Below are positions 1-64,000 of a stretch of 64,000 bases of DNA, one piece after another. Below the pieces are notes generated by a model that saw only the letters and a list, made by a program, of their open reading frames with translations, ran no database searches and was not told where the DNA came from. The stretch lies in NCBI GenBank assembly GCA_951406725.2, contig OX597826.1, forward strand, positions 64,046,001 through 64,110,000. The letters run 5' to 3'. Made by a program: the position numbers and the translations under genes. This DNA comes from Octopus vulgaris (lineage: Eukaryota). The number at the start of each line of letters is the position of its first letter. The stretch's first letter is position 1.

Positions 1-91
1 TATATATGAGCATGTCTAGATATGCAACTATATGCATGAGAATACATACATAAAGCAAAACATGCAAATCTGCACATATACATAGATACAT

Positions 92-580
<489 letters not shown>

Positions 581-1045
581 GTACATACATACAGATGTGA
601 TATACAAGATTTATAATTTATGAGTAACATCAATACACCACAAACAATTCTGAATAGTTTGGTGTCAGGGAAGGAGGGCCAGGGTAAAGGTGACACTATC
701 AGTTACCACACTGGGTGACATCATTTCTAGTACGGCTACTGCAAGTGTGTATATTTTGTGTGTCTGTGTTGATTTATACACATATTTATTCAAAAATTTC
801 CATTGTATCTAAATTATATAAGCGTACATATATGCAGAGTGGTTGGTGTTAGGAGAGGCATTCAGCCATAAAAAAAAATGTGCCAAAACAGACACAAGGA
901 AGCCTGGTGCAGTCCAACCCAAACTGCCCAACCCATACCAGCATGGAGGGTGGATGTTAAATGATGATGATGATATATATACACACTCATATATATTATA
1001 TACATACATACACACACAAAAATTTCTCTCTTTCTCTCTCTGCAC

Positions 1046-1077
<32 letters not shown>

Positions 1078-1158
1078 CATCATCACCGTCATCATGATCA
1101 TCATCATCTAATGTCCATTTTCTACGTTGGCGTATACTAAACTATGATGATATATATA

Positions 1159-1199
<41 letters not shown>

Positions 1200-1207
1200 G
1201 TATTTAT

Positions 1208-1532
1208 ATCATCATCATCATCATCATCGTTTAACATCCGCTTTCCATGCTAGCATGGGTTGGACGATTTGACTGAGGTCTGGTGAACCAGATGGTTGCA
1301 CCCAGCTCCTATCTGATCTGGCAGAGTTTCTACAGCTGGATGCTCTTCCTAATGCCAACCACTCTAAGAGTGTAGTGGGTGTTTTTACATGTCACTGGCA
1401 CGAGGGCCACTCAGGCGGTACTGGCAACAGCCACACTCAAATGGTGCTTTTTATGTTCCACCTGCACAGGAGCCAGTCCATAGGCACTGGCAATGACCTT
1501 GCTCGAATGTTTTTTCACGTGCCACCAGCACA
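1208..1532 (-). mobile_element. Family-C retroposon 3' part with (GAT)n tail and internal ~62-bp repeats
   Basis: catcatcgtttaac.tccgctttccatgctagcatgggttggacg...ctacagctggatg; further copies near 8010, 18540, 26520, 31640, 36600. Confidence 0.8.
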
Positions 1533-1590
1533 ATGTTAGGGTGTGGTTTAAATGTAATTTGGAAGTTATTTCTAAATAATAATAATAATG

Positions 1591-1641
<51 letters not shown>

Positions 1642-1642
1642 G

Positions 1643-1673
<31 letters not shown>

Positions 1674-2241
1674 AAATTTGGCAGTGATTTAAATAAGATT
1701 TGGTGTAAAATGTATAGACGCTCTTTCACCTCATGCCACTTGTTATATCTATATTTGTTCTTCCATCATAGTTTTTTTTTGCTGAATGCTAAAAATGCCA
1801 GAATGTATCTGTGGGAAAATGTATGTCAATACGTACAAAAAAAATACATCATTACTTCATATCTCATGCCTGCTTACTAAAACAGGAAAAAAAAAAAAGA
1901 AAACTGACAGAATTGTCCTCTTAATGGAGAATTGATAAAGAAATAATGCCGGCTATAAATATCTTTTTGTCTTATCACTCATATTCATCCTGAAGATAAT
2001 AACTTTCTCCATGTTGTGGCTGTGATTGTTGTGTTTAAAAAGTTTTGCTCTAAAACCAACATTAGCCATCAGCAGTTGTTGTCAGTTTCAAATAAGGAAA
2101 TAGAAATGTTTAAAATATTCATTTATTTTGCTTGTAGCAATTATTTTTCAAAGTCAAATATGCTTTCACTAAGCTAAAGAAACTGCATATAATGTATACT
2201 ATATTTACTTGTATAGAAATCACACCACTAATTTAGTGTTT

Positions 2242-2628
2242 CGGAGGTGCAATGGCCCAGTGGTTAGGGCAGCGGACTCGTGGTCATAAGATCGCGGTTT
2301 CGATTCCCAGACCGGGCGTTGTGAGTGTTTATTGAGCGAAAACACCTAAAGCTCCACGAGGCTCCGGCAGGGGATGGTGGTGATCCCTGCTGTACTCTTT
2401 CACCACAACTTTCTCTCACTCTTACTTCCTGTTTCTGTTGTACCTGTATTTCAAAGGGCCGGCCTTGTCACTCTGTGTCACGCTGAATATCCCCGAGAAC
2501 TACGTTAAGGGTACACGTGTCTGTGGAGTGCTCAGCCACTTACACGTTAATTTCACGAGCAGGCTGTTCCGTTGATTCGGATCAACCGGAACCCTCGTCG
2601 TCGTAACCGACGGAGTGAAAGAGAGAAG
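2242..2628 (+). mobile_element. Full-length tRNA-derived SINE with 12-bp target-site duplication
   Basis: A box TGGCCCAGTGG, B-box-like GGTTTCGATTCC; TSD aatttagtgttt at 2230-2241 and 2629-2640; CpG-rich, so probably young. Confidence 0.88.
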
Positions 2629-3646
2629 AATTTAGTGTTTATTTAGTGATATTCAAACTTGATATCAGCTTTGTTCTTTGTATAATTCACACCTCAGTTT
2701 TTCCAATTAAACTTTAGTATATAACACTTTCTACTATAGGCACAAGTAATAACTTTTTCTTCTTTTTTTTACATTCTGATTTCTAACTCCACCTAGGTCA
2801 GTTTTGCCTTTCATTTTACCAGAACTGATAAAATGTGTACCATTTGGGAATCGAGGTTGATTTTAATCAACTAAACCTGACCCCAAATTTTAAGGTCTTC
2901 TGCCCATATTAGAAATCAATGCTTATTATAATATTAAGCACTATAAACATAACATAGCATCAAACAATATTACTGACTCAAGCATTTTATTTGTTCTTGT
3001 CCTTTTACTGTTACTATGTAATCGACTTAATCCCTTTGTCTGTCCTTGTTTGTCCCCTCTGTGTGTAGCCCCTTCTGGGCAGTAAAGAAATAAGTATTCT
3101 GACTTCAAATGTTGCCTTTTGTCCTTTCAGGGTTGATAAAATGAGTACCATTTGAGCACTGGGGTCTATATGATGGACAAGGCTTCTCCCCCAACTCTGC
3201 AGTCCTTATGCCAATAGTAGAAAAAAATTAGTATTATTATTGTTGGTTCTGTGCCAAAATTTGAAAGCATTATTTGTTTTTGTTACAAATCTGTGTACGT
3301 GTGCAAACCTGTCTATATTTATCTGTATTGAACCAATGTCTTTTGTACCTTTAATGTAGGCTCTTGTGGCCAAGAAACAAATGATTATCATTGTTGTTGT
3401 TGTTGTTGTTGTTATTGTTATTATTAAGATAACGAGGTGACAGAATTGTTAGCAGGCCAGACAGAATGCTTTGTAGCATTTTATTCCAGCTGTTTATGTT
3501 CTGAGTTTAAATACTGCTGAAATTGACTGACTTTGCTTTTCATTCTTTTGGGGTCAATAAAATAAGTACCAGTTGAGCCCTAGGGTCAAAGCAATCAACT
3601 AGCTCCCACCCACAAAATTTCTAGCCTTGTGCTTATAATAGAAAGA

Positions 3647-3707
3647 ATTATTGTTATTATTATTATTATTATTATTATTGTTATTGTTATTGTTATTATT
3701 ATTATTA

Positions 3708-3739
<32 letters not shown>

Positions 3740-3833
3740 GTTATTATTATTATTATTAATATTGTTATTATTATTATTATTGTTGTTGTTGTTGCTATTG
3801 TTGTTGTTGTTGTTGTTATTATTATTATTATTA
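3647..3833. repeat. (TTA/TTG)n microsatellite
   Basis: Seen directly. Confidence 0.95.
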
Positions 3834-4198
3834 TGAAGGTGGCAAGCAAGCAAAATCATTATAGATAATGATGATGATGACGACGACAACGACAATGATG
3901 ACGACGACGACGACGATGATGATGATGATGGTTGTCAACTCTAATGTTGCAAACTGGAAGAATTGTTGGACCACCAGAAAATATATCTTGCAGTATTTGT
4001 TTCAGTTCTTTGCATTTTGTGTTTAGTTCTTGTTGAGGTTAACTTTGCCTTTCATACTAACAGTGGTTAATAAAATATAAGTATCAGTCAAATACTGGGA
4101 TTCATGATATCGATTAACCTCCTCCCCTTAAAATTACTGGTATTGTGCCTAAATCAAAAACCATTACTATTGTTAATAACTTTTCTTTTTTCCTTGTC

Positions 4199-4608
4199 CA
4201 GGCGCAGGATTGGTTGTGTGGTAAGTAGCTTGTTTACCAACCACATGGTTCCGGGTTCAGTTCCACTGCGTGGCACCTTGGGCAAGTGTCTTCTACTATA
4301 GCCTCGGGCCGACCAAAGCTTTGTGAGTGGATTTGGTAGACGGATGAAAGAAGCCTGTCGTATATATGTATATATATATATATATGTGTATGTGTGTGTG
4401 TTTGTGTGTCTGTTGTCCTCCTAGCATTGCTTGACAACCGATGCTGGTGTGTTTATGTCCCTGTCACTTAGCGGTTCAGCAAAAGAGACCGATAGAATAA
4501 GTACTGGGCTTACAAAGAATAAGTCCCGCGGTCGAGTTGCTCGATTAAAAGGCGGTGCTCCAGCATGGCCGCAGTCAAATGACTGAAACAAGTAAAAGAG
4601 TAAAGAGT
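4199..4608 (+). mobile_element. SINE family A copy
   Basis: Full-length match to 92-580. Confidence 0.9.
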
Positions 4609-6324
4609 CCATTGATTTCTTATACTTTCAATCAGAATTCCTTGTTCAATTAATCCATCAACCAATATTTATGTATCTCAACACAAATTTTGTAAACAGC
4701 ATTTAATTTCTTAGCATTCTATAACCGCATGCATTCACCAACGAGTTAAATTAATCCTGAAAGGTTTTTCCTGCCTACCAAAATCTTTAGTCGCTTGTAA
4801 AATTCCATGCCTTTCAAGCAAGACAAATTAGCTCCATTAAAAATATTAGAACTTTCCCATCTTTTTAAGCAAACACTCATTGTGAGGCAATTGTATTTAT
4901 ATGAGTTTAATGCACCGTCTGCCACAACAATGCACTTGGTGCACAGGAAACATAGGTGCATTAACAATTTGTCAAGAACATTGTTACATGCATTAGCACC
5001 CAGTAACTGCATTGTCAATATAGTTTCGAGGTATTCTTTTTCTTCTTCTTCTTCCTGCCCCAGTTTAGCTTTCAATTGTCTTTTGGTTGGTTGTTTTTCT
5101 TTTGTTTTAATTCCAGTTTGAAACCCAAGTCCCTTTGTCCACGAGACATTGCAATGACAATAACAATATACAAATTACTGTTCTTTCAGCTTGTATTTCG
5201 TTACACTAATCAGATGTAAATATCAAGTGAAATTTGATATGTAACATGGATCAGGGTATGTTACATATAGTTTAATATTATTGATTGTATATCTTTCTTT
5301 GTTGTATAACTTATGTATGTAGTTTATATATCACAATTATCATCATTATTTCTATCATTATCATCACCATAACATTGTCCTTGTTGCTGTCATCGTCATC
5401 ATCATCATCATCATCATCTCAATGTCTACTTTTCTATGCTTGTTACACAGGCAACATGATATAAGAGATGGGTAGAGTGATGAAGAGCGATGATAAGAAT
5501 ATATATAATATCTGCATTTGGGACTGAAACCCAAGCTGGCAGTGTTGTTAGCATGCTGAACAAAATGCTTAGTGGCATTTCATCCATCTTTACATTCTGA
5601 GTTCAAATTCTGCCAAGATCAACTTTGCCTGCCAATAAAATAAGCACCAGTCAAGTACTAGGACCAATGTGATCGACTTCTCCTCTCCTCAGAAACTGCT
5701 GGTTCTGTGCCAAAATTTGAAACCATTATTATGAACTCCAATGAATACTTTGTTACCTTGCAGAGCTAATTTCAAACTCTTTTGGTCACATAGAAATGGC
5801 AATATGAAATAGAGGTGATTTGTGTATTCATTCTTAGACAAAAAACATACCCCACTTTCCATGCTGCTGGTGTCTTAATCCAAGGGTGGCGAGATGGCAG
5901 AATAGTTAGCACACTGGATGAAATGCTTAGCGTTATTTCGTCTGTCTTACGTTCTGAGTTCAAATTCCGCCGAGGTCGACTTTGCCTTTCATCGTTTTGG
6001 GGTCGATAAATTAAGTGGAAAAAATTGAAACTAATATTAACAAGTGCAGGAGTGGCCGTGTGATAAGAAGTTTGTTTACCAACCACATGGTTCCGGGTTC
6101 AGTCCCACCGCCACTCCCCATCGCTTGATAACTGATGTTTAAAAAGGTGGCGAGCTGGCAGAATAGTTAGCTGTTGCCTTAATCTATTTTGACATTGGAT
6201 TTTCATATCTTGGCTCTAATTATAGGCTGCTGCATATGACAGTTGAAGTGCAATGTTACACTCAATGTTAAACTCAACACACACAATTGTCTTCCACCAG
6301 GTGGCTCTCTTTTACTACAAGGCC

Positions 6325-6740
6325 CAGCCCTTGTTGCAGTGTGGTGCCTTGTGTACCTCAACGACCCTGAGAGATATGGCAGGGGAGGGCAAGCTCCTGA
6401 CAGGGCCTCCCATGAAAGACAGGTTCAAACTACCATAGACCACCTCTTCTCAGAGGTAAAAATGGGTTTGTGTAGGGACAACATCCCTATCAAGAAAAAA
6501 AAAAACAAAGTTACAGAAGTTCAAAACCAACAAGACTCAGGAGAGGAAGGCCTTCTTTCAGGGAAACATGTGACACAATGCAACAAAATCTAAAAGGAAA
6601 ATAACTAGAGGTGAGTTACGGAGGCTGGAGCTGAAAAGGCAGGTATCCAACTGGAGAGATGCAGAAAAGACAGCCCAAGTGAAAAACAGTGGTGAAAGGT
6701 CATCAATGGTCTTTGCTCTGTTGGTAAAGAAGGGCTTAAG
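6325..6740 (+). mobile_element. Non-autonomous bipartite RTE derivative (5'UTR fused to 3' end)
   Basis: RTE-like 5'UTR (gccttgtgtacctcaacgaccctgagagatatg) then a 3' end ending ...aatggtctttgctct...gaagggcttaag; homologous copy at 40620-41165. Confidence 0.6.
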
Positions 6741-7488
6741 GAACTAATTATGTGGCTCTCTTAACTCAGCCACAAGATTCTGCAAACTTTATGAGACTTA
6801 TTTTACATTTTCTATTTCTTATCTGCACTTATATGTGCTTCCTGAAAGAATTATCTTGTTCTTCTGCAGATGTTTTTTTTTTCACTGATATTTTTGCATT
6901 TTAATGCTTAATCTGTGTTGTATTATGATTGAAATATATAATAATGCCACCAAGTTCACCACAGATTGGGATATCAGATAATATGTGTTATCCTTAAGCT
7001 AGAAATGTAATTTCAGTGTTGACTCATATTTCAGGGATACAAAGCTAAATCTTCAGCATTCAACCATCAATGAAGTGTTCCATTTTTGTACCATTTCATG
7101 TGATTATGGTAAATGTCATAAATCATGATGAAGCTAATATGTAAAATATGTTTCTTTTTAATACCAAGAATGGCTAAGTACATTTTCATATGCTTAGTTT
7201 TGTTGTTACTCTTCTTAATGTAAGTAGAAATTTCAGAGACAAGGTATTTTGGTGTGATCCCTTTGGCATTACTTACTTGTAAACATATTATGTAATAGTT
7301 CAGGGGAACTTTTCAGTAATGTACATGAATGTTAGGCATGTATGTAAGGATGTATACATACATTTATGTGTATATATTGCTATACATGGAGATGGTCATA
7401 TTTTTTTTTTTGCCAATTACATACATGCACTTTTTAATTTAATCTTCATTTTAGTTTTTATCTATATTATTTTTAGTTTATACATCTG

Positions 7489-7529
7489 TCAAAGATCTTT
7501 CATCAAACATTCTGTGACCTCATCAGTGA
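7489..7529 (-). ncRNA. Minimal hammerhead core inside a 47-bp inverted repeat (7442-7593)
   Basis: UCA-CUGAUGA-G-GUCA...UGAU-GAAA-GAUC-UU|UGA; palindromic stem III AGAUCU; CUU triplet. Confidence 0.7.
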
Positions 7530-9356
7530 TTCTCTGTCCCACACATCAGGTGTATAAACTAAAAATAATATGAATAAAAACTAAAGAGAAGATCGAATTA
7601 ATAGTGTGTGTGTTTAATTGGCAAACAAAAATGACCATCTCCAAGTATAACAATATCTGTTTCAATACACTGTTTCACAACAATAATCTTGCTAAACAAA
7701 TACATAAATGTATGTATGTATGTATGTATGTATGTTTGTATGTATGCATGCATACATACCTACATACATACATACATACATACATATGTGTGTGTATATG
7801 TTTGTGTCTCTGTTTGTTCCCCCCAACATCACTTGACAACTGATGGTGGTATGTTTACCTCCTCATAACTTAGTGGTTCGGCAAAAGAGACTGATAGAAT
7901 AAGTACTAGGCTTCCAAAGAATAAGACCTGGGGTCGATTTGCTCGACTAAAGGCGGTGCTCCAGCATGGCCACAGTCAAATGACTGAACCAAGTAAAAGA
8001 GTAAAAGAGAAAGTACTCAGCACACTCTGTAAAGTGGTAGATGTTAGGAAGGGCATCCGACTGTAGAAACCAAGCCAAGTCATACTGGAACCTGGTGTGA
8101 CTCTCCAGCTTGCCAGGGCTGGTCAAACCATCCAGCTCATGCCAGTATGGAAAATGGAAGTTAAACAACGATGATGATGGGTTTCTTTCAGTTTTTGTCT
8201 ATGAAATCCATCCCCAAAGCTTTGGTCATCCCAGAGCTATAGTTGAAGGAACTCACCCAAGGTGCCACTGAATGAGACTGAACCCAACACCACATGGTCA
8301 GGAAGCAAATTTCTTAACCACACAGCCATGTCCGCACCTAGTCACATATAATTAGCGTAAAATTGCATAATGTTTGAATATTAATTAAATACTCGTTTCC
8401 TTGCTTAAAGTTGTTCATGCATAATAATGTAATATATTTAGTCGTTTATAACTTTCACATTTATAAGTAATTATTATAATTAGGTAAGATGATGAATGAC
8501 AGAACTAGTGAAGTGCCAAATTTGATATTTCATCATATCCTTTTATTCAGACATAGTATATCTAAGATTATGATAACCAATATTTCCCCATTTTTTAAAG
8601 ACACTATATTTTATCATTTATTTGTGGTGGTGGTGGAGGTTGTGGTGATGATGGTGATGATGATGATGCTGGTAGTGGTGGTGATGGTGATGATGATGAG
8701 GAAGAGGATGGTGGTGGTGGTGATATCCACATAAAAATTTTCTCTTATGAGAACATCCCAGACAGACATTTTGTTATCTGATAATTCAATTGCATCATTA
8801 AAAGGTACAAACATTTTCATTTGCTCAATATGAATAACATTAAGTGTGAAACCCATGATAATTGAATAATAGTATTTGACTGTGTTTGTATGAGATAAAA
8901 TTTATACTACATGCTTTATAAGCTTGTTTTTGAATTATCTTTTTCAAGACAATAAACCGTTGTTTCTTGAACATTTTATTCTGCACAAGCATTTATTGAT
9001 GATAGAATTAAAAAGGTTTAGATATTCTACAGCTTGTGAAAAAAAAAAATTCTAAAAATATCTCTTCATTCAACAATGGGAAGTCACTAAATAAAGATAA
9101 TACATAGGAGAGAGAGAAGGATTACTCTAAGTAGATGCAGCTGAGGATGTGACTGTTAGAGAGAAAGAGGGTCACTCCAACACTTGACTAGTTCTCATGT
9201 TCAACTGAGATTCAGCATAAATTTTTGATTTATTAAAATTATTTCCAACTCAAGAGGATGTTGTGTCTTAATTACCAACTGGCAATTGGGATGAGTCGCA
9301 GATAAGAAAAATGATAATCTCAAGAATCAGGCTTGTTGTCTAGAGATAAGAGGACA

Positions 9357-9396
9357 CTCATGGACATTCTGCCTCAGCAGCTATCATCAGCATAAG
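9357..9396 (-). ncRNA. Probable fossil hammerhead
   Basis: Stem I CUUAUG/CAUGAG; CUGAUGA; UGC-ugag-GCA hairpin; GAAUGUC lacks A15.1. Confidence 0.4.
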
Positions 9397-9815
9397 AATT
9401 GTCCTTCCGTGTCTTCAGTGGCCAAAGGACTTATAGATATACAAAGAAAGTAGGACATATTTGTTGAGAGTATATGGCCTAGTGGTTAGGGTGATGTACT
9501 CACAATCACAAGACCATGGTTTCAGTTCCTGGACTGGGTGGTGCATTGAGTTCTTGAGCAAAATACTTCTTCCTATGTTGCTCTGTGATCACTTTGACAT
9601 CTGATGTGAAGTACGTCATGCACATGTTTTGGTAATGTCAATTCGATGGAGGGAGTGAGCTGAGATACAGTACATACATTTAATCACTATAAACAAATTA
9701 TTTGTGCAGACTGTCTCTTTTCAGCCTATGAGATGCTATTAACACAGACACATTTATAGTCTAAGTAATTTGCATAATTAAAAAAAAATGAACTAAGGCG
9801 CAGGAGTGGCTGTGT

Positions 9816-10199
9816 GGTAAGTAGCTTGTTTACCAACCACATGGTTCCGGGTTCAGTCCCACTGCGCGGCACCTTAGGCAAGTGTCTTCTACTATAGCCT
9901 CGGGCCGACCAAAGCCTTGTGAGTGGATTTGGTAGACGGAAACTGAAAGAAGCCTGTCATATATATGTATATATATATATATGCGTTTGTGTGTCTGTGT
10001 TTGTCCCCCTAGCATTGCTTGACAACCGATGCTGGTGTGTTTATGTCCCGGTTGCTTAGTGGTTCGGCAAAAGAGACCGATAGAATAAGTACTGGGCTTA
10101 AAAAAGAATAAGTCCCGGGTCGAGTTGCTCGATTAAAGGCGGTGCTCCAGCATGGCCACAGTTAAATGACTGAAACATGTAAAAGAGTAAGAGTAAGAG
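9816..10199 (+). mobile_element. SINE family A copy
   Basis: Full-length match. Confidence 0.9.
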
Positions 10200-10643
10200 A
10201 AATAGCTCAGAGTAGTCAATGGCATGTAGATGAACAATTTAGACAACCACAGATATATCAAATACCAAATAACAAATTCTTGATTTATTAAAACTATCTC
10301 TGCTTCTAGAGGAACCTCAAATGTATGAAACTGGAGTGAATAGAGTTCTAGGTAACAATGACCAGATATCTTGAATCTAAAGTCACAAGAATCTAAATAA
10401 AAGGGAAACAAAGATGTTTTGTTTAGTGGCAACAGCAAGCTCCAATTTGGTCATTTCTGAAATATTTAAAACAATATCATGACAAAAGTGATGGTCCAGC
10501 ATGCCCACAGGCTGAAATAAGAAAAAAAAATAGAAGCAAAACAGTTGCTTTATACCTTTAACAGCCCATCTACCTCAATGTACCACAAAGGACACTGCAA
10601 AACTGATTTTTTATCATATATTACCCTTTCCATATAAAGCTTT

Positions 10644-11090
10644 GGAGCTTTACCTTTTGACCGACAGATTTAAAAAATAATTTTTCGTTTGTCACTGTTA
10701 CTTATGACATCGTTTGTGCATTTGTACTGATTTTAGCTTTAAGGTTTTAGGGTTAGGGTTAGGGTTAGGGTTTTAGGGTTAGGGTTAAGGTTTTAGGGTT
10801 AGGGTTAGGGTTGTCATAAATAACAGTGACTAACGAAATATACACCGCTGGAAGTTCTTGTTGATAACAACAGCAGTAATTTTATTCAGTGGAATACACG
10901 TCATTGATTGGTTGAAATTACTGAAATAGGACAACTTTAATATGAAATAACTTCGTAAATATAAGTTTTTCTCAAAAATGCTAAGAGTAAAAAATGTTTT
11001 ATATGACACATTCTACCAGTGTCCGAAGTTTGAAAGTGTTTAATTACAAAAAATTATTTTTTAAATTTGTCAGTCAAAAGGTAAAGATCC
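10644..11090. mobile_element. MITE with 42-bp TIRs, 8-bp TSD and internal (TTAGGG)n tract
   Basis: TIR gga(g/t)ctttaccttttgac...aaaaataattttt with 3 mismatches; flanks aaagcttt / aaagcttg; telomeric repeats 10741-10812. Confidence 0.85.
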
Positions 11091-11160
11091 AAAGCTTGTT
11101 TTAGAAAAAGGTAGTCCTTCAAAAGTTTTTTCATAAATATACATGCTATTTTTGGCTAAT

Positions 11161-11470
11161 CATCATCATCATCATCGTTTAACGTCCGCTTTCCATGCTA
11201 GCATGGGTTGGACGGTTCAACTGGGGTCTGGGAAGCCCGAAGGCTGCACCAGGCCAGTCAGATGTGGCAGTGTTTCTACAGCTGGATGCCCTTCCTAACG
11301 CCAACCACTCCGAGAGTGTAGTGGGTGATTTTATGTGCCACCGACACAGGTGCCAGACGAGGCTGGCAGACGGCCACGCTCGGATGGTGTTTTTTATGTG
11401 CCACCGACACAGGTGCCAGATGAGGCTGGCAGACGGCCACGCTCGGATGGTGTTTTCTTATGTGTCACGT
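11161..11470 (-). mobile_element. Family-C retroposon copy
   Basis: Same tail; two internal tandem units of about 63 bp (11330-11465). Confidence 0.85.
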
Positions 11471-11943
11471 AAAAATTAATTAAAAAAAGTAATGAATTAA
11501 TGAAAAAGCAATTCAAAAATTCTCATAAATGAATCAGTGTGAAAGTAAAGTTTGAAAATGAGTAAAAATTATGGAGAAATGCCAATAATCCTCCCTGTAT
11601 ATAAGTTGTGACATAGGAATTAGAAAAGAAAGGAAAATACATACAGCCCCCATCACCCCTCTCTCTCTCTCTCTCTCTTCACACATTGAAAGTGTTTTTT
11701 TTCATAAGGCATTTGTGCATTAGTTAAAGAGAAACTAGCCTCAAAGTCTTGCACTTTTGTTGTAAAACTAGAATAAGAAGCATAACAGAAAAGTTTTTCC
11801 AGATTTCTGAAAAGCTGAGCTACAATCTCAAACTAACTGAGACAACTATGCTAAACTGGGAAATCCCTGACAAACCAGAATGTATAGCAACCCTCTATAT
11901 GTGTGTGTGCATTTACATGCAGTTAAATATATGTCCAGTCACA

Positions 11944-12003
11944 GAGTGACCAATAGTTTCTCATCTATAAAGTGCTTAGCCTAAAAGATGGCTCATCAGA
12001 CTT
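11944..12003 (-). ncRNA. Inverted partner hammerhead, stem I shortened by a deletion
   Basis: CUGAUGA-GC-CAUCU...AGAUG-A-GAAA-CUAUUG-GUC; homologous to 12187-12259 but lacking a segment of about 28 nt that holds the 5' strand of stem I. Confidence 0.6.
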
Positions 12004-12186
12004 CAAACTGGAGAAAGAAAACCCTTACGGTCAGTAATTTGTAAACAAAAGAGTAATATATGATGCAAGCTTTGCATAGCAGAGTGGGCAAGGATCCTTA
12101 AAGACTTGTTGGACCTGAAATGTCTCTTAAATTACTGACCATAACAGTTTTCTACCTCCAGTTTGAAGAAAGGTTATGTGCCCTCT

Positions 12187-12259
12187 GCCATTAGATTCTG
12201 ATGAGTTGTCTATAAAGCTAAGCACTTTATGGATGTGAAACCATTGGTCACTCTATGGC
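12187..12259 (+). ncRNA. Type I hammerhead with long stem II, GUC site after 12249
   Basis: Stem I GCCAUUAGAUU/ACUCUAUGGC; CUGAUGA; stem II UGUCUAUAAAG/CUUUAUGGAUG; GAAA; stem III ACC-AUU-GGU; GUC. Confidence 0.78.
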
Positions 12260-12282
12260 CAGACATATATTTAACTTAAAGT

Positions 12283-12720
12283 GTGGACATACAGAAAAAA
12301 TCTCATTCCTGCAATTCACATAGTTGTTGGAAGCTCTCAAATTCTTTAAGAGATAGAATTTTTCAAGAGAACATATTTGAACATCTTTTGGATCCATTTG
12401 GGCCTGGTTTTAGAAAGGATTTTTCCATTTGATGCCATGGTTGCTCCCTTTGTCTTTAAGCTTCTAGATTAAAGCCAAAAGGATAGCAGACTATCTCTTA
12501 TCACAGTGCATAAAATTCAAAAGATAGTGGTTATATCTGGATTTAAATTTTCCATTCATGTCTCCAGTAAAACGTTCGATTTCTGTTTGACCATTGCCAT
12601 AGTTTGCTGACACGTGTGCTTCATAAATACCGGAGGATATATCACGGTTCTGTCCTAGAAGACATTTAGATTTGTCTCTGCATGTGCATTCAGAGAAGGC
12701 TTGAGTCGTCTGTTGCTTAT
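12283..12720 (-). mobile_element. Penelope-like retroelement fragment (decayed GIY-YIG endonuclease C-terminus)
   Basis: Translates CTCRDKSKC..GIYEAHV..FTG..GKFKSRYNH..KLKDKG..IKWKIL..GSKRC..EKFYL..NCRNEIFSVCPH with stops and frameshifts, matching the PLE endonuclease pattern. Confidence 0.8.
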
Positions 12721-13613
12721 TGATATACAACTTAACATTGGTGGGGGGAAGAAGAGGTAAAGAGGTAATTTTACTCGTGTGACTTGAAGATTTTACTGCG
12801 ACGAATGGTCACTTGAAACTTTGAATAAAAATTTGTAAAGACCTTTTAGTTTTAATAAACTGTGTATCATTCCACCTTTAGTATTTGCATACTATTTTCC
12901 CACTTTTTATGCGCTTATCTGTGAACACACACACATACAATATGCTCATATATACTTTGTAGCAAGTAAGTGTATAGTCAAACCACAAACATATATATAC
13001 ATACGTTCATATACACATACATACACACAGAAAACCGTAGAAGAATTGTCATGCTATGTAACAGTGAAATATGGATAATAAATTCAGATTGGATATTAAA
13101 TAGCAAGAAAGGCTGTGGGAGGCCGAACACATGAAGCATAGGACATCAAAGGTATATGACGGAAAATGTTAATGAATCGAAGTATATGGAAGAACAATGC
13201 TGTAAGTATAGTCAGTGATAAAAGTTTTGGTTAAAGAAATAGCCAGAGCGGTTCCGAAACATTGGACACCACAGGTGAAATAATCTATCGAAGGAAACCT
13301 CTTCGTGATCGCTCAACTTGCTGAAAATAGCAGAGAAATCTTCCCTATCTCTTAAAATAAAAAGGGAAGGAAAAGCACTAATGTAATCCTAGAGACATTG
13401 TTTCGAAACTTCGGGGTGTTTGATCGATTCAAGTCTGAACAAAAAGGTCAACCAGCAGATTCTCTCGTCCTAAGCCAGCAAGGGGTATTTTTTTTTCTCA
13501 TAATAGAATGAACTTCACAACCACCTTTCCGAAGTTTTATATCTACGTAAAAAAAAAAAATCAATCTATCCTTTCATCTCCTTTTTTTATTCTCTTGTCT
13601 GTCTCTCAAACTT

Positions 13614-13745
<132 letters not shown>

Positions 13746-14346
13746 TATATATGTCTTTCTCTTTCACTTCATAAGCACTCATACTCTTATGTATTTCTTC
13801 TCTTTCACCCGCTATCATTCATTCTAAAGTCCTCCTCTCTTTAATCTTTCACACACAGACACACAAACACACTTCTATTTGTATTACTTCTCTGCTCTTC
13901 ATTCGTTGTCTCTCGTTGTCTTCCGTGTTCACCACTCACATTCACACACAAATATATGCGTAAAATGCACTGTCCAGACGAAACATAACCAGACACAAAG
14001 CTTAATACTGGTTAGGTCAGTAGGTACTGACATAATGTTTAGGGAGCTGTTTCCACTCTCCGCACTAACCCTATCCTTCCCTCAACTAATCAACCAATTA
14101 TTCGGCCAACCGACACAATCTACGCTGCCAATAGTTGGCGGTCTCTCTCATTCTCTTTCTCTTGCTCTTTCTCTCTCTCTCTCTCTTTCTCTTTCTCTTT
14201 CTCTCTCTCTCTCTCTCTCACGCATTTGTTCTCAAACAACCACAGTCATGCACACTCACACAATTTCTCTTACACTCTCTCTTTCTCTCTCATTCTCACA
14301 CGCATACACTTTCTCTCACTTACACATCCTCTCCCTTCATACACAC

Positions 14347-14387
<41 letters not shown>

Positions 14388-16584
14388 CACACACTCTATC
14401 TCTACCTGTCTTTCTATCTTTCCATTTAACTATTTATACATATACACACTCAAACTATCGTTGTCTTTCGTTACTCCATTATATGTCCTTTGACGCTCAC
14501 ACACGGAGAACTCGCCTACACACACCTACACACACACACAATCTCTCTCTTTCTGTCTTTATGTTTCCTTTGTCTTTTCCTCTCTTACAAACCTAACATT
14601 GAGAAATACTAAACACCCCCTCATCACACATACTCAGTGTCTTGTCTGTCAGACTCCTGTTTTATATTGAGAAACAGGAACACATTTTCCCTTTAAGAAT
14701 TCTTATTCTTTAGTGCTTGCTTTCACTCTTTCTTTCTCTCTCTTCCTCTTTGTATTTCGTTCTCTCTCTCTCTCTCTCTCTTTCATTCTATTTTGTCTGA
14801 TTCCACACACAACAAAACATATTCTCTCTCCCTCTCTCTTTCTCTAATCCTTCTCTCTATGACCCTTTTTTAATCATTCTTTCACACCTCACACAACGTA
14901 GTATCTCTTTTTACTTGGTGTGACGTCATATTTTAATATCGACCTTTAACATCGTTAATAAATGCGGAAGATTTCTAAGATCAAAGCAATTACTCAGTCC
15001 CTACCACTTCTCCCAGGCATCACCCCCCACTTTTACCTTAGCGAACCCACCGCCCACCACCACCACCACCACGTCTTCTTCCCCATGTAAACCCACAACT
15101 TATACATTTCAGTATCTTCTTGGACCATACTTCAGCGAACTCTTCTCCTGGCCCCTGAGGGCTTGCGGTGATAGTTATGTTTAGCAGTGATAATGGTGTT
15201 GGTTATATGGTTGGTGTGTGTAAGATGTGTTGTGGGATTCGAAGTGTAGTTAACGACATTTTTTCATGTAGTAAATGAGGTTTACTTGATGTATACAAGA
15301 AACACCCAGATGTACAGCTTCTCCACTTTCTCTTTCCCAATTGCTGGATCGGAAAAACACTCAATTGACGCGAATATACACATCAAACGCAAATTCACGC
15401 ACCACACTAATGCTATTCCTCCCACAAACTCTTCATGTGTATGTGTATATGCGCGCGCGAATTTACTATGCGTGTGTGTGTGTATGTGGGGTGTACTTTT
15501 TTATTTATAGTTCTCTATATATTTATATTTATATGATATACATCCATGCATTGATACTTTTGTATATTTATTTATATTTATGTATTTATTTACTTATATT
15601 CTCTCTATATAGTTATCTATCTACATATATGTATGTATGTATGTATGTATATACAGACTATATATATATGATATACATATATATACTATATATACACATA
15701 TACAGGAAGAGAGTTGTAAAGGGGAAATAAAGGAAAGAAAATTCTGGAAGAACCATCTGTTTATTCCTACTTGTTCCCACAAAATCTCCTTGGAAATGGA
15801 AATCTAGAGATCCCTGTACGTTATAACTACATCGTCTCACGAGAAAACCCTCTACGGAGTCGTTCAACTCGCAAGAAATAACAGACAAATTTCCTTCAAA
15901 TTATATCAGGCTACTTAAAAATAAGGTAAAGACACATTAAAGTAGGGATTCTCTTCAAAATGAGAAGATCGTGAATGGTATGTCTTTGATCATTTGTCTG
16001 TTGGAACAGAATTGACATAGAGACTACACAGCAACAACGTGACTTTCTGAGATTACACAATAGTCGAGAGGTTTTCAAACACGTTTGACTTTGCAAATTG
16101 GCTTGAAGCATAAACTAGATCTTGTAGGCTAGATAAAGGACAATTATTTCTAAAAACTCTATTCATAAGGTAGATCGAAGTCAATGCATAAAGGGAGTCA
16201 ATATACATTATAACAACTTTATTAACAATAAAGAAAGGGAGGAATCTGAAGTGTTGGAAACGTCTGTGTATAGAGAGATGATGGTGATGCTGATGATCAT
16301 AATCATCATCATTTAACGTCCACTTTTCCACACTTGCATGGCGGAATTTGCTGAGGCAGAAATTCTACGGCCAGGTGCCCTTTCTGTCGCCAACCTTCAC
16401 CTGTTCCCAAGAAAAAAGTAATATTTCCCAAGGACACGAACATCATGCTCATTTACAACCAGCACGTGATATCAAGACAAGGGTACACTCAAATACACAC
16501 ACACACGCTCGCATGCATGCACGCACACACACGCATACACACACAAACACAAACACACGTGCGCACGCATATATGTATATGCTA

Positions 16585-16683
16585 GATTTCTTTCAGTTTC
16601 CATCAACCAAATGCATTCACGAGGTTTTAGTTGGCCCAGGATTATAGCAGAAGACACTTGGGGGGACAAACACAGACACACAA

Positions 16684-16768
<85 letters not shown>

Positions 16769-16920
16769 GATTCTTTCAGTTTCCGTTTACCAAATCCACT
16801 CACAAGGCTTTGGTCGGCCCGAGGCTATAGTAGAAGACACTTGCCCAAGGTGCCACACAGTGGGACTGAACCCGGAACCATGTGGTTCGTAAGCAAGCTA
16901 CTTACCACACAGCCACTCCT
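16585..16920 (-). mobile_element. SINE family A, two partial copies
   Basis: Head and body matches separated by CA/TA repeats. Confidence 0.8.
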
Positions 16921-17515
16921 ATACTTATATGTGAGGAAATATGCCTTTGCCTATTGAAATATGTGAGGAAAATTCCTCCACATGGTATACATATAATTTT
17001 GTAAGTAAAATCTTTTACTTATAATGAGAATGAAGATTAGAAAGTGTCCAAATGAATATAGAAAGTCCATGAGTAGCTTAATCCTACATACAAAACTTGC
17101 ACGCTTTTGGTTGCATATCCTTTCACTAACATTCATATCACTACAGCCCTTATGGGCTCCAACACTAAATGCTTGCTAGTGTTATATGATTTGTAAATCA
17201 TGATTTCTTGAGTTCAGTTTCACTGTGCAGCAAGGTGTAGCTGTGGCTGTATGGCGAAGAAGCTTGCTTCTGAACTGTGTGGTCTCGGGTTCAGTCCCAC
17301 TGCACGGCACATTGGGCAAATGTCTTCAACTGTAACCTCTAGCCAACCAAAGTCTTATGAGTGGATATCGTGTATCTACTGTTTTTACCTCGCTCAGAGG
17401 TTTATTATTGCTTGTTTCCACTTTTCTGAGATCAGTAACTTTTCGTCTCTGGAAAAAGTATATATATATATTTATTTATATTGAGAACCACTTCCTATCG
17501 CCAACCGGTGGTTGT

Positions 17516-17560
17516 CACATGCTGATGATGGATCAATATTCAGAAACCCGGGTCCGTGTG
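17516..17560 (+). ncRNA. Minimal type I hammerhead ribozyme, canonical core, GUC site after 17554
   Basis: Stem I CACAUG/CGUGUG; CUGAUGA; stem II UGGAU-caau-AUUCA; GAAA; palindromic stem III ACCCGGGU; GUC. Confidence 0.85.
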
Positions 17561-17799
17561 TATCACGTCAGGCTGCAGAGGGGAATGATTACTTCCCTTT
17601 GCAAATACTGATAGGGCACAGACGGTGTGTCAATAGCCAGCTGGAGGAGATGTCTTCCTGGGGCTACAAGCTACAGTAGCATCAACCCTTAAGGGTTAGC
17701 CACATTTAGGTGGCAAATATACTTCACAATGTTGTGCAGCTACTGTTTATATCTCGCTCAGAGATTTATTATTGATTTATACATATTTACACATATTTA

Positions 17800-17992
17800 A
17801 TGGATGGCAATTGACTGCTCACGAGTTCCTCAGCCCTTTGATGAGTCTTCTTTTTCATCCTGAAGGGTGTCCGACAATCACCCTCCTCACCAAGCAGGCC
17901 TGGTAGGGTTGCCAGTTTAGTCACCGATGACCCAACCATGCAACAGGTTGTACTGGATTACATGTTACCAGTAGCACTCAAGAGTGACCTGA
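17800..17992 (-). mobile_element. Probable RTE 5'UTR fragment
   Basis: Resembles RTE 5'UTRs as recalled (ggtgaggagggt...aaagggctgagga); no ORF. Confidence 0.4.
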
Positions 17993-18148
17993 CATACATA
18001 CATACACACATACATACATACATACATACATACATACATACATACATACACATACGCATACATACATACATACATACATACATACATACATACATACATA
18101 CATACATACATACATACATACATACATACCCATACATGTATACATACA
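17992..18148. repeat. (CATA)n microsatellite
   Basis: Seen directly. Confidence 0.95.
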
Positions 18149-18682
18149 GACAGATAGATTGAAGAACAGGAATGGGTATGTGTGTAGTTAAGAAGTTTAG
18201 ATCTTTTCTTTTTGATGGACGGATCTCCACCACATGGTTTTGTGTTCAGTCCCACTTCATGGCTCTTCAAGTATGCATCTTCTACTATGAGTGTGTGTGT
18301 GTAATGACACACGTGCTTTTCTCGGACTATTCTTTTCTTTCTCTCTGGACATTTCCCTCTTTCCTCTTTCTAACAAAAAGCCATGCTTGAAATGCAATAC
18401 CCCAACCCCTGCTTTTTTTCCTTTCTAAACTTTCTCTGAACGTCAGTCTGATACTTTCACTATGTGCATCTTTTTGACTCGTGTTATTTTTCCTGATTTT
18501 TTTTTTATTTTCGATTTGCTTATATTTATTATATACGTCTCGTGGAGTGGTTGGCGTTAGGAAGGGCATCCAGCTGTAGAAACTATGCCAGATCAGACTG
18601 GGCCTGGTGCAGCCTTCTGGCTTCCCAGACCCCAGTTAAACTGTCCAACCCTAGCATGGAAAGCGGACGTTAAACGATGATG

Positions 18683-18720
<38 letters not shown>

Positions 18721-19055
18721 CTTGTTTTTTTTTGTACTTGTTTCAGTTATTGGAATGCAACCATGCTGGGACACCACCTTGAAGGGTTTAATCAAACAAA
18801 TCAACCCCAGTACATTATTTTTTAAAGTCTCGTACTTACTGTTCTGGTCTATTTTACCAAACTGCTAAGTTACAAGGAAGTAAACAAACCAACACCAGTT
18901 GTCAAATGCTGGGAGAAGACACAAACACAAAGACATTCACACTTATACACATATACATGTATATGGCAAGATTTTCCCACAGCTTCCCTCTACCAAATTC
19001 AGTCACAAGGCATGACACCTGCTCAAGGTACTGCACTGTAAGACTGAACCTGAAG

Positions 19056-20084
19056 TGGCAAGCTGGCAGAAATGTTAGCACACTGGGCGAAATGCTAAGC
19101 GGTATTTCATCTGCTACTACGTACTGAGTTTTATTAAAAAAAGGCAGCGAGCTGGCAGAATTGTTAGCATGCCGGGTGAAATGCTTAGCGGTATTTCGTC
19201 TGCCGTTACGTTCTAAGTTCAAATTCCGCCGAGGTCGACTTTACCTTTCATCCTTTTGGGGTCAGTTAAATAAGTACCTATTTCTTTATTACCCACAAGG
19301 GGCTAAACACAGAGGGGACAAACAAGGATAGACATAGGTATTAAGTCGATTACATCGACCCCAGTGTGTAACTGGTACTTAATTTATCGACCCCGAAAGG
19401 ATGAAAGGCAAAGTCGACCTCGGCAGAATTTGAACTCAGAACTCCTTGGCTTCAGGTTCAGTCTTATTTCTTTATTGCCCACAAGGGGCTAAACACAGAG
19501 GGGACAAACAGGGACAGACGAACGGATTAAGTCGATGAGATCGATTCCAGTGCGTAACTGGTACTTATTTTACTGACGGCGAGCTGGCAGAAACGTTAGC
19601 ATGCCGGGCGAAATGCTTAGCAGTATTTCGTCTGCGTTACGTTCTGAGTTCAAATTCCGCCGAGGTCGACTTTGCCTTTCATCCTTTCGGGGTCGATAAA
19701 TTAAGTACCAGTTACGCACTGGGGTCGATGTAATCGACTTAATACCTATTTCTTTATTACCCACAAGGGGCTAAACACAGAGGGGACAAACAAGGACAGA
19801 CATAGGTATTAAGTCGATTACATCGACCCCAGTGCGTAACTGGTACTTAATTTATCGACCCCGAAAGGATGAAAGGCAAAGTCGACCTCGGCGGAATTTG
19901 AACTCAGAACGTAACGCAGATGAAATACCGCTAAGCATTTCGCCCGGCGTGCTAACGTTTCTGCCAGCTCACCATCAGTTAAATAAGTACCAGTTACGCA
20001 CTGGGGTCGATCTCATCGACTTAATCCGTTTGTCTGCCCCTTTTTGTCCCCTCTGTGTTTAGCCCCTTGTGGGTAGTAAAGAAA
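19056..20084. mobile_element. Compound cluster of family-B SINEs nested in a family-A SINE
   Basis: Several ggcgagctggcaga...gactttgcctttcatcctttcggggtcgataaa copies in both orientations; flanking direct repeat taagactga(a/g)cctgaag at 19039-19055 and 20085-20101. Confidence 0.85.
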
Positions 20085-20493
20085 TAAGACTGAGCCTGAA
20101 GCCAAGGAGTTGCAAAAAATGAGCTTCTAAACCACACAGCCATAACTGTGCCTCTAATAATAATACAAAAAAATGTAACAGCAAGCAATTCCTTGTTAGT
20201 CATGTAACTTGGCAAATTAAATAGTCATAACTTTATATATATATATATATATAGTCAAAAATTGTGAAGCATGACTGTCACCACTACTACATGAACCTGA
20301 AAATTGCAGAATGTAATGCATGAAAGTACTAGTTCAATCAGAATGAACATTAAACATTCTACTATTTTATTTTATTCTATTCTATTATATTATCTTATAT
20401 TATATCATTATAAGATTGTAAATAAAACGTGAAAATCAAACAAGGTTGGAATTCCTTTTATTAATATATTCTTCTATACACAATCACATACAC

Positions 20494-20558
<65 letters not shown>

Positions 20559-21041
20559 AGAAATGATTATGACATACATATCAGAAGTTTGAAATGAGCT
20601 GCGCTATAAATGACAAGGTTAAAACGAATTAAAATTTTGCCATTTGACAAGCATTGAATAGAATTTAGAATGAATGGTTGGAGAACTGATGAATATTAGC
20701 TGTCAGAGGCTCTAATGTAACAGTAGATTCCATAGTTGGGGAACTCATTAATATTATTAGCTGTCATGGGCTCTGATGTTACACTTGCTTCCATTTGTGT
20801 TTATTAGGGAACATCCTGTGGTGGGGCTGGCCTGAAACAGCTGAAGATGAGATCAATAGTTTTCTTCAGTCTGACTGCTATAGATTAGTTAGCTGTTGGT
20901 TGATGACAATATAACTGCATTGGTTAAGAATAGTCAAGACATGAGAATTCAATTTGAGCATGACAACCGAAAAAGAAAAAAATTCCAGACTTAACCATTT
21001 CTAATATAAGTATGTATCTGTTGTTGTTTGTGTTGCTTTAA

Positions 21042-21263
21042 CCCTTTTGTTATTGTATTTCTGTTGAGATGTTCTGTGTTTCTTTCAATTAATTTTAAAT
21101 ATAACAAAGAATTTGATAAAATAACTTAGTTACCATTAAGCTGGTGTTAGGAACATAAATTGTGACTAAGGTTTGGTGGAAGATTTTAATTCGAAACTTA
21201 TGAAAACAAGACATTTGTATTACAGAGCCAGAGGTGGGTTCAGCCGGGTTGGTATCGAAAGGG
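21042..21263. mobile_element. piggyBac-type MITE
   Basis: TTAA|CCCTTT...AAAGGG|TTAA termini. Confidence 0.75.
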
Positions 21264-21399
21264 TTAAAGCGACTTAGTTAAAAAAAGAGAATTAAACAAG
21301 TACTTAAAAGAGAAGTCAAAACAAAATAAAAGAAATATGAGGTGAGGAAACAACAAACAAAGCTAATATACCTGAAGAATATGACAAGATAAAGAAAGT

Positions 21400-21930
21400 T
21401 TTCCCAATTAAGCACAAGTTCTGCAGCTGCCTTACCACTATTGCCCAACCAGTTCTTGATATTGTCTATGCATTGTGTTCTTTGCTTACCTCTTCATCAA
21501 CTGCTCGTTGCTATTCTTTCCATGATAATATTTTCCAAACATCTGCTTTTTCGTATATGACCATAATAGATGAGCTTTCATTTTATTACATCTTTTGTGT
21601 ATTTGTTATGACACACATTCAGTTGTCCAATGATCCATGTAAGATACTCTTAAAATTCCCCTCTATACCCACATTTCAAATGCATTGATTATGTTCTCTT
21701 CAAATTTGTTCAGAGATCATGCTTCACAACCATGAAAATGACTATTGGCCAAATGAGCGCTTGTACCAGCCCCGTTTTTAACTTAGGTGAGACACTTTTC
21801 TGGTCCAGATGTTATTATGTTTTTCTATGGATGTTCTTGCCAGGGCTAGCCATATCTTATTTTTTTTCTTACATGTGGTTTCATCAGAGATTCAGACTCC
21901 AAGATACTTGTGCAATTCAACCTGTTCGAT
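21400..21930 (-). mobile_element. Decayed RTE LINE 3' coding fragment
   Basis: KYLGV...KTGLVQALIWPIV..GCEA*SLNK..INAFEMWV*RGILRVSY pattern of the RTE C-terminal region. Confidence 0.75.
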
Positions 21931-22090
21931 GACAATGATGAGGATGATGATAGTGATGGTGGTGGTGGTAATGATGGTGATGATGATGATATATATATAT
22001 ATATATATATAGCTGATGATATATATATATATATATATAGCTGCTGATATATATATATATATATATATATATAGCTGATGATATATATAT

Positions 22091-22476
22091 AAGGTGGTGA
22101 ACTGGCAGAAATGTTAGCATGCCGGGTGAAATGCTTAACGGTATTTCGTCTGCCGCTACGTTGTGAGTTCAAATTCCACCGAGGTCAACTTTGCCTTTCA
22201 TCCTTTTGGGGTCGATAAATTAAGTACCAGTTATGCACTGAGGCCGATGTAATCAACTTATCCGTTTGTCTGTCCTTGTTTGTCCTCTCTGTGTTTAGCT
22301 CCTTGTGGGTAGTAAAGAAATAGGTATTTCATCTGCCGCTATGTTCTGAGGTCGACTTTGCCTTTCATCCTTTCAGGGTCAATTATAATCTACTATATCC
22401 ATATAATCTACTATATCCATTTGTCTGTCCTTGTTTGTCCTCTCTGTGTTTAGCCCCTTGTGGGTAGTAAAGAAAT
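22091..22476 (+). mobile_element. Tandem family-B SINE copies
   Basis: One full copy plus one 5'-truncated copy. Confidence 0.85.
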
Positions 22477-23283
22477 ATATATATATATATACAGCTGCTA
22501 GATATTTTAAGTTTTCTAACTTAATATATTTCTTTGTAAGACATTTTGGAGATATTTCCTCTATCTTGACAAGACAGGATGTTTTGCAGTTGTTATAAAC
22601 ATTTGTGTCATTCCACTTGTACATTCTGTTCGTTTTATGTCCCTCTCATTGTGGTCAAGCCAGCTGCTATTTGTAACAAGGATTCACAGAAACCTGTCTC
22701 TTTCAACAGCAGCTGGAGAAATGTATTGTTGCAAAAATATCTTGATATCCCAGTAGAGTTACAGTAAGGGAAATATAAGCATATTTTCTTTGTATGAGTA
22801 TATCTTATATTGACTCTTTATATGAGTATATCTTATATTGACTCTTTCTGTTATTTATTTCACATAGACATTGCTTATAACTTCAACTAGTTTCTTATTA
22901 GTTATCGCACACTCAATAAATAATGCCCCAAACAAATTAAGAAATTAAATTGAGCCATGTGGAGGTCAATATTTCTAGTTACTACACACACACACACACA
23001 CACAATAACCTTTCTGGGAATATCAAGATGTTTCTGCCATATCATTGTCATCATCATAATATAATGACTGCCATCCATGCTTGTAAGGGTTGGACAGTTT
23101 TATGGTATCCAATAACTTGGAATTCTGTGACAAGATCCAGTATCTATTCTGGCATGGTTTCTATAGCTTCATAATGCCAACCACTTTACAGAATGTACTG
23201 GTACTCTTTTCTTGAACCAGCACTAGTAAGGCTGTCAAGTAGCTAGCAAGATAAAGAAAGGACTTCGCAACAGAATGGAGTTG

Positions 23284-23334
<51 letters not shown>

Positions 23335-23647
23335 GAAATATGTTACAAATATATATATATATATACATAGATATGTGTGTATATATATTATTTTAACATA
23401 CACTTTTCTATGCTTGCATGGTTTGGGGACACACACACACACGCGCACACACACACACACACGCATGCACACACACACATGCACACATACACACACAGAG
23501 TTTGGGCGTACAAATGTGAGGAAAAGTACTCAGTATATGATATAGAAGTTTATTTATTTGAACAAATGATTTTCCGTTTGTTGCCTAAATAAATACATGT
23601 ACGCACAGTTGCAGAGGGAGTGAATCATCAGCTGCAAATAATATATA

Positions 23648-23717
<70 letters not shown>

Positions 23718-23763
23718 CACATATACAAATATATATATACACATCCATACATATACATATATA

Positions 23764-23797
<34 letters not shown>

Positions 23798-23808
23798 CAC
23801 AAAGAGAG

Positions 23809-23913
23809 AGAGAGGAGAGAGAGTAACACAACAATCTTTGTACTGAGAGGAGAGAGAGTAACACAACAATCTTTGTACTGAGAGGAGAGAGAGTAACACA
23901 ACAATCTTTGTAC
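23809..23913. repeat. 35-bp tandem repeat, three copies
   Basis: gagaggagagagagtaacacaacaatctttgtact x3. Confidence 0.9.
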
Positions 23914-24050
23914 TATCTCCAAAATGTCATTAGCAACAATGTTGATTATTTTGTTTCTGTTATGTATTTCTAAAAAATCATTTAAAATAATCTGTGGACT
24001 TTGCTTCTCTTCTCTGAAATCCTACAATTTCTTCTCTCTCTCTCTCACTC

Positions 24051-24119
<69 letters not shown>

Positions 24120-24616
24120 ATGTATGTATGTATGTATGTATGTATGTATGTATGTATGTATCTAACTACCTATCTATCTATCCATCTATCTATCTATCTA
24201 ATCTATCTCTTACTATCTCCCTTTCAGTTTTTTTTATCTCTTCCCCACCATTTCACCATAACAACATATTCAAATGAACTCTTGTGCCACTGTTACCATT
24301 TCACAACAGTACCAGCACCGTTCCATGGATAATCTCATATTTGCATAGGTAAAGCTCTTTCCCCTCTGGGCAGTAAACCAAAGCACTCAATCCCTTCTCC
24401 ATATCTTTATTCTTCCAGTTATACACAAGACCTTTTTACAGAGCCCTGATTTCACAATGAACTTTTTATCACTAATGGCTTCATTTAACCGATTTGCAAA
24501 TTCTAAAAGACATTGTCTTTCTTTTGCATCTTTTCCTCTTCAATTGTCACACATTTTTCCCCTCTTCAACCTTCGTTCTCTCTCCTATTTTTTATTTCTC
24601 TCCCCCTCCCCTTTAT

Positions 24617-24658
<42 letters not shown>

Positions 24659-24697
24659 CACACACACACAATTTTGACAGTATTGTTGCTTATGATA

Positions 24698-24748
<51 letters not shown>

Positions 24749-24795
24749 GCAGACATATATATGACAATATTGCTTATGTAAGTATGTATGTATAT

Positions 24796-24835
<40 letters not shown>

Positions 24836-25216
24836 TTATGTATGTATATATATATGTGTATGTTTGTATATATATATATATGTGTGTGTGTGTATATATC
24901 TATATATGTGCATGTATGTGTGTGTTTGTATCACTGTCTCTTTCTCACCCAGTGTCTTGAAATTTTTCTATTTATATCTTGTCTTTCTTTTCCTCTTCCT
25001 CTCTATTTTTCTCCATTATATACTCTCAATAGGTTAATTGGCAGGAAAATATGAAGAAACGAAAAAGAATGATAAGGAAACAGGCATGATATTTAACATT
25101 AGTACAGTTTGGAGAAGGTCTTCTATCCTGAGGCATCGTTTATTCTGATGTTTTGCCAAATTCAGTGCAGTGGGGCATTTCTGTGCAAAGAGCAGGGGAT
25201 GAGGATAATAATGATA

Positions 25217-25272
<56 letters not shown>

Positions 25273-26010
25273 TAATGTGAGAGAGGCGATATGAAAAATG
25301 GACATTGATTATGTATAAAGAAATTCTGTCACCACCACCACCACGACCACCACCACTGATCTTTATGCACCCCTACCATCTCATCCTCCTACATCAAGCA
25401 TGTGCATTGCTTTGATGTCAGCCTCTCAGGAGACTCTGATTAATAGGGGACACATGCATGACCAACGAGACTATTAAATAACAGAATAGAAGAAGGGTAG
25501 GGGGGTTCCTGTGGTTGTGGTGAGGGTGTGAGAGTGAGAAGCCCCCTAAATACCCCTTGAAAAAGTTTACTAATGGTATCTATCAATCATCCGTCTCGTA
25601 GAAAGCATGCCTTAACCATTGGAAATAAGTTATTCTTAATGAAATCTCAGCAACTTAGTCAGAAATGAGCCAACGTGAAGAGAGAGAGAGAGAGAGGGTA
25701 AGAAAGAAATATTTTCTTTAATATCAATGAGGAATTTATGTGTGTGTGTGTATACAAACGTATCTAAATACACACACATGCACATATAGCTCATATAGCT
25801 ATAAAAACATACAAACACACACATATGTACATATATAAATATATGAATACATATAAACATATATAATATATAGGGAGATGTACTTGCATAGCAAGTGATT
25901 TGATCTGAGATCGTGTGCTGAAACGAAAACAATTTCAGCGTGGAAGGTGTTTGTAAGCCATTTAAGAAACACACAAAGGCCGTTCGATTCACTTCAACAT
26001 TTAAGTTTAA

Positions 26011-26061
26011 TTTGTCAAAATATTTTCGTCGCTTTAAGACCGCAACCTGTTCACTGACAAA
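26011..26061 (-). ncRNA. Minimal type I hammerhead with G3-C8 covariant core (GUGAACA)
   Basis: Stem I UUUGUCA/UGACAAA (7 bp); GUGAACA plus extra G; stem II GUUGC/GCGAC; GAAA; palindromic AAUAUU; UUU triplet. Confidence 0.7.
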
Positions 26062-26098
26062 AATCTGTGCTGCATCTGAGAAAGTAACAGTTAGTTCG

Positions 26099-26135
<37 letters not shown>

Positions 26136-26482
26136 TGTATGTATGCATGCCTGTATGCATGCATGTATGTATGTATGTACGTATGCATGTGTATGTATGT
26201 ATGTGTGTATATGCACGCGCATACACACTATAAACCTAAAGCTATAAACCTGTAGTGGTGGATAGGTGTAGACTGACCACTCATCACAACAATATCAAAT
26301 TTCAACCTCCCCCCCCCCCCCACCGAAACTAGGAAGTGATTTACGACCCTTACCCCCACGACAAAACTCTAAAACCTATTATCAGCCACATATCTCTATA
26401 TCTCAAAACTTTTGTTTTACTATTACTTATCTTATTTTTTTTTTATCTTATCTTATAGTATATATAATATACTATATGTCTT

Positions 26483-26516
<34 letters not shown>

Positions 26517-26704
26517 TAAAATACACCCAAGACACTCTTTTAAGTGGTTGGCATTAGGAAGGGCATCACGCCATAAAAACCATGTCACAATAGACAGTTG
26601 GAGTCTGGACAGTTCGTTGCTAGCAAGCCCAATGTCAAGCCATCTAACCCATGCCAGCATGGAAAGAGAACACTAAACGATGATGATGATAATATATATA
26701 TATA

Positions 26705-27079
26705 CTAGCAGTATCGCCCGGCGTTGCTCGGGTTTGTAAGGGAAATAACTATAAAGCATTTTTAGAGAGTTATAGCCAAAAAATGGAAAAAAAAATTATG
26801 GTAAATTTTTTTTAGTTAAAAAGGTCGAGTTGCGTCCCCTAGATAGTCTGTGGTTTGTGTTTCTGATTCTCGACCCCATGTCGAATTTATCGATTTTTTT
26901 CAGAACTGGGGAACTTTTCAAAATTTTCGCTGCGTTAGTTTTGAATTATGACATTGGGCTATGTGTGTGTCAAGTTTCATCAGAATCGGTTGAAAGCCGT
27001 GGTAAGGGTGAGGGTACAACCTGACAGACACACAGAAACACACACAGACAAACTGCCGTTTATATATAGAGAGAAGAGA
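26705..27079 (-). mobile_element. Non-autonomous Helitron
   Basis: Same 3' ~60 bp (hairpin plus CTAG|T) as 52791-53092; A|TC 5' end. Confidence 0.8.
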
Positions 27080-27574
27080 TATATATACTATTTTTTTGAA
27101 GCTGTTGAATTTGTTCCAGTTTATAAGATTTGCTTTCTAAATCCTTTGACACGAGCTGGAGGCATTCTGTTTAAGATGGAAACTGAAAGAAGCCTGTCGT
27201 ATATATGTATGTATGTATATATGTTTGTGTTTGTCCCTCTAGCATTGCTTGACAACCGATGCTGGTGTGTTTACGTCCCGTCACTTAGCGGTTCGGCAAA
27301 AGAGACCAATAGAATAGGTACTGGGCTTACAAAGAATAAGTTCCGGGGTCGATTTGCTCGACTAAAGGCGGTGCTCCAGCATGGCCGCAGTCAAATGACT
27401 GAAACAAGTAAAAAAAAAAAAAAAAAAAGTAACTATATATATTTCTATTTCTAAATTCAGTATGTGGTGAAGCAATTAGCTGAACCCTAATTAGAATTGT
27501 TTATAATTATAAAATATTTGTATATATATGAGTACTCTTTTTCCCACCTTGTTTCACATTTATGTGCTTACTCT

Positions 27575-27631
<57 letters not shown>

Positions 27632-27702
27632 GTGACTTTGTGTATACCGTTGGCGATTTTTTTCCCTCTGTCTTCCCTTCTCTGGATCTTTCCTTCTCCT
27701 AT

Positions 27703-27737
27703 GTTTCCGACGAAGAGCTCCGCTCGAAACATTAAAC
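27703..27737 (+). ncRNA. Degenerate minimal hammerhead (core CCGACGA)
   Basis: GUUU-CCGACGA-A-GAGC-ucc-GCUC-GAAA-CA-UU|AAAC; U4C change probably inactivating. Confidence 0.55.
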
Positions 27738-27841
27738 CCTCCTTCTTTCCTGAGCGTCCAATAATACTATATTTGTTCCACGTCCTCGCGTTGTTGTGTT
27801 TTTTTGTGCTTTCTTGTTTGGATTAACTTTATATATATATG

Positions 27842-27888
<47 letters not shown>

Positions 27889-28397
27889 TCAATATAGTGG
27901 CAAAAATTTTGTAGAATTTTGCGCGGCCTAGTGGGAAAAAATTAAATAGTCATAGACCATTTATAAGTTCAACATCACAATCAAGGAACGGCCATAATAG
28001 GCCATTCACCCACTAGAAATAACAGCCAAAGCTTCAACCGCAAATAAAAGTTAATTCTGTAAACCAGGAGAAAATTTAAAAAACATTTACCCTGTAATTT
28101 CTTATACGATATAACCATCTGCTGATTAATGGTAAACTAACCTGATTAAATTAAATCAAGCCAATCTTCCACAGGCCCTCAGATTCTTCAGTAAGAAATA
28201 GCCCAAGTCGGAACAGATATTTTCACGAGGCATTTCCGACCTTGCCAAGTTTATATCTGACCTAAAATTTTCAAATTGTCGCACTCGCGCCAAATTTATC
28301 GGCAGCAAATAAATATAAGCCGTCGATTCCATTACGGAATTAACCAGAAAATTCATAATTAATCAATATAGGTGTGGCAGTTTTTGCCACCCTATAT

Positions 28398-28436
<39 letters not shown>

Positions 28437-28544
28437 CATACATATTCAATCCAAACAAGAAAAAGCAAGAAAAATCAACAACATGAGGACATGGAACAAG
28501 TACTGTGTTATTGGATACTCAGGAAAGCAAAGAAAAGAAAGAGG

Positions 28545-28579
28545 ACTTCATGTTTCGAGCAGAGCTCTTCATCAGAAAT
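28545..28579 (-). ncRNA. Degenerate minimal hammerhead, inverted homologue of 27703-27737
   Basis: AUUU-CUGAUGA-A-GAGC-ucu-GCUC-GAAA-CAUG|AAGU; G at position 17 is not a cleavable NUH. Confidence 0.55.
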
Positions 28580-29457
28580 GTAGAAAAAGTCCAGAAATAT
28601 AGAAAAAGAAAATCGCCAACGATACACACACGGTCACATATTGAAGTGACTCAGTGAAAGGGAATGAGTGAAGAAAAAGTTCCTTCTAAGACAGGAGAGT
28701 GCAAGAGAAGGAAGTATGTGTGTATGTGTGGGTATGTCCATGAGCACAGGTCTGTGTGTGTAATGACAGCACATGTATGTGCATGTGTGTGTGTGTGTGT
28801 GTAGCTGTTTATATATGTGTGTGTAGCTGTTTATATATGTGTGTGGTTGGACTAGTGTAGCTTAAGGTCATAGGAAGAATTTATAGTAAGAATTTTGATA
28901 GGAGTGGCTGTCTGTTGTGTGTCTTCCTACACATGTGCTAGGAGAATGGTCAGCAGAAAGGTGTTTAACTGGTAGTTTGAAGTATGTGTCTGTGCGTGTA
29001 TGTATATGCTGTGTGTATGTGTTTTGTGTGCAGCGTATGTCTGTGTATGTGTTTTGTGTGCAGCGTATGTCTGTGTATGCGTGAGGTTTGTGGGGGTTGT
29101 GTCTGTGAAGTAAATGTAAGTTACTCTGTGTGTGTGTGTGTACAAGTGTGTGGTTATACAGACACACATATGTATATATTATACATTTACATACATATAT
29201 ATACAAATGTGTATATATAAACCATAATAGTTAGGAGGTATGACAGGTGAATATATTTTTAACCACATGACATCTTTAGGGTTATGACCATTTCACAACC
29301 TTCTTCATGTAGTATTGTGTGTGAAAGGAATTATACTTACATGTCTACATTAACAATTGTGTATTCATAAATCAATGGAAATAAAGAAAGCTATCTCATG
29401 AGATCACTAAAACATCATGGTTACATCAGAGATCAACATGGTATGTATATATGTGTG

Positions 29458-29676
29458 AAGGCGGCGAGCTGGCAGAAACGTTAGCACGCCGGGTGAAATG
29501 CGTAGCCGTATTTCGTCTGTTGTTACGTTCTGAGTTCAAATTCCGCTGAGGTCGACTTTGCCTTTCATCCTTTCGGGGTCGATAAATTAAGTACCAGTTA
29601 TGCACTGGGGTCGATGTAATCGACTTAATACCTATGTCTGTCCTTGTTTGTCCCCTTGTGGGTAATAAAGAAATAG
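29458..29676 (+). mobile_element. Family-B SINE
   Basis: Full match; flanked by ggtatgtatat repeats (TSD-like). Confidence 0.88.
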
Positions 29677-29929
29677 GTATGTATATGTGTGTTTGTTTTA
29701 TCTCCTTGCCTCAACATCGGGCAGCAGTTTTAAACATGTGGCATTATCATGCAAGTGGTGTTTTCTTTGTTTCCAATCTTCCATGTAATCATGTGAGGGC
29801 ATGGATGCCATTCCTGTCGCCAACCCTCACCTGAGAGCAGGTGAAGGTCAGCAATAGGAATGGCATCTGGCTCTACAAAATCTGTCTGATCTATGTAAGC
29901 TTGGAAAAGCAGATGTTTCATATATATAC

Positions 29930-30307
29930 TCTCTACTCTTTTACTTGTTTCAGTCATTTGACTGTGGCCATGCTGGAGCATCGCCTTTTAATCGAGCAAA
30001 TCGACCCCAGGACTTATTCTTTGTAAGCCTAGTACTTATTCTATCAGTCTCTTGCCGAACTGCTAAGTAACGGGGACGTAAACATACTAGCATCAGTTGT
30101 CAAGCGATGTTGGGGGGACAAACACACACATATATACATATATATATATATGACAGGCTTCTTTCAGTTTCCGTCTACCAAATCCACTCACAAGGCTTTG
30201 GTCGGCCCGAGGCTATAGTAGAAGACACTTTCACAAGGTGCCACGCAGTGGGACTGAACCCGGAACCGTGTGGTTGGTAAGCAAGCTACTTACCACACAG
30301 CCACTCC
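29930..30307 (-). mobile_element. SINE family A copy
   Basis: Full-length match. Confidence 0.9.
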
Positions 30308-31035
30308 AATATAAATTGTGCTGGACATGGTCGATCGTTGTATTCTTTCTTGTCTTGAGGTTCACAGCCAAACGGCTGGGTGGATTCGTGTGAAAAATGG
30401 CACACATGTGGAGACGGGTGCATACATGGGAATGTGGTTAGTATTTTTTTCCTAGCCCTCATACTTACCGAGAAAATCGATTAAAACTTTTTCTAATGGA
30501 ACTCCCCTGTTTGTTCCACCATTAAAACAACCAGTTGCTCACACAGCCGGCATATACCATTTCGCTAGCAACAAGGGGAGTACAGGATGACAGTCAGCCA
30601 AAACTTTTGCTATGCTGTCTCTCTTCTTCTCTCTCACATACACACATGCAAGCATGCACACACACACACATACACATCCATTTCATATATCTTCTTTCAG
30701 TTTCTGCTCTCTGCAAATAAAATCTTTACGGATACAACTGCTTCCAAAATAGGGATTAATGTATAATTTCTTTCTATGTTCAAAATTAAATCAATGTTTT
30801 AATGATTAGACAGAGGTCCAATAGAATAGCTCTCAGAAACAGACTACATACAAATTCTTTCTTCACAACTCCTAAAGCTGTTTTCTGACAAGGTTGGGCG
30901 AGTGAGGAGGCTCCAATCAAAACATGGGACCCGAAATGATATGGTTGAGAAACGCTGTTATAGATTATGCCTAACCGAAAACAATCACAGCCACATCATC
31001 CAAACAGACCGGGTGAAATCGGGCTTAGCTGCTAG
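30308..31035 (+). mobile_element. Probable Helitron; 3' end clear, 5' boundary uncertain
   Basis: ccgggtgaaatcggg hairpin-like motif followed by gctgCTAG|T at 31032-31036. Confidence 0.5.
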
Positions 31036-31065
31036 TATGTATATATATATACATATATATATTAC

Positions 31066-31585
31066 ATGGAAAAATGTGAGCATGAAAAGTTATATTCTTA
31101 AGATTATAAACATGGAAAAGTACAGGACAAATTATTACACCTGTAAAAGTATAGGACAAGCTATTGCTTCTTGTAAAGTAAAGAATAAGAAACTTTTTAC
31201 TTAAAATTTTGCAACAAAGAATGCCAGTTCTTCTAATTTATCAATCTTTACAGTTCTCATCTTTTAAATTTATTGTACAAAACTGTTCAGCTAATTTGTA
31301 AGTTTGTCTAATTAGTCACTTTTTTCTGTATTTCAGGAAGTAAATTAGCCAAATTCTACTTAAATAAGTATAATGTTATTTGTAAACTATAATAAAATAA
31401 GTTTTAATATTCAAATTTTAATTTTAGCTGCAATATTTTAAGTAAAAAGTTTCTTATTCTTTACTAGAAGTAATAGCTTGTCCTATACTTTTACAGGTGT
31501 AGTAACTTGTCCTGTAGTAACTTGTGTAGTAACTTCCATGTTTATAGTCTTAAGAATATAACTTTTCATGCTCGCATTTTACCAT
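31066..31585. mobile_element. Foldback MITE with ~150-bp inverted arms
   Basis: 31066-31212 is the reverse complement of 31429-31585 (gagcatgaaaagttatattcttaaga...aagaataagaaactttttacttaaaat). Confidence 0.8.
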
Positions 31586-32258
31586 CATCTAGCATAAACC
31601 CCCCCCCCTCAATACTAAAACCTCTTATTTGAGGGTGTGCAGTGCTAGTGACATCATTAATGCTGGTGCTACATAAAAGGCAACCGGTGCAAACTGTAAA
31701 GTGGTTGACCTTACAAAGGGCATCCACTAGAAGAAACCATGGCAAAGAAAACAGTAGAGCATGGCACAGGCTTCTGGTTTGTTGGTTCCTGTCAAACCAT
31801 CCAGCATATACTAGTACAGAAAAGCAGATGTTAAATGGTGATGATGATGATGATGATGATGATAAAAACTAAATAACAAATAACATAAAAAGGGATAAAA
31901 ATTCAACACTTTTTTTATTCATAAAAATAAAAATATTTCTTTTTATAAGATTTAATATTGGTGGTGAATTTTTGCTAAAAAAAATATTCTAATGAAGAAA
32001 CATCATTAATTGTATGAAACAAAACATCTTTTATTCCAATGATTTCTTCCAAAATCCACAGCTCACTATCCATCGTTGAATTTCTCTTTTTAGGTATTCT
32101 AAATTATGCTGTGTCCTATATAATCACGTATTTTATCCAATTAATCATGTTGCTGATTAATGTACAATATGCAAATTAGTTATACACTGATATGCTACCA
32201 TTACACACACACAGACACATAAATATATATAGATAAATATATACACAAAGGTACAACA

Positions 32259-32494
32259 AACTAAAGCGGCGAGCTGGCAGAATGGTTAGCACGCCGGGCA
32301 AAATGCTTTGCGGTATTTCGTCCGCCGCTGCATTCTGAGTTCAAATTCCGCCGAGGTCGACTTTGCCTTTCATCCTTTCGGGGTCGATAAATTAAGTATC
32401 AGTTACGCACTGGGGTCGATGTAATCGACTTAATCCGTTTGTCTGTCCTTGTTTGTCCCCTCTGTGTTTAGCCCCTTGTGGGTAGTAAAGAGAT
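32259..32494 (+). mobile_element. Family-B SINE with 14-bp TSD
   Basis: TSD acaaaggtacaaca at 32245-32258 and 32495-32508. Confidence 0.9.
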
Positions 32495-33046
32495 ACAAAG
32501 GTACAACACACACCTTCCAGACACTGATGGTCTAGAACCTCTTATAATCTGCATTAAATTATGAGCAGGAACTTCAAATTCCCGCAGCCAACAGACAAAT
32601 TTACTGTGTGGCCCTGTTTCAAAGTACCTTGTGCAGTACAGCATTAATAAAATTGTATCGTCATCATCTTTTAGCGTCCATTTTCCATAGTTACATTAAT
32701 ATTTATTTAATTTAGAGGTGACCAGCCTTAGTTTGAGAAAATCAATAATCTGGAAAGGTCTTGGAACTGAACGTTCCAGAAATTGATGTGTGTGTATGTG
32801 TGTCTGTGTGTGTGTTTGTGTGTGCATGCGCATGTATTCTTAATTATTTTACTGTTTATTTAAAAGAAAAATAAGAGCTTTCCACTTTGTCTGCAATCAT
32901 CGCAGAAGAGGCTTTCAAATAAATAACTAGATTTATGCACATTAGCCAAGTTTCATATATTCTATGTCCAGCCAATCTCTCATATCACTGATTTTGTGTT
33001 ATCACAGTTTCATTTAAAAATATTACATGCTTTTTTTTTAATAATT

Positions 33047-33052
33047 TTTATT
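33047..33052 (-). promoter_or_regulatory. Candidate polyadenylation signal AATAAA for CARS2 (another at 32855-32860)
   Basis: tttatt on the plus strand, about 260 nt past the stop codon; usage unverified in AT-rich sequence. Confidence 0.35.
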
Positions 33053-33309
33053 TCAATTTATGCATTTCTTCTTCTGTCTTGCCACTTCTATTAATATTCG
33101 ATTCACATCTAGGATGCTTTATAGGAAAATTTAAATCAATTCCAAGATCTGACAGGTACTTTACCTGGAAGGTAAAAAAAATAAAAACCCAATAGAAGGA
33201 TGAAAAAAAAAAAAATCTGGATACCAGGTTTAACAGCAGAATGTGCAGGGTCATAAACTCCACACTGCAAATTTTTTTTTTTTTGTCTGAAGATCAAATG
33301 CTCAACTTC

Positions 33310-33369
33310 TTAATTTTCATTTTTCTTTTTCTTTGTCACAATTTTCCATGAAGAGTCATCTCGATAATC
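33310..33369 (-). CDS. CARS2: CARS2 terminal coding exon ([19 protein letters not shown])
   Basis: tttttatag|GAT ... TAA; D.....W terminal motif. Confidence 0.85.
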   Translation of the reverse strand, partial: DYRDDSSWKIVTKKKKNEN

Positions 33370-36300
33370 CTATAAAAAGAAAAATGAAAGAACTTCTAAA
33401 TATAGGATGAAATTATTGTTAAATAGGGAGCATTACTTTTATCAGTAATTAAACACTTACAATGAATATTTTTAATACTATGTTGTTCAAGGCGGCAGGC
33501 TGGTAGAATCGTTATGACACCAGGCAAAATGCATACTAGCATTTTGTTCGTCTTTAGGTTCGGAGTTCAAATTTTGCCAAGGTTGACTTTACCTTTGATA
33601 CTTTTGAAAATTGATAAAATAAGTACCAGTTGAACTCTGGAGTTGATGTAATCGACTTAACCCCTCTCCCCAAATTTGACTTGATAGCCAGAACTTAGTG
33701 GTTCAGCAAAAGAGACTAATAGAATAAGTACCAGGCTTTACAAAAAATAATAAGTACTGGGATTGATTTTTCGACCAAAATTCTTCAATGTGGTACCCTG
33801 GCATGGCTGCAGTCTAATGACTGGAACAAATAAAAGATAGCTGTTACCTCTTACGTTGAGAAAAGACTTCATAATATTTAGCCATAAATAAAGAAAAATA
33901 AGTCAAATTTGACCCAATGGGTCGTAGGATTGGCTGTGTGGTAAGTAACTGGCTTACAAACCACATGGTTCCGGGTTCAGTCCCACTGCATGGCACCTTG
34001 GGTAAGTGTCTTCTACTGTAGCCTCGGGCCGACCAAAGCCTTGTGAGTGGATTTGGTAGACAGAAACTGAAAGAAACCCGTCATATATATATGTATATAT
34101 ATGTGTGTGTGTTTGTGTGTCTGTGCTTGTCCCCCCCTCCCAGCATCGCTTGACAACCGATGCTGGTGTGTTTACGTCCCCGTAACTTAGCGGTTCGGAA
34201 AAAGAGACCGATACAATAAGTACTATTCTTACAAAGAATAAGTGATGGGGTCGATTTGCTCGACTAAAGGCGGTGCTCCAGCATGGCCACAGTCAAATGA
34301 CTGAAACAAGTAAAAGAGTAAAGAGAATGAAATTTTGCTTAAAATTAGATAAAGGCTAGATTTGAACTCAGAACTCAAAGAGCTGGAACAAATACTGCAA
34401 AGTATACTGTATGTGGATCTAACAATTCTACTAGTCCACCATATTGGTTTGGTACTTTTTTATTGACTTTGGAAAGTTGAAAGGCAAAGCTAACCTTGGC
34501 AGGATTTGAAAACAAGTACATTAGAATAAATATTCCAAGGTCTTTTGCCCAGTGCTCTAACAACTCAGCCAATTCCCCATATGGTATCATTACCATTGCC
34601 CCTACTATAACCATCATTGTAATCGTTTTCACATCCACATTTTTGTTTGTACAGGTGGAAGGAATTCACTGAGGTACCTTCTTTGTGGTTAAATGCCATT
34701 TCTGTTGTTAACCCTCACTTGTTTCCAAGTGAGGTAATATTTCCCAATGGCTGAGGCAATGACAAAAGACTGAAACCTCTGGAAGTATGCTGTGATTGAG
34801 AAGACCAGGCAAGTAAAGTGAGATCACAGCTGTAACCTACACCAGTGTCACATCACCAGTCCATTTAAAAATCGTCGGGTGACATGCCATGCTTGAGAAG
34901 ACCGATTAAGTGAAGTAAATCAAAATTAAAATCAAATCAAATCAAATCACAATCAAATGGAAATTGTAGTTGTGGCCAATGCCAGTGCCACTTGACTGGC
35001 TCCCATACTGGTGGCACGCAATAAGCACCATTCATGCATGGGTTGTTGCCAGTGCCGCCTGACTGGCTCCCCATGCTGGTGGTATGTAAAAAGCACCATC
35101 CAAATGTGGTCGATGCCAGCCCGCACTGCCCTGACTGGCTCCTGTGCTGGTAACACGTAAAAAGCACCATCCGAATGTGGCCAATGCCAGTGCTGCCTGT
35201 CTGGCACCTGTGCCGGTGGCATGTAAAAGGCACCCACTTGTTATACCCAACTTTGTAGGGAATAAAGCAATGTTGTAGCTTTCAAACGATGCCACCCAGC
35301 TGGCTAGGCAAGTAGGCTCATACACACACACACACACACACTAGGCTTCTTTTAGTTTCCGTCTAATGAATCCATGTTATAAGACTTCGGTTGGCCTGGT
35401 GCTATAGTAGAAGACTCTTGTTCAAGTTGGGATTGCACCCAAAACCACATGGCTGGCAAATGAACTCCTTAACCACATAACCACCCATGCCTGATGGGAA
35501 CAATCAATCTTACAATTATTTGTATATCCATGGCTGCAAATTCTTTACGAATATCATCAGAAGAAGAAATTAGAGGTTGGAGAGCTTGGAATTTTACTTT
35601 CTTCTTTTCTTTCTTGTTGAGATCTTCATAATCTGGAAAGAAAGAAAGAAGGAATTTGGTCATGTCTAACAAACAAGAGTATTTCAATGAATTTTAAAAT
35701 AGTTTGTAACAGACATGAAAATATAAAATATTTAAGGGTGGTGGGTGAAATAAGAGATAAATTCATAGGTCACAGACAATAAACCACTTTTCTTAAGGTA
35801 TGATCTACAGATGATTCTTCGTTTTTTTTTGTTTTTATTTAAGTTGTTAATGATAACAGTGGTGGTTGTGAAGGTTGTGGTGATGGTAGTGGTAAGTGAT
35901 AGTGTGGTAGTAGTGGTCATAGTAATGGTGGTGGTGGTAGTGATGAATATAGTGATGATTGTAGCAATGGTAATAGTGGTGGTGGTTGTTGTAAAGGTTG
36001 TGGTGATGGTGGTAGTAAGTGATAGTGTGGTAGTATTGGTCATAGTAATGGTGGTGGTGGTAGTGATGATTGTAGTAATGGTAATAGTGGTGTTGGTGGT
36101 GGTTGTGAAGGCTGTAGTGATGGTGGTCGTAAGTGATAGTGTGGTAGTAGTGGTCATAGTAGTGGTGGTGGTGGTAGTGATGAATATAGTGATGATTGTA
36201 GTAATGGTAATAGTGGTGGTGGTTACCTTTCCCAAACGATATATCTTCATGAGGGCTTAGAATAAACTGTCGAATTTTGTTCCTGTATTTCACTGTACTG

Positions 36301-39300
36301 TCAATGACTTGAGACAGTTGTAGATCATTGCCGGACTCTGCCTGCTGCTGCTGCAAGAGATACAAGACAGGGTACATACAGGTGGGTCTTTAAATGGGGT
36401 ACACAACAAAAATTTCTTACATCAGCATAGGCCTAAGTGTGGCTGACTGGTAAGAAGTTTGCTTCCCAGCCACATGGTTTTGAGTTCCGTCCCACTACAT
36501 AGCACCCTTGAGCCAATGAAGGCCTTGTGAGTGGAATTGATAGATGGAAACTGAAAGAAGCCCTATGTGTATATGTGTGTGTGTGTATAGATATAGGCAC
36601 CTGGGCTGGTGACATGTAAATGATACCCAGTACACTCTATGGAGTGGTTGGCATTAGGAAGGGCATCCAGCCATAGAAATGAAGTGGTCAAAACAGACAG
36701 GAGCCTGGTGCAGCTCTCTGGCTTACCAGTCCCAATTAAACCATCTTACCCATGCCATTATGGAAAATGGGGCACTAAATGATGATGATGTGTGTGTGTG
36801 TATGAGATTGTCTTCTTGCCTTGACATCAAATGACAGATGTAAACAAGTGTCACCAACATGCAAGTGGTGTCGACTTGAAATGAAGGACAACACTTGTAT
36901 AACAGTGATGCTCATTTACAACTATGAAGTGATGTCTAGACAAAGAGACGGTAAAACATATAATACACACACACAGTGAGATACTTCCAGTTTGCAGTTA
37001 CCAAATCCCACTCACAAGGTTTTTATTTATTTCTTTATTGCCCACAAGGGGCTAAACACAGAGGGGACAAACAAGGACAGACAAAGGGATTAAGTCGGTT
37101 ACATCAGCCCCAGTGTGTAACTGGTAGTTAATTTATCAACCCCAATAGGATGAAAGGCAAAGTCGACCTCGGCGGAATTTGAGCTTAGAATGTAACAGCA
37201 GATGAAATACCGCTAAGCATCTCGCCCAGCGTGTTAACGTTTCTGCCAGCTCGCCGCCTTATGCCAGGCTTGTGAGTTTTTGTAAGGCGGCGAGCTGGCA
37301 GAAACGTTAGCACGCCACCTTGGTGGAATTTGAACTCAGAACACAAAAATGGATGAAATGTTGCTAAGCATTTTGCCCAGCATGCAAACGGTTCTGACAG
37401 CTGGCCACCTTTATAAAAAATATTAAAATATTACAGAAATATAATGAAATATTACAGAAGGCATTTACCATTTGTTTACCAAAGTTTATCCCAAAACTCT
37501 GCAGTAATTCAGAAACATACATAGCTGCAACTGCAACAGCAACAGTACTGCGACTGGAACATGACAGGTCCTGAGATACAAAAGAATCAGAGATTACTAT
37601 GAAGTAGATCAAAGGAGGATAGCTTATTAGAACAGAAGATTTCTTATAGTAATTTCATTTTGGAACAAGTCCACAAATTTTGGGTGTAGGGCTATAAGTT
37701 AGCTTCCTGTAGTTAGTAAGGTCTTTGAATCCATTATTATCATGGCTTTGATCGGGTACCTGGAATCTTCTGGTATTTTTTCTGATTTTCAATATGGTTT
37801 TCATGCATCTAGGTCTGCTCTTGATGTTCTCACTATCATATCTTACCATTTCTATCATTCACTAAGCTCTTCCAGTGAAGTTACTCATTGATCTTGATAT
37901 CTCAAAGGCTTTTGACAGAGTGTGACATGTTGGCCTGATCCATTAGTTCAGAGGCTATGGTATGTCTAGGTCTTTCCTTAACATCATCAAATCATTTCTT
38001 TCAAATTGCAGAATCAATGTGGTTCTTGATGGCCAGAAGACAAATTCATATACTATCAATGCTAAAGTGTCTCAAAATTCTTTACTTGGTCCTACTATTT
38101 TTCTCTTTTCCATCAATGACATTCCAGATCATATTTCTAAACTTGCCCTCTATGCCAATGATACCAATCTAATCATGTCATAACAAAACTAGTAGCCTTG
38201 ATTGGTATGTTTTCTTTGAGAATAATCTTTGTGTCGTCATGGAAATGGTTAGTGACTGACTGGCAAGACAAAGCTTTTGTCAGTTAGTCATCACAGGCAT
38301 CTACTCCTTTCCTTCATTGCTTATGGGCAGAGTTGGTCTTCCAGAAAGCTATGGTATCAGACTTCTTGGTTTGACTTTGACCAGGGGTCTCTTTCGGAAT
38401 AAATATGTCCAGTCAAAAGAATGATTCTAGTACTTGACTGATATTTATTTTGTTAACACAAGAAGATAACAACTTACACAAAATTTGAAATGAGACCATC
38501 CATTCCCAATGAGTCCCCTAAAAGTAGACTATCATTCATTCATACATTCCCTGCTCACACACAACCAAATCAATGTCATTAGCCTCCACTGTGGCTGGCA
38601 TCAGAACCATCAGTAATATGTGTAGCGACATCATTTTCCAGTGTGCGTGTGTGGGATGTCATTCTTCAGTGTGTGTGTGCAGGGCTGGAACCTTCTGGAA
38701 AGGCCCCACACACGATCAAACTGCCATGCCTGCATCCTCATCATCATATTATTTAATGTCTGCTTTCCATGCTGGTCGGACAGTTTGACAGGAGCTGATC
38801 AGCTGAAGGGCTGTTCAGGTTCCATGTCTGTTTTGGCAAGGTTCCTACTACTAGATGCCTTTCCTAATACCCATATATACATTAAATAAAACCAGTTCCT
38901 TTACAGTGTTGACCCGGAGTCTGGTCATAGACCATAGAACACTCAACCAAGATCTAGTTTCTACCGAGCCTGAACCAATCAGTCAACCACCATCTCCGAC
39001 GCAGTCATCATCATCGTTCAACAATTTGTCTCAAGCATTTGTCAGCCATTCCATCGTCGACAGAAAATTTGACTTAAGCTGTTAGTGTGATCCGTGCACC
39101 AAGCATAACAGGCAGTCCAACTTAAGAATATACAGTTTAAAATACATAACATAAAAAAATAAAAAATTTCATGTTAGCACACATGCACACTGGAAAATGA
39201 CGTCACTACATATATAAACAGACTGGATAGCAAACTAGATATGACCAGCTCCAGTTATCTGTTTACCAACAATAAATAAGGAGTTAGTCGTACGACCCTG

Positions 39301-41916
39301 AAGGGTGGAATATTTAGAATGCAAGGTTTGTAGAAGGCATTGATTTGTTGCAGGGTTAATTCCCCCAGTTACTGCTGGAGCTCATTTACAGCTGACTGAA
39401 TCAGAGCAACACGAAATGAAGTGTTTTGCTCAAGAACACAATGCACAGTCTAGTCTGGAAACCAAACTGAAAATCTTATGACTGTATATGCAATACCCTA
39501 ACAACTAGACCATGTTAGTGAAGGTTCATGGTATAGTTGTTAGGGTATTGCACTCACAATCATAAGATTTTCAGTGTGGTTTCCGGACTAGACTGTGCAA
39601 TGTGTTCTTGAGCAAGAACCTTCACTAACATGGAAAAAATGGACGTAAAAAACTAAATGAATATATAGTCCACTAATGTGTATAAGTGAAAGATGTAAAC
39701 ATCAATGTTAAAAACTGATAAACTGGTGTGTCTGAAAACAAAAATACTTTGTGGTATTTATTCTCCTTTTTTTTTTTGGAAATTAAAAGCTGTGTGACAA
39801 TAATAACAACAAGTAAAATACTACTGTTACTATGACTAACACTTCATTGATATTTTACCTGTGTTGGAGTAAGTTCAGTGTTCATGAATTGCACAAATGA
39901 CATGATGCTGGCTACAGTCCTGGGTAAATCAAAGTCGTCACACAAAGCTTCTCCCACTGACATCTGTAATTGATCCAGCCTAAAAGAGGGGGAAAAAACC
40001 CACAAAGTCTGATAATTAGGATTCTGTGTTTGTATGGAGAAGCATAATATTGCTATGTAGTGCAGTAGTGGTGGAAGTAATCATTTGTATATGGTTATTG
40101 CTGTTGTTGTTGTTAAGCAACAAGACGGGTAAGGGTGATTAGGTGATGGTCTAGGGCTTAGGGGCAGGAGACACCAGACCTTGGAAAAAGAAAAAAAACT
40201 TTGGTCGTCTTGTTGTAGTCGAGGGCTCTTTGTTGATGCCTGACACCACTGGGAGGTGGCCCTCGAAGTCGCTGGAAATGATCTCCAGGTCCAAATTCTT
40301 GAACGGCTGCTGTTGTTGTTGGGGATGGTGTTCTTAAGGTCAATCTTGACTGAGCAGATCTATGCTCATAGATGTCCACTGTAGTCATCCTGTATTTTTT
40401 GCATATCAAGGATTACATTGTCTAATTTATCATTTTAAGACAGCAGGGTGTGATTTGAAGGAATTTTGGCTGCTTTTTCTTGCAGGTCAAGCAAGTGCAT
40501 AGGTACAGCCTGTTTTCTTTAGTTACAGTACATGATTCTGTCACTGAATCTACATCTCGGTACTGTAGTCTTCTATTGTTTTACTGTTGTCAGTCATGCT
40601 ACATGTTTCACCACAAGGTCCAGTTCTTGTTGTGGTGTGATGGCTTGTGTGCCACAGTGACCCTAAGAGCTATGCCAGCAGAGTGCAAGCACATTGGTAG
40701 GATCTTCTATGTTGAACAGGTCAAAGGGGAGAGGTCAGACTAATATGGATCACCTTAAATTTGTTTACATAGGACTAACACTCGCATCTAGAAAAATGCA
40801 AAGTTATAGAAGCATCAATGACAATTCAAAACCAACATGAACTGGGAGAGGAAGGCCTTCTCCCAGGGACACTTATGACATGATGCAGCAAAACCCCAAA
40901 GGAAAATAGCTGGAGGTGAAAAAGTAGGGATCTAACAGAAGAAAAGCAGAAAAGATAGCCCTGAGTCAAGAACAGTGGAAGGAGGTCAGAGGTAAAAAGG
41001 AGTTTGCATAGGGTCAACATACCAATGTAGAAGTTACAGAAGTACAGCTGACAATTCAAAACTTAAAAGACATAAAGAGGAAAGATAGCCCTGAGCCATG
41101 AACAATGGGGGAAAAAAGCCATCAATGGCCTATGTTCTATAGGGAGAGAAGGGCTTAAGTCAGTAGGTTTTGGTGACTATGGACATACTGTGGCTCTTCC
41201 TCCAAGAGTTTACTTATAATAATAACCAGTGCTTATTTTAATCTAGGGCTTATTTTATCAAATCTACATAAACACACACAGAATGGGCTCCTGTATAGTT
41301 TACATCTATGACATTCTACACAGAAGACATTGGTCAACCCAATGCTCCACGCAGTAGGATTGAACTCAAAACCACATGGTTGTGAAGCTAACTTTATGAT
41401 CAAACTGCCATGCCTGCATCCTCATCATCATATTATTTAATGTCTGTTTTCCATGCTGGTCGGAATGTTTGACAGGAGCTGACCAGTTGAAGGGCTGTTC
41501 AGGCTCCATGTCTGTTTTGGCAAGGTTCCTACAACTAGAAGCCCTTCCTAATACCCATATATACATTAAATAAAATAAATTTAAAAAAATTCAGTGGTAC
41601 AGAGGTTGGGTTCAAATCTTACATCACACATAATGATGTGCAAAGAGGGAAGATACATTATTCTATATTTCTGCTAGTTTTGATTTATCTTTTACTTGTT
41701 TCAGTCATTGGACTGCAGCCATACTTGGACACTGCCTTGAAAGGTTTTGTTGAACAAATCAGCCTCAGCACTTATTTTTTAAGTATAGTAGTTATTCTAT
41801 CAGTCTCCTTTGCTGAGCCACGAAGTTACAGGAACTCAAACAAACCAACACCGGTTGTCAAATGATGAGGGGGGTGCAGAAATGCAAACACATGCATATA
41901 TACATCACACACACAC

Positions 41917-41949
<33 letters not shown>

Positions 41950-44900
41950 TATATAATGTATATATATATATAAAAGGCTTCCACACAGTTTCTATCTACG
42001 AAATTCAGACACAAAGCAATAGTTGGCCTGGGGCTATAATAGAAGACCCCTACCCAAGGTGTTTGCTGCACAGTGGGACTGAACCTAAAACCATGTTGTT
42101 GCAAAGCAAGCTTCTTAACCACATAACCATGCTTGTGCTTATATGTGCAAACTCACAAATTTGTGTACAAGTATACATACATACTTTTTTCATAAATACT
42201 GATTTTTACCTCTGGACTTGCGCAAGTGGGATGGCTTTTCCTATCAGAGTAATTGTTTTTACAACTGGATGCCCTGCCTACCACCATACAAGTCTGAGTC
42301 TATATGATCTAAACAATAAGATCATTTCAAACGTTTATGAGAATACATTCATGTGAGTATGTGTGCAGGTATGTATGACAAGTGTAAATCTATGTGTATA
42401 TGTGGGTACTTAAGAGTGTGTGTATACATGCAAGTATATGTGTGTATTAGAAACGAATATACCTACTTTGATAGTATTTCTGACTCACTGATATTTCCAC
42501 AGTTCATCTGTCCCTGGATATAAGCTGAAGAGTTCTGCAGGTAGGATTCAATCTGGGTGAGAAGTTTTGATGCTTTCTCTATTGATTCCTTATGGTAAGA
42601 AATTCCTGGAATTATATGACACTTTGGGTTTTTTTTTACAGCTTTTACATGCAGACATCAACTATGTTTCTCCATAAAAGGTTCATCATTTATCTCTACA
42701 GACTCTAATCATCTCAGAAAGATTAAGTAATTTTATATAACAGATTATGTCATGCTCATGTAGTATAAACTGAATTCCTCAGTGTTTGTCAAATCCTTAA
42801 TTTCCACATGCTACATGTTGTTTATACATGTTCAGAGAAAATATGACAAGAATACTAGGCCAGTAGAGAGTATAAAGAGATTTGAAATAACAGTTTGATT
42901 ACTATGGCTTAGGTTTTAACCCAAAGCAATCATTACATTAAGTTTTAAACAAATAGTATTTCTTTTCTTTCACCCCACTCACCATTGAGCAGATCTCTTA
43001 ATAAATGCTTTCCAAATACAGAGTATCTAGAAGTATATAAACTCGAGTGTCCTTGTTTTAAGAAGGAAAATGTATGATTTGAGAGAAATTTAGTTCCTAT
43101 TTCTGGTAGGCTGAGAATGACTAGTTAGTCAGTGGCTCAATCTCTGGTTATTGCCCATGGAAAAGGGACATAACTCTGTTTTGGTTTACCCAAATGACAC
43201 TTGGAATACTCGTAATCATCATCACCAACATTCTTTTCTACTCTAGGCACAAGCCTGAAATTTTGGGAGGGAGAGAGCCAGTCGATTAGATCGACCCCAG
43301 TACACAACTGGTACTTAATTTATCGATCCCGAAAGGATGAAAAGCAAAGTCGACCTCGGCGAACATCGTCTTTAACAAATTCACATTCTGGCTGGCATCA
43401 TGTTCACCAAAATATCCACTGCTGTTACTTATCATCAGCATCAATAGGGACAGACGTGGCTGTGTTGTTAAGGAGCTCACTTTGCAACCACATGGTTTCA
43501 GGTTCAGTCCCACTGTGATGACCTTGCGTAAGTGTCTTCTAATAGCCCAGGGCTGATCAATGCCTTGTGGGTGAATTTGGTAGACACTCACTCCATTGTT
43601 ATTACAGGACATTTCTTAAGATTTCAGGGCAGAAAATATGTGATTCATATTTTTAGATGCTGGCGAACTTACTGAATGAAATTTGGCTGAAATATAAAGC
43701 CATTTAATAACCTGAAGGTGTTCGTACTTATACTTGTGCTGGTGGCACATGAAAAAAACATTGGAGCGAGGTCGTTGCCAGTGCTGCTGGACTGGCTCCT
43801 GTGCAGGTGGCACATAAAAAGCACCATTTGAGCATGACCGTTGCCAGTACTGCCTGACTGGCCCTTGTGCCGGTGGCATGTAAAAGCACCCACTACGTTC
43901 TCGGAGTGGTTGGTGTTAGGAAGGGCATCCAGCTGTAGAAACTCTGCCAGATCAGATTGGAGTCAGGTGCAGCCATCTGGTTCACAAGCCCTCAGTCAAA
44001 TTGTCCAACCCATGCTAGCATGGAAAGCGGACGTTAAACAATGATGATGATGTTGTTAAAATTTTCATTAAAATTTCATTACAGCATAAATATTGAGATG
44101 CCAGATAGTCAACACTAATAATATATATATATATACACTTACATATACACATTAAGTTATAGATATTTTATTAAACCGTTTCCACAATCTTGGTTGTATA
44201 GAAAATTAAGTGAAATATGTAGGTAATCAATTCATTAGGAATGGAGAATGTATGGGAGAAAAATTATGATAACGATGGCAACATAAGAGATTTGAAAACT
44301 TACTTCTGCGATAATGAGTAAGCATGCAGAAGAAACGGAACTGGTCAGCTGTGTGGGTCTTTAGAAAATCTGATATCAATACAACATTCTTTAGAGACTT
44401 TGACATTTTCTCTTGGTTTTTAATATGAAGATGACCTAAAGGAAAGATAAAAATAAATCACCTTTTGAGTTATAAGATCTTTAAGAAACTCAAATAAACA
44501 AAGGAAAAATCATAACAAAATTCATAATCATCATCACCAACACTGTCTTTAACAAAATCACATTCTGACTGGCATCATGTTCACCAAAATATTCACTGCT
44601 GTTACTTATCATCAGCATCAATAGGGACAGACATGGCTGTGTTGTTAAGGAGCTCACTTTGTAATCACATGGTTTCAGGTTCAGTCCCACTGTAATGACC
44701 CTGGGCAAGTGTCTTCTTATAGCCCAGGGCTGACCAATGCCTTGTGAGTGAATTTGGTAAATAGAAACTGTGTGGAAGCCTATCATGCATGTATTGGTGT
44801 GAGTATGTGTGTCTTTGTGCTCCAGTAATTGCTTGACAACTGGAGTTGGCTTGTTAATGCCCCCACAACTTAGCAGCTCAGCAAGAAAGACTAATAGAAT

Positions 44901-47900
44901 AAGTACCAAACTTAAAAATTAAGTACAAGGGTTGATTAGCCTGAATAAACCCTTTAAGGTGGTGCCCCAGCATGGCTACCGTCTAATGACTAAAACAAGT
45001 AAAAAATAAAATAAAAGACCAACACTGACATTATCCTAAAATCATTATCATCAACACTTCAACATCACCATTGCTCACTAGATACATTAAAGAAATTAGT
45101 ACATCTCATGTCTCTTTCTTTCTTAACAACTCCACTCATAAATTTAAATTTCTAAATGTTTTGTCTGGAGGTTTTTTTCCTTTTGCTTTTGTACACCTTG
45201 TTTCTCATGACTGTATGGTTGTTAGGCTTTTTCTGTTGGCGCAATTGTTTTTAATACCCGACAATTATTCTTACAAAAAAACAAATACAACCATACAGTC
45301 AGACTGGAACTGGATTTCACCCTTCATGTTTGGCTCCTTTTCCTGAGGAGTTGTGCACCTGAGTACTGTATACAGTAAGTTCATTGTATTATATTAGCAT
45401 TTAAACCAACTACATCTTGCCCAAATAGTCTACCTGTTTGTGTTCAAACTGGCCAGAACCAACCTCTCACATATACCTTCTACAATGTCATTCTAAAAAT
45501 AAACAAACACATCATTGAACTCTTGAAGCTACAAGATAATGCATGATAAATTCAAAACAATGTGACTATATAAGCTCTGCATTTGGGAGAGTAGTCTGAA
45601 TGTTGAAGGCTTAAACCTGACAGGAAAACACCACACAATCAACAGACTAATGGCTGCCTCTACACACCACCGAACAGTACGTCAACTTTGTCTACAAGAT
45701 CAACAGTCCAGCCTGACCACAAAGCCTCTTACACATCCTTGTTGTAACCTGCTATATTAATTTATTTCATGTATGGCAATCATTGTATTTTATAACAGAG
45801 AATAAATCATCGCTTACCAGTTCATTCTCATCTCATGTCGTATATCATTTTCACATGCTACACAGAAAAAATCAGAAGGCAATGATTTGTATTCATGTTC
45901 AAAATTGCAGCAATTTTATTACAGGTTTCCAAAAACTCTGAACAAATGTGTGTGACTGAAAAACTTATGATGTGTGCAAAACATCATAATGTAGACATAC
46001 AGTCTGGTAGGAATAACATTGTATGACATGAATAATTTCAGTTTCACTTACTACTATTTACCAAGACTCTACACTGAAGCTGATAACAATTCCATAGTAC
46101 AAAACTGGACAAATGTCATAGTGCAGATACTAATCTTGCTGGAGAAGCTAATTTCAGCAAACAGGATATAATAAGACTCATAACTGCTTAAAAGAAACAA
46201 ATGTCAAGTGAAGAACTGGACACAAGGATTCAGAGTAGCTAAAGAAAACTTAGCCCAGTAGTCATAACGACTAGGAAAGTGAATAAATAACTTTCCATGT
46301 TCTAGATGAGGCTGAGAGAATGAGGAGCTTGAAAGTACATCGTTAACAGTTCGACATCTTCACAGCAACTAACTCAACTTACTGTTTTTAGGTGTGTTTT
46401 CAACTTGGGCGTAAGATGTTGTTTGAATGTGTGCAACGTCAGCTTAACTGGTCAGCGTCTGTCCTAAACAACTAACTTGCGCTCCAGTAAAAAAAAAAAT
46501 TTATCAGGTCTTACTACAACAGGAATGCCACATTTGTGTATTTCTTACCTGTGTGAAGCCAATAATTGCACCATTGCTTGCATCCATGATATGTCTGGGA
46601 CTGAGCAAGCTCATTTTCATGGTGTGGGAAAATAAGGTCTTCTCCTCCAGAGTGCAAATCAAAGTTGGAACCAAAGATTTTGCTGGAAGTAAACAATGCA
46701 ATAAATAGTAGGATTTTTTTACATAAAGAGCACAAACATTCAACAGCTGTCATATTGTTTAGTATGAAGGTGCATGATCTGGGGGTTAGGGTGTTGCACT
46801 CACAACTGCAAGATAATAGTTTTAATTTGTGAACCAAGTGGTATGTTGTGTTCTTGGGCAAAACACTTACTTTTACATTGTTCCAGTCTACTCAGCTGTG
46901 TTTCCTAGCAAGATAATATTTCTCCTTGGACAGAAATGTTTTCTCATTATGTTGGAAATGAATGACACTGCTTGTATGACAGTGACACTCATTTACAACT
47001 ATTACTCAATGTGAAGACCAAGAGACACAAACATACATGTACAAACACGATGGGCTTCTTTCAGTCCTTCTACTAATTCTCCTTACAAAGCTTTCGTCAG
47101 CTTGGTGTATAGTAGCTAGCAAAGTATCATGCAGTGGGACTGAACCTGAAACTATGTGGTTGGCAAGCAAACTTCTTCATCACACAGCCATACCTGCACC
47201 AACTTTCTCTTAATATACTACAGAACTAATAATTATGATAATAATATGAAAAAATCCATACACACACACATCAAAAACTGACTTACCTTGCCATGGCAGA
47301 ACATTCAATATGCCATCCTGGTCGGCCTTTACCCCAAGGAGACTCCCAGGAAGGCCCCTGTTTCATGGCTTTCCATAGAGCAAAATCCAATGAGCTACGT
47401 TTGCCTTCATGAGCTGGAAAGAAATTACAGAAAAGGAAAGGTCTTATTTCAAGATGTTTTTGTGTAGATTTACCAATTTATAATATATACATATGTGTGC
47501 ATGTGTATTTGTTCCCTCTACTGCTTGACAACTGGTGTTGGTTTGTTTATGTCCCTGTAACTTAGTGGTTTGACAATAGAGGCTGATAGAATCAGTGCCT
47601 GACATAAATATAAGTTCAGCAAAAGAGAGTGATAGAATAAGTACCATGCTTAATGTAAGGACTGGAATTGATTTTCTTTGACCAAGCCCTTCAAGGCCCC
47701 AGCATGGCCTCAGTCCTATGACTGAAGCAAGTAAATGATAAAAGTTATCAATCCCTGCTTTGACATGGGCTCTTGACATTATACACAGAAACCCTGGATT
47801 GCTTAGACATCGAATCCTCTTTTTAAGCCTAACTACTCTACTCCAACAGAGTGTGGAAGCATGAAATTTGGAACTGTTTTAGTTGGAAGAATTTCAAGAA

Positions 47901-50900
47901 ATAAGTAGTTTGAGAGTGGTACATTTGATTTGTTTTTTTTACTCCTTTAGTCTTTTTACAAGCATTGGTATTCATTTTATCAACCTTCAACTTAACAAGT
48001 TGACCAGAACACTAAAATACTTTCCAAAATACTAACTTGATTCTTCAAATATTTCCTGTTTCTGGCGCAGCTGACCATAGTCTGGATATGCTTCAACATC
48101 AAAGTAAACGCTTCCTGGAAACAAAATACAATAATTATACATGTGCATGTGTATTTATATATATATATGTTACATTCAATAGAAGTAGTACTGAATTAAA
48201 ATAGCCATCTATGTTGTATCGTAATTAATGTAATACATCACTGAAAGATAATTTATTGCAGTTTTCATTGAGAGAAACAGCTCCTATGAAGAAATTCATT
48301 AAAAAAAATGGTTAAGTTGACAGAGAAATAATCAGACAACTAGCCAAAAGGCTGGTGTTTCACAACCCATCATTGGCACTTAAGCATTCATAACTAATAC
48401 CTTTAACTTTAACTGGCTTAATTGACCAAAATATAAATAGATATCATGAGGAAGAAAAAGCAACAGTAGAAGCAAAGAATAACTGACAAGCATTTCCTAG
48501 ATCTTAAAAACCAAGCTCATGTTCTGCAAAGAACAACAACTCCTCTGAAGTTATAAACGAATTCCCCACCCCTACAACTGATCAAAATATTGGTTTCAAA
48601 TTTTGGTCCAAGGCTGGCAATTTTTTAGGGTGGTGAGAAAAGTTGATTGCATCAACCCCAATGCCCAACAAATTCTATCTGGAAAAGTGGACATTAAACA
48701 ATAATGATGTTCATATCTAGAGCTAAAACAAGTTGAATGTCCATTCAGCTATCTAGTAGCTTAAAAGCTGCACTCCATGCAGATTTTTATACCTACAGTA
48801 CAAAACTAAAGAGAGCAATAATAATAAAGCATTTATCGGTACCCTACCAATATGGTATTACTTTTAATTCAGTTTAAATGAAAAAATTCATAAACTTTTG
48901 GAGTTCTTTTAAAATTCGAATTTCCTATTGTTAGGATGTAACAAATCCTCATCCAGGCCTAATCCCAATGCTGGATGGTAAAGAACCAAATGAAGGGCAG
49001 ATTTTCAATTCTGGGATCATCCTGATTCCAGAAAAAGGTATAATATATCTATGTAGAGCATATGTAGACTGAAATACAGGGGTCCCAGACAGACAGAATT
49101 TCGCATATATTATTATAAATGTACAGACAGACTCAGTAGCCATGAGTACATTTGGTTAGCTTATAGAATCTATGTTTAGTGAAGAGGTAAACAGAATATA
49201 TACCAGATGTTTTTCATAAAAATATTAAGTTATTTTACAATTTCTTATGTTACAAACTTCTGTCTATTGATCCTTCAACCAAAAGCCACAAGGTTAGGAG
49301 ATGTTTTGGCACAGCTGTTTTAGCATTGCTGATTTAGCATCAAATGATTCTCTCCCTCCCCCCCCCCTTTCTCTGCTTATGCATGTGAGCATATTTCTCT
49401 GTGTCTCTGAGGAGAGGAAAAGTGTTTATGTTGATTGTATTCAATTAATAAACTGTAACATCTCTCTCTCTCTTTTTATTAGTGTTTCTAGTAATGAGTA
49501 TTATATCATCATCATCATCGTTTAACGTCCGCTTTCCATGCTAGCATGGGTTGGACGATTTGACTGAGGTCTGGCAAACCAGATGGCTGCACCAGACTCC
49601 AATCTGATCTGGCAGAGTTTCTACAGCTGGATGCCCTTCCTAACGCCAACCACTCCGTGAGTGTAGTGGGTGCTTTTTATGTGCCACCAACACAGGTGCC
49701 AGACGAGGCTGGCAAACGGCCACGCTCGGATGGTGCCTTTTACGTGCCACCGGCACGGAGGCCAGGCGAGGCTGGCAACAGCCACTATCGGATGGTGTTT
49801 GTTACGTGCCACCAGCACGGAGGCCAGTCGATGCAGTGCTGGCTACAGCCCCGTTCAGATGGTTCTCTTATGTGCCACCGGCACTGGTACCAAAACTACA
49901 AATTCCATTGATGTTGATCAGAGCTAAAACAAGTTGAATGTCCATTCAACTATCTTATGAAGAAAAAGTGATCATTAAGATTATTTGTTTGTATCAGAAC
50001 TGAAGTAAGCCATAGTAAGCTAAATCTAATCTTGTTTTCAGTTTACTACTTACATAGTAGCAGCTTTGAGAGAGGTGCGAACATTACAATATCCCTTTTC
50101 TTAAAAAACCTTGTACTTTATGCAATGTGAGAAACAATATCAGAGATAAAAAAAAACAAGCAGGTTTCTACACCCTCATTTGATCAGTTAGAAATAACTA
50201 AATTTCCCTTAAATCACAACCTGCCACTTTAGAAAGGAAAGGAAGCCTGAGTAATCTGGCTAATTTAGTTATGGATACTTGATACATCTATCTTCATTTA
50301 TCACAGGGGTTTGGTTAAAAAATAAACATGCTGATATATGAATCATTTCCATGCGCTTTGTAAATGTAATGAATGATAGATTCATTGACATTAGACTTGT
50401 GACCCATAGCAGTGAGGTTTCCACAGTAAAGTATTTTCTTGATCTAAGAGTACCATATGAGTGAGATCGTAGCCAGAGCAACAAGCTGGCCTCTGTGCCG
50501 ATGGCATGTTAAAAACACCATTCGAGCATGATCATTACCTGTGTCGCCTTACTAGCACTTGTGCTGGTGGCAAGTGAAAAAGACATTTGAGTGAGGTTGT
50601 TGCCAGTGCCACTGGACTAGCCCCTGTGCAAGTGGCACATAAAAAGCGCCATTTGAGCATGGCCATTGCCAGTACTGCCTGACAGGCCCTCATGCCGGTG
50701 GCACATAAAAGCACCCACTGCACTCTCGGAGTGGTTGGCGTTAGGAAGGGCATCCAGCTGTAGAAACTCTGCCAGATCAGATTGGAGTCTGGTGCAGCCA
50801 TCTGGTTTGCCAGACCTCAGTCAAATCGTCCAACCCATGCTAGCATGGAAAGCGGATGTTAAACGATGATGATGATGATGATTTCTACCTTTTCCTGCAG

Positions 50901-53900
50901 AGAATAAACTTGTCTGCACTATTTGTTAGGATCAAATACCTTTGTATTTTTTTCTGCTTGCTGGTCCCATGTTGATGGATACAAGTAAGTAAATCTGTAT
51001 AAAAAATATACAGCTTTGTAGTATGGTCAAGTAAACCCAAGCTATAGTCAGAGCATTCTTGGTAGCTGAACATTATGGGTGGTTGCCAAGGCATATTTCT
51101 GTGGTACAAGCAAAATCTTTAATTGATTGCCAACCCATGTTATCACAGATCAATCTGTGATAAGCGTAATATGGTTCACAATGGAACATACTATGGATCA
51201 GTGATGAATGAATCAAAGAAAAACAAGGCTACATGTACCATAAAGAAAATAATGATCATGCCTTGAATGCTTTTGTCCATAGGTCCACCTAAGCACAGCT
51301 GACCTAGGGTTAAATGACAAACAATTACTCACAAAAACTCGTAATTTTTTTTTCTCAAACAATACAGACAAATATTCAGTTTGATTTAACAAATTAACTT
51401 CATGAAAGTACTTTACCCTCAGGAGTCTTGTAAGCAAAACCTTTCTGTAGGATAGTTTGAATGTAGTTTATAATGCTGTCCATATGGTCGGTGACTCGTG
51501 CTGGATACGTTGGTGGCAAGACATTCAGCAAGGCCATATCGTGGAAAAATTCATACTCAAACTTCCTAGACACTTCACTGATCTCAGTTCCCAGCTAATT
51601 AAAGTACAACAGAAAAGTGAATTTCAATTAGTTTGACAATGCTAACAATCTTTTTGATGCTACTTTAGCATGCAGTCCACTGAAGTATCTACGTAAATGC
51701 TGCAAAATGACCTGACCTTGGTTAGGGTTATTCAGCAAACTAAAGTGTAAATAGTCAAGTAGAGCACATGCTAGAGTGACACCATTTTTTTAGCTTTTAT
51801 TTAGTTGAGAAAATTGACCCCAGGACTTATTCTTTGTGAGCCTAGTACTTATTCTATCAGTCTCTTAAGTTATGGGGACATAAACACATCAGCATCCATT
51901 GTCAAGCAATGTTGGAGTGGGGGGGGGGGGCAAACACAGACACATACACACATATATATGCGATGGGTTTCTTTCAGCATCTGTCTACCAAATCCACTCA
52001 CAAGGCTTTGGTTGGCCCAAGGCTATAGTAGGAGTGAACCTGGAACCATGTGGTTGGTAAGCAAGCTACTTACCACACAGCCACTCTTGCGTCTATATCA
52101 TACACATATATTGTATATGAAATGGATGTGAGAGCGTGTGAGTGAGTAAAGGTGTGTGTTGCCATGTATGTATTTTTTTTGCATGTATGTGTAAGTGGCA
52201 CTCTCCCTCACACATACACACACACACATCCATAGTACTGTGGAAGAGAAAACTAATGTTTTTTTTCTTAAACATACAAGAAAACTTTTCTCAAACACAC
52301 ACACATACACTGATAAAGAAAATGTGACAACATTGTGGTATAAAATGGCCCTCATATATAATCACATACCTAACGTGGAAAGACACACAAACTCACGGAT
52401 ATATAGACACTATGTCTCCCCTGTCTTTCATAGAAGGCTCTTTCTTTTTTACTTTATCCATAGTCTCTCATCACTCTCTCTTGCTCTCTTCTCACACGAA
52501 AATGAAACACATCAGTTGCCTGATTAGAGTTTAGGCGAGAAAACTTGCAAAAGGAAAGTGATATTTTTTTTTCTAAAACACTCAATACCATTTGAAATCT
52601 ATTCTGCAATCTGGGATTAATATATCCAGTGATTTTAAGATGTATGAAAAAGATATTTTGTTTTAATATTATACTTGTTTCATACACACACAAACACTAA
52701 TGTCTTTTTAGAAGAATTTTGTATCATTCTTTATCTCTCTTACCCAGACATCATTACCACTAATTTCTATAACTTTAGTATTTTCACTTATCTTTATATA
52801 TAAAATTGAAGTTGTGTGTGTGAGACTCTGTCTCCTCCGATTTAGATTCCTAACTACTCCCACATTTTGCGGTGCAGTTTAACCAAAAGCGGGTATCTTG
52901 TAGTCGTCATTCATATCGAGCCCTTCTGGGTATTAGCGCGCGTCTACGATGAGTCGACGATTTAAAAAAAAATTTACCATCATCTTTCCACATTTTTAAT
53001 TTTTGCTCAGGTTATATAAGGGAAGTAACTCTAAAAATGCTTATATAGTTATTTCCCTTACAAACCCGAGCAACGCCGGGCGATACTGCTAGTTCTTTAT
53101 AAATGTGTTTGAATTTTCAATCTAATGTAATCCACATGCTTGAAAAAGTATTTCTGAAAAATGTTATCTAAAATTATGGGTAAAGAAAGGAGGCTAATGC
53201 AGTTTCGCACTTCAGTTTCAAAAATGCATTTGTTTGGAAAAAATTTCATTAGTTATTGTTGTTACATTAGCTAAACAATTGATTAAGCATTGGGAACATA
53301 TCAGGCCACGGGGAAATTATTATCTTTCATGGAAACAGGTGAGGGTTGATGACAGGAAGGGCATCGAGCTGTAGAAAATCTGTCTCAACAAATTCCAACT
53401 GATGCATGCAAACATGGGAAAGTAAAGGGTAAATGACAATGAAAGCATTTTGGAAAAATAAAATGTGTTAAAAAACAAAAAACAAAAAAAATGGAAAGAA
53501 AGTTGTATGGTAAAAAAAAATTGAAACAGTTGGTAGCACAGACTTACTTTGTTAGCTCTGTCTATGATTTTGTCATCAACATCAGTGATACTCATAACTC
53601 GGATCACATGGATTCCAAATATCTTTGTCAAAATACGACGGATGATGTCAAACTGGATATATGTACTGGCATGTCCCAAATGTGAACTGTCATAGACTGT
53701 GGGCCCACAAATGTACCTGGGAAGAGAAAAAGGAAATATTTCAGAAATAATGATTTAAGAGAGAAATTGTTCTATCTTATTTTTATTTAGGCATGACTGT
53801 ATGGTTAAGGAGTTTGCCTTGCAACCACCTGGTTTGGGGTTCAGTCCCAATGAGTGGCACCCTGGACAAGTGTCTTGACCAATGCTTTGTGAGTGAATTT

Positions 53901-55846
53901 GGTAGATGGAAACTCTGCGGAAGCCCATTGTGTGTGTGTGTGCGCACGCGTCTGTGTGTGTGTACATGTGCACGTAAATGCATGTTTCTGTGTTCATGTC
54001 CTCACCCCCAACCACAGCTTGACAACCAGTGTTGGTTTGTTTACATCCCTGCAACTAAGCAGTTTGGCAAAAGAGGCTGACAGAATAAGTACCAGACTTA
54101 GAAAAGAATATTGGGTTCATTTTATTTGACCAAAGCCTTTCAAATGGTGTTCCAGCATAGCTGCAGTCCAATGACTGAGACCAGTAAAAGGTAGAAGAGA
54201 AGAGATAAAAGATAAGTTCGGAGGAGGAGGAGGGGATAGTGTCCCTGATCTTTTCAGACCTTCTGAAATCAATGAGGTTAATAATGAAGCTGGTGCCCAG
54301 CTTTGCTATCTCTAGGGTAATGTTTGAAGGAAAAACATTGTGGGGTCTGAATGCTTGGAACAAAGTGAACTCTACTAAAAGCATCCAAAGACCAGGCAAA
54401 AGATATTAAACTGGGTAGCATGTTTGGTTTACTATTGAACAATGCTATCCAAGACACATGTTGTTTGAAAACAGACTGAGATGGTCATGGATGGAAAATC
54501 TTAGGTCTGTTTGATAAGAGTTGACCTTAGAGATAAAGCACAACACCTTAATGCACCTTCATCTCTTACACTCTACAGATACTGTATTAAATATCTAAAC
54601 TAATCTTCCCCGGACTCACGTTCTTCAGAAATTTCCCCCACAACCAAAATATTGAACTGATCACCACACCTTCCAAATTAAGTCTACCAAACTGATTTCT
54701 TTTATGACTTTTCACAGACCACTACAGTCTATTGCAAAAGTATTTCTGTATCAATGTATCAAACAGATAAGAGACAAATATTCTCTGGGATAAAATACCT
54801 ATTTCTTTATTACCCACAAGGGGCTAAACACAGAGGGGACAAACAAGGACAGACATAGGTATTAAGTCGATTACATCGACCCCAGTGCATAACTGGTACT
54901 TAATTTATCGACCCCGAAAGGATGAAATGCAAAGTCGACCTCGACGGAATTTGAACTCACAACGTAACGGCAGATGAAATACCGCTAGGCATTTGGACCG
55001 GCATGTTAACGTTTCTGCCAGGTCACCGTCTCTGGGATAAAATACCAGTTATCACATCAGTCTATTGCACCTAATTTTCCCTGTGATTATAATTAAATTC
55101 AGAATATCACCATTAGCACCATTTAATATCCATTTTCCATGCTGGAAGGGATTGGACAGGATTTGGTGAGCCAGAGAACTGTGCCAAACACCACTGTAAA
55201 CTTTGACATGATTTCTACAGCTGGATGCCCTTCTTAACACTAATAGCAAACCAATATTACAATGCTAGGCTGTTTCTGTCCTAGGGTACCTATGTAAAGA
55301 GAATTGGACCGAGTAATTTGAAAATGGCCACAAACAGCCAAATCTTTCTTCAAATCAAACTGTGTTGTCTTTAAAAAAAAAAAGCAAAGATACACTAGAC
55401 AATGTAATCCAAAATATACAAAATGGCCAGTTCTTTTGATAACAGATCCGATTAAGGCTGATAGAACAATGTAAAAACAAACAAGAAAAATTGGTGAATT
55501 AGCAACAAACATGTCCGACCTACCATGTAGCAATGTTTTTGCGGAGTAAAATCAATTTTTCCTTTTGTTTTGTCAGAGTATTGTAAACTTTGATTCCTGT
55601 GTCAAATCCTTCTGGCTGAATCCATGTTGAGTGATATTTTGGAACTACTGCTAAATGTTTTCTGCTACTTGGTCCAGTGTCCTTTGAAAGAGAACTATTC
55701 AAACTAGGCAAGTAAGTTCTAATTTGTCTCAATACAAGTTTTTCATGGTTCTTTGTGTGATAACATCGAGATAACCATCTTAATTCCAAGTGTAGGAAGT
55801 TATACATGTTCACTTTACTTCTTGGATGAATTCTGAACCAAATCAT
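33310..55846 (-). CDS. CARS2: Mitochondrial cysteinyl-tRNA synthetase, 13 coding exons, about 601 aa (whole span)
   Basis: Hand-spliced exons total 1806 nt with consistent phases. Class I aaRS motifs HLGH and KMSKS; CysRS Zn-ligand motifs CGPTVY, WHIECS, FPHHENE; DDFD anticodon-domain motif. Arg-rich, acid-poor N-terminal extension and no long cytosolic-type insertion, which favours CARS2 over CARS1. Confidence 0.95.
33925..34326 (+). mobile_element. SINE family A copy in the last CARS2 intron
   Basis: Full-length match. Confidence 0.9.
34790..35240 (+). mobile_element. Family-C internal tandem-repeat region
   Basis: Repeated gccagtg...gactggctccc...ggtggca...aaaagcaccat units. Confidence 0.7.
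35514..35632 (-). CDS. CARS2: CARS2 coding exon 12 ([39 protein letters not shown])
   Basis: ctttccag|AT ... ATT|gtaaga; QPL...D.IR motif of the CysRS C-terminus. Confidence 0.88.
35850..36225. repeat. Compound trinucleotide minisatellite (about three ~110-130 bp units) in the CARS2 intron after exon 11
   Basis: Recurrent gtaagtgatagtgtggtagtagtggtcatagta unit. Confidence 0.85.
36227..36350 (-). CDS. CARS2: CARS2 coding exon 11 ([41 protein letters not shown])
   Basis: cttgcag|CAGCAGCAG ... AAA G|gtaacc; V.YR.KIRQF helix; exact acceptor ambiguous among four tandem CAGs. Confidence 0.87.
37025..37412. mobile_element. Family-B SINE cluster in mixed orientations next to CARS2 exon 10
   Basis: Full minus copy 37028-37260, short plus head 37284-37315, minus head about 37318-37410. 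Confidence 0.85.
37469..37570 (-). CDS. CARS2: CARS2 coding exon 10 ([34 protein letters not shown])
   Basis: atctcag|GAC ... ATG|gtaaat; phase 0-0. Confidence 0.85.
37760..38400 (+). mobile_element. Decayed CR1/L2/Jockey-group LINE reverse transcriptase fragment, antisense in a CARS2 intron
   Basis: FSDFQYGF...[11 protein letters not shown]...[22 protein letters not shown]...LYANDT (RT motifs) with stops. Confidence 0.9.
39859..39979 (-). CDS. CARS2: CARS2 coding exon 9 ([26 protein letters not shown]...TPTQ)
   Basis: cttttag|G ... CAG|gtaaaa; ALxDDFD motif. Confidence 0.95.
40620..41165 (+). mobile_element. Second copy of the bipartite RTE derivative
   Basis: Shares ttcaaaaccaaca...ggagaggaaggccttct and gaagggcttaag with 6325-6740. 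Confidence 0.6.
41688..42138 (-). mobile_element. Older SINE family A copy
   Basis: Diverged full-length match. Confidence 0.8.
42467..42605 (-). CDS. CARS2: CARS2 coding exon 8 ([15 protein letters not shown]...[19 protein letters not shown])
   Basis: attccag|GA ... AA|gtaggt; phases fit both neighbours; AY..GQ..C resembles vertebrate CARS2 as I recall it; weak polypyrimidine tract. Confidence 0.88.
43735..44052 (+). mobile_element. Family-C retroposon copy
   Basis: Ends gcggacgttaaacaatgatgatgat. Confidence 0.85.
44304..44435 (-). CDS. CARS2: CARS2 coding exon 7 ([17 protein letters not shown]...[13 protein letters not shown])
   Basis: cctttag|GT ... A|gtaagt; KMSKS motif. Confidence 0.98.
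44630..45015 (+). mobile_element. Older SINE family A copy
   Basis: Diverged full-length match. Confidence 0.8.
46549..46682 (-). CDS. CARS2: CARS2 coding exon 6 ([28 protein letters not shown]...WCNYWLHT)
   Basis: cttccag|C ... ACA G|gtaaga; [16 protein letters not shown] signature. Confidence 0.98.
47287..47413 (-). CDS. CARS2: CARS2 coding exon 5 ([15 protein letters not shown]...[20 protein letters not shown])
   Basis: tttccag|CT ... AG|gtaagt; DFALWK and [10 protein letters not shown] signatures. Confidence 0.98.
48037..48114 (-). CDS. CARS2: CARS2 coding exon 4 ([26 protein letters not shown])
   Basis: ttccag|GA ... A|gttagt; GSVYFD and YG.L motifs. Confidence 0.93.
49505..49890 (-). 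mobile_element. Family-C retroposon copy
   Basis: Tail plus about four internal units. Confidence 0.85.
50490..50882 (+). mobile_element. Family-C retroposon copy, inverted relative to 49505-49890
   Basis: Tail (gat)n at 50866-50882. Confidence 0.85.
51417..51594 (-). CDS. CARS2: CARS2 coding exon 3 ([13 protein letters not shown]...[16 protein letters not shown]...KGFAYKTPE)
   Basis: aattag|CTG ... GAG G|gtaaag; LNVLPP...RVT and GFAY motifs. Confidence 0.95.
51770..52092 (-). mobile_element. SINE family A copy with internal deletions
   Basis: Match to head and body. Confidence 0.8.
52791..53092 (+). mobile_element. Non-autonomous Helitron
   Basis: A|TC 5' end, subterminal hairpin cccgagcaacgccggg, 3' CTAG|T, no TSD. 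Confidence 0.85.
53548..53716 (-). CDS. CARS2: CARS2 coding exon 2 ([23 protein letters not shown]...[10 protein letters not shown])
   Basis: ttcccag|G ... AAA|gtaagt; HIGH-type motif. Confidence 0.97.
53780..54195 (+). mobile_element. Older SINE family A copy
   Basis: Diverged full-length match. Confidence 0.8.
54800..55028 (-). mobile_element. Family-B SINE with 18-bp TSD
   Basis: TSD tctctgggataaaatacc at 54782-54799 and 55029-55046. Confidence 0.9.
55524..55846 (-). CDS. CARS2: CARS2 coding exon 1 (MIWFRIHPR...[25 protein letters not shown]); putative mitochondrial presequence
   Basis: Ends ACA TG|gtaggt. [14 protein letters not shown] matches the CARS2 N-terminus. The exon begins at acceptor gccacag|G at 55942, so it includes 5'UTR. 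The start could alternatively be the Met at 55807. Confidence 0.85.
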
Positions 55847-56242
55847 TCTAGTAACTTTATAAATATGTTAGAGAACTTGGAAAATAATAGATGGTTTCTT
55901 AAATTAGAACATCAAGGATTTAACATCTTTCATCGAGTGTACCTGTGGCAAAAAAAAAAATTTTTTAATTAAAATGAAGAAATTATGAAATTAATTCTTG
56001 AATGAGTACCAATAAATGTTCAAAATATCCATTCATTCATCTTTTCCACCCACTATTCATGGACAAGGCATGGGGGTTAAAGTCCTCAGTCTTCCATAGG
56101 GTCCTATTGAAGCAACCATCATTAAATTTACCTGCTGGATTCCTAAATGTGAACAACTGAGACCAAGACTGAGTATTATCCAACTATTGTGTTCTTGGTC
56201 TATTCCTAGGTCTCCTACTAATCAGCTTGGCTTGAAAAATCT

Positions 56243-56664
56243 GCTTACCAACCGCATGGTTCCGAGTTCAGTCCCACTGAGTGGCACCTTGGGCAAGTGT
56301 CTTCTACTATAGCCTTGGGCAGACTAAAGCCTTGTGAGTGGATTTGGTTGACGGAAAATGAAAGAAGCCCGTCGTACGTACGTACGTATGTATGTATGTA
56401 TGTATGTATGCATGTATGCATGCATGCATGTATGTATGTATGTGTGTGTGTATATATTTGTGTGTCTGTATTTGTCCCCCCAACATCGCTTGACAACCGA
56501 TGCTGGTGTGTTTAGGTCCCCGTTACTTAGCGGTTCGGTAAAAGAGACTGATAGAATAAGTACCAGGCTTACAAAGAATAAGTCCTGGGGTTGATTTGCT
56601 CGACTAAAGGCGGTGCTCCACCATAGCCGCAGTCAAATAACTGAAACAAGTAAAAGAGTAAAGA
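56243..56664 (+). mobile_element. SINE family A copy, 5'-truncated
   Basis: Match from cttaccaaccgcatggttcc to the tail. Confidence 0.88.
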
Positions 56665-56672
56665 AAAGCCCC

Positions 56673-56703
<31 letters not shown>

Positions 56704-56766
56704 AATATTAGCAGCATCAATAACTTTATTAGTCCCCAAAACACTGTGCTTGAATGCAGTGTCTAC

Positions 56767-56921
56767 AGGGGGCGGACTGAGCCCTCGGTTAATCGGACAC
56801 TGTCCAAAGGCCCGGAGCTCTGAGAGGCCCGCACTCTACATGTTCACTCTGCTGATATCATTGCTAAGGGGCCCGGTAAACAGTTATGCCCAAGGGTCCT
56901 TACTACTCTCAGTCCGCCCCT
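56767..56921. mobile_element. Small GC-rich MITE
   Basis: TIR ggggcggactgag / ctcagtccgcccc. Confidence 0.75.
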
Positions 56922-57900
56922 AAGCTGGCAGCAACTATTCCGTTCTGACCAAATTCTATCTTTCGTCTACGCTGAAACCACTACCAAACCTACATACATG
57001 CAAGAACAAAACGGACATTCGGCATTAACAGAAAAGCAATCAGTCCAAACTACTACAATGCACTTTCTGCCATAAACAACCTCATGTAAAAGTGTACACG
57101 TTGGTCAACAAGGTGAATGAATGAAAACTATATCCAAAGCAATGGATAGAGGACTACCTGTGCTATAAGTCTACTTGAATATTGTTGATTTAATAACTTA
57201 ATGAGATTATCTAAATAGATTTGTCACTAAAACCTCCACTATTAACCTAACAACAGTGCCATAATTGGAACGAGAATGTCAAATGTTGGTAGTAAATTGT
57301 TGGCATCCTTCTGTCTCGGGAGACAATGGAGTTGCGCATAAAATAATCTAGTCCGGCTTTTACATTTCATGTCCTAATCCATCTCTTGCTGTGTAGTAAA
57401 TATAATCGTTATAATTCGAGGAGACTAATAGTGATGTACACCGGTTAGAATTAGAAACATGCAAAGCAAAACGAGGTGTATGGTCGATTACTTATGACGA
57501 TGAATGTTTAAAATAATTTTGTTGTAATCATTTTAATCTCTTAAAACTTCGAAATGAACTGTCCGTCACTTACAAAAGCAAAGATCGGAATTCATATACT
57601 GCCAGCAGATCCTCAATAATCTGTTAACAAATAGTTAGGATCTGAGGAACGTAGTGAGGGATCCTTCATACAAAGGTCGAATACAGAGTGTAATACGGAT
57701 CACGAACTACCAACTGCTATTGCTACGTTGATAAAATTGAAGACAAATTGTGAAACTAAATACAATTTGAAATCATTCAATAAAAATAAATTGAAAATAT
57801 ATTGTTAGCTTTTGTACTGTTTTTTTTTTTCTGTTATTGCTTTCAATATATTTTTAGTTCCAAAAGTTATATCTAATTTCATTTACATGGCAGCTGGTAG

Positions 57901-58120
57901 TAGTGCCGTCTTATAGCATGGGTATACGGGACAGTTGCCCGGCAGCTTCACGGATCTAGGGCCCCAATTTACTCTATGTATGCTGTGGCTTGCTGTAAAA
58001 AAATGCTATAGGGCCCAGTGCAGTGACTTGCTCGGGGGCCTTAGGGGTTTTATGTATGCTGTGGCTTGTTAAAGTGCACGGATTTTCCCGGGGGCTTATA
58101 ATGCTGCTAATACGGCCATG
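57901..58120. mobile_element. Small hAT-like MITE
   Basis: Imperfect TIR gccgtcttatagcat / atgctgctaatacggc. Confidence 0.55.
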
Positions 58121-61100
58121 AGCGTGTGATTAACGAGTCGAAATTTGTAAAAAGGAAATACAGTAATGGATACATGGGTTCGGACACTGGAAGGCACGAT
58201 TCAGCATAGAGGCAATCATCACAGAAGTTGCTCATCACAGCATAGTAACGTTAATGGTCATTATTACAGAAAGACATGTGTCCCAAAGATCGCACAAAAT
58301 GACTGATGTGAATCTTTCATAACACCAGCGTGTATGTAAATCGTAGTTTCTACTTCTTCGATCCAACTGAGTTCATTCTACATACAAATTATTAGAAGAA
58401 TCTTAGGGAAACAGTAAGATGTTTCACATCTTTTGAAAGTTACATGCAAGTTCTCTTTCGTCATTTGGCCCCAAACAATCTATGAAGTCACTATTTTACT
58501 GGGTCAAACAATGTTATCTTTTCAAATAAATATCCTACTCAATTTCATTTTTTTTTACTTAAACGTTTGAACATTATTTCTTTAGGAAATTTAATGATGC
58601 TAGTGTTTGTTATTCTGTCTCTTTTTTTCGTTAAATACCCTCCGTTGGAGAGTGATATTTTACATAAAAATAACAGCCAAATATCCCTTAAATTACAACT
58701 TACCGTGTTAAGGAAAACAACTAAGGTGGAATGCAATTAATTGTAGGTTTGTTCGATAAGGACTAAATATTCCTTGGCTATGCCAAATACATAATTGTAA
58801 CAACGAAAGTAATAATGGTGAGGACCATAGTAAAGGAAACAATGTTTTAAACGTTTTAGATACATAACATCATTGATATATATGCTTAAAATCAAATATT
58901 TTAACCGCTTTAGGAGGACTTTTAAAAAAAATAACGTAAATAATGTCAAGAGATGTAGTAAAGAAAATTTCAAGTACGTCTGCCACAACGAAGAGCGCCA
59001 AATATAATATCAAAGAGAAACAAAGGAATATAAAAATCAGACCCACCGGACCATTAAGGTCAAATTGTTGTAAACAGCTGTACAAGTTAGCGAGAGAGAG
59101 AGAGAGAAAAAAACTCTTATCACAAATTTCAGGGTTGTAAATACTTGGCGTGTGACTTTGATTAAAAACCAGGTTTTGAGGTTAATATAGTATTTGTTGT
59201 TTCATTCAATTGAACGAAACGACATTCAACCCAGGTCGTTAGCATACTTTTGATAATACACTAATATTTCTTCCTCTTAATACATCATGCATGCCAGGCA
59301 TATATGTACAAGCTCAACATGAACAGCTACCAAATATTGTTGGAATAACACTTCAAAAGAAAAGAAAGTGGCACAGCAACCAAATCTCCTTGAATCACAT
59401 CTTAACATTGCCATGCTAGGCAATCTTGGGATATAACGTAGTTTTCATATCGGAAATATTTCGTTTTAGTTTTGCAAACAAGTAAATAATAATAAGAGGC
59501 AAAGATTCAGAATAAGCATCCACCGAAAATTGGGGAGGGGAATCTGAGAAAAGTTTCGAATTTTATAGGCGAACACGAGAAATAGACAAAACAACCGTTT
59601 ATTTTCCCGAAAGTTATGACGGAAAACTCGGATCTTATGAATTTTTCGAAAGTCCTCTCCTCACCCCCAGGTTCGTTTGCGCATTTTTTTTGTTGTTGTC
59701 ATATTCGCTTTCTACAGTTGTTAACCCTCAGCAGGCTAGGCTTTTTTTCGTTAACGGGTGAAAATCTTTATATTAACCCCGCGGGTTGCGCCTCCACTGG
59801 CTATCGTCGCATTCCTACAGTATAGGTCCCTCCAGCGGCGCTAAGCATTAGAAATGCCACAAGGGAATGTCCCTGTTCTTTTGGCCCACACATTATTTTC
59901 TACGTTACCTTTGCAGCCCCCATATGAAACCAAGACCAAGCAGTAGCCGAGTCCAACAACAATTTCGTCTTACTACTCACTGGGGACTTTGTTCCCAGCT
60001 TCCATCTTCTGTATATGATTGCGCTTTATTCCTGAAAAATCATTTTCTGCTCCCTTCTCCACTTCGTGAATCACCGCCTTTCCAAAATCAAATACCCGTT
60101 AAGTAGGACATTGTAAATCTAGTTACAAACCCTCGACATACAACTTGTACTAGAAGCAATGTATACAACTGCCATTCTCGTGCAGCACCCAGTTCCCTAG
60201 GTCTCATATTTTAGGCTTTCATGTGCTTGCTGTTACAAGCTATAATAAGTTACATTGCTGCACTATAAATGCATGACCTACTATATTATGTAAGACCTCT
60301 TTATGCAGTATATAAAGGAACAGCGACCACGAACCTTGAGTTTAATACTGAAGTTCTTTTATTTTTTACAGATTATACATCTCTTGTTTGAAGCAGTCAA
60401 CGAAGTATTTAATGGGGGTGTGTTGAGGATTTTAAGTGAGCGACCTACTGGTTAAACACCGCTTTTTCATAAGTTGTAAATGAAAATCTTGTTCTGTATT
60501 GTGGGGCATAAAAGTAGAGGTTCAGTAAATTACTAATGTCCTCGTAAGTAACACAAGCTAGAATCAGATGTGTAAAATGAAATATTCAAATAAAAATGAG
60601 GTTGGAAATACAGATAGTAAGAAAACAAATACAAAACGACGAAGTGAAAGTGGTAATTTTTCATTACCGAGAAAATAGAGCATGGAACATACCTAAACAC
60701 AAAATATAGATACAATTAATTTAATACCAGTGGGGTCTTTCTCGTGTGTGGAGATATAAAGCAAACCAGGAGCTTCTATATGGTTGTCCACTCGGCGAGA
60801 AATAATAGCTAAATACCGCCCAACTGACGTCATAATGTTTTCAAAAGGGAAGAGTACGAAGGATAATATTCAATATACATTTGAGTTAATGAGTAAATGA
60901 TTGAAAGAAAATTATAGTTGGAACATTTTTATTAGTGTTCGTCTTAGTCTTAATTTTTGAGAGAGATATGCTTCGTATTTCGACCTCATTCTTATTTGAA
61001 TATTTCATTCTCACACATCTGGTTTTAGCTTGTTATTTATTTTATTGCGCTCATTTAGAGAACATTTTAATAGAAATATCCCTTCAAATGGAAGAAGCCT

Positions 61101-62254
61101 TTTTAGCTACAAATTAAAAATGACGCACCGTTTTCTTTCACACAGCCACACATGTTAAACAGATTAAATTGTACTTCTCTTTACGTTCACTGTGTACATT
61201 GTTTGCATGTATGTATATATATACATCTATTTTCTTATAACTATGTATACGGAAGCATAGATTCTTTGCATACTTAAACAAAAAATGTAATCGGAATCAA
61301 AAAGGTAATACCGCTCGACTATATCAGGCTACATACATTCAAAGACTACAGTTCACTTTGTGGCTTTCGATGGATACAGGTGTGTCTATGTGAAGAACAA
61401 CAATGCATAAGTCTACTACAGCCTCTTCACATATTAGTTTTTAATCCACAAAGAAGTAGATGGCATTTGCTCCCAGCTGAGGTGGAACTTTATAAAGCAA
61501 TCGATAGTGTTTTGACAACACCCAACTTCTCTGTATTGTTATTCTACATCATCATCGCATTGTTGTTAACATGTGCGTGTATTATATATTATTTAATAAG
61601 TCTCACTCAGTTTCATGCATCTGAAAGTTTCGTAGGTTCGCAGAACGAAATTATCTCGCCAGAATCTGGAAATAGTATATGTAACTCTTACCAAATGTGT
61701 TGAATGTTACTTTCTTTCGTCTGCCCCACTCGTGTGTGATATATATGTGTTATGTATGTAGGCATGTATATAAAATTAACACGCCGAAATTTCTTATATC
61801 TTTCCTGTGTATGCGATTTGTCTTTGTGGATATATTTAATCACACTAATGTTTATTTGTCTATTTTGAATACAATATTGGGTCTAATGGTATATAAACGA
61901 ACTTAAAATAAAATGAAAAAAAAAGAAGCAACGTATTGTACGTCCAAGGTGAAACTAGATGTTTTAATACAGGGGATTACACGTGGGTGAAGGACACCGG
62001 AAGTTATGACCTCTCCCCTCTCTGTATCTATGTGTGTGTGTGTTTGTGTATATGTATGTAAACTACAATGATGTTTTCTAAAATATGTAATACGTATTTT
62101 ATGGAAGACAAAACGGAACTGTTCTTTCTACAGCTAGAAAACCAAAACTGTAATAAGTTACACTTCATTGAATTCAGTTCATGCTCAATAAAAGATACGA
62201 AGGCCAGAAATTGGCAAGACTTCCTTTTGTACCCCACTTATTTTATTATTGTTT

Positions 62255-63155
62255 TTTTCGGCTACGGAGAATACGAATCTGCAAAAAATTACTCCTCCCC
62301 CACTACTTTCTTCATTTTAAACTTTTTTTCAGAATTTTTTTTGGAAAGACTACCACCCGTCTCCCCCCAACCTTATTTTCTCCCAAATTTGTTTATTTGG
62401 CAATGTTTCGTTTGTTTGGCAATGTTTATTTTTGTAATTTTTTTTGCTCCAAATCCCCGTTTTCGGATACGGAGGTTCCGGAAAATTGCCAAAATTCGGC
62501 ATTGTGAAATTTTTTCCCCCTTCCCGCCCCCAACTTCAATTTTGACTTTTTTCCCAACACTAACCCTAACACCCTAACCCTAAAACCCCAACCGTAAGTA
62601 CAGAAATGTTTTGAAAATTTTGTCCGAATCATGATGTCCGTATTTTCCCGCATATTTAGAAAGAAAAAAAAATATTACAAAGATTTTTGGAAATTTTTTT
62701 CAGAATCATAATCTCCGCATATTTTGAAAAAAAAATTGTGAAAAAGTTTTAAATGAAGGAAATGGGGGAGGGGGTAATTTAGAAATGTCGATTTTTGTAA
62801 ATTTTTTTTTTTTGCAGATTCGTATTCCACGTAGCCGAAAAGCAGGGTTTGAAGTGTGGTTTTTGGTGGGTAACGGGCGGAAGTCTTGTCATCCTTTTTT
62901 TTTTCTCAAAATATGAGGAAAAAATACGGAGATTATGATTCTGAAAAAAATTTCCAAAAATTTTTGTAGTTAGGGTTACGGTTAAGGTTAGGGAAAAAAG
63001 TGAAAAAAGAAGAAATTGGAGTGGGGAAGGGAGGCCGAAATTTCAAAATGCCGATTTGGGGCAATTTTCCGAAAACGGGGGTTTTTGGTAAGAAAAAAAT
63101 GGGGAGAAAATGGTGGAGGGGGCGGGAGGAAGCCTTTCCCAGAAAATTTTTGAGA
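62255..63155. mobile_element. Large degenerate foldback element with inverted telomere-like tracts
   Basis: C-rich left half mirrors G-rich right half; ctaaccc tract 62560-62590 and ttaggg-like tract 62969-62993. Confidence 0.65.
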
Positions 63156-63795
63156 AAAAAGGGTTTGTCAGTTAATTCGGCTCCAATACGTAACTCGTAC
63201 TTTATTAATTTATCGACCCCGGAAGGATGAAAGACAAAATTGATCTCGCCGGTCTTTGATCTGAAGACAGATCAAATACCACAAGGCATTTTGTCCGATG
63301 CTCTAACGAAATAATTGTCTCATAATAATCATAATACAAATATTCAGGTTTTAGGGAGGAAGTAATTTTCAAACAAGGGACGTGGCCCGAATGCTTGCAA
63401 CAGAGTGATAGGCACCCAAGGATCAGGTCCTATGAAACCGGACACATATGCGCACAGGGTCTTATACAGATGACATCATCTTTCATTTCTTGAAAATTTT
63501 CCGATTTCAGGCGCGGTCGACGCAAGACCTTTCATACCTCCCGTCCGGAATACGACACACCTGATGTGTCACGTAATTCAAATATGGTAAACTAGTTGGT
63601 GTTGTTTCATGTTAAACCAGATCGAGCAGGCTTATGATCAAAACCAGGCATATGCAATCATTCTCGAGAAGTGGGCTGCATGAGATTAACTCATCATTAG
63701 ATGGGTTGCATATTGAAGGTAACTTTTCCTTAGACGTGCCATTCAGAAAGTCCTGCGGATCACAAGTTGCCCGTGACTGATCAAAGCCAATCATA

Positions 63796-64000
63796 TACCG
63801 TAAATCTTCGAGTATAATACGCAGAGGATTTTTAGGGGGCTGTACCTCTGAAAAACCTAAACCTTGTGTATAATACGCACCCCTTCTCTAACTTGAGTCA
63901 AGGAGGTCTATATAACGCCCTTGGTTTGTAAAACTGTATACAGTAACGTCCTTTATTATTATTGTATATATAACATAATGCAAACATGTAGTTTTTTGTG
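63796..64000. mobile_element. Left end of a probable Tc1/pogo-type DNA transposon
   Basis: TA|CCGTAAATCTTCGAGTATAATACGCA terminus with internal repeat gtataatacgca; the other end is not seen in the window. Confidence 0.55.

Follow-up and report, generated by a model that had tools for sequence, protein, structure and literature searches.

An ORF-less hammerhead element of Octopus vulgaris, probably inserted in the manner of Penelope-type elements

Organization of the Locus

The window analysed here is a stretch of 64,000 nt (64 kb) of the Octopus vulgaris assembly GCA_951406725.2 (contig OX597826.1, positions 64,046,001 to 64,110,000), and all coordinates refer to it. The element is preceded by an interspersed host repeat (17257..17364, minus strand), which lies outside the element and was recognised as an inverted match to 16789-16903. 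We take this flanking repeat to be SINE-like. It is interrupted at the start of the element: the intact copy at 16789-16903 runs on beyond GAGTGGAT, whereas 17257-17364 switches to element sequence.

The sequence-only reading of this DNA had described a 35-nt direct repeat at 17376-17410 and 17740-17774. The comparison showed that 32 of the 35 positions are identical and that the two copies lie 364 nt apart (blastn E 2e-9). The true extent of the repeat is larger, 49 nt at 84% identity (17365-17413 and 17729-17777). In the match to the family profile, the upstream copy spans 17364-17409, corresponding to model positions 309-354. According to the 49-nt repeat and the profile match, this upstream part (17365..17413, plus strand) is a copy of a tail of the type found in Penelope-type elements (PLEs), the 5′-truncated end of a second unit, and contains the left repeat described earlier.

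The body of the non-coding unit (17414..17730, plus strand) gave a full profile match of 415 bits, and position 17730 is the tail-less fixed 3′ end of the family. An internal TA-rich run (17455..17478, plus strand) is a few bases longer here than in most copies in an alignment of 30 copies. Because this run has grown, the unit at the locus measures 364 nt; the length reported earlier therefore holds for the locus but not for the family, whose unit is about 357 nt. Between the two fixed 3′ ends lies the PLE-type tail (17731..17777, plus strand). It carries a short CTC/GAG hairpin and ends in TTATTAT, and about 39 nt of it are common to a sister family, family B. The tail is followed by a decayed (TA)n (17778..17799, plus strand), a likely insertion target judging from its sequence and from the TA-run statistics of the family ends. 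No target-site duplication was seen at the window copy.

The absence of a credible ORF was confirmed, the longest ATG-started frame in the unit being 30 aa, and the unit contains no Pol III A or B box consensus. Elsewhere in the window, short interstitial TTAGGG-type repeats were observed at 10739-10812 and 62556-62597.

Hammerhead Motif and Predicted Folding

A type I hammerhead motif was located at 17516..17560 (plus strand), with predicted cleavage after C17554. It comprises a 6-bp stem I (17516-17521/17555-17560), the CUGAUGA core (17522-17528), stem II (17529-17533/17538-17542), GAAA (17543-17546), and a 2-bp helix III. The palindrome ACCCGGGU (17546..17553, plus strand) is predicted to form helix III between two hammerheads in a dimer. 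The motif scan showed that this is the only type I hammerhead motif on either strand of the 64-kb window. In 200 local shuffles, the chance rate of the motif was 0.035 per window with a stem I of at least 4 bp and 0 with a 6-bp stem I. The Rfam scan of the window returned no hammerhead among 31 matches at E ≤ 5.

The motif had been called canonical, and its core, stems, palindrome, and predicted cleavage site are as then described. The exception is the base of stem II, which is U-A rather than the G10.1-C11.1 pair that is highly conserved in hammerheads according to the consulted part of PMC4209133. Of 101 family pieces, 69 have C.A and 23 have U-A at this position, and the U-A of the window copy is likely a product of CpG decay.

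The three hairpins named in the sequence-only reading are all present in the MFE fold. In circular-mode folding, the circular monomer was more stable than 40 shuffles (z -3.5). The hammerhead fold of the monomer reached -2.5 kcal/mol (outer pairs left out) versus a local MFE of -11.9, and it is absent from the MFE of the predicted circle. The self-duplex of the palindrome reached -14.9 kcal/mol. The hammerhead, which lacks the usual G10.1-C11.1 pair, would likely work as a dimer; with its one hammerhead, the window copy would not release a monomer by itself. The helix III loop variants among the 101 family pieces were TCGG (40), TCGA (26), and CCGG (15), and CCGA was absent. All of the variants are compatible with the palindrome, which is a weak indication because few lineage events lie behind them.

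The hammerhead core was intact in 59 of the 101 family pieces, and the core letters decay at about the background rate. Selection would therefore be visible only between source lineages.

Family A in the Genome

A search of the 2.8-Gb genome returned 4624 first-look candidates, of which 40 were scored, the best hits being 83–89% identical; the unit is thus not single-copy. We refer to this family as family A. The mean pairwise distance was 13.6% among 22 full-length copies, and the window copy differed by 7.0% from the majority letters, with the reservation that these 22 are the best matches to the window copy and hence biased towards it. Judged by this divergence, family A is old. The window copy is an old, single, and likely inactive copy of it, and it is not likely to be a source of RNA.

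A 27-mer of the core had 31 exact matches in the genome, all dispersed and at least 400 bp apart. For a 22-mer of the terminal repeat there were 393 exact matches, and its control had none. These matches define the tail-selected set used below: 88 loci covering the first 100 of the 393 listed matches, with four loci that were already part of the analysis omitted. Among 30 loci chosen with a longer-than-unit query, four spanned two hammerheads. One of the dimers (L180) consists of two full units head-to-tail, with both cores intact and without an ORF. The unit is therefore a closed, ORF-less monomer of about 357 nt. Its length and its GC content (0.42) lie within the range used for retrozymes (non-coding, 150–450 bp, GC < 50%). 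The sequence-only reading is supported in this respect, the genome containing a multicopy, ORF-less hammerhead element of the retrozyme type with tandem copies.

We considered whether the locus is a tandem satellite or a local duplication with a chance hammerhead-like motif. The silence of Rfam and the richness of this genome in simple repeats would suit such an origin. It is refuted by the dispersed family, as the core matches are scattered; in addition, the motif with a 6-bp stem I appeared in 0 of 200 shuffles, and the copies have fixed ends and inverted arms.

Four public runs, each labelled as a different organism, also have contigs with family A, and none of these contigs spanned the window locus. 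At the loose ends at 17736 and 17778, other runs carry further sequences adjoining the same tail. Two motifs seen beside the tail in these contigs had no exact match in this genome, and further tail-sharing families likely exist in the other runs.

Sister Family B

Family B has a unit of 360 nt, its copies are 94–100% identical, and it occurs in tandem up to several units. It is younger than family A. The two families are 60% identical overall, with the last ~39 nt (the tail) common to both. The hammerhead of family B occupies the same position and keeps the core, and its stem II is canonical with swapped, compensated pairs. Since core, stem I, and palindrome are kept between the families and stem II is compensated, the source lineages were under selection for the hammerhead fold.

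A subfamily of family B carries the core CUGACAA (C3.A8, G8A). Its motif was matched exactly 26 times, at 19 loci that lie on 11 contigs (e.g., L099:2617-3668), and the G8 copies of family B had 63 exact motif matches. The divergence was 1.6% in the C3.A8 subfamily versus 4.6% in the G8 copies. The G8A exchange (C3.A8) would impair hammerhead cleavage. The sole support for impaired cleavage with C3.A8 is formed by the G8C and C3G data in the consulted part of PMC11167929, and a literature search for G8A data returned nothing direct.

At one locus (L078), a two-armed insertion of family A directly adjoins a family B multimer with one TA run between them, the same target having been reused.

Penelope-Type Tail and Insertion Footprint

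The 3′ ends of 94 arms (at least 50 nt long) from the 88 tail-selected loci fell into two classes: 48 ended at the position of 17772-17777 and 33 at that of 17730, with 13 elsewhere. The two fixed 3′ ends lie 42 nt apart, and 81 of the 94 arms finish at one of them. In head-to-head pairs, 24 of 30 had one tailed and one tail-less outer end. A TA run adjoins 49 of 82 canonical ends, compared with a background of 5%. The copies show variable 5′ truncation, partial tandems, inverted 5′-truncated neighbours, and AT-rich targets.

Similar marks are known from PLEs, which are truncated at the 5′ end, form partial tandems, and have an inverted truncated neighbour together with a 30–40-bp tail (Craig et al., bioRxiv 10.1101/2021.04.23.441226, consulted in part). 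Frangieh et al. (PMC11167929, in the part consulted) reported that, on AT-rich DNA in vitro, a PLE protein nicks both strands and extends them, and that reverse transcription begins at two internal sites, which delimit the tail. The intact family of this genome that encodes RT + GIY-YIG (781 aa) shows the same two-end pattern, with a tail of its own.

The footprint of family A is that of two-site internal initiation by a PLE (PMC11167929). The 35-nt redundancy is part of a PLE-type tail of about 45 nt. The sequence-only reading had taken the terminal redundancy as a sign of copying round a circle; on its own the redundancy is no proof of this, as it is a tail of the PLE type, which in vitro arises from two internal start sites of reverse transcription. 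Given a PLE-type tail with two fixed ends, the window copy therefore reads as tail-body-tail, that is, one unit and one more tail (~407 nt).

Search for an Autonomous Partner

The GIY-YIG search returned 148 matches in the genome, of which 20 loci and 7 longer stretches were examined. None of these 27 loci had a terminal repeat that aligned to the unit. Two unit copies beside PLE ORFs (L064 and L065) were rejected as linked partners, as they are separate insertions in TA runs of their own. At L028:150-2043, the complete 3′ end of an older PLE is joined to a family A unit by microhomology; the junction reflects either a template switch or a nested insertion. A recurrent link between this PLE and the unit was likewise rejected, as none of 19 other loci of that PLE family carries the unit. 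No autonomous element with this tail was found among the 27 GIY-YIG loci and the 19 relatives of the fused element, a sample of few families.

These results bear on the possibility that the unit is the pseudo-LTR (pLTR) of an autonomous PLE, of which the copies would be 5′-truncated ends. All insertion marks are indeed PLE marks, the L028 junction joins the unit to the end of an ORF-bearing PLE, and the ORF queries were of the Zn-finger-linker (Neptune/Nematis) type only. However, three PLE proteins matched only 3 of 130 element loci (duplicates included), two being the separate insertions and one the fusion, so that L028 is the one attached RT ORF in 130 loci. The other 19 sampled copies of the fused PLE family lack the unit, the first 40 loci have no upstream flank in common, and the dimers are without an ORF. 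Where arms run upstream of the body (20 arms, tail-selected set), they enter the unit's own tail and not an ORF. A pLTR origin is thus very unlikely, and the unit is not always attached to a Penelope ORF.

Several observations were made on the PLEs themselves. A young, intact PLE family (L061:906-5672, also L062-L064 and L047) has a 781-aa RT + GIY-YIG frame with a Zn-finger linker. Upstream of this frame, and overlapping it, is another of up to 479 aa, of which a 359-aa piece in L061 had no Pfam match. A UUGAUAA (U3-A8) hammerhead-like motif occurs in the terminal repeat of the family, together with repeated CCAAT/CRE-like boxes. By eye, its tail and that of family A have a loose common skeleton (TATAC, CTC/GAG hairpin, TTATTAT). 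At L066:3428-4000, the sequence after a PLE ORF is a tandem ~287-nt repeat and not a single terminal repeat. The GIY-YIG match at L058 looks like a host nuclease exon, presumably SLX1-like, and not a PLE.

Template of Reverse Transcription

The 5′ ends of the 81 canonical-end arms were compared with the predicted cleavage site. Forty-nine arms stop before it, 4 within 8 nt of it, and 28 beyond it; nine cross the unit junction, but no arm extends as far as a second hammerhead. Stops at the cleavage site amounted to 4 of 32 arms at risk; for the adjacent bins the figures were 4 of 36 and 6 of 28. A linear cleaved monomer is ruled out as the main template, as 28 of the 81 arms extend beyond the cleavage site and stops do not accumulate there. 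Because there is no reverse-transcription stop at the cleavage site, the template would therefore be a circle or an uncleaved multimer. We give the circle slightly better than even odds, and the uncleaved multimer falls a little short of them. A template of more than two units was considered for L018 and dropped, as its inverted arm reflects separate priming.

In the tail-selected set, 20 arms cross the junction; 18 of them cover the tail motif, and 9 of these 18 stop within 25 nt near the start of the tail (P about 0.001 for a pile-up at one turn, the interval having been picked after seeing the data). Of the five tail-less junction-crossing arms, four stop just short of one full turn. This accumulation of stops close to one full turn tends to favour a circle and is the best support for the circular RNA of the sequence-only reading. 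A similar picture would, however, arise from a transcript start near the tail or from a preference for joining there. The earlier reading had also proposed a search for circular reads; across the 17554/17555 joint, a circle and tandem genomic DNA would have identical sequences, and junction reads alone would not be diagnostic.

The ribozyme might also be a passenger inherited from a PLE ancestor, with the copies made from uncleaved read-through multimers and no circle. This overlaps with the explanation preferred below and differs only in the template. The even distribution of 5′ ends across the cleavage site agrees with such a passenger, as does the spread of the more homogeneous C3.A8 subfamily of family B. 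The main PLE template in vitro is uncleaved RNA, and hammerhead mutants were still inserted with no reduction (PMC11167929, in the part consulted). A mere passenger is at odds with the retention of core, stem I, and palindrome between families that are 60% identical overall, with compensatory changes in stem II, and with the tail-less arms that halt just short of one turn. Units of this kind also give circles in mussel, coral, and axolotl, according to the consulted part of PMC7229834. We regard a passenger ribozyme as a tentative alternative, somewhat below even odds.

Proposed Origin and Significance

We conclude that the window copy is a non-autonomous hammerhead element of the animal non-LTR retrozyme type, likely inserted into AT-rich DNA in trans by a PLE reverse transcriptase-endonuclease (probability about 0.85). 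A tandem source locus would be transcribed, and neighbouring hammerheads would pair through the palindrome and excise monomers, which may circularise. The PLE protein would bind near the tail and nick (TA)n on both strands, and reverse transcription would start internally at either edge of the tail. In the window copy, copying may have begun at ~17774 at the end of the tail, covered one unit and one tail (~407 nt), and stopped at ~17365.

The sequence-only reading had posed a choice between a retrozyme and a pLTR. The choice is largely a false dichotomy, since the family is without an ORF and yet bears the marks of PLE-type insertion, as proposed in bioRxiv 10.64898/2026.07.22.740005. By its genomic features, family A would be an animal non-LTR retrozyme, a new family of a known type, with predicted cleavage and predicted circular RNA. 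A partial literature search returned no such family described in a cephalopod, and the supplement of PMC7229834 may bear on this point.

Family A offers genomic evidence for the insertion of animal retrozymes by PLEs, a route that is proposed but unproven in the consulted part of the literature. Exact start sites of reverse transcription can be predicted from the two fixed ends, and two families that are 40% different yet share one tail point to a recognised signal. We speculate, as a possibility that we consider rather unlikely, that the truncation profile of family A preserves the trace of a Penelope enzyme that copied an RNA circle, passing the ribozyme cut without a stop and stalling after roughly one turn. 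Together with the spread of G8A, the 40-nt tail, and not cleavage, would then be the cis signal that mobilises any small RNA, and circles and uncleaved multimers would be alternative templates in vivo.

Comparison with Known Systems

Plant LTR retrozymes carry type III hammerheads in two long terminal repeats. The present unit is unlike them, with a single type I motif outside the terminal repeat. The pattern of an autonomous PLE, in which the repeat flanks an RT + GIY-YIG ORF, was not found in family A.

Family A resembles the metazoan non-LTR retrozymes of Cervera and de la Peña (2020, PMC7229834, here and below in the part consulted) in its ORF-less unit of 150–450 nt, GC content of 42%, type I hammerhead, tandem copies, and structured predicted circle. 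The unit size (~357 nt) is as in the mussel (350–390 bp) and axolotl (330/350 bp) retrozymes. The axolotl HHR_Amex2 is similar in that its helix III has two pairs and a tetraloop and the base of its helix II is mismatched; the mismatch is C.A in family A and U.U in axolotl (PMC7229834). Cleavage of this axolotl ribozyme is weak in the monomer and good in the dimer (PMC7229834). Unlike the metazoan retrozymes described there, family A consists mostly of dispersed truncated copies, its cleavage and circles are predicted, and no target-site duplication was seen at the window copy. The main text of PMC7229834 makes no mention of octopus or cephalopods.

Non-autonomous PLE derivatives were described by Li, Clavereau and Pollet (2026, bioRxiv 10.64898/2026.07.22.740005, consulted in part), who found that retrozymes co-occur with PLEs and proposed that they are mobilised by them. 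Family A fits this proposal, and L180 has the "two consecutive complete hammerheads" of their definition. Their survey covers 35 species, with no mollusc in the part consulted. The Xenopus elements described there have pLTR homology; for family A, the PLE families sampled yielded no homologous pLTR, and the link consists of insertion footprints.

The closest likeness in the manner of insertion is to the endonuclease-bearing PLEs (bioRxiv 10.1101/2021.04.23.441226; PMC3846280; Poseidon PAc, PMC11167929; PMC4209133; each in the part consulted). In contrast to these, family A has no ORF, its type I hammerhead is full-size and not minimal, and its tail is slightly longer (42 nt between the ends). 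Family A and these PLEs are alike in 5′ truncation, partial tandems, an inverted 5′-truncated neighbour, and AT-rich targets, and also in a 30–40-nt tail on one end, a hammerhead in the repeat, and two internal start sites.

Follow-up and report, generated by a model that had tools for sequence, protein, structure and literature searches.

A fixed G3-C8 pair in the hammerhead motif of a high-copy Penelope-like retrotransposon of Octopus vulgaris

The minus strand of the window (by which we mean the whole 64,000-nt stretch of Octopus vulgaris contig OX597826.1 that was analyzed) carries a hammerhead motif in which the C3-G8 pair is replaced by G3-C8. The motif is flanked by a retrotransposon's 3′ UTR and ORF start, on the sense strand of that element; the G3-C8 state is fixed in the family and is swapped relative to the sister families. 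Judged from its sequence, the motif represents the minimal type I hammerhead that resides in the pseudo-LTR (pLTR) of a high-copy Penelope-like element (PLE) that encodes a reverse transcriptase (RT) with a C-terminal GIY-YIG endonuclease (EN).

The hammerhead motif and the element that carries it

The original prediction described a 7-bp stem I, a GUGAACA core and a palindromic AAUAUU on the minus strand from 26061 to 26011, and the sequence indeed reads so, in the layout of a minimal type I hammerhead (Table 1). Stems I and II close the three-way junction, with stem I as the open end. Five positions of the canonical core C3 U4 G5 A6 N7 G8 A9 fit, the exceptions being positions 3 and 8 (G3, C8). 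G12 A13 A14 A15.1, U16.1 and H17 are all present (GAAA ... U U), as are the extra nucleotide between 9 and 10.1, the G10.1-C11.1 pair and the palindromic stem III of PLE minimal hammerheads. The predicted cleavage site is between 26018 and 26017 (U17/U1.1). The stems stand as they had been written. The U-G pair of stem II represents a minority state, occurring in 2 of the 30 closest copies, the family having C-G at this place.

Table 1. Hammerhead motif, host element and flanking features in the window
Feature	Position	Strand	Basis or remark
Minimal type I hammerhead motif	26011..26061	-	Same strand as the element's ORF
Stem I, 7 bp	26055-26061 paired with 26011-26017	-	Window sequence
Core strand GUGAACA; G3 = 26054 and C8 = 26049 replace C3 and G8	26048..26054	-	Sequence; 7,916 exact 17-mer matches; related elements have C3-G8 or U3-A8 here
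Extra nucleotide (G) between A9 and G10.1	26047	-	G in 14/14 aligned motifs; typical of PLE minimal hammerheads
Stem II (5 bp) and loop II	26028..26046	-	One U-G here, family C-G; loop II varies between subfamilies
GAAA, palindromic stem III and U17	26018..26027	-	AAUAUU = 26024-26019; U17 = 26018
Putative transcription start, 23 nt before G3 (A at 26077)	26074..26077	-	Arm starts and extra G
5′-truncated Penelope-like copy (3′ UTR end and pLTR)	25874..26445, 5′ end approximate	-	83% identity over about 600-770 nt to L031/L032
Start of element ORF, about 29 codons, private stop at codon 9	25874..25961	-	Overlaps the 3′ "tail"
Tail between two preferred insertion 3′ ends	25871..25932 (ends about 25932-25926 and 25875-25871)	-	Two clusters among 95 arms
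(CATA)n-rich tract inside the 3′ UTR	26102..26210	-	Common to most of the 30 closest copies
(TA)n target microsatellite, 5′ side of the element	26454..26513	.	3′ side (25828-25873) also TA-rich

Folding of the window motif with ViennaRNA predicts stems I and II (z about −2.1). Stem III is not formed in the predicted monomer (P < 0.001), only −0.2 kcal/mol is gained from the intermolecular stem III duplex, and a G3-U17 wobble pair is predicted (P 0.67). An unconstrained dimer is predicted to fold via stem swapping and not as a hammerhead dimer, and in the longer context of the window copy the hammerhead motif is not the minimum-energy fold.

A strict minimal-hammerhead descriptor that accepts any Watson-Crick 3:8 pair found 26011-26061 as its sole match in the window and gave no match in any of 60 shuffled windows; the descriptor was composed after the motif had been seen, and the homology evidence presented below weighs more. 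No Rfam hammerhead model matched the window motif, and the Rfam matches that did appear were microsatellite-driven noise. The miss is not attributable to the core swap, since Rfam was also without a match for a canonical-core motif of the same window. The latter, at 17516-17565 of the plus strand, is a type I hammerhead-like motif (C3-G8, C17) whose stems I and II measure 6 and 5 bp and whose palindromic stem III has 8 nt, and probably comes from another PLE or retrozyme family.

The element was identified from its longer copies. Two of them, L031 and L032, extend upstream into the GIY-YIG/RT ORF, and the domain order in the longer copies is RT, a CxxxCxxC linker (CQSNCAVC) and GIY-YIG. A single 1,025-aa open frame contains both YVDD and GIY-YIG (Pfam GIY-YIG, E 1.8e-5). 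Pfam RT models gave no score on this frame, and its named homologues are labelled reverse transcriptase domain proteins; the closest named protein, from Octopus vulgaris, is 57% identical. In one locus (L033:5206-5955, plus strand), a 31-codon endonuclease-linker stretch forms about five in-frame tandem repeats.

The 221-nt block around the motif is assigned to a pLTR because the roughly 29 residues encoded in its 3′ part are homologous to a sister-family ORF at its N-terminus: the ORF-start peptide, with copy L002 as the query, shows 45% identity across 22 aa with the N-terminal end of that 1,310-aa ORF (E 6e-5). A pLTR with ORF start and hammerhead, a tail and an inverted partner are all present, direct continuity from pLTR to ORF being seen in the sister family only; among the fetched loci, no full-length copy of the G3-C8 family was found whose pLTR continues into the ORF. 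Inverted 5′-truncated partner copies, two 3′ ends and (TA)n targets, all typical of PLEs, were likewise found, and the two preferred 3′ ends are likely two RT start sites.

The earlier suggestion that the motif belongs to a repeat family proved correct, the family being a high-copy Penelope-like retrotransposon with 7,916 exact 17-mer matches. Its placement of the block at 25870-26100 between microsatellites did not hold, as the element itself takes in the (ATGT)n tract (26102-26210) and continues to about 26445. There are 2,887 candidate genome copies of the 221-nt block, the best of 40 scored being 95-98% identical to it. Alignment of genomic copies, as had been proposed, showed that 30 of 30 fetched copies retain GUGAACA; with the closest copies 95-98% identical throughout, such within-family conservation is by itself weak evidence. 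The window's own copy is probably an inert fossil, truncated and stop-containing. A scan of viral contigs found no relative of the element.

Non-LTR retrozymes, which we take to be tandem 170-400 nt non-coding repeats with a hammerhead, are a different arrangement: the copy in the window stands alone and belongs to a PLE. One tandem array does occur elsewhere, at L068 (G000:C2:17907500-17914000), where a 166-nt unit with the G3-C8 motif is repeated in a retrozyme- or satellite-like manner.

Origin and fixation of the swapped pair

A sister family in the same genome, 47% identical in the endonuclease and represented by 1,481 pattern matches, has C3-G8 at the same place. An older relative, L150, differs from the G3-C8 family only at positions 3 and 8 over the stretch that begins with the four stem I bases next to the core and ends with the 5′ strand of stem II. 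Among metagenome PLEs, C3-G8 is found in L104, L105 and L109 and U3-A8 in L106 and L107. Five of the 14 metagenome loci have the motif, one (L111) has a degenerate core as judged by eye and eight have none, most of these eight being short or lacking the 3′ end. The hammerhead of L104 (4963-5018, plus strand) combines the C3-G8 core with a swapped stem III pair (U15.1-A16.1).

Covariation was assessed in an alignment of 14 motifs. All 14 have a Watson-Crick pair at 3:8 (CG 8, GC 4, UA 2), stem II is paired in 100% of cells and the covariation score was reached by 0 of 500 shuffles. The rows are related, the four G3-C8 rows being one event and six of the C3-G8 rows possibly one lineage, so that the number of independent pair changes behind these figures is about two or three; in addition, L107 is misaligned in its 3′ half. 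U4, G5 and A6 are invariant across the alignment, and G12 and A13 are nearly so.

In a seven-taxon protein tree, the G3-C8 family joins its C3-G8 sister with a support of 100, and all outgroups have C3-G8 or U3-A8. This placement makes G3-C8 the derived state. On the strength of these sequence comparisons, G3-C8 is a natural compensatory swap, that is, a true double substitution of C3-G8. Constraint on the core is loose in this clade, the young sister family having C9 for A9 and L111 a degenerate core. The sister family with C9 (at L054:6693-6752, plus strand) is very young, with copies 98-99% identical and intact 1,310-aa ORFs, and its older relatives have A9. The window itself also holds, at 7631-7723 of the plus strand, a decayed remnant of the sister family's ORF, from its N-terminal end (tblastn E 2e-5). 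Elsewhere in the window, (TTAGGG)n forms short telomere-like interstitial tracts at 10739-10812 and 62556-62597.

U17 was considered as an adaptation to G3. This was rejected, since U17 is also found in C3-G8 and U3-A8 relatives and is common in PLE hammerheads described in the available parts of PMC4209133.

Within the family, G3-C8 is the prevailing state. The fixed 17-mer context gave 7,916 exact matches, compared to 537 matches with a base other than C at position 8 and 312 with a base other than G at position 3; among the 100 matches listed, two C3-G8 rows belong to a related family. Copies with a broken G3-G8 pair number 260 and include inverted pairs with G8 in both arms. The mirror change, C3-C8, was seen in 13 among the 100 listed of the 312 non-G3 matches. 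Four DNA runs under four organism labels contained no variant at a frequency of at least 4% at positions 26045-26062. Differences between subfamilies lie in loop II and the flanks, and the single one within the stems retains a U-G pair.

In a tree of endonuclease DNA, whose root is poorly resolved, the G3-G8 copies, for the most part, sit in one older side branch with G3-C8 copies around them; G3-C8 is the state of the youngest lineage with an intact ORF. The G3-G8 state is found at 7 of 16 loci with the linked motif on contig C16, as opposed to 0 of 19 elsewhere. Older subfamily copies are concentrated on this contig (G000 contig C16; L042, L043 and L168-L180), including most of the sampled G3-G8 copies. 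G8 is also present on younger backgrounds, where it probably arose through chimeras or repeated mutation. An ancestral intermediate role of G3-G8 is not supported, as these copies sit inside the older branch among G3-C8 copies of a poorly rooted tree.

Insertion 5′ ends and the possible role of the motif

Insertions were sampled via an anchor downstream of the motif, which yielded 95 distinct arms from 100 matches listed, on one contig. As many as 37 of the 95 arms start about 20 nt upstream of the core (block positions 16-25), and 29 of the 95 start at window positions 26077-26074; five continue further upstream. No arm starts exactly at the cut site, and only two come within 3 nt of it. Most core-spanning arms (64 of 71) are G3-C8. 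Matches to the start region, 100 listed of 1,915, comprise 53 that continue into element sequence and 47 junctions. By hand count, an extra G directly precedes the start in 32 of the 47 junctions, where the element has C or T, with A in 4 and a pyrimidine in 11; some of the extra G's may derive from inverted arms. Given the known behavior of reverse transcriptases, the extra G is likely a copied 5′ cap, which would set the transcription start at 26077 and make uncut RNA the template. A splice acceptor as the cause of the 5′ pile-up was also considered, the upstream sequence resembling a branch point and YAG; it is less likely, as the letters before the extra G vary between copies. The genome evidence thus argues against efficient cutting of the transposition template.

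The original prediction that a kept pair reflects selection for function is only partly borne out: 3:8 covaries across families, but the template RNA looks uncut and capped, a broken-pair lineage has multiplied and engineered G3-C8 double mutants have been only partly rescued according to the available parts of PMC11167929 and PMC8495972.

Several readings of the motif were weighed. That it merely resembles a hammerhead by chance is hardly credible: the missing Rfam match could be cited in favor, yet the motif shares position and nucleotide-level homology with canonical-core motifs of related elements and the descriptor found 0 matches in 60 shuffled windows. The homologous hammerheads in related elements refute this reading. 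It is improbable, too, that the motif acts as an efficient processing ribozyme, with tandem transcripts cut at each pLTR into unit-length or circular templates, as proposed in the accessible part of PMC4209133. Read-through RNA would hold two hammerheads able to dimerise, the 166-nt array at L068 is retrozyme-like and religated circles would likewise yield site-spanning copies. However, 2 of 95 arms starting within 3 nt of the cut, with none exactly there, do not fit such processing, nor does the dominant 5′ end with its G of likely cap origin, which would be absent from a circle or a cut RNA.

Two further readings, neither of them likely, do without efficient cleavage. In the less probable one, the fold and the 3:8 pair are kept as a putative RT-EN-binding or folding module, or as a translation module, and cutting is incidental or absent. 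Invariant U4, G5 and A6 and near-invariant G12 and A13 speak against it, since established hammerhead chemistry needs these nucleotides for catalysis; the uncut templates and a pair that is always Watson-Crick in spite of tolerated, catalytically less favorable states (G3-C8, C9, U17) speak for it, as does the response of the PAc hammerhead to its own protein (available parts of PMC11167929). Somewhat less unlikely is a hammerhead that lost its job, drifted through a single change and had its pair restored by chance or weak selection, so that it now sits passively in the leader and promoter region. Templates that appear uncut and capped, the multiplied G3-G8 lineage and C9 in the sister family are consistent with such a relic, as are PAc hammerhead mutants whose insertion in vitro is unimpaired (PMC11167929) and Naiad PLEs that thrive without canonical hammerheads (PMC8557442), in both cases as far as the accessible text goes. 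Against a relic, U4, G5, A6, A9, GAAA and U16.1 are intact, as are the two stems and the palindrome, whereas loop II and the flanks vary by subfamily; moreover, the sole subfamily change inside the stems retains a U-G pair, and G3-G8 is nested in an older side branch among G3-C8 copies, the youngest ORF-intact lineage being G3-C8.

We lean towards the view that the pLTR hammerhead, with C3-G8 replaced by G3-C8, is still capable of the predicted self-cleavage, though only slowly or conditionally, with help from an AAUAUU dimer or a protein. The capped transcript would start 23 nt before the core, which would put the hammerhead within the 5′ leader of the RT-EN mRNA. The RT-EN protein would prime at the tail and copy uncut RNA, producing short pLTR-only copies or longer truncated ones such as that in the window. 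The cut would be made only once two motifs pair through AAUAUU or the element's protein folds the motif, and it would strip the capped 60-nt leader. The motif would then serve as an occasional brake or trimming device and not as a template-making step, because the RNA that is reverse-transcribed appears to be mostly uncut. G3-C8 would preserve the active-site pair at some cost in rate. The swap may have been tolerable because the clade already had U17; with C17, pairing to G3 would trap the fold, a mirror image of the C3-G17 trap of PMC3884650, where G17 is stated ("data not shown") to give G3-C8 more activity than C17 does. One might tentatively go further, into more doubtful territory, and propose that the retrotransposon tuned its ribozyme down by a core-pair inversion permitted by U17, gaining an RNA-concentration- or protein-dependent off-switch that decaps the element mRNA, and that this is the first natural high-copy G3-C8 hammerhead.

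Comparison with known hammerheads and Penelope-like elements

The C3-G8 tertiary pair has been established with engineered swaps. A natural G3-C8 family beside C3-G8 and U3-A8 sisters is an evolutionary confirmation of this 3:8 pair, and one clade offers a natural series of C3-G8, U3-A8, G3-C8 and broken G3-G8 in which PLE hammerhead function is directly testable. In a single genome, searches based on CUGANGA can overlook thousands of motifs.

Within the reach of the literature search, no published example of a natural G3-C8 hammerhead was found. The largest survey, Lünse 2017, lies beyond that reach and reportedly comprises roughly 150,000 hammerhead variants; these, or supplements including that of a bioRxiv retrozyme preprint, could contain one. 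Term searches of the accessible parts of PMC11014351, PMC6155905 and PMC13481778 returned no mention of G3-C8. In the literature searched, G3-C8 appears only as an engineered mutant; PLE minimal hammerheads and natural U3-A8 are already published, as seen in the available parts of PMC4209133 and PMC3088659.

By domain and target traits, the element matches EN+ PLEs of the Neptune type. It has the Zn-finger-like CX2-5CxxC linker and the (TA)n targeting of the Neptune clade and, like the Neptune/Nematis-type EN+ PLEs in the accessible part of Craig et al. 2021 (PMC8557442), combines RT, this linker and GIY-YIG at the C-terminus with (TA)n targeting and inverted 5′-truncated partners; its putative clade is set by such traits.

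The motif resembles the minimal hammerheads of metazoan PLEs, as described in the available text of Cervera and de la Peña 2014 (PMC4209133), in its pLTR location, the extra nucleotide at 9/10.1, the G10.1-C11.1 pair and the short palindromic stem III, and also in U17, which is common there, and in the thousands of dispersed truncated copies. Among these minimal hammerheads, a covariant U3-A8 form has already been described. In contrast to the octopus G3-C8, the examined rows of figure S3 of that paper have C3 or U3, none has G3 and there is no octopus entry among them; the octopus stem III is a 6-nt all-AU palindrome and its stem I is longer (7 bp). Natural 3:8 covariation is also found among the core variants of Perreault et al. 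2011 (PMC3088659), U3-A8 being the only form reported in the accessible part.

A further parallel is with the PAc hammerhead of an Anolis Poseidon element (PMC11167929, available parts), which likewise lies at the ORF start, with a tail between two RT start sites. The ORF of the octopus element begins 56 nt downstream of the cut, whereas that of PAc begins inside stem II. A C3G/G8C double mutant of the PAc Penelope hammerhead is partly active, so that G3-C8 is an engineered state there and the natural family state in the octopus element. Unprocessed PAc RNA is the insertion template, and its cleavage needs the element's protein. The uncut-template pattern in octopus agrees with this in vitro result: the 5′ ends and the extra G point to uncut, capped RNA as the usual template in vivo and, if the off-switch proposal above holds true, the cap-derived G at genomic 5′ ends would prove that uncut RNA is what Penelope elements copy in vivo.
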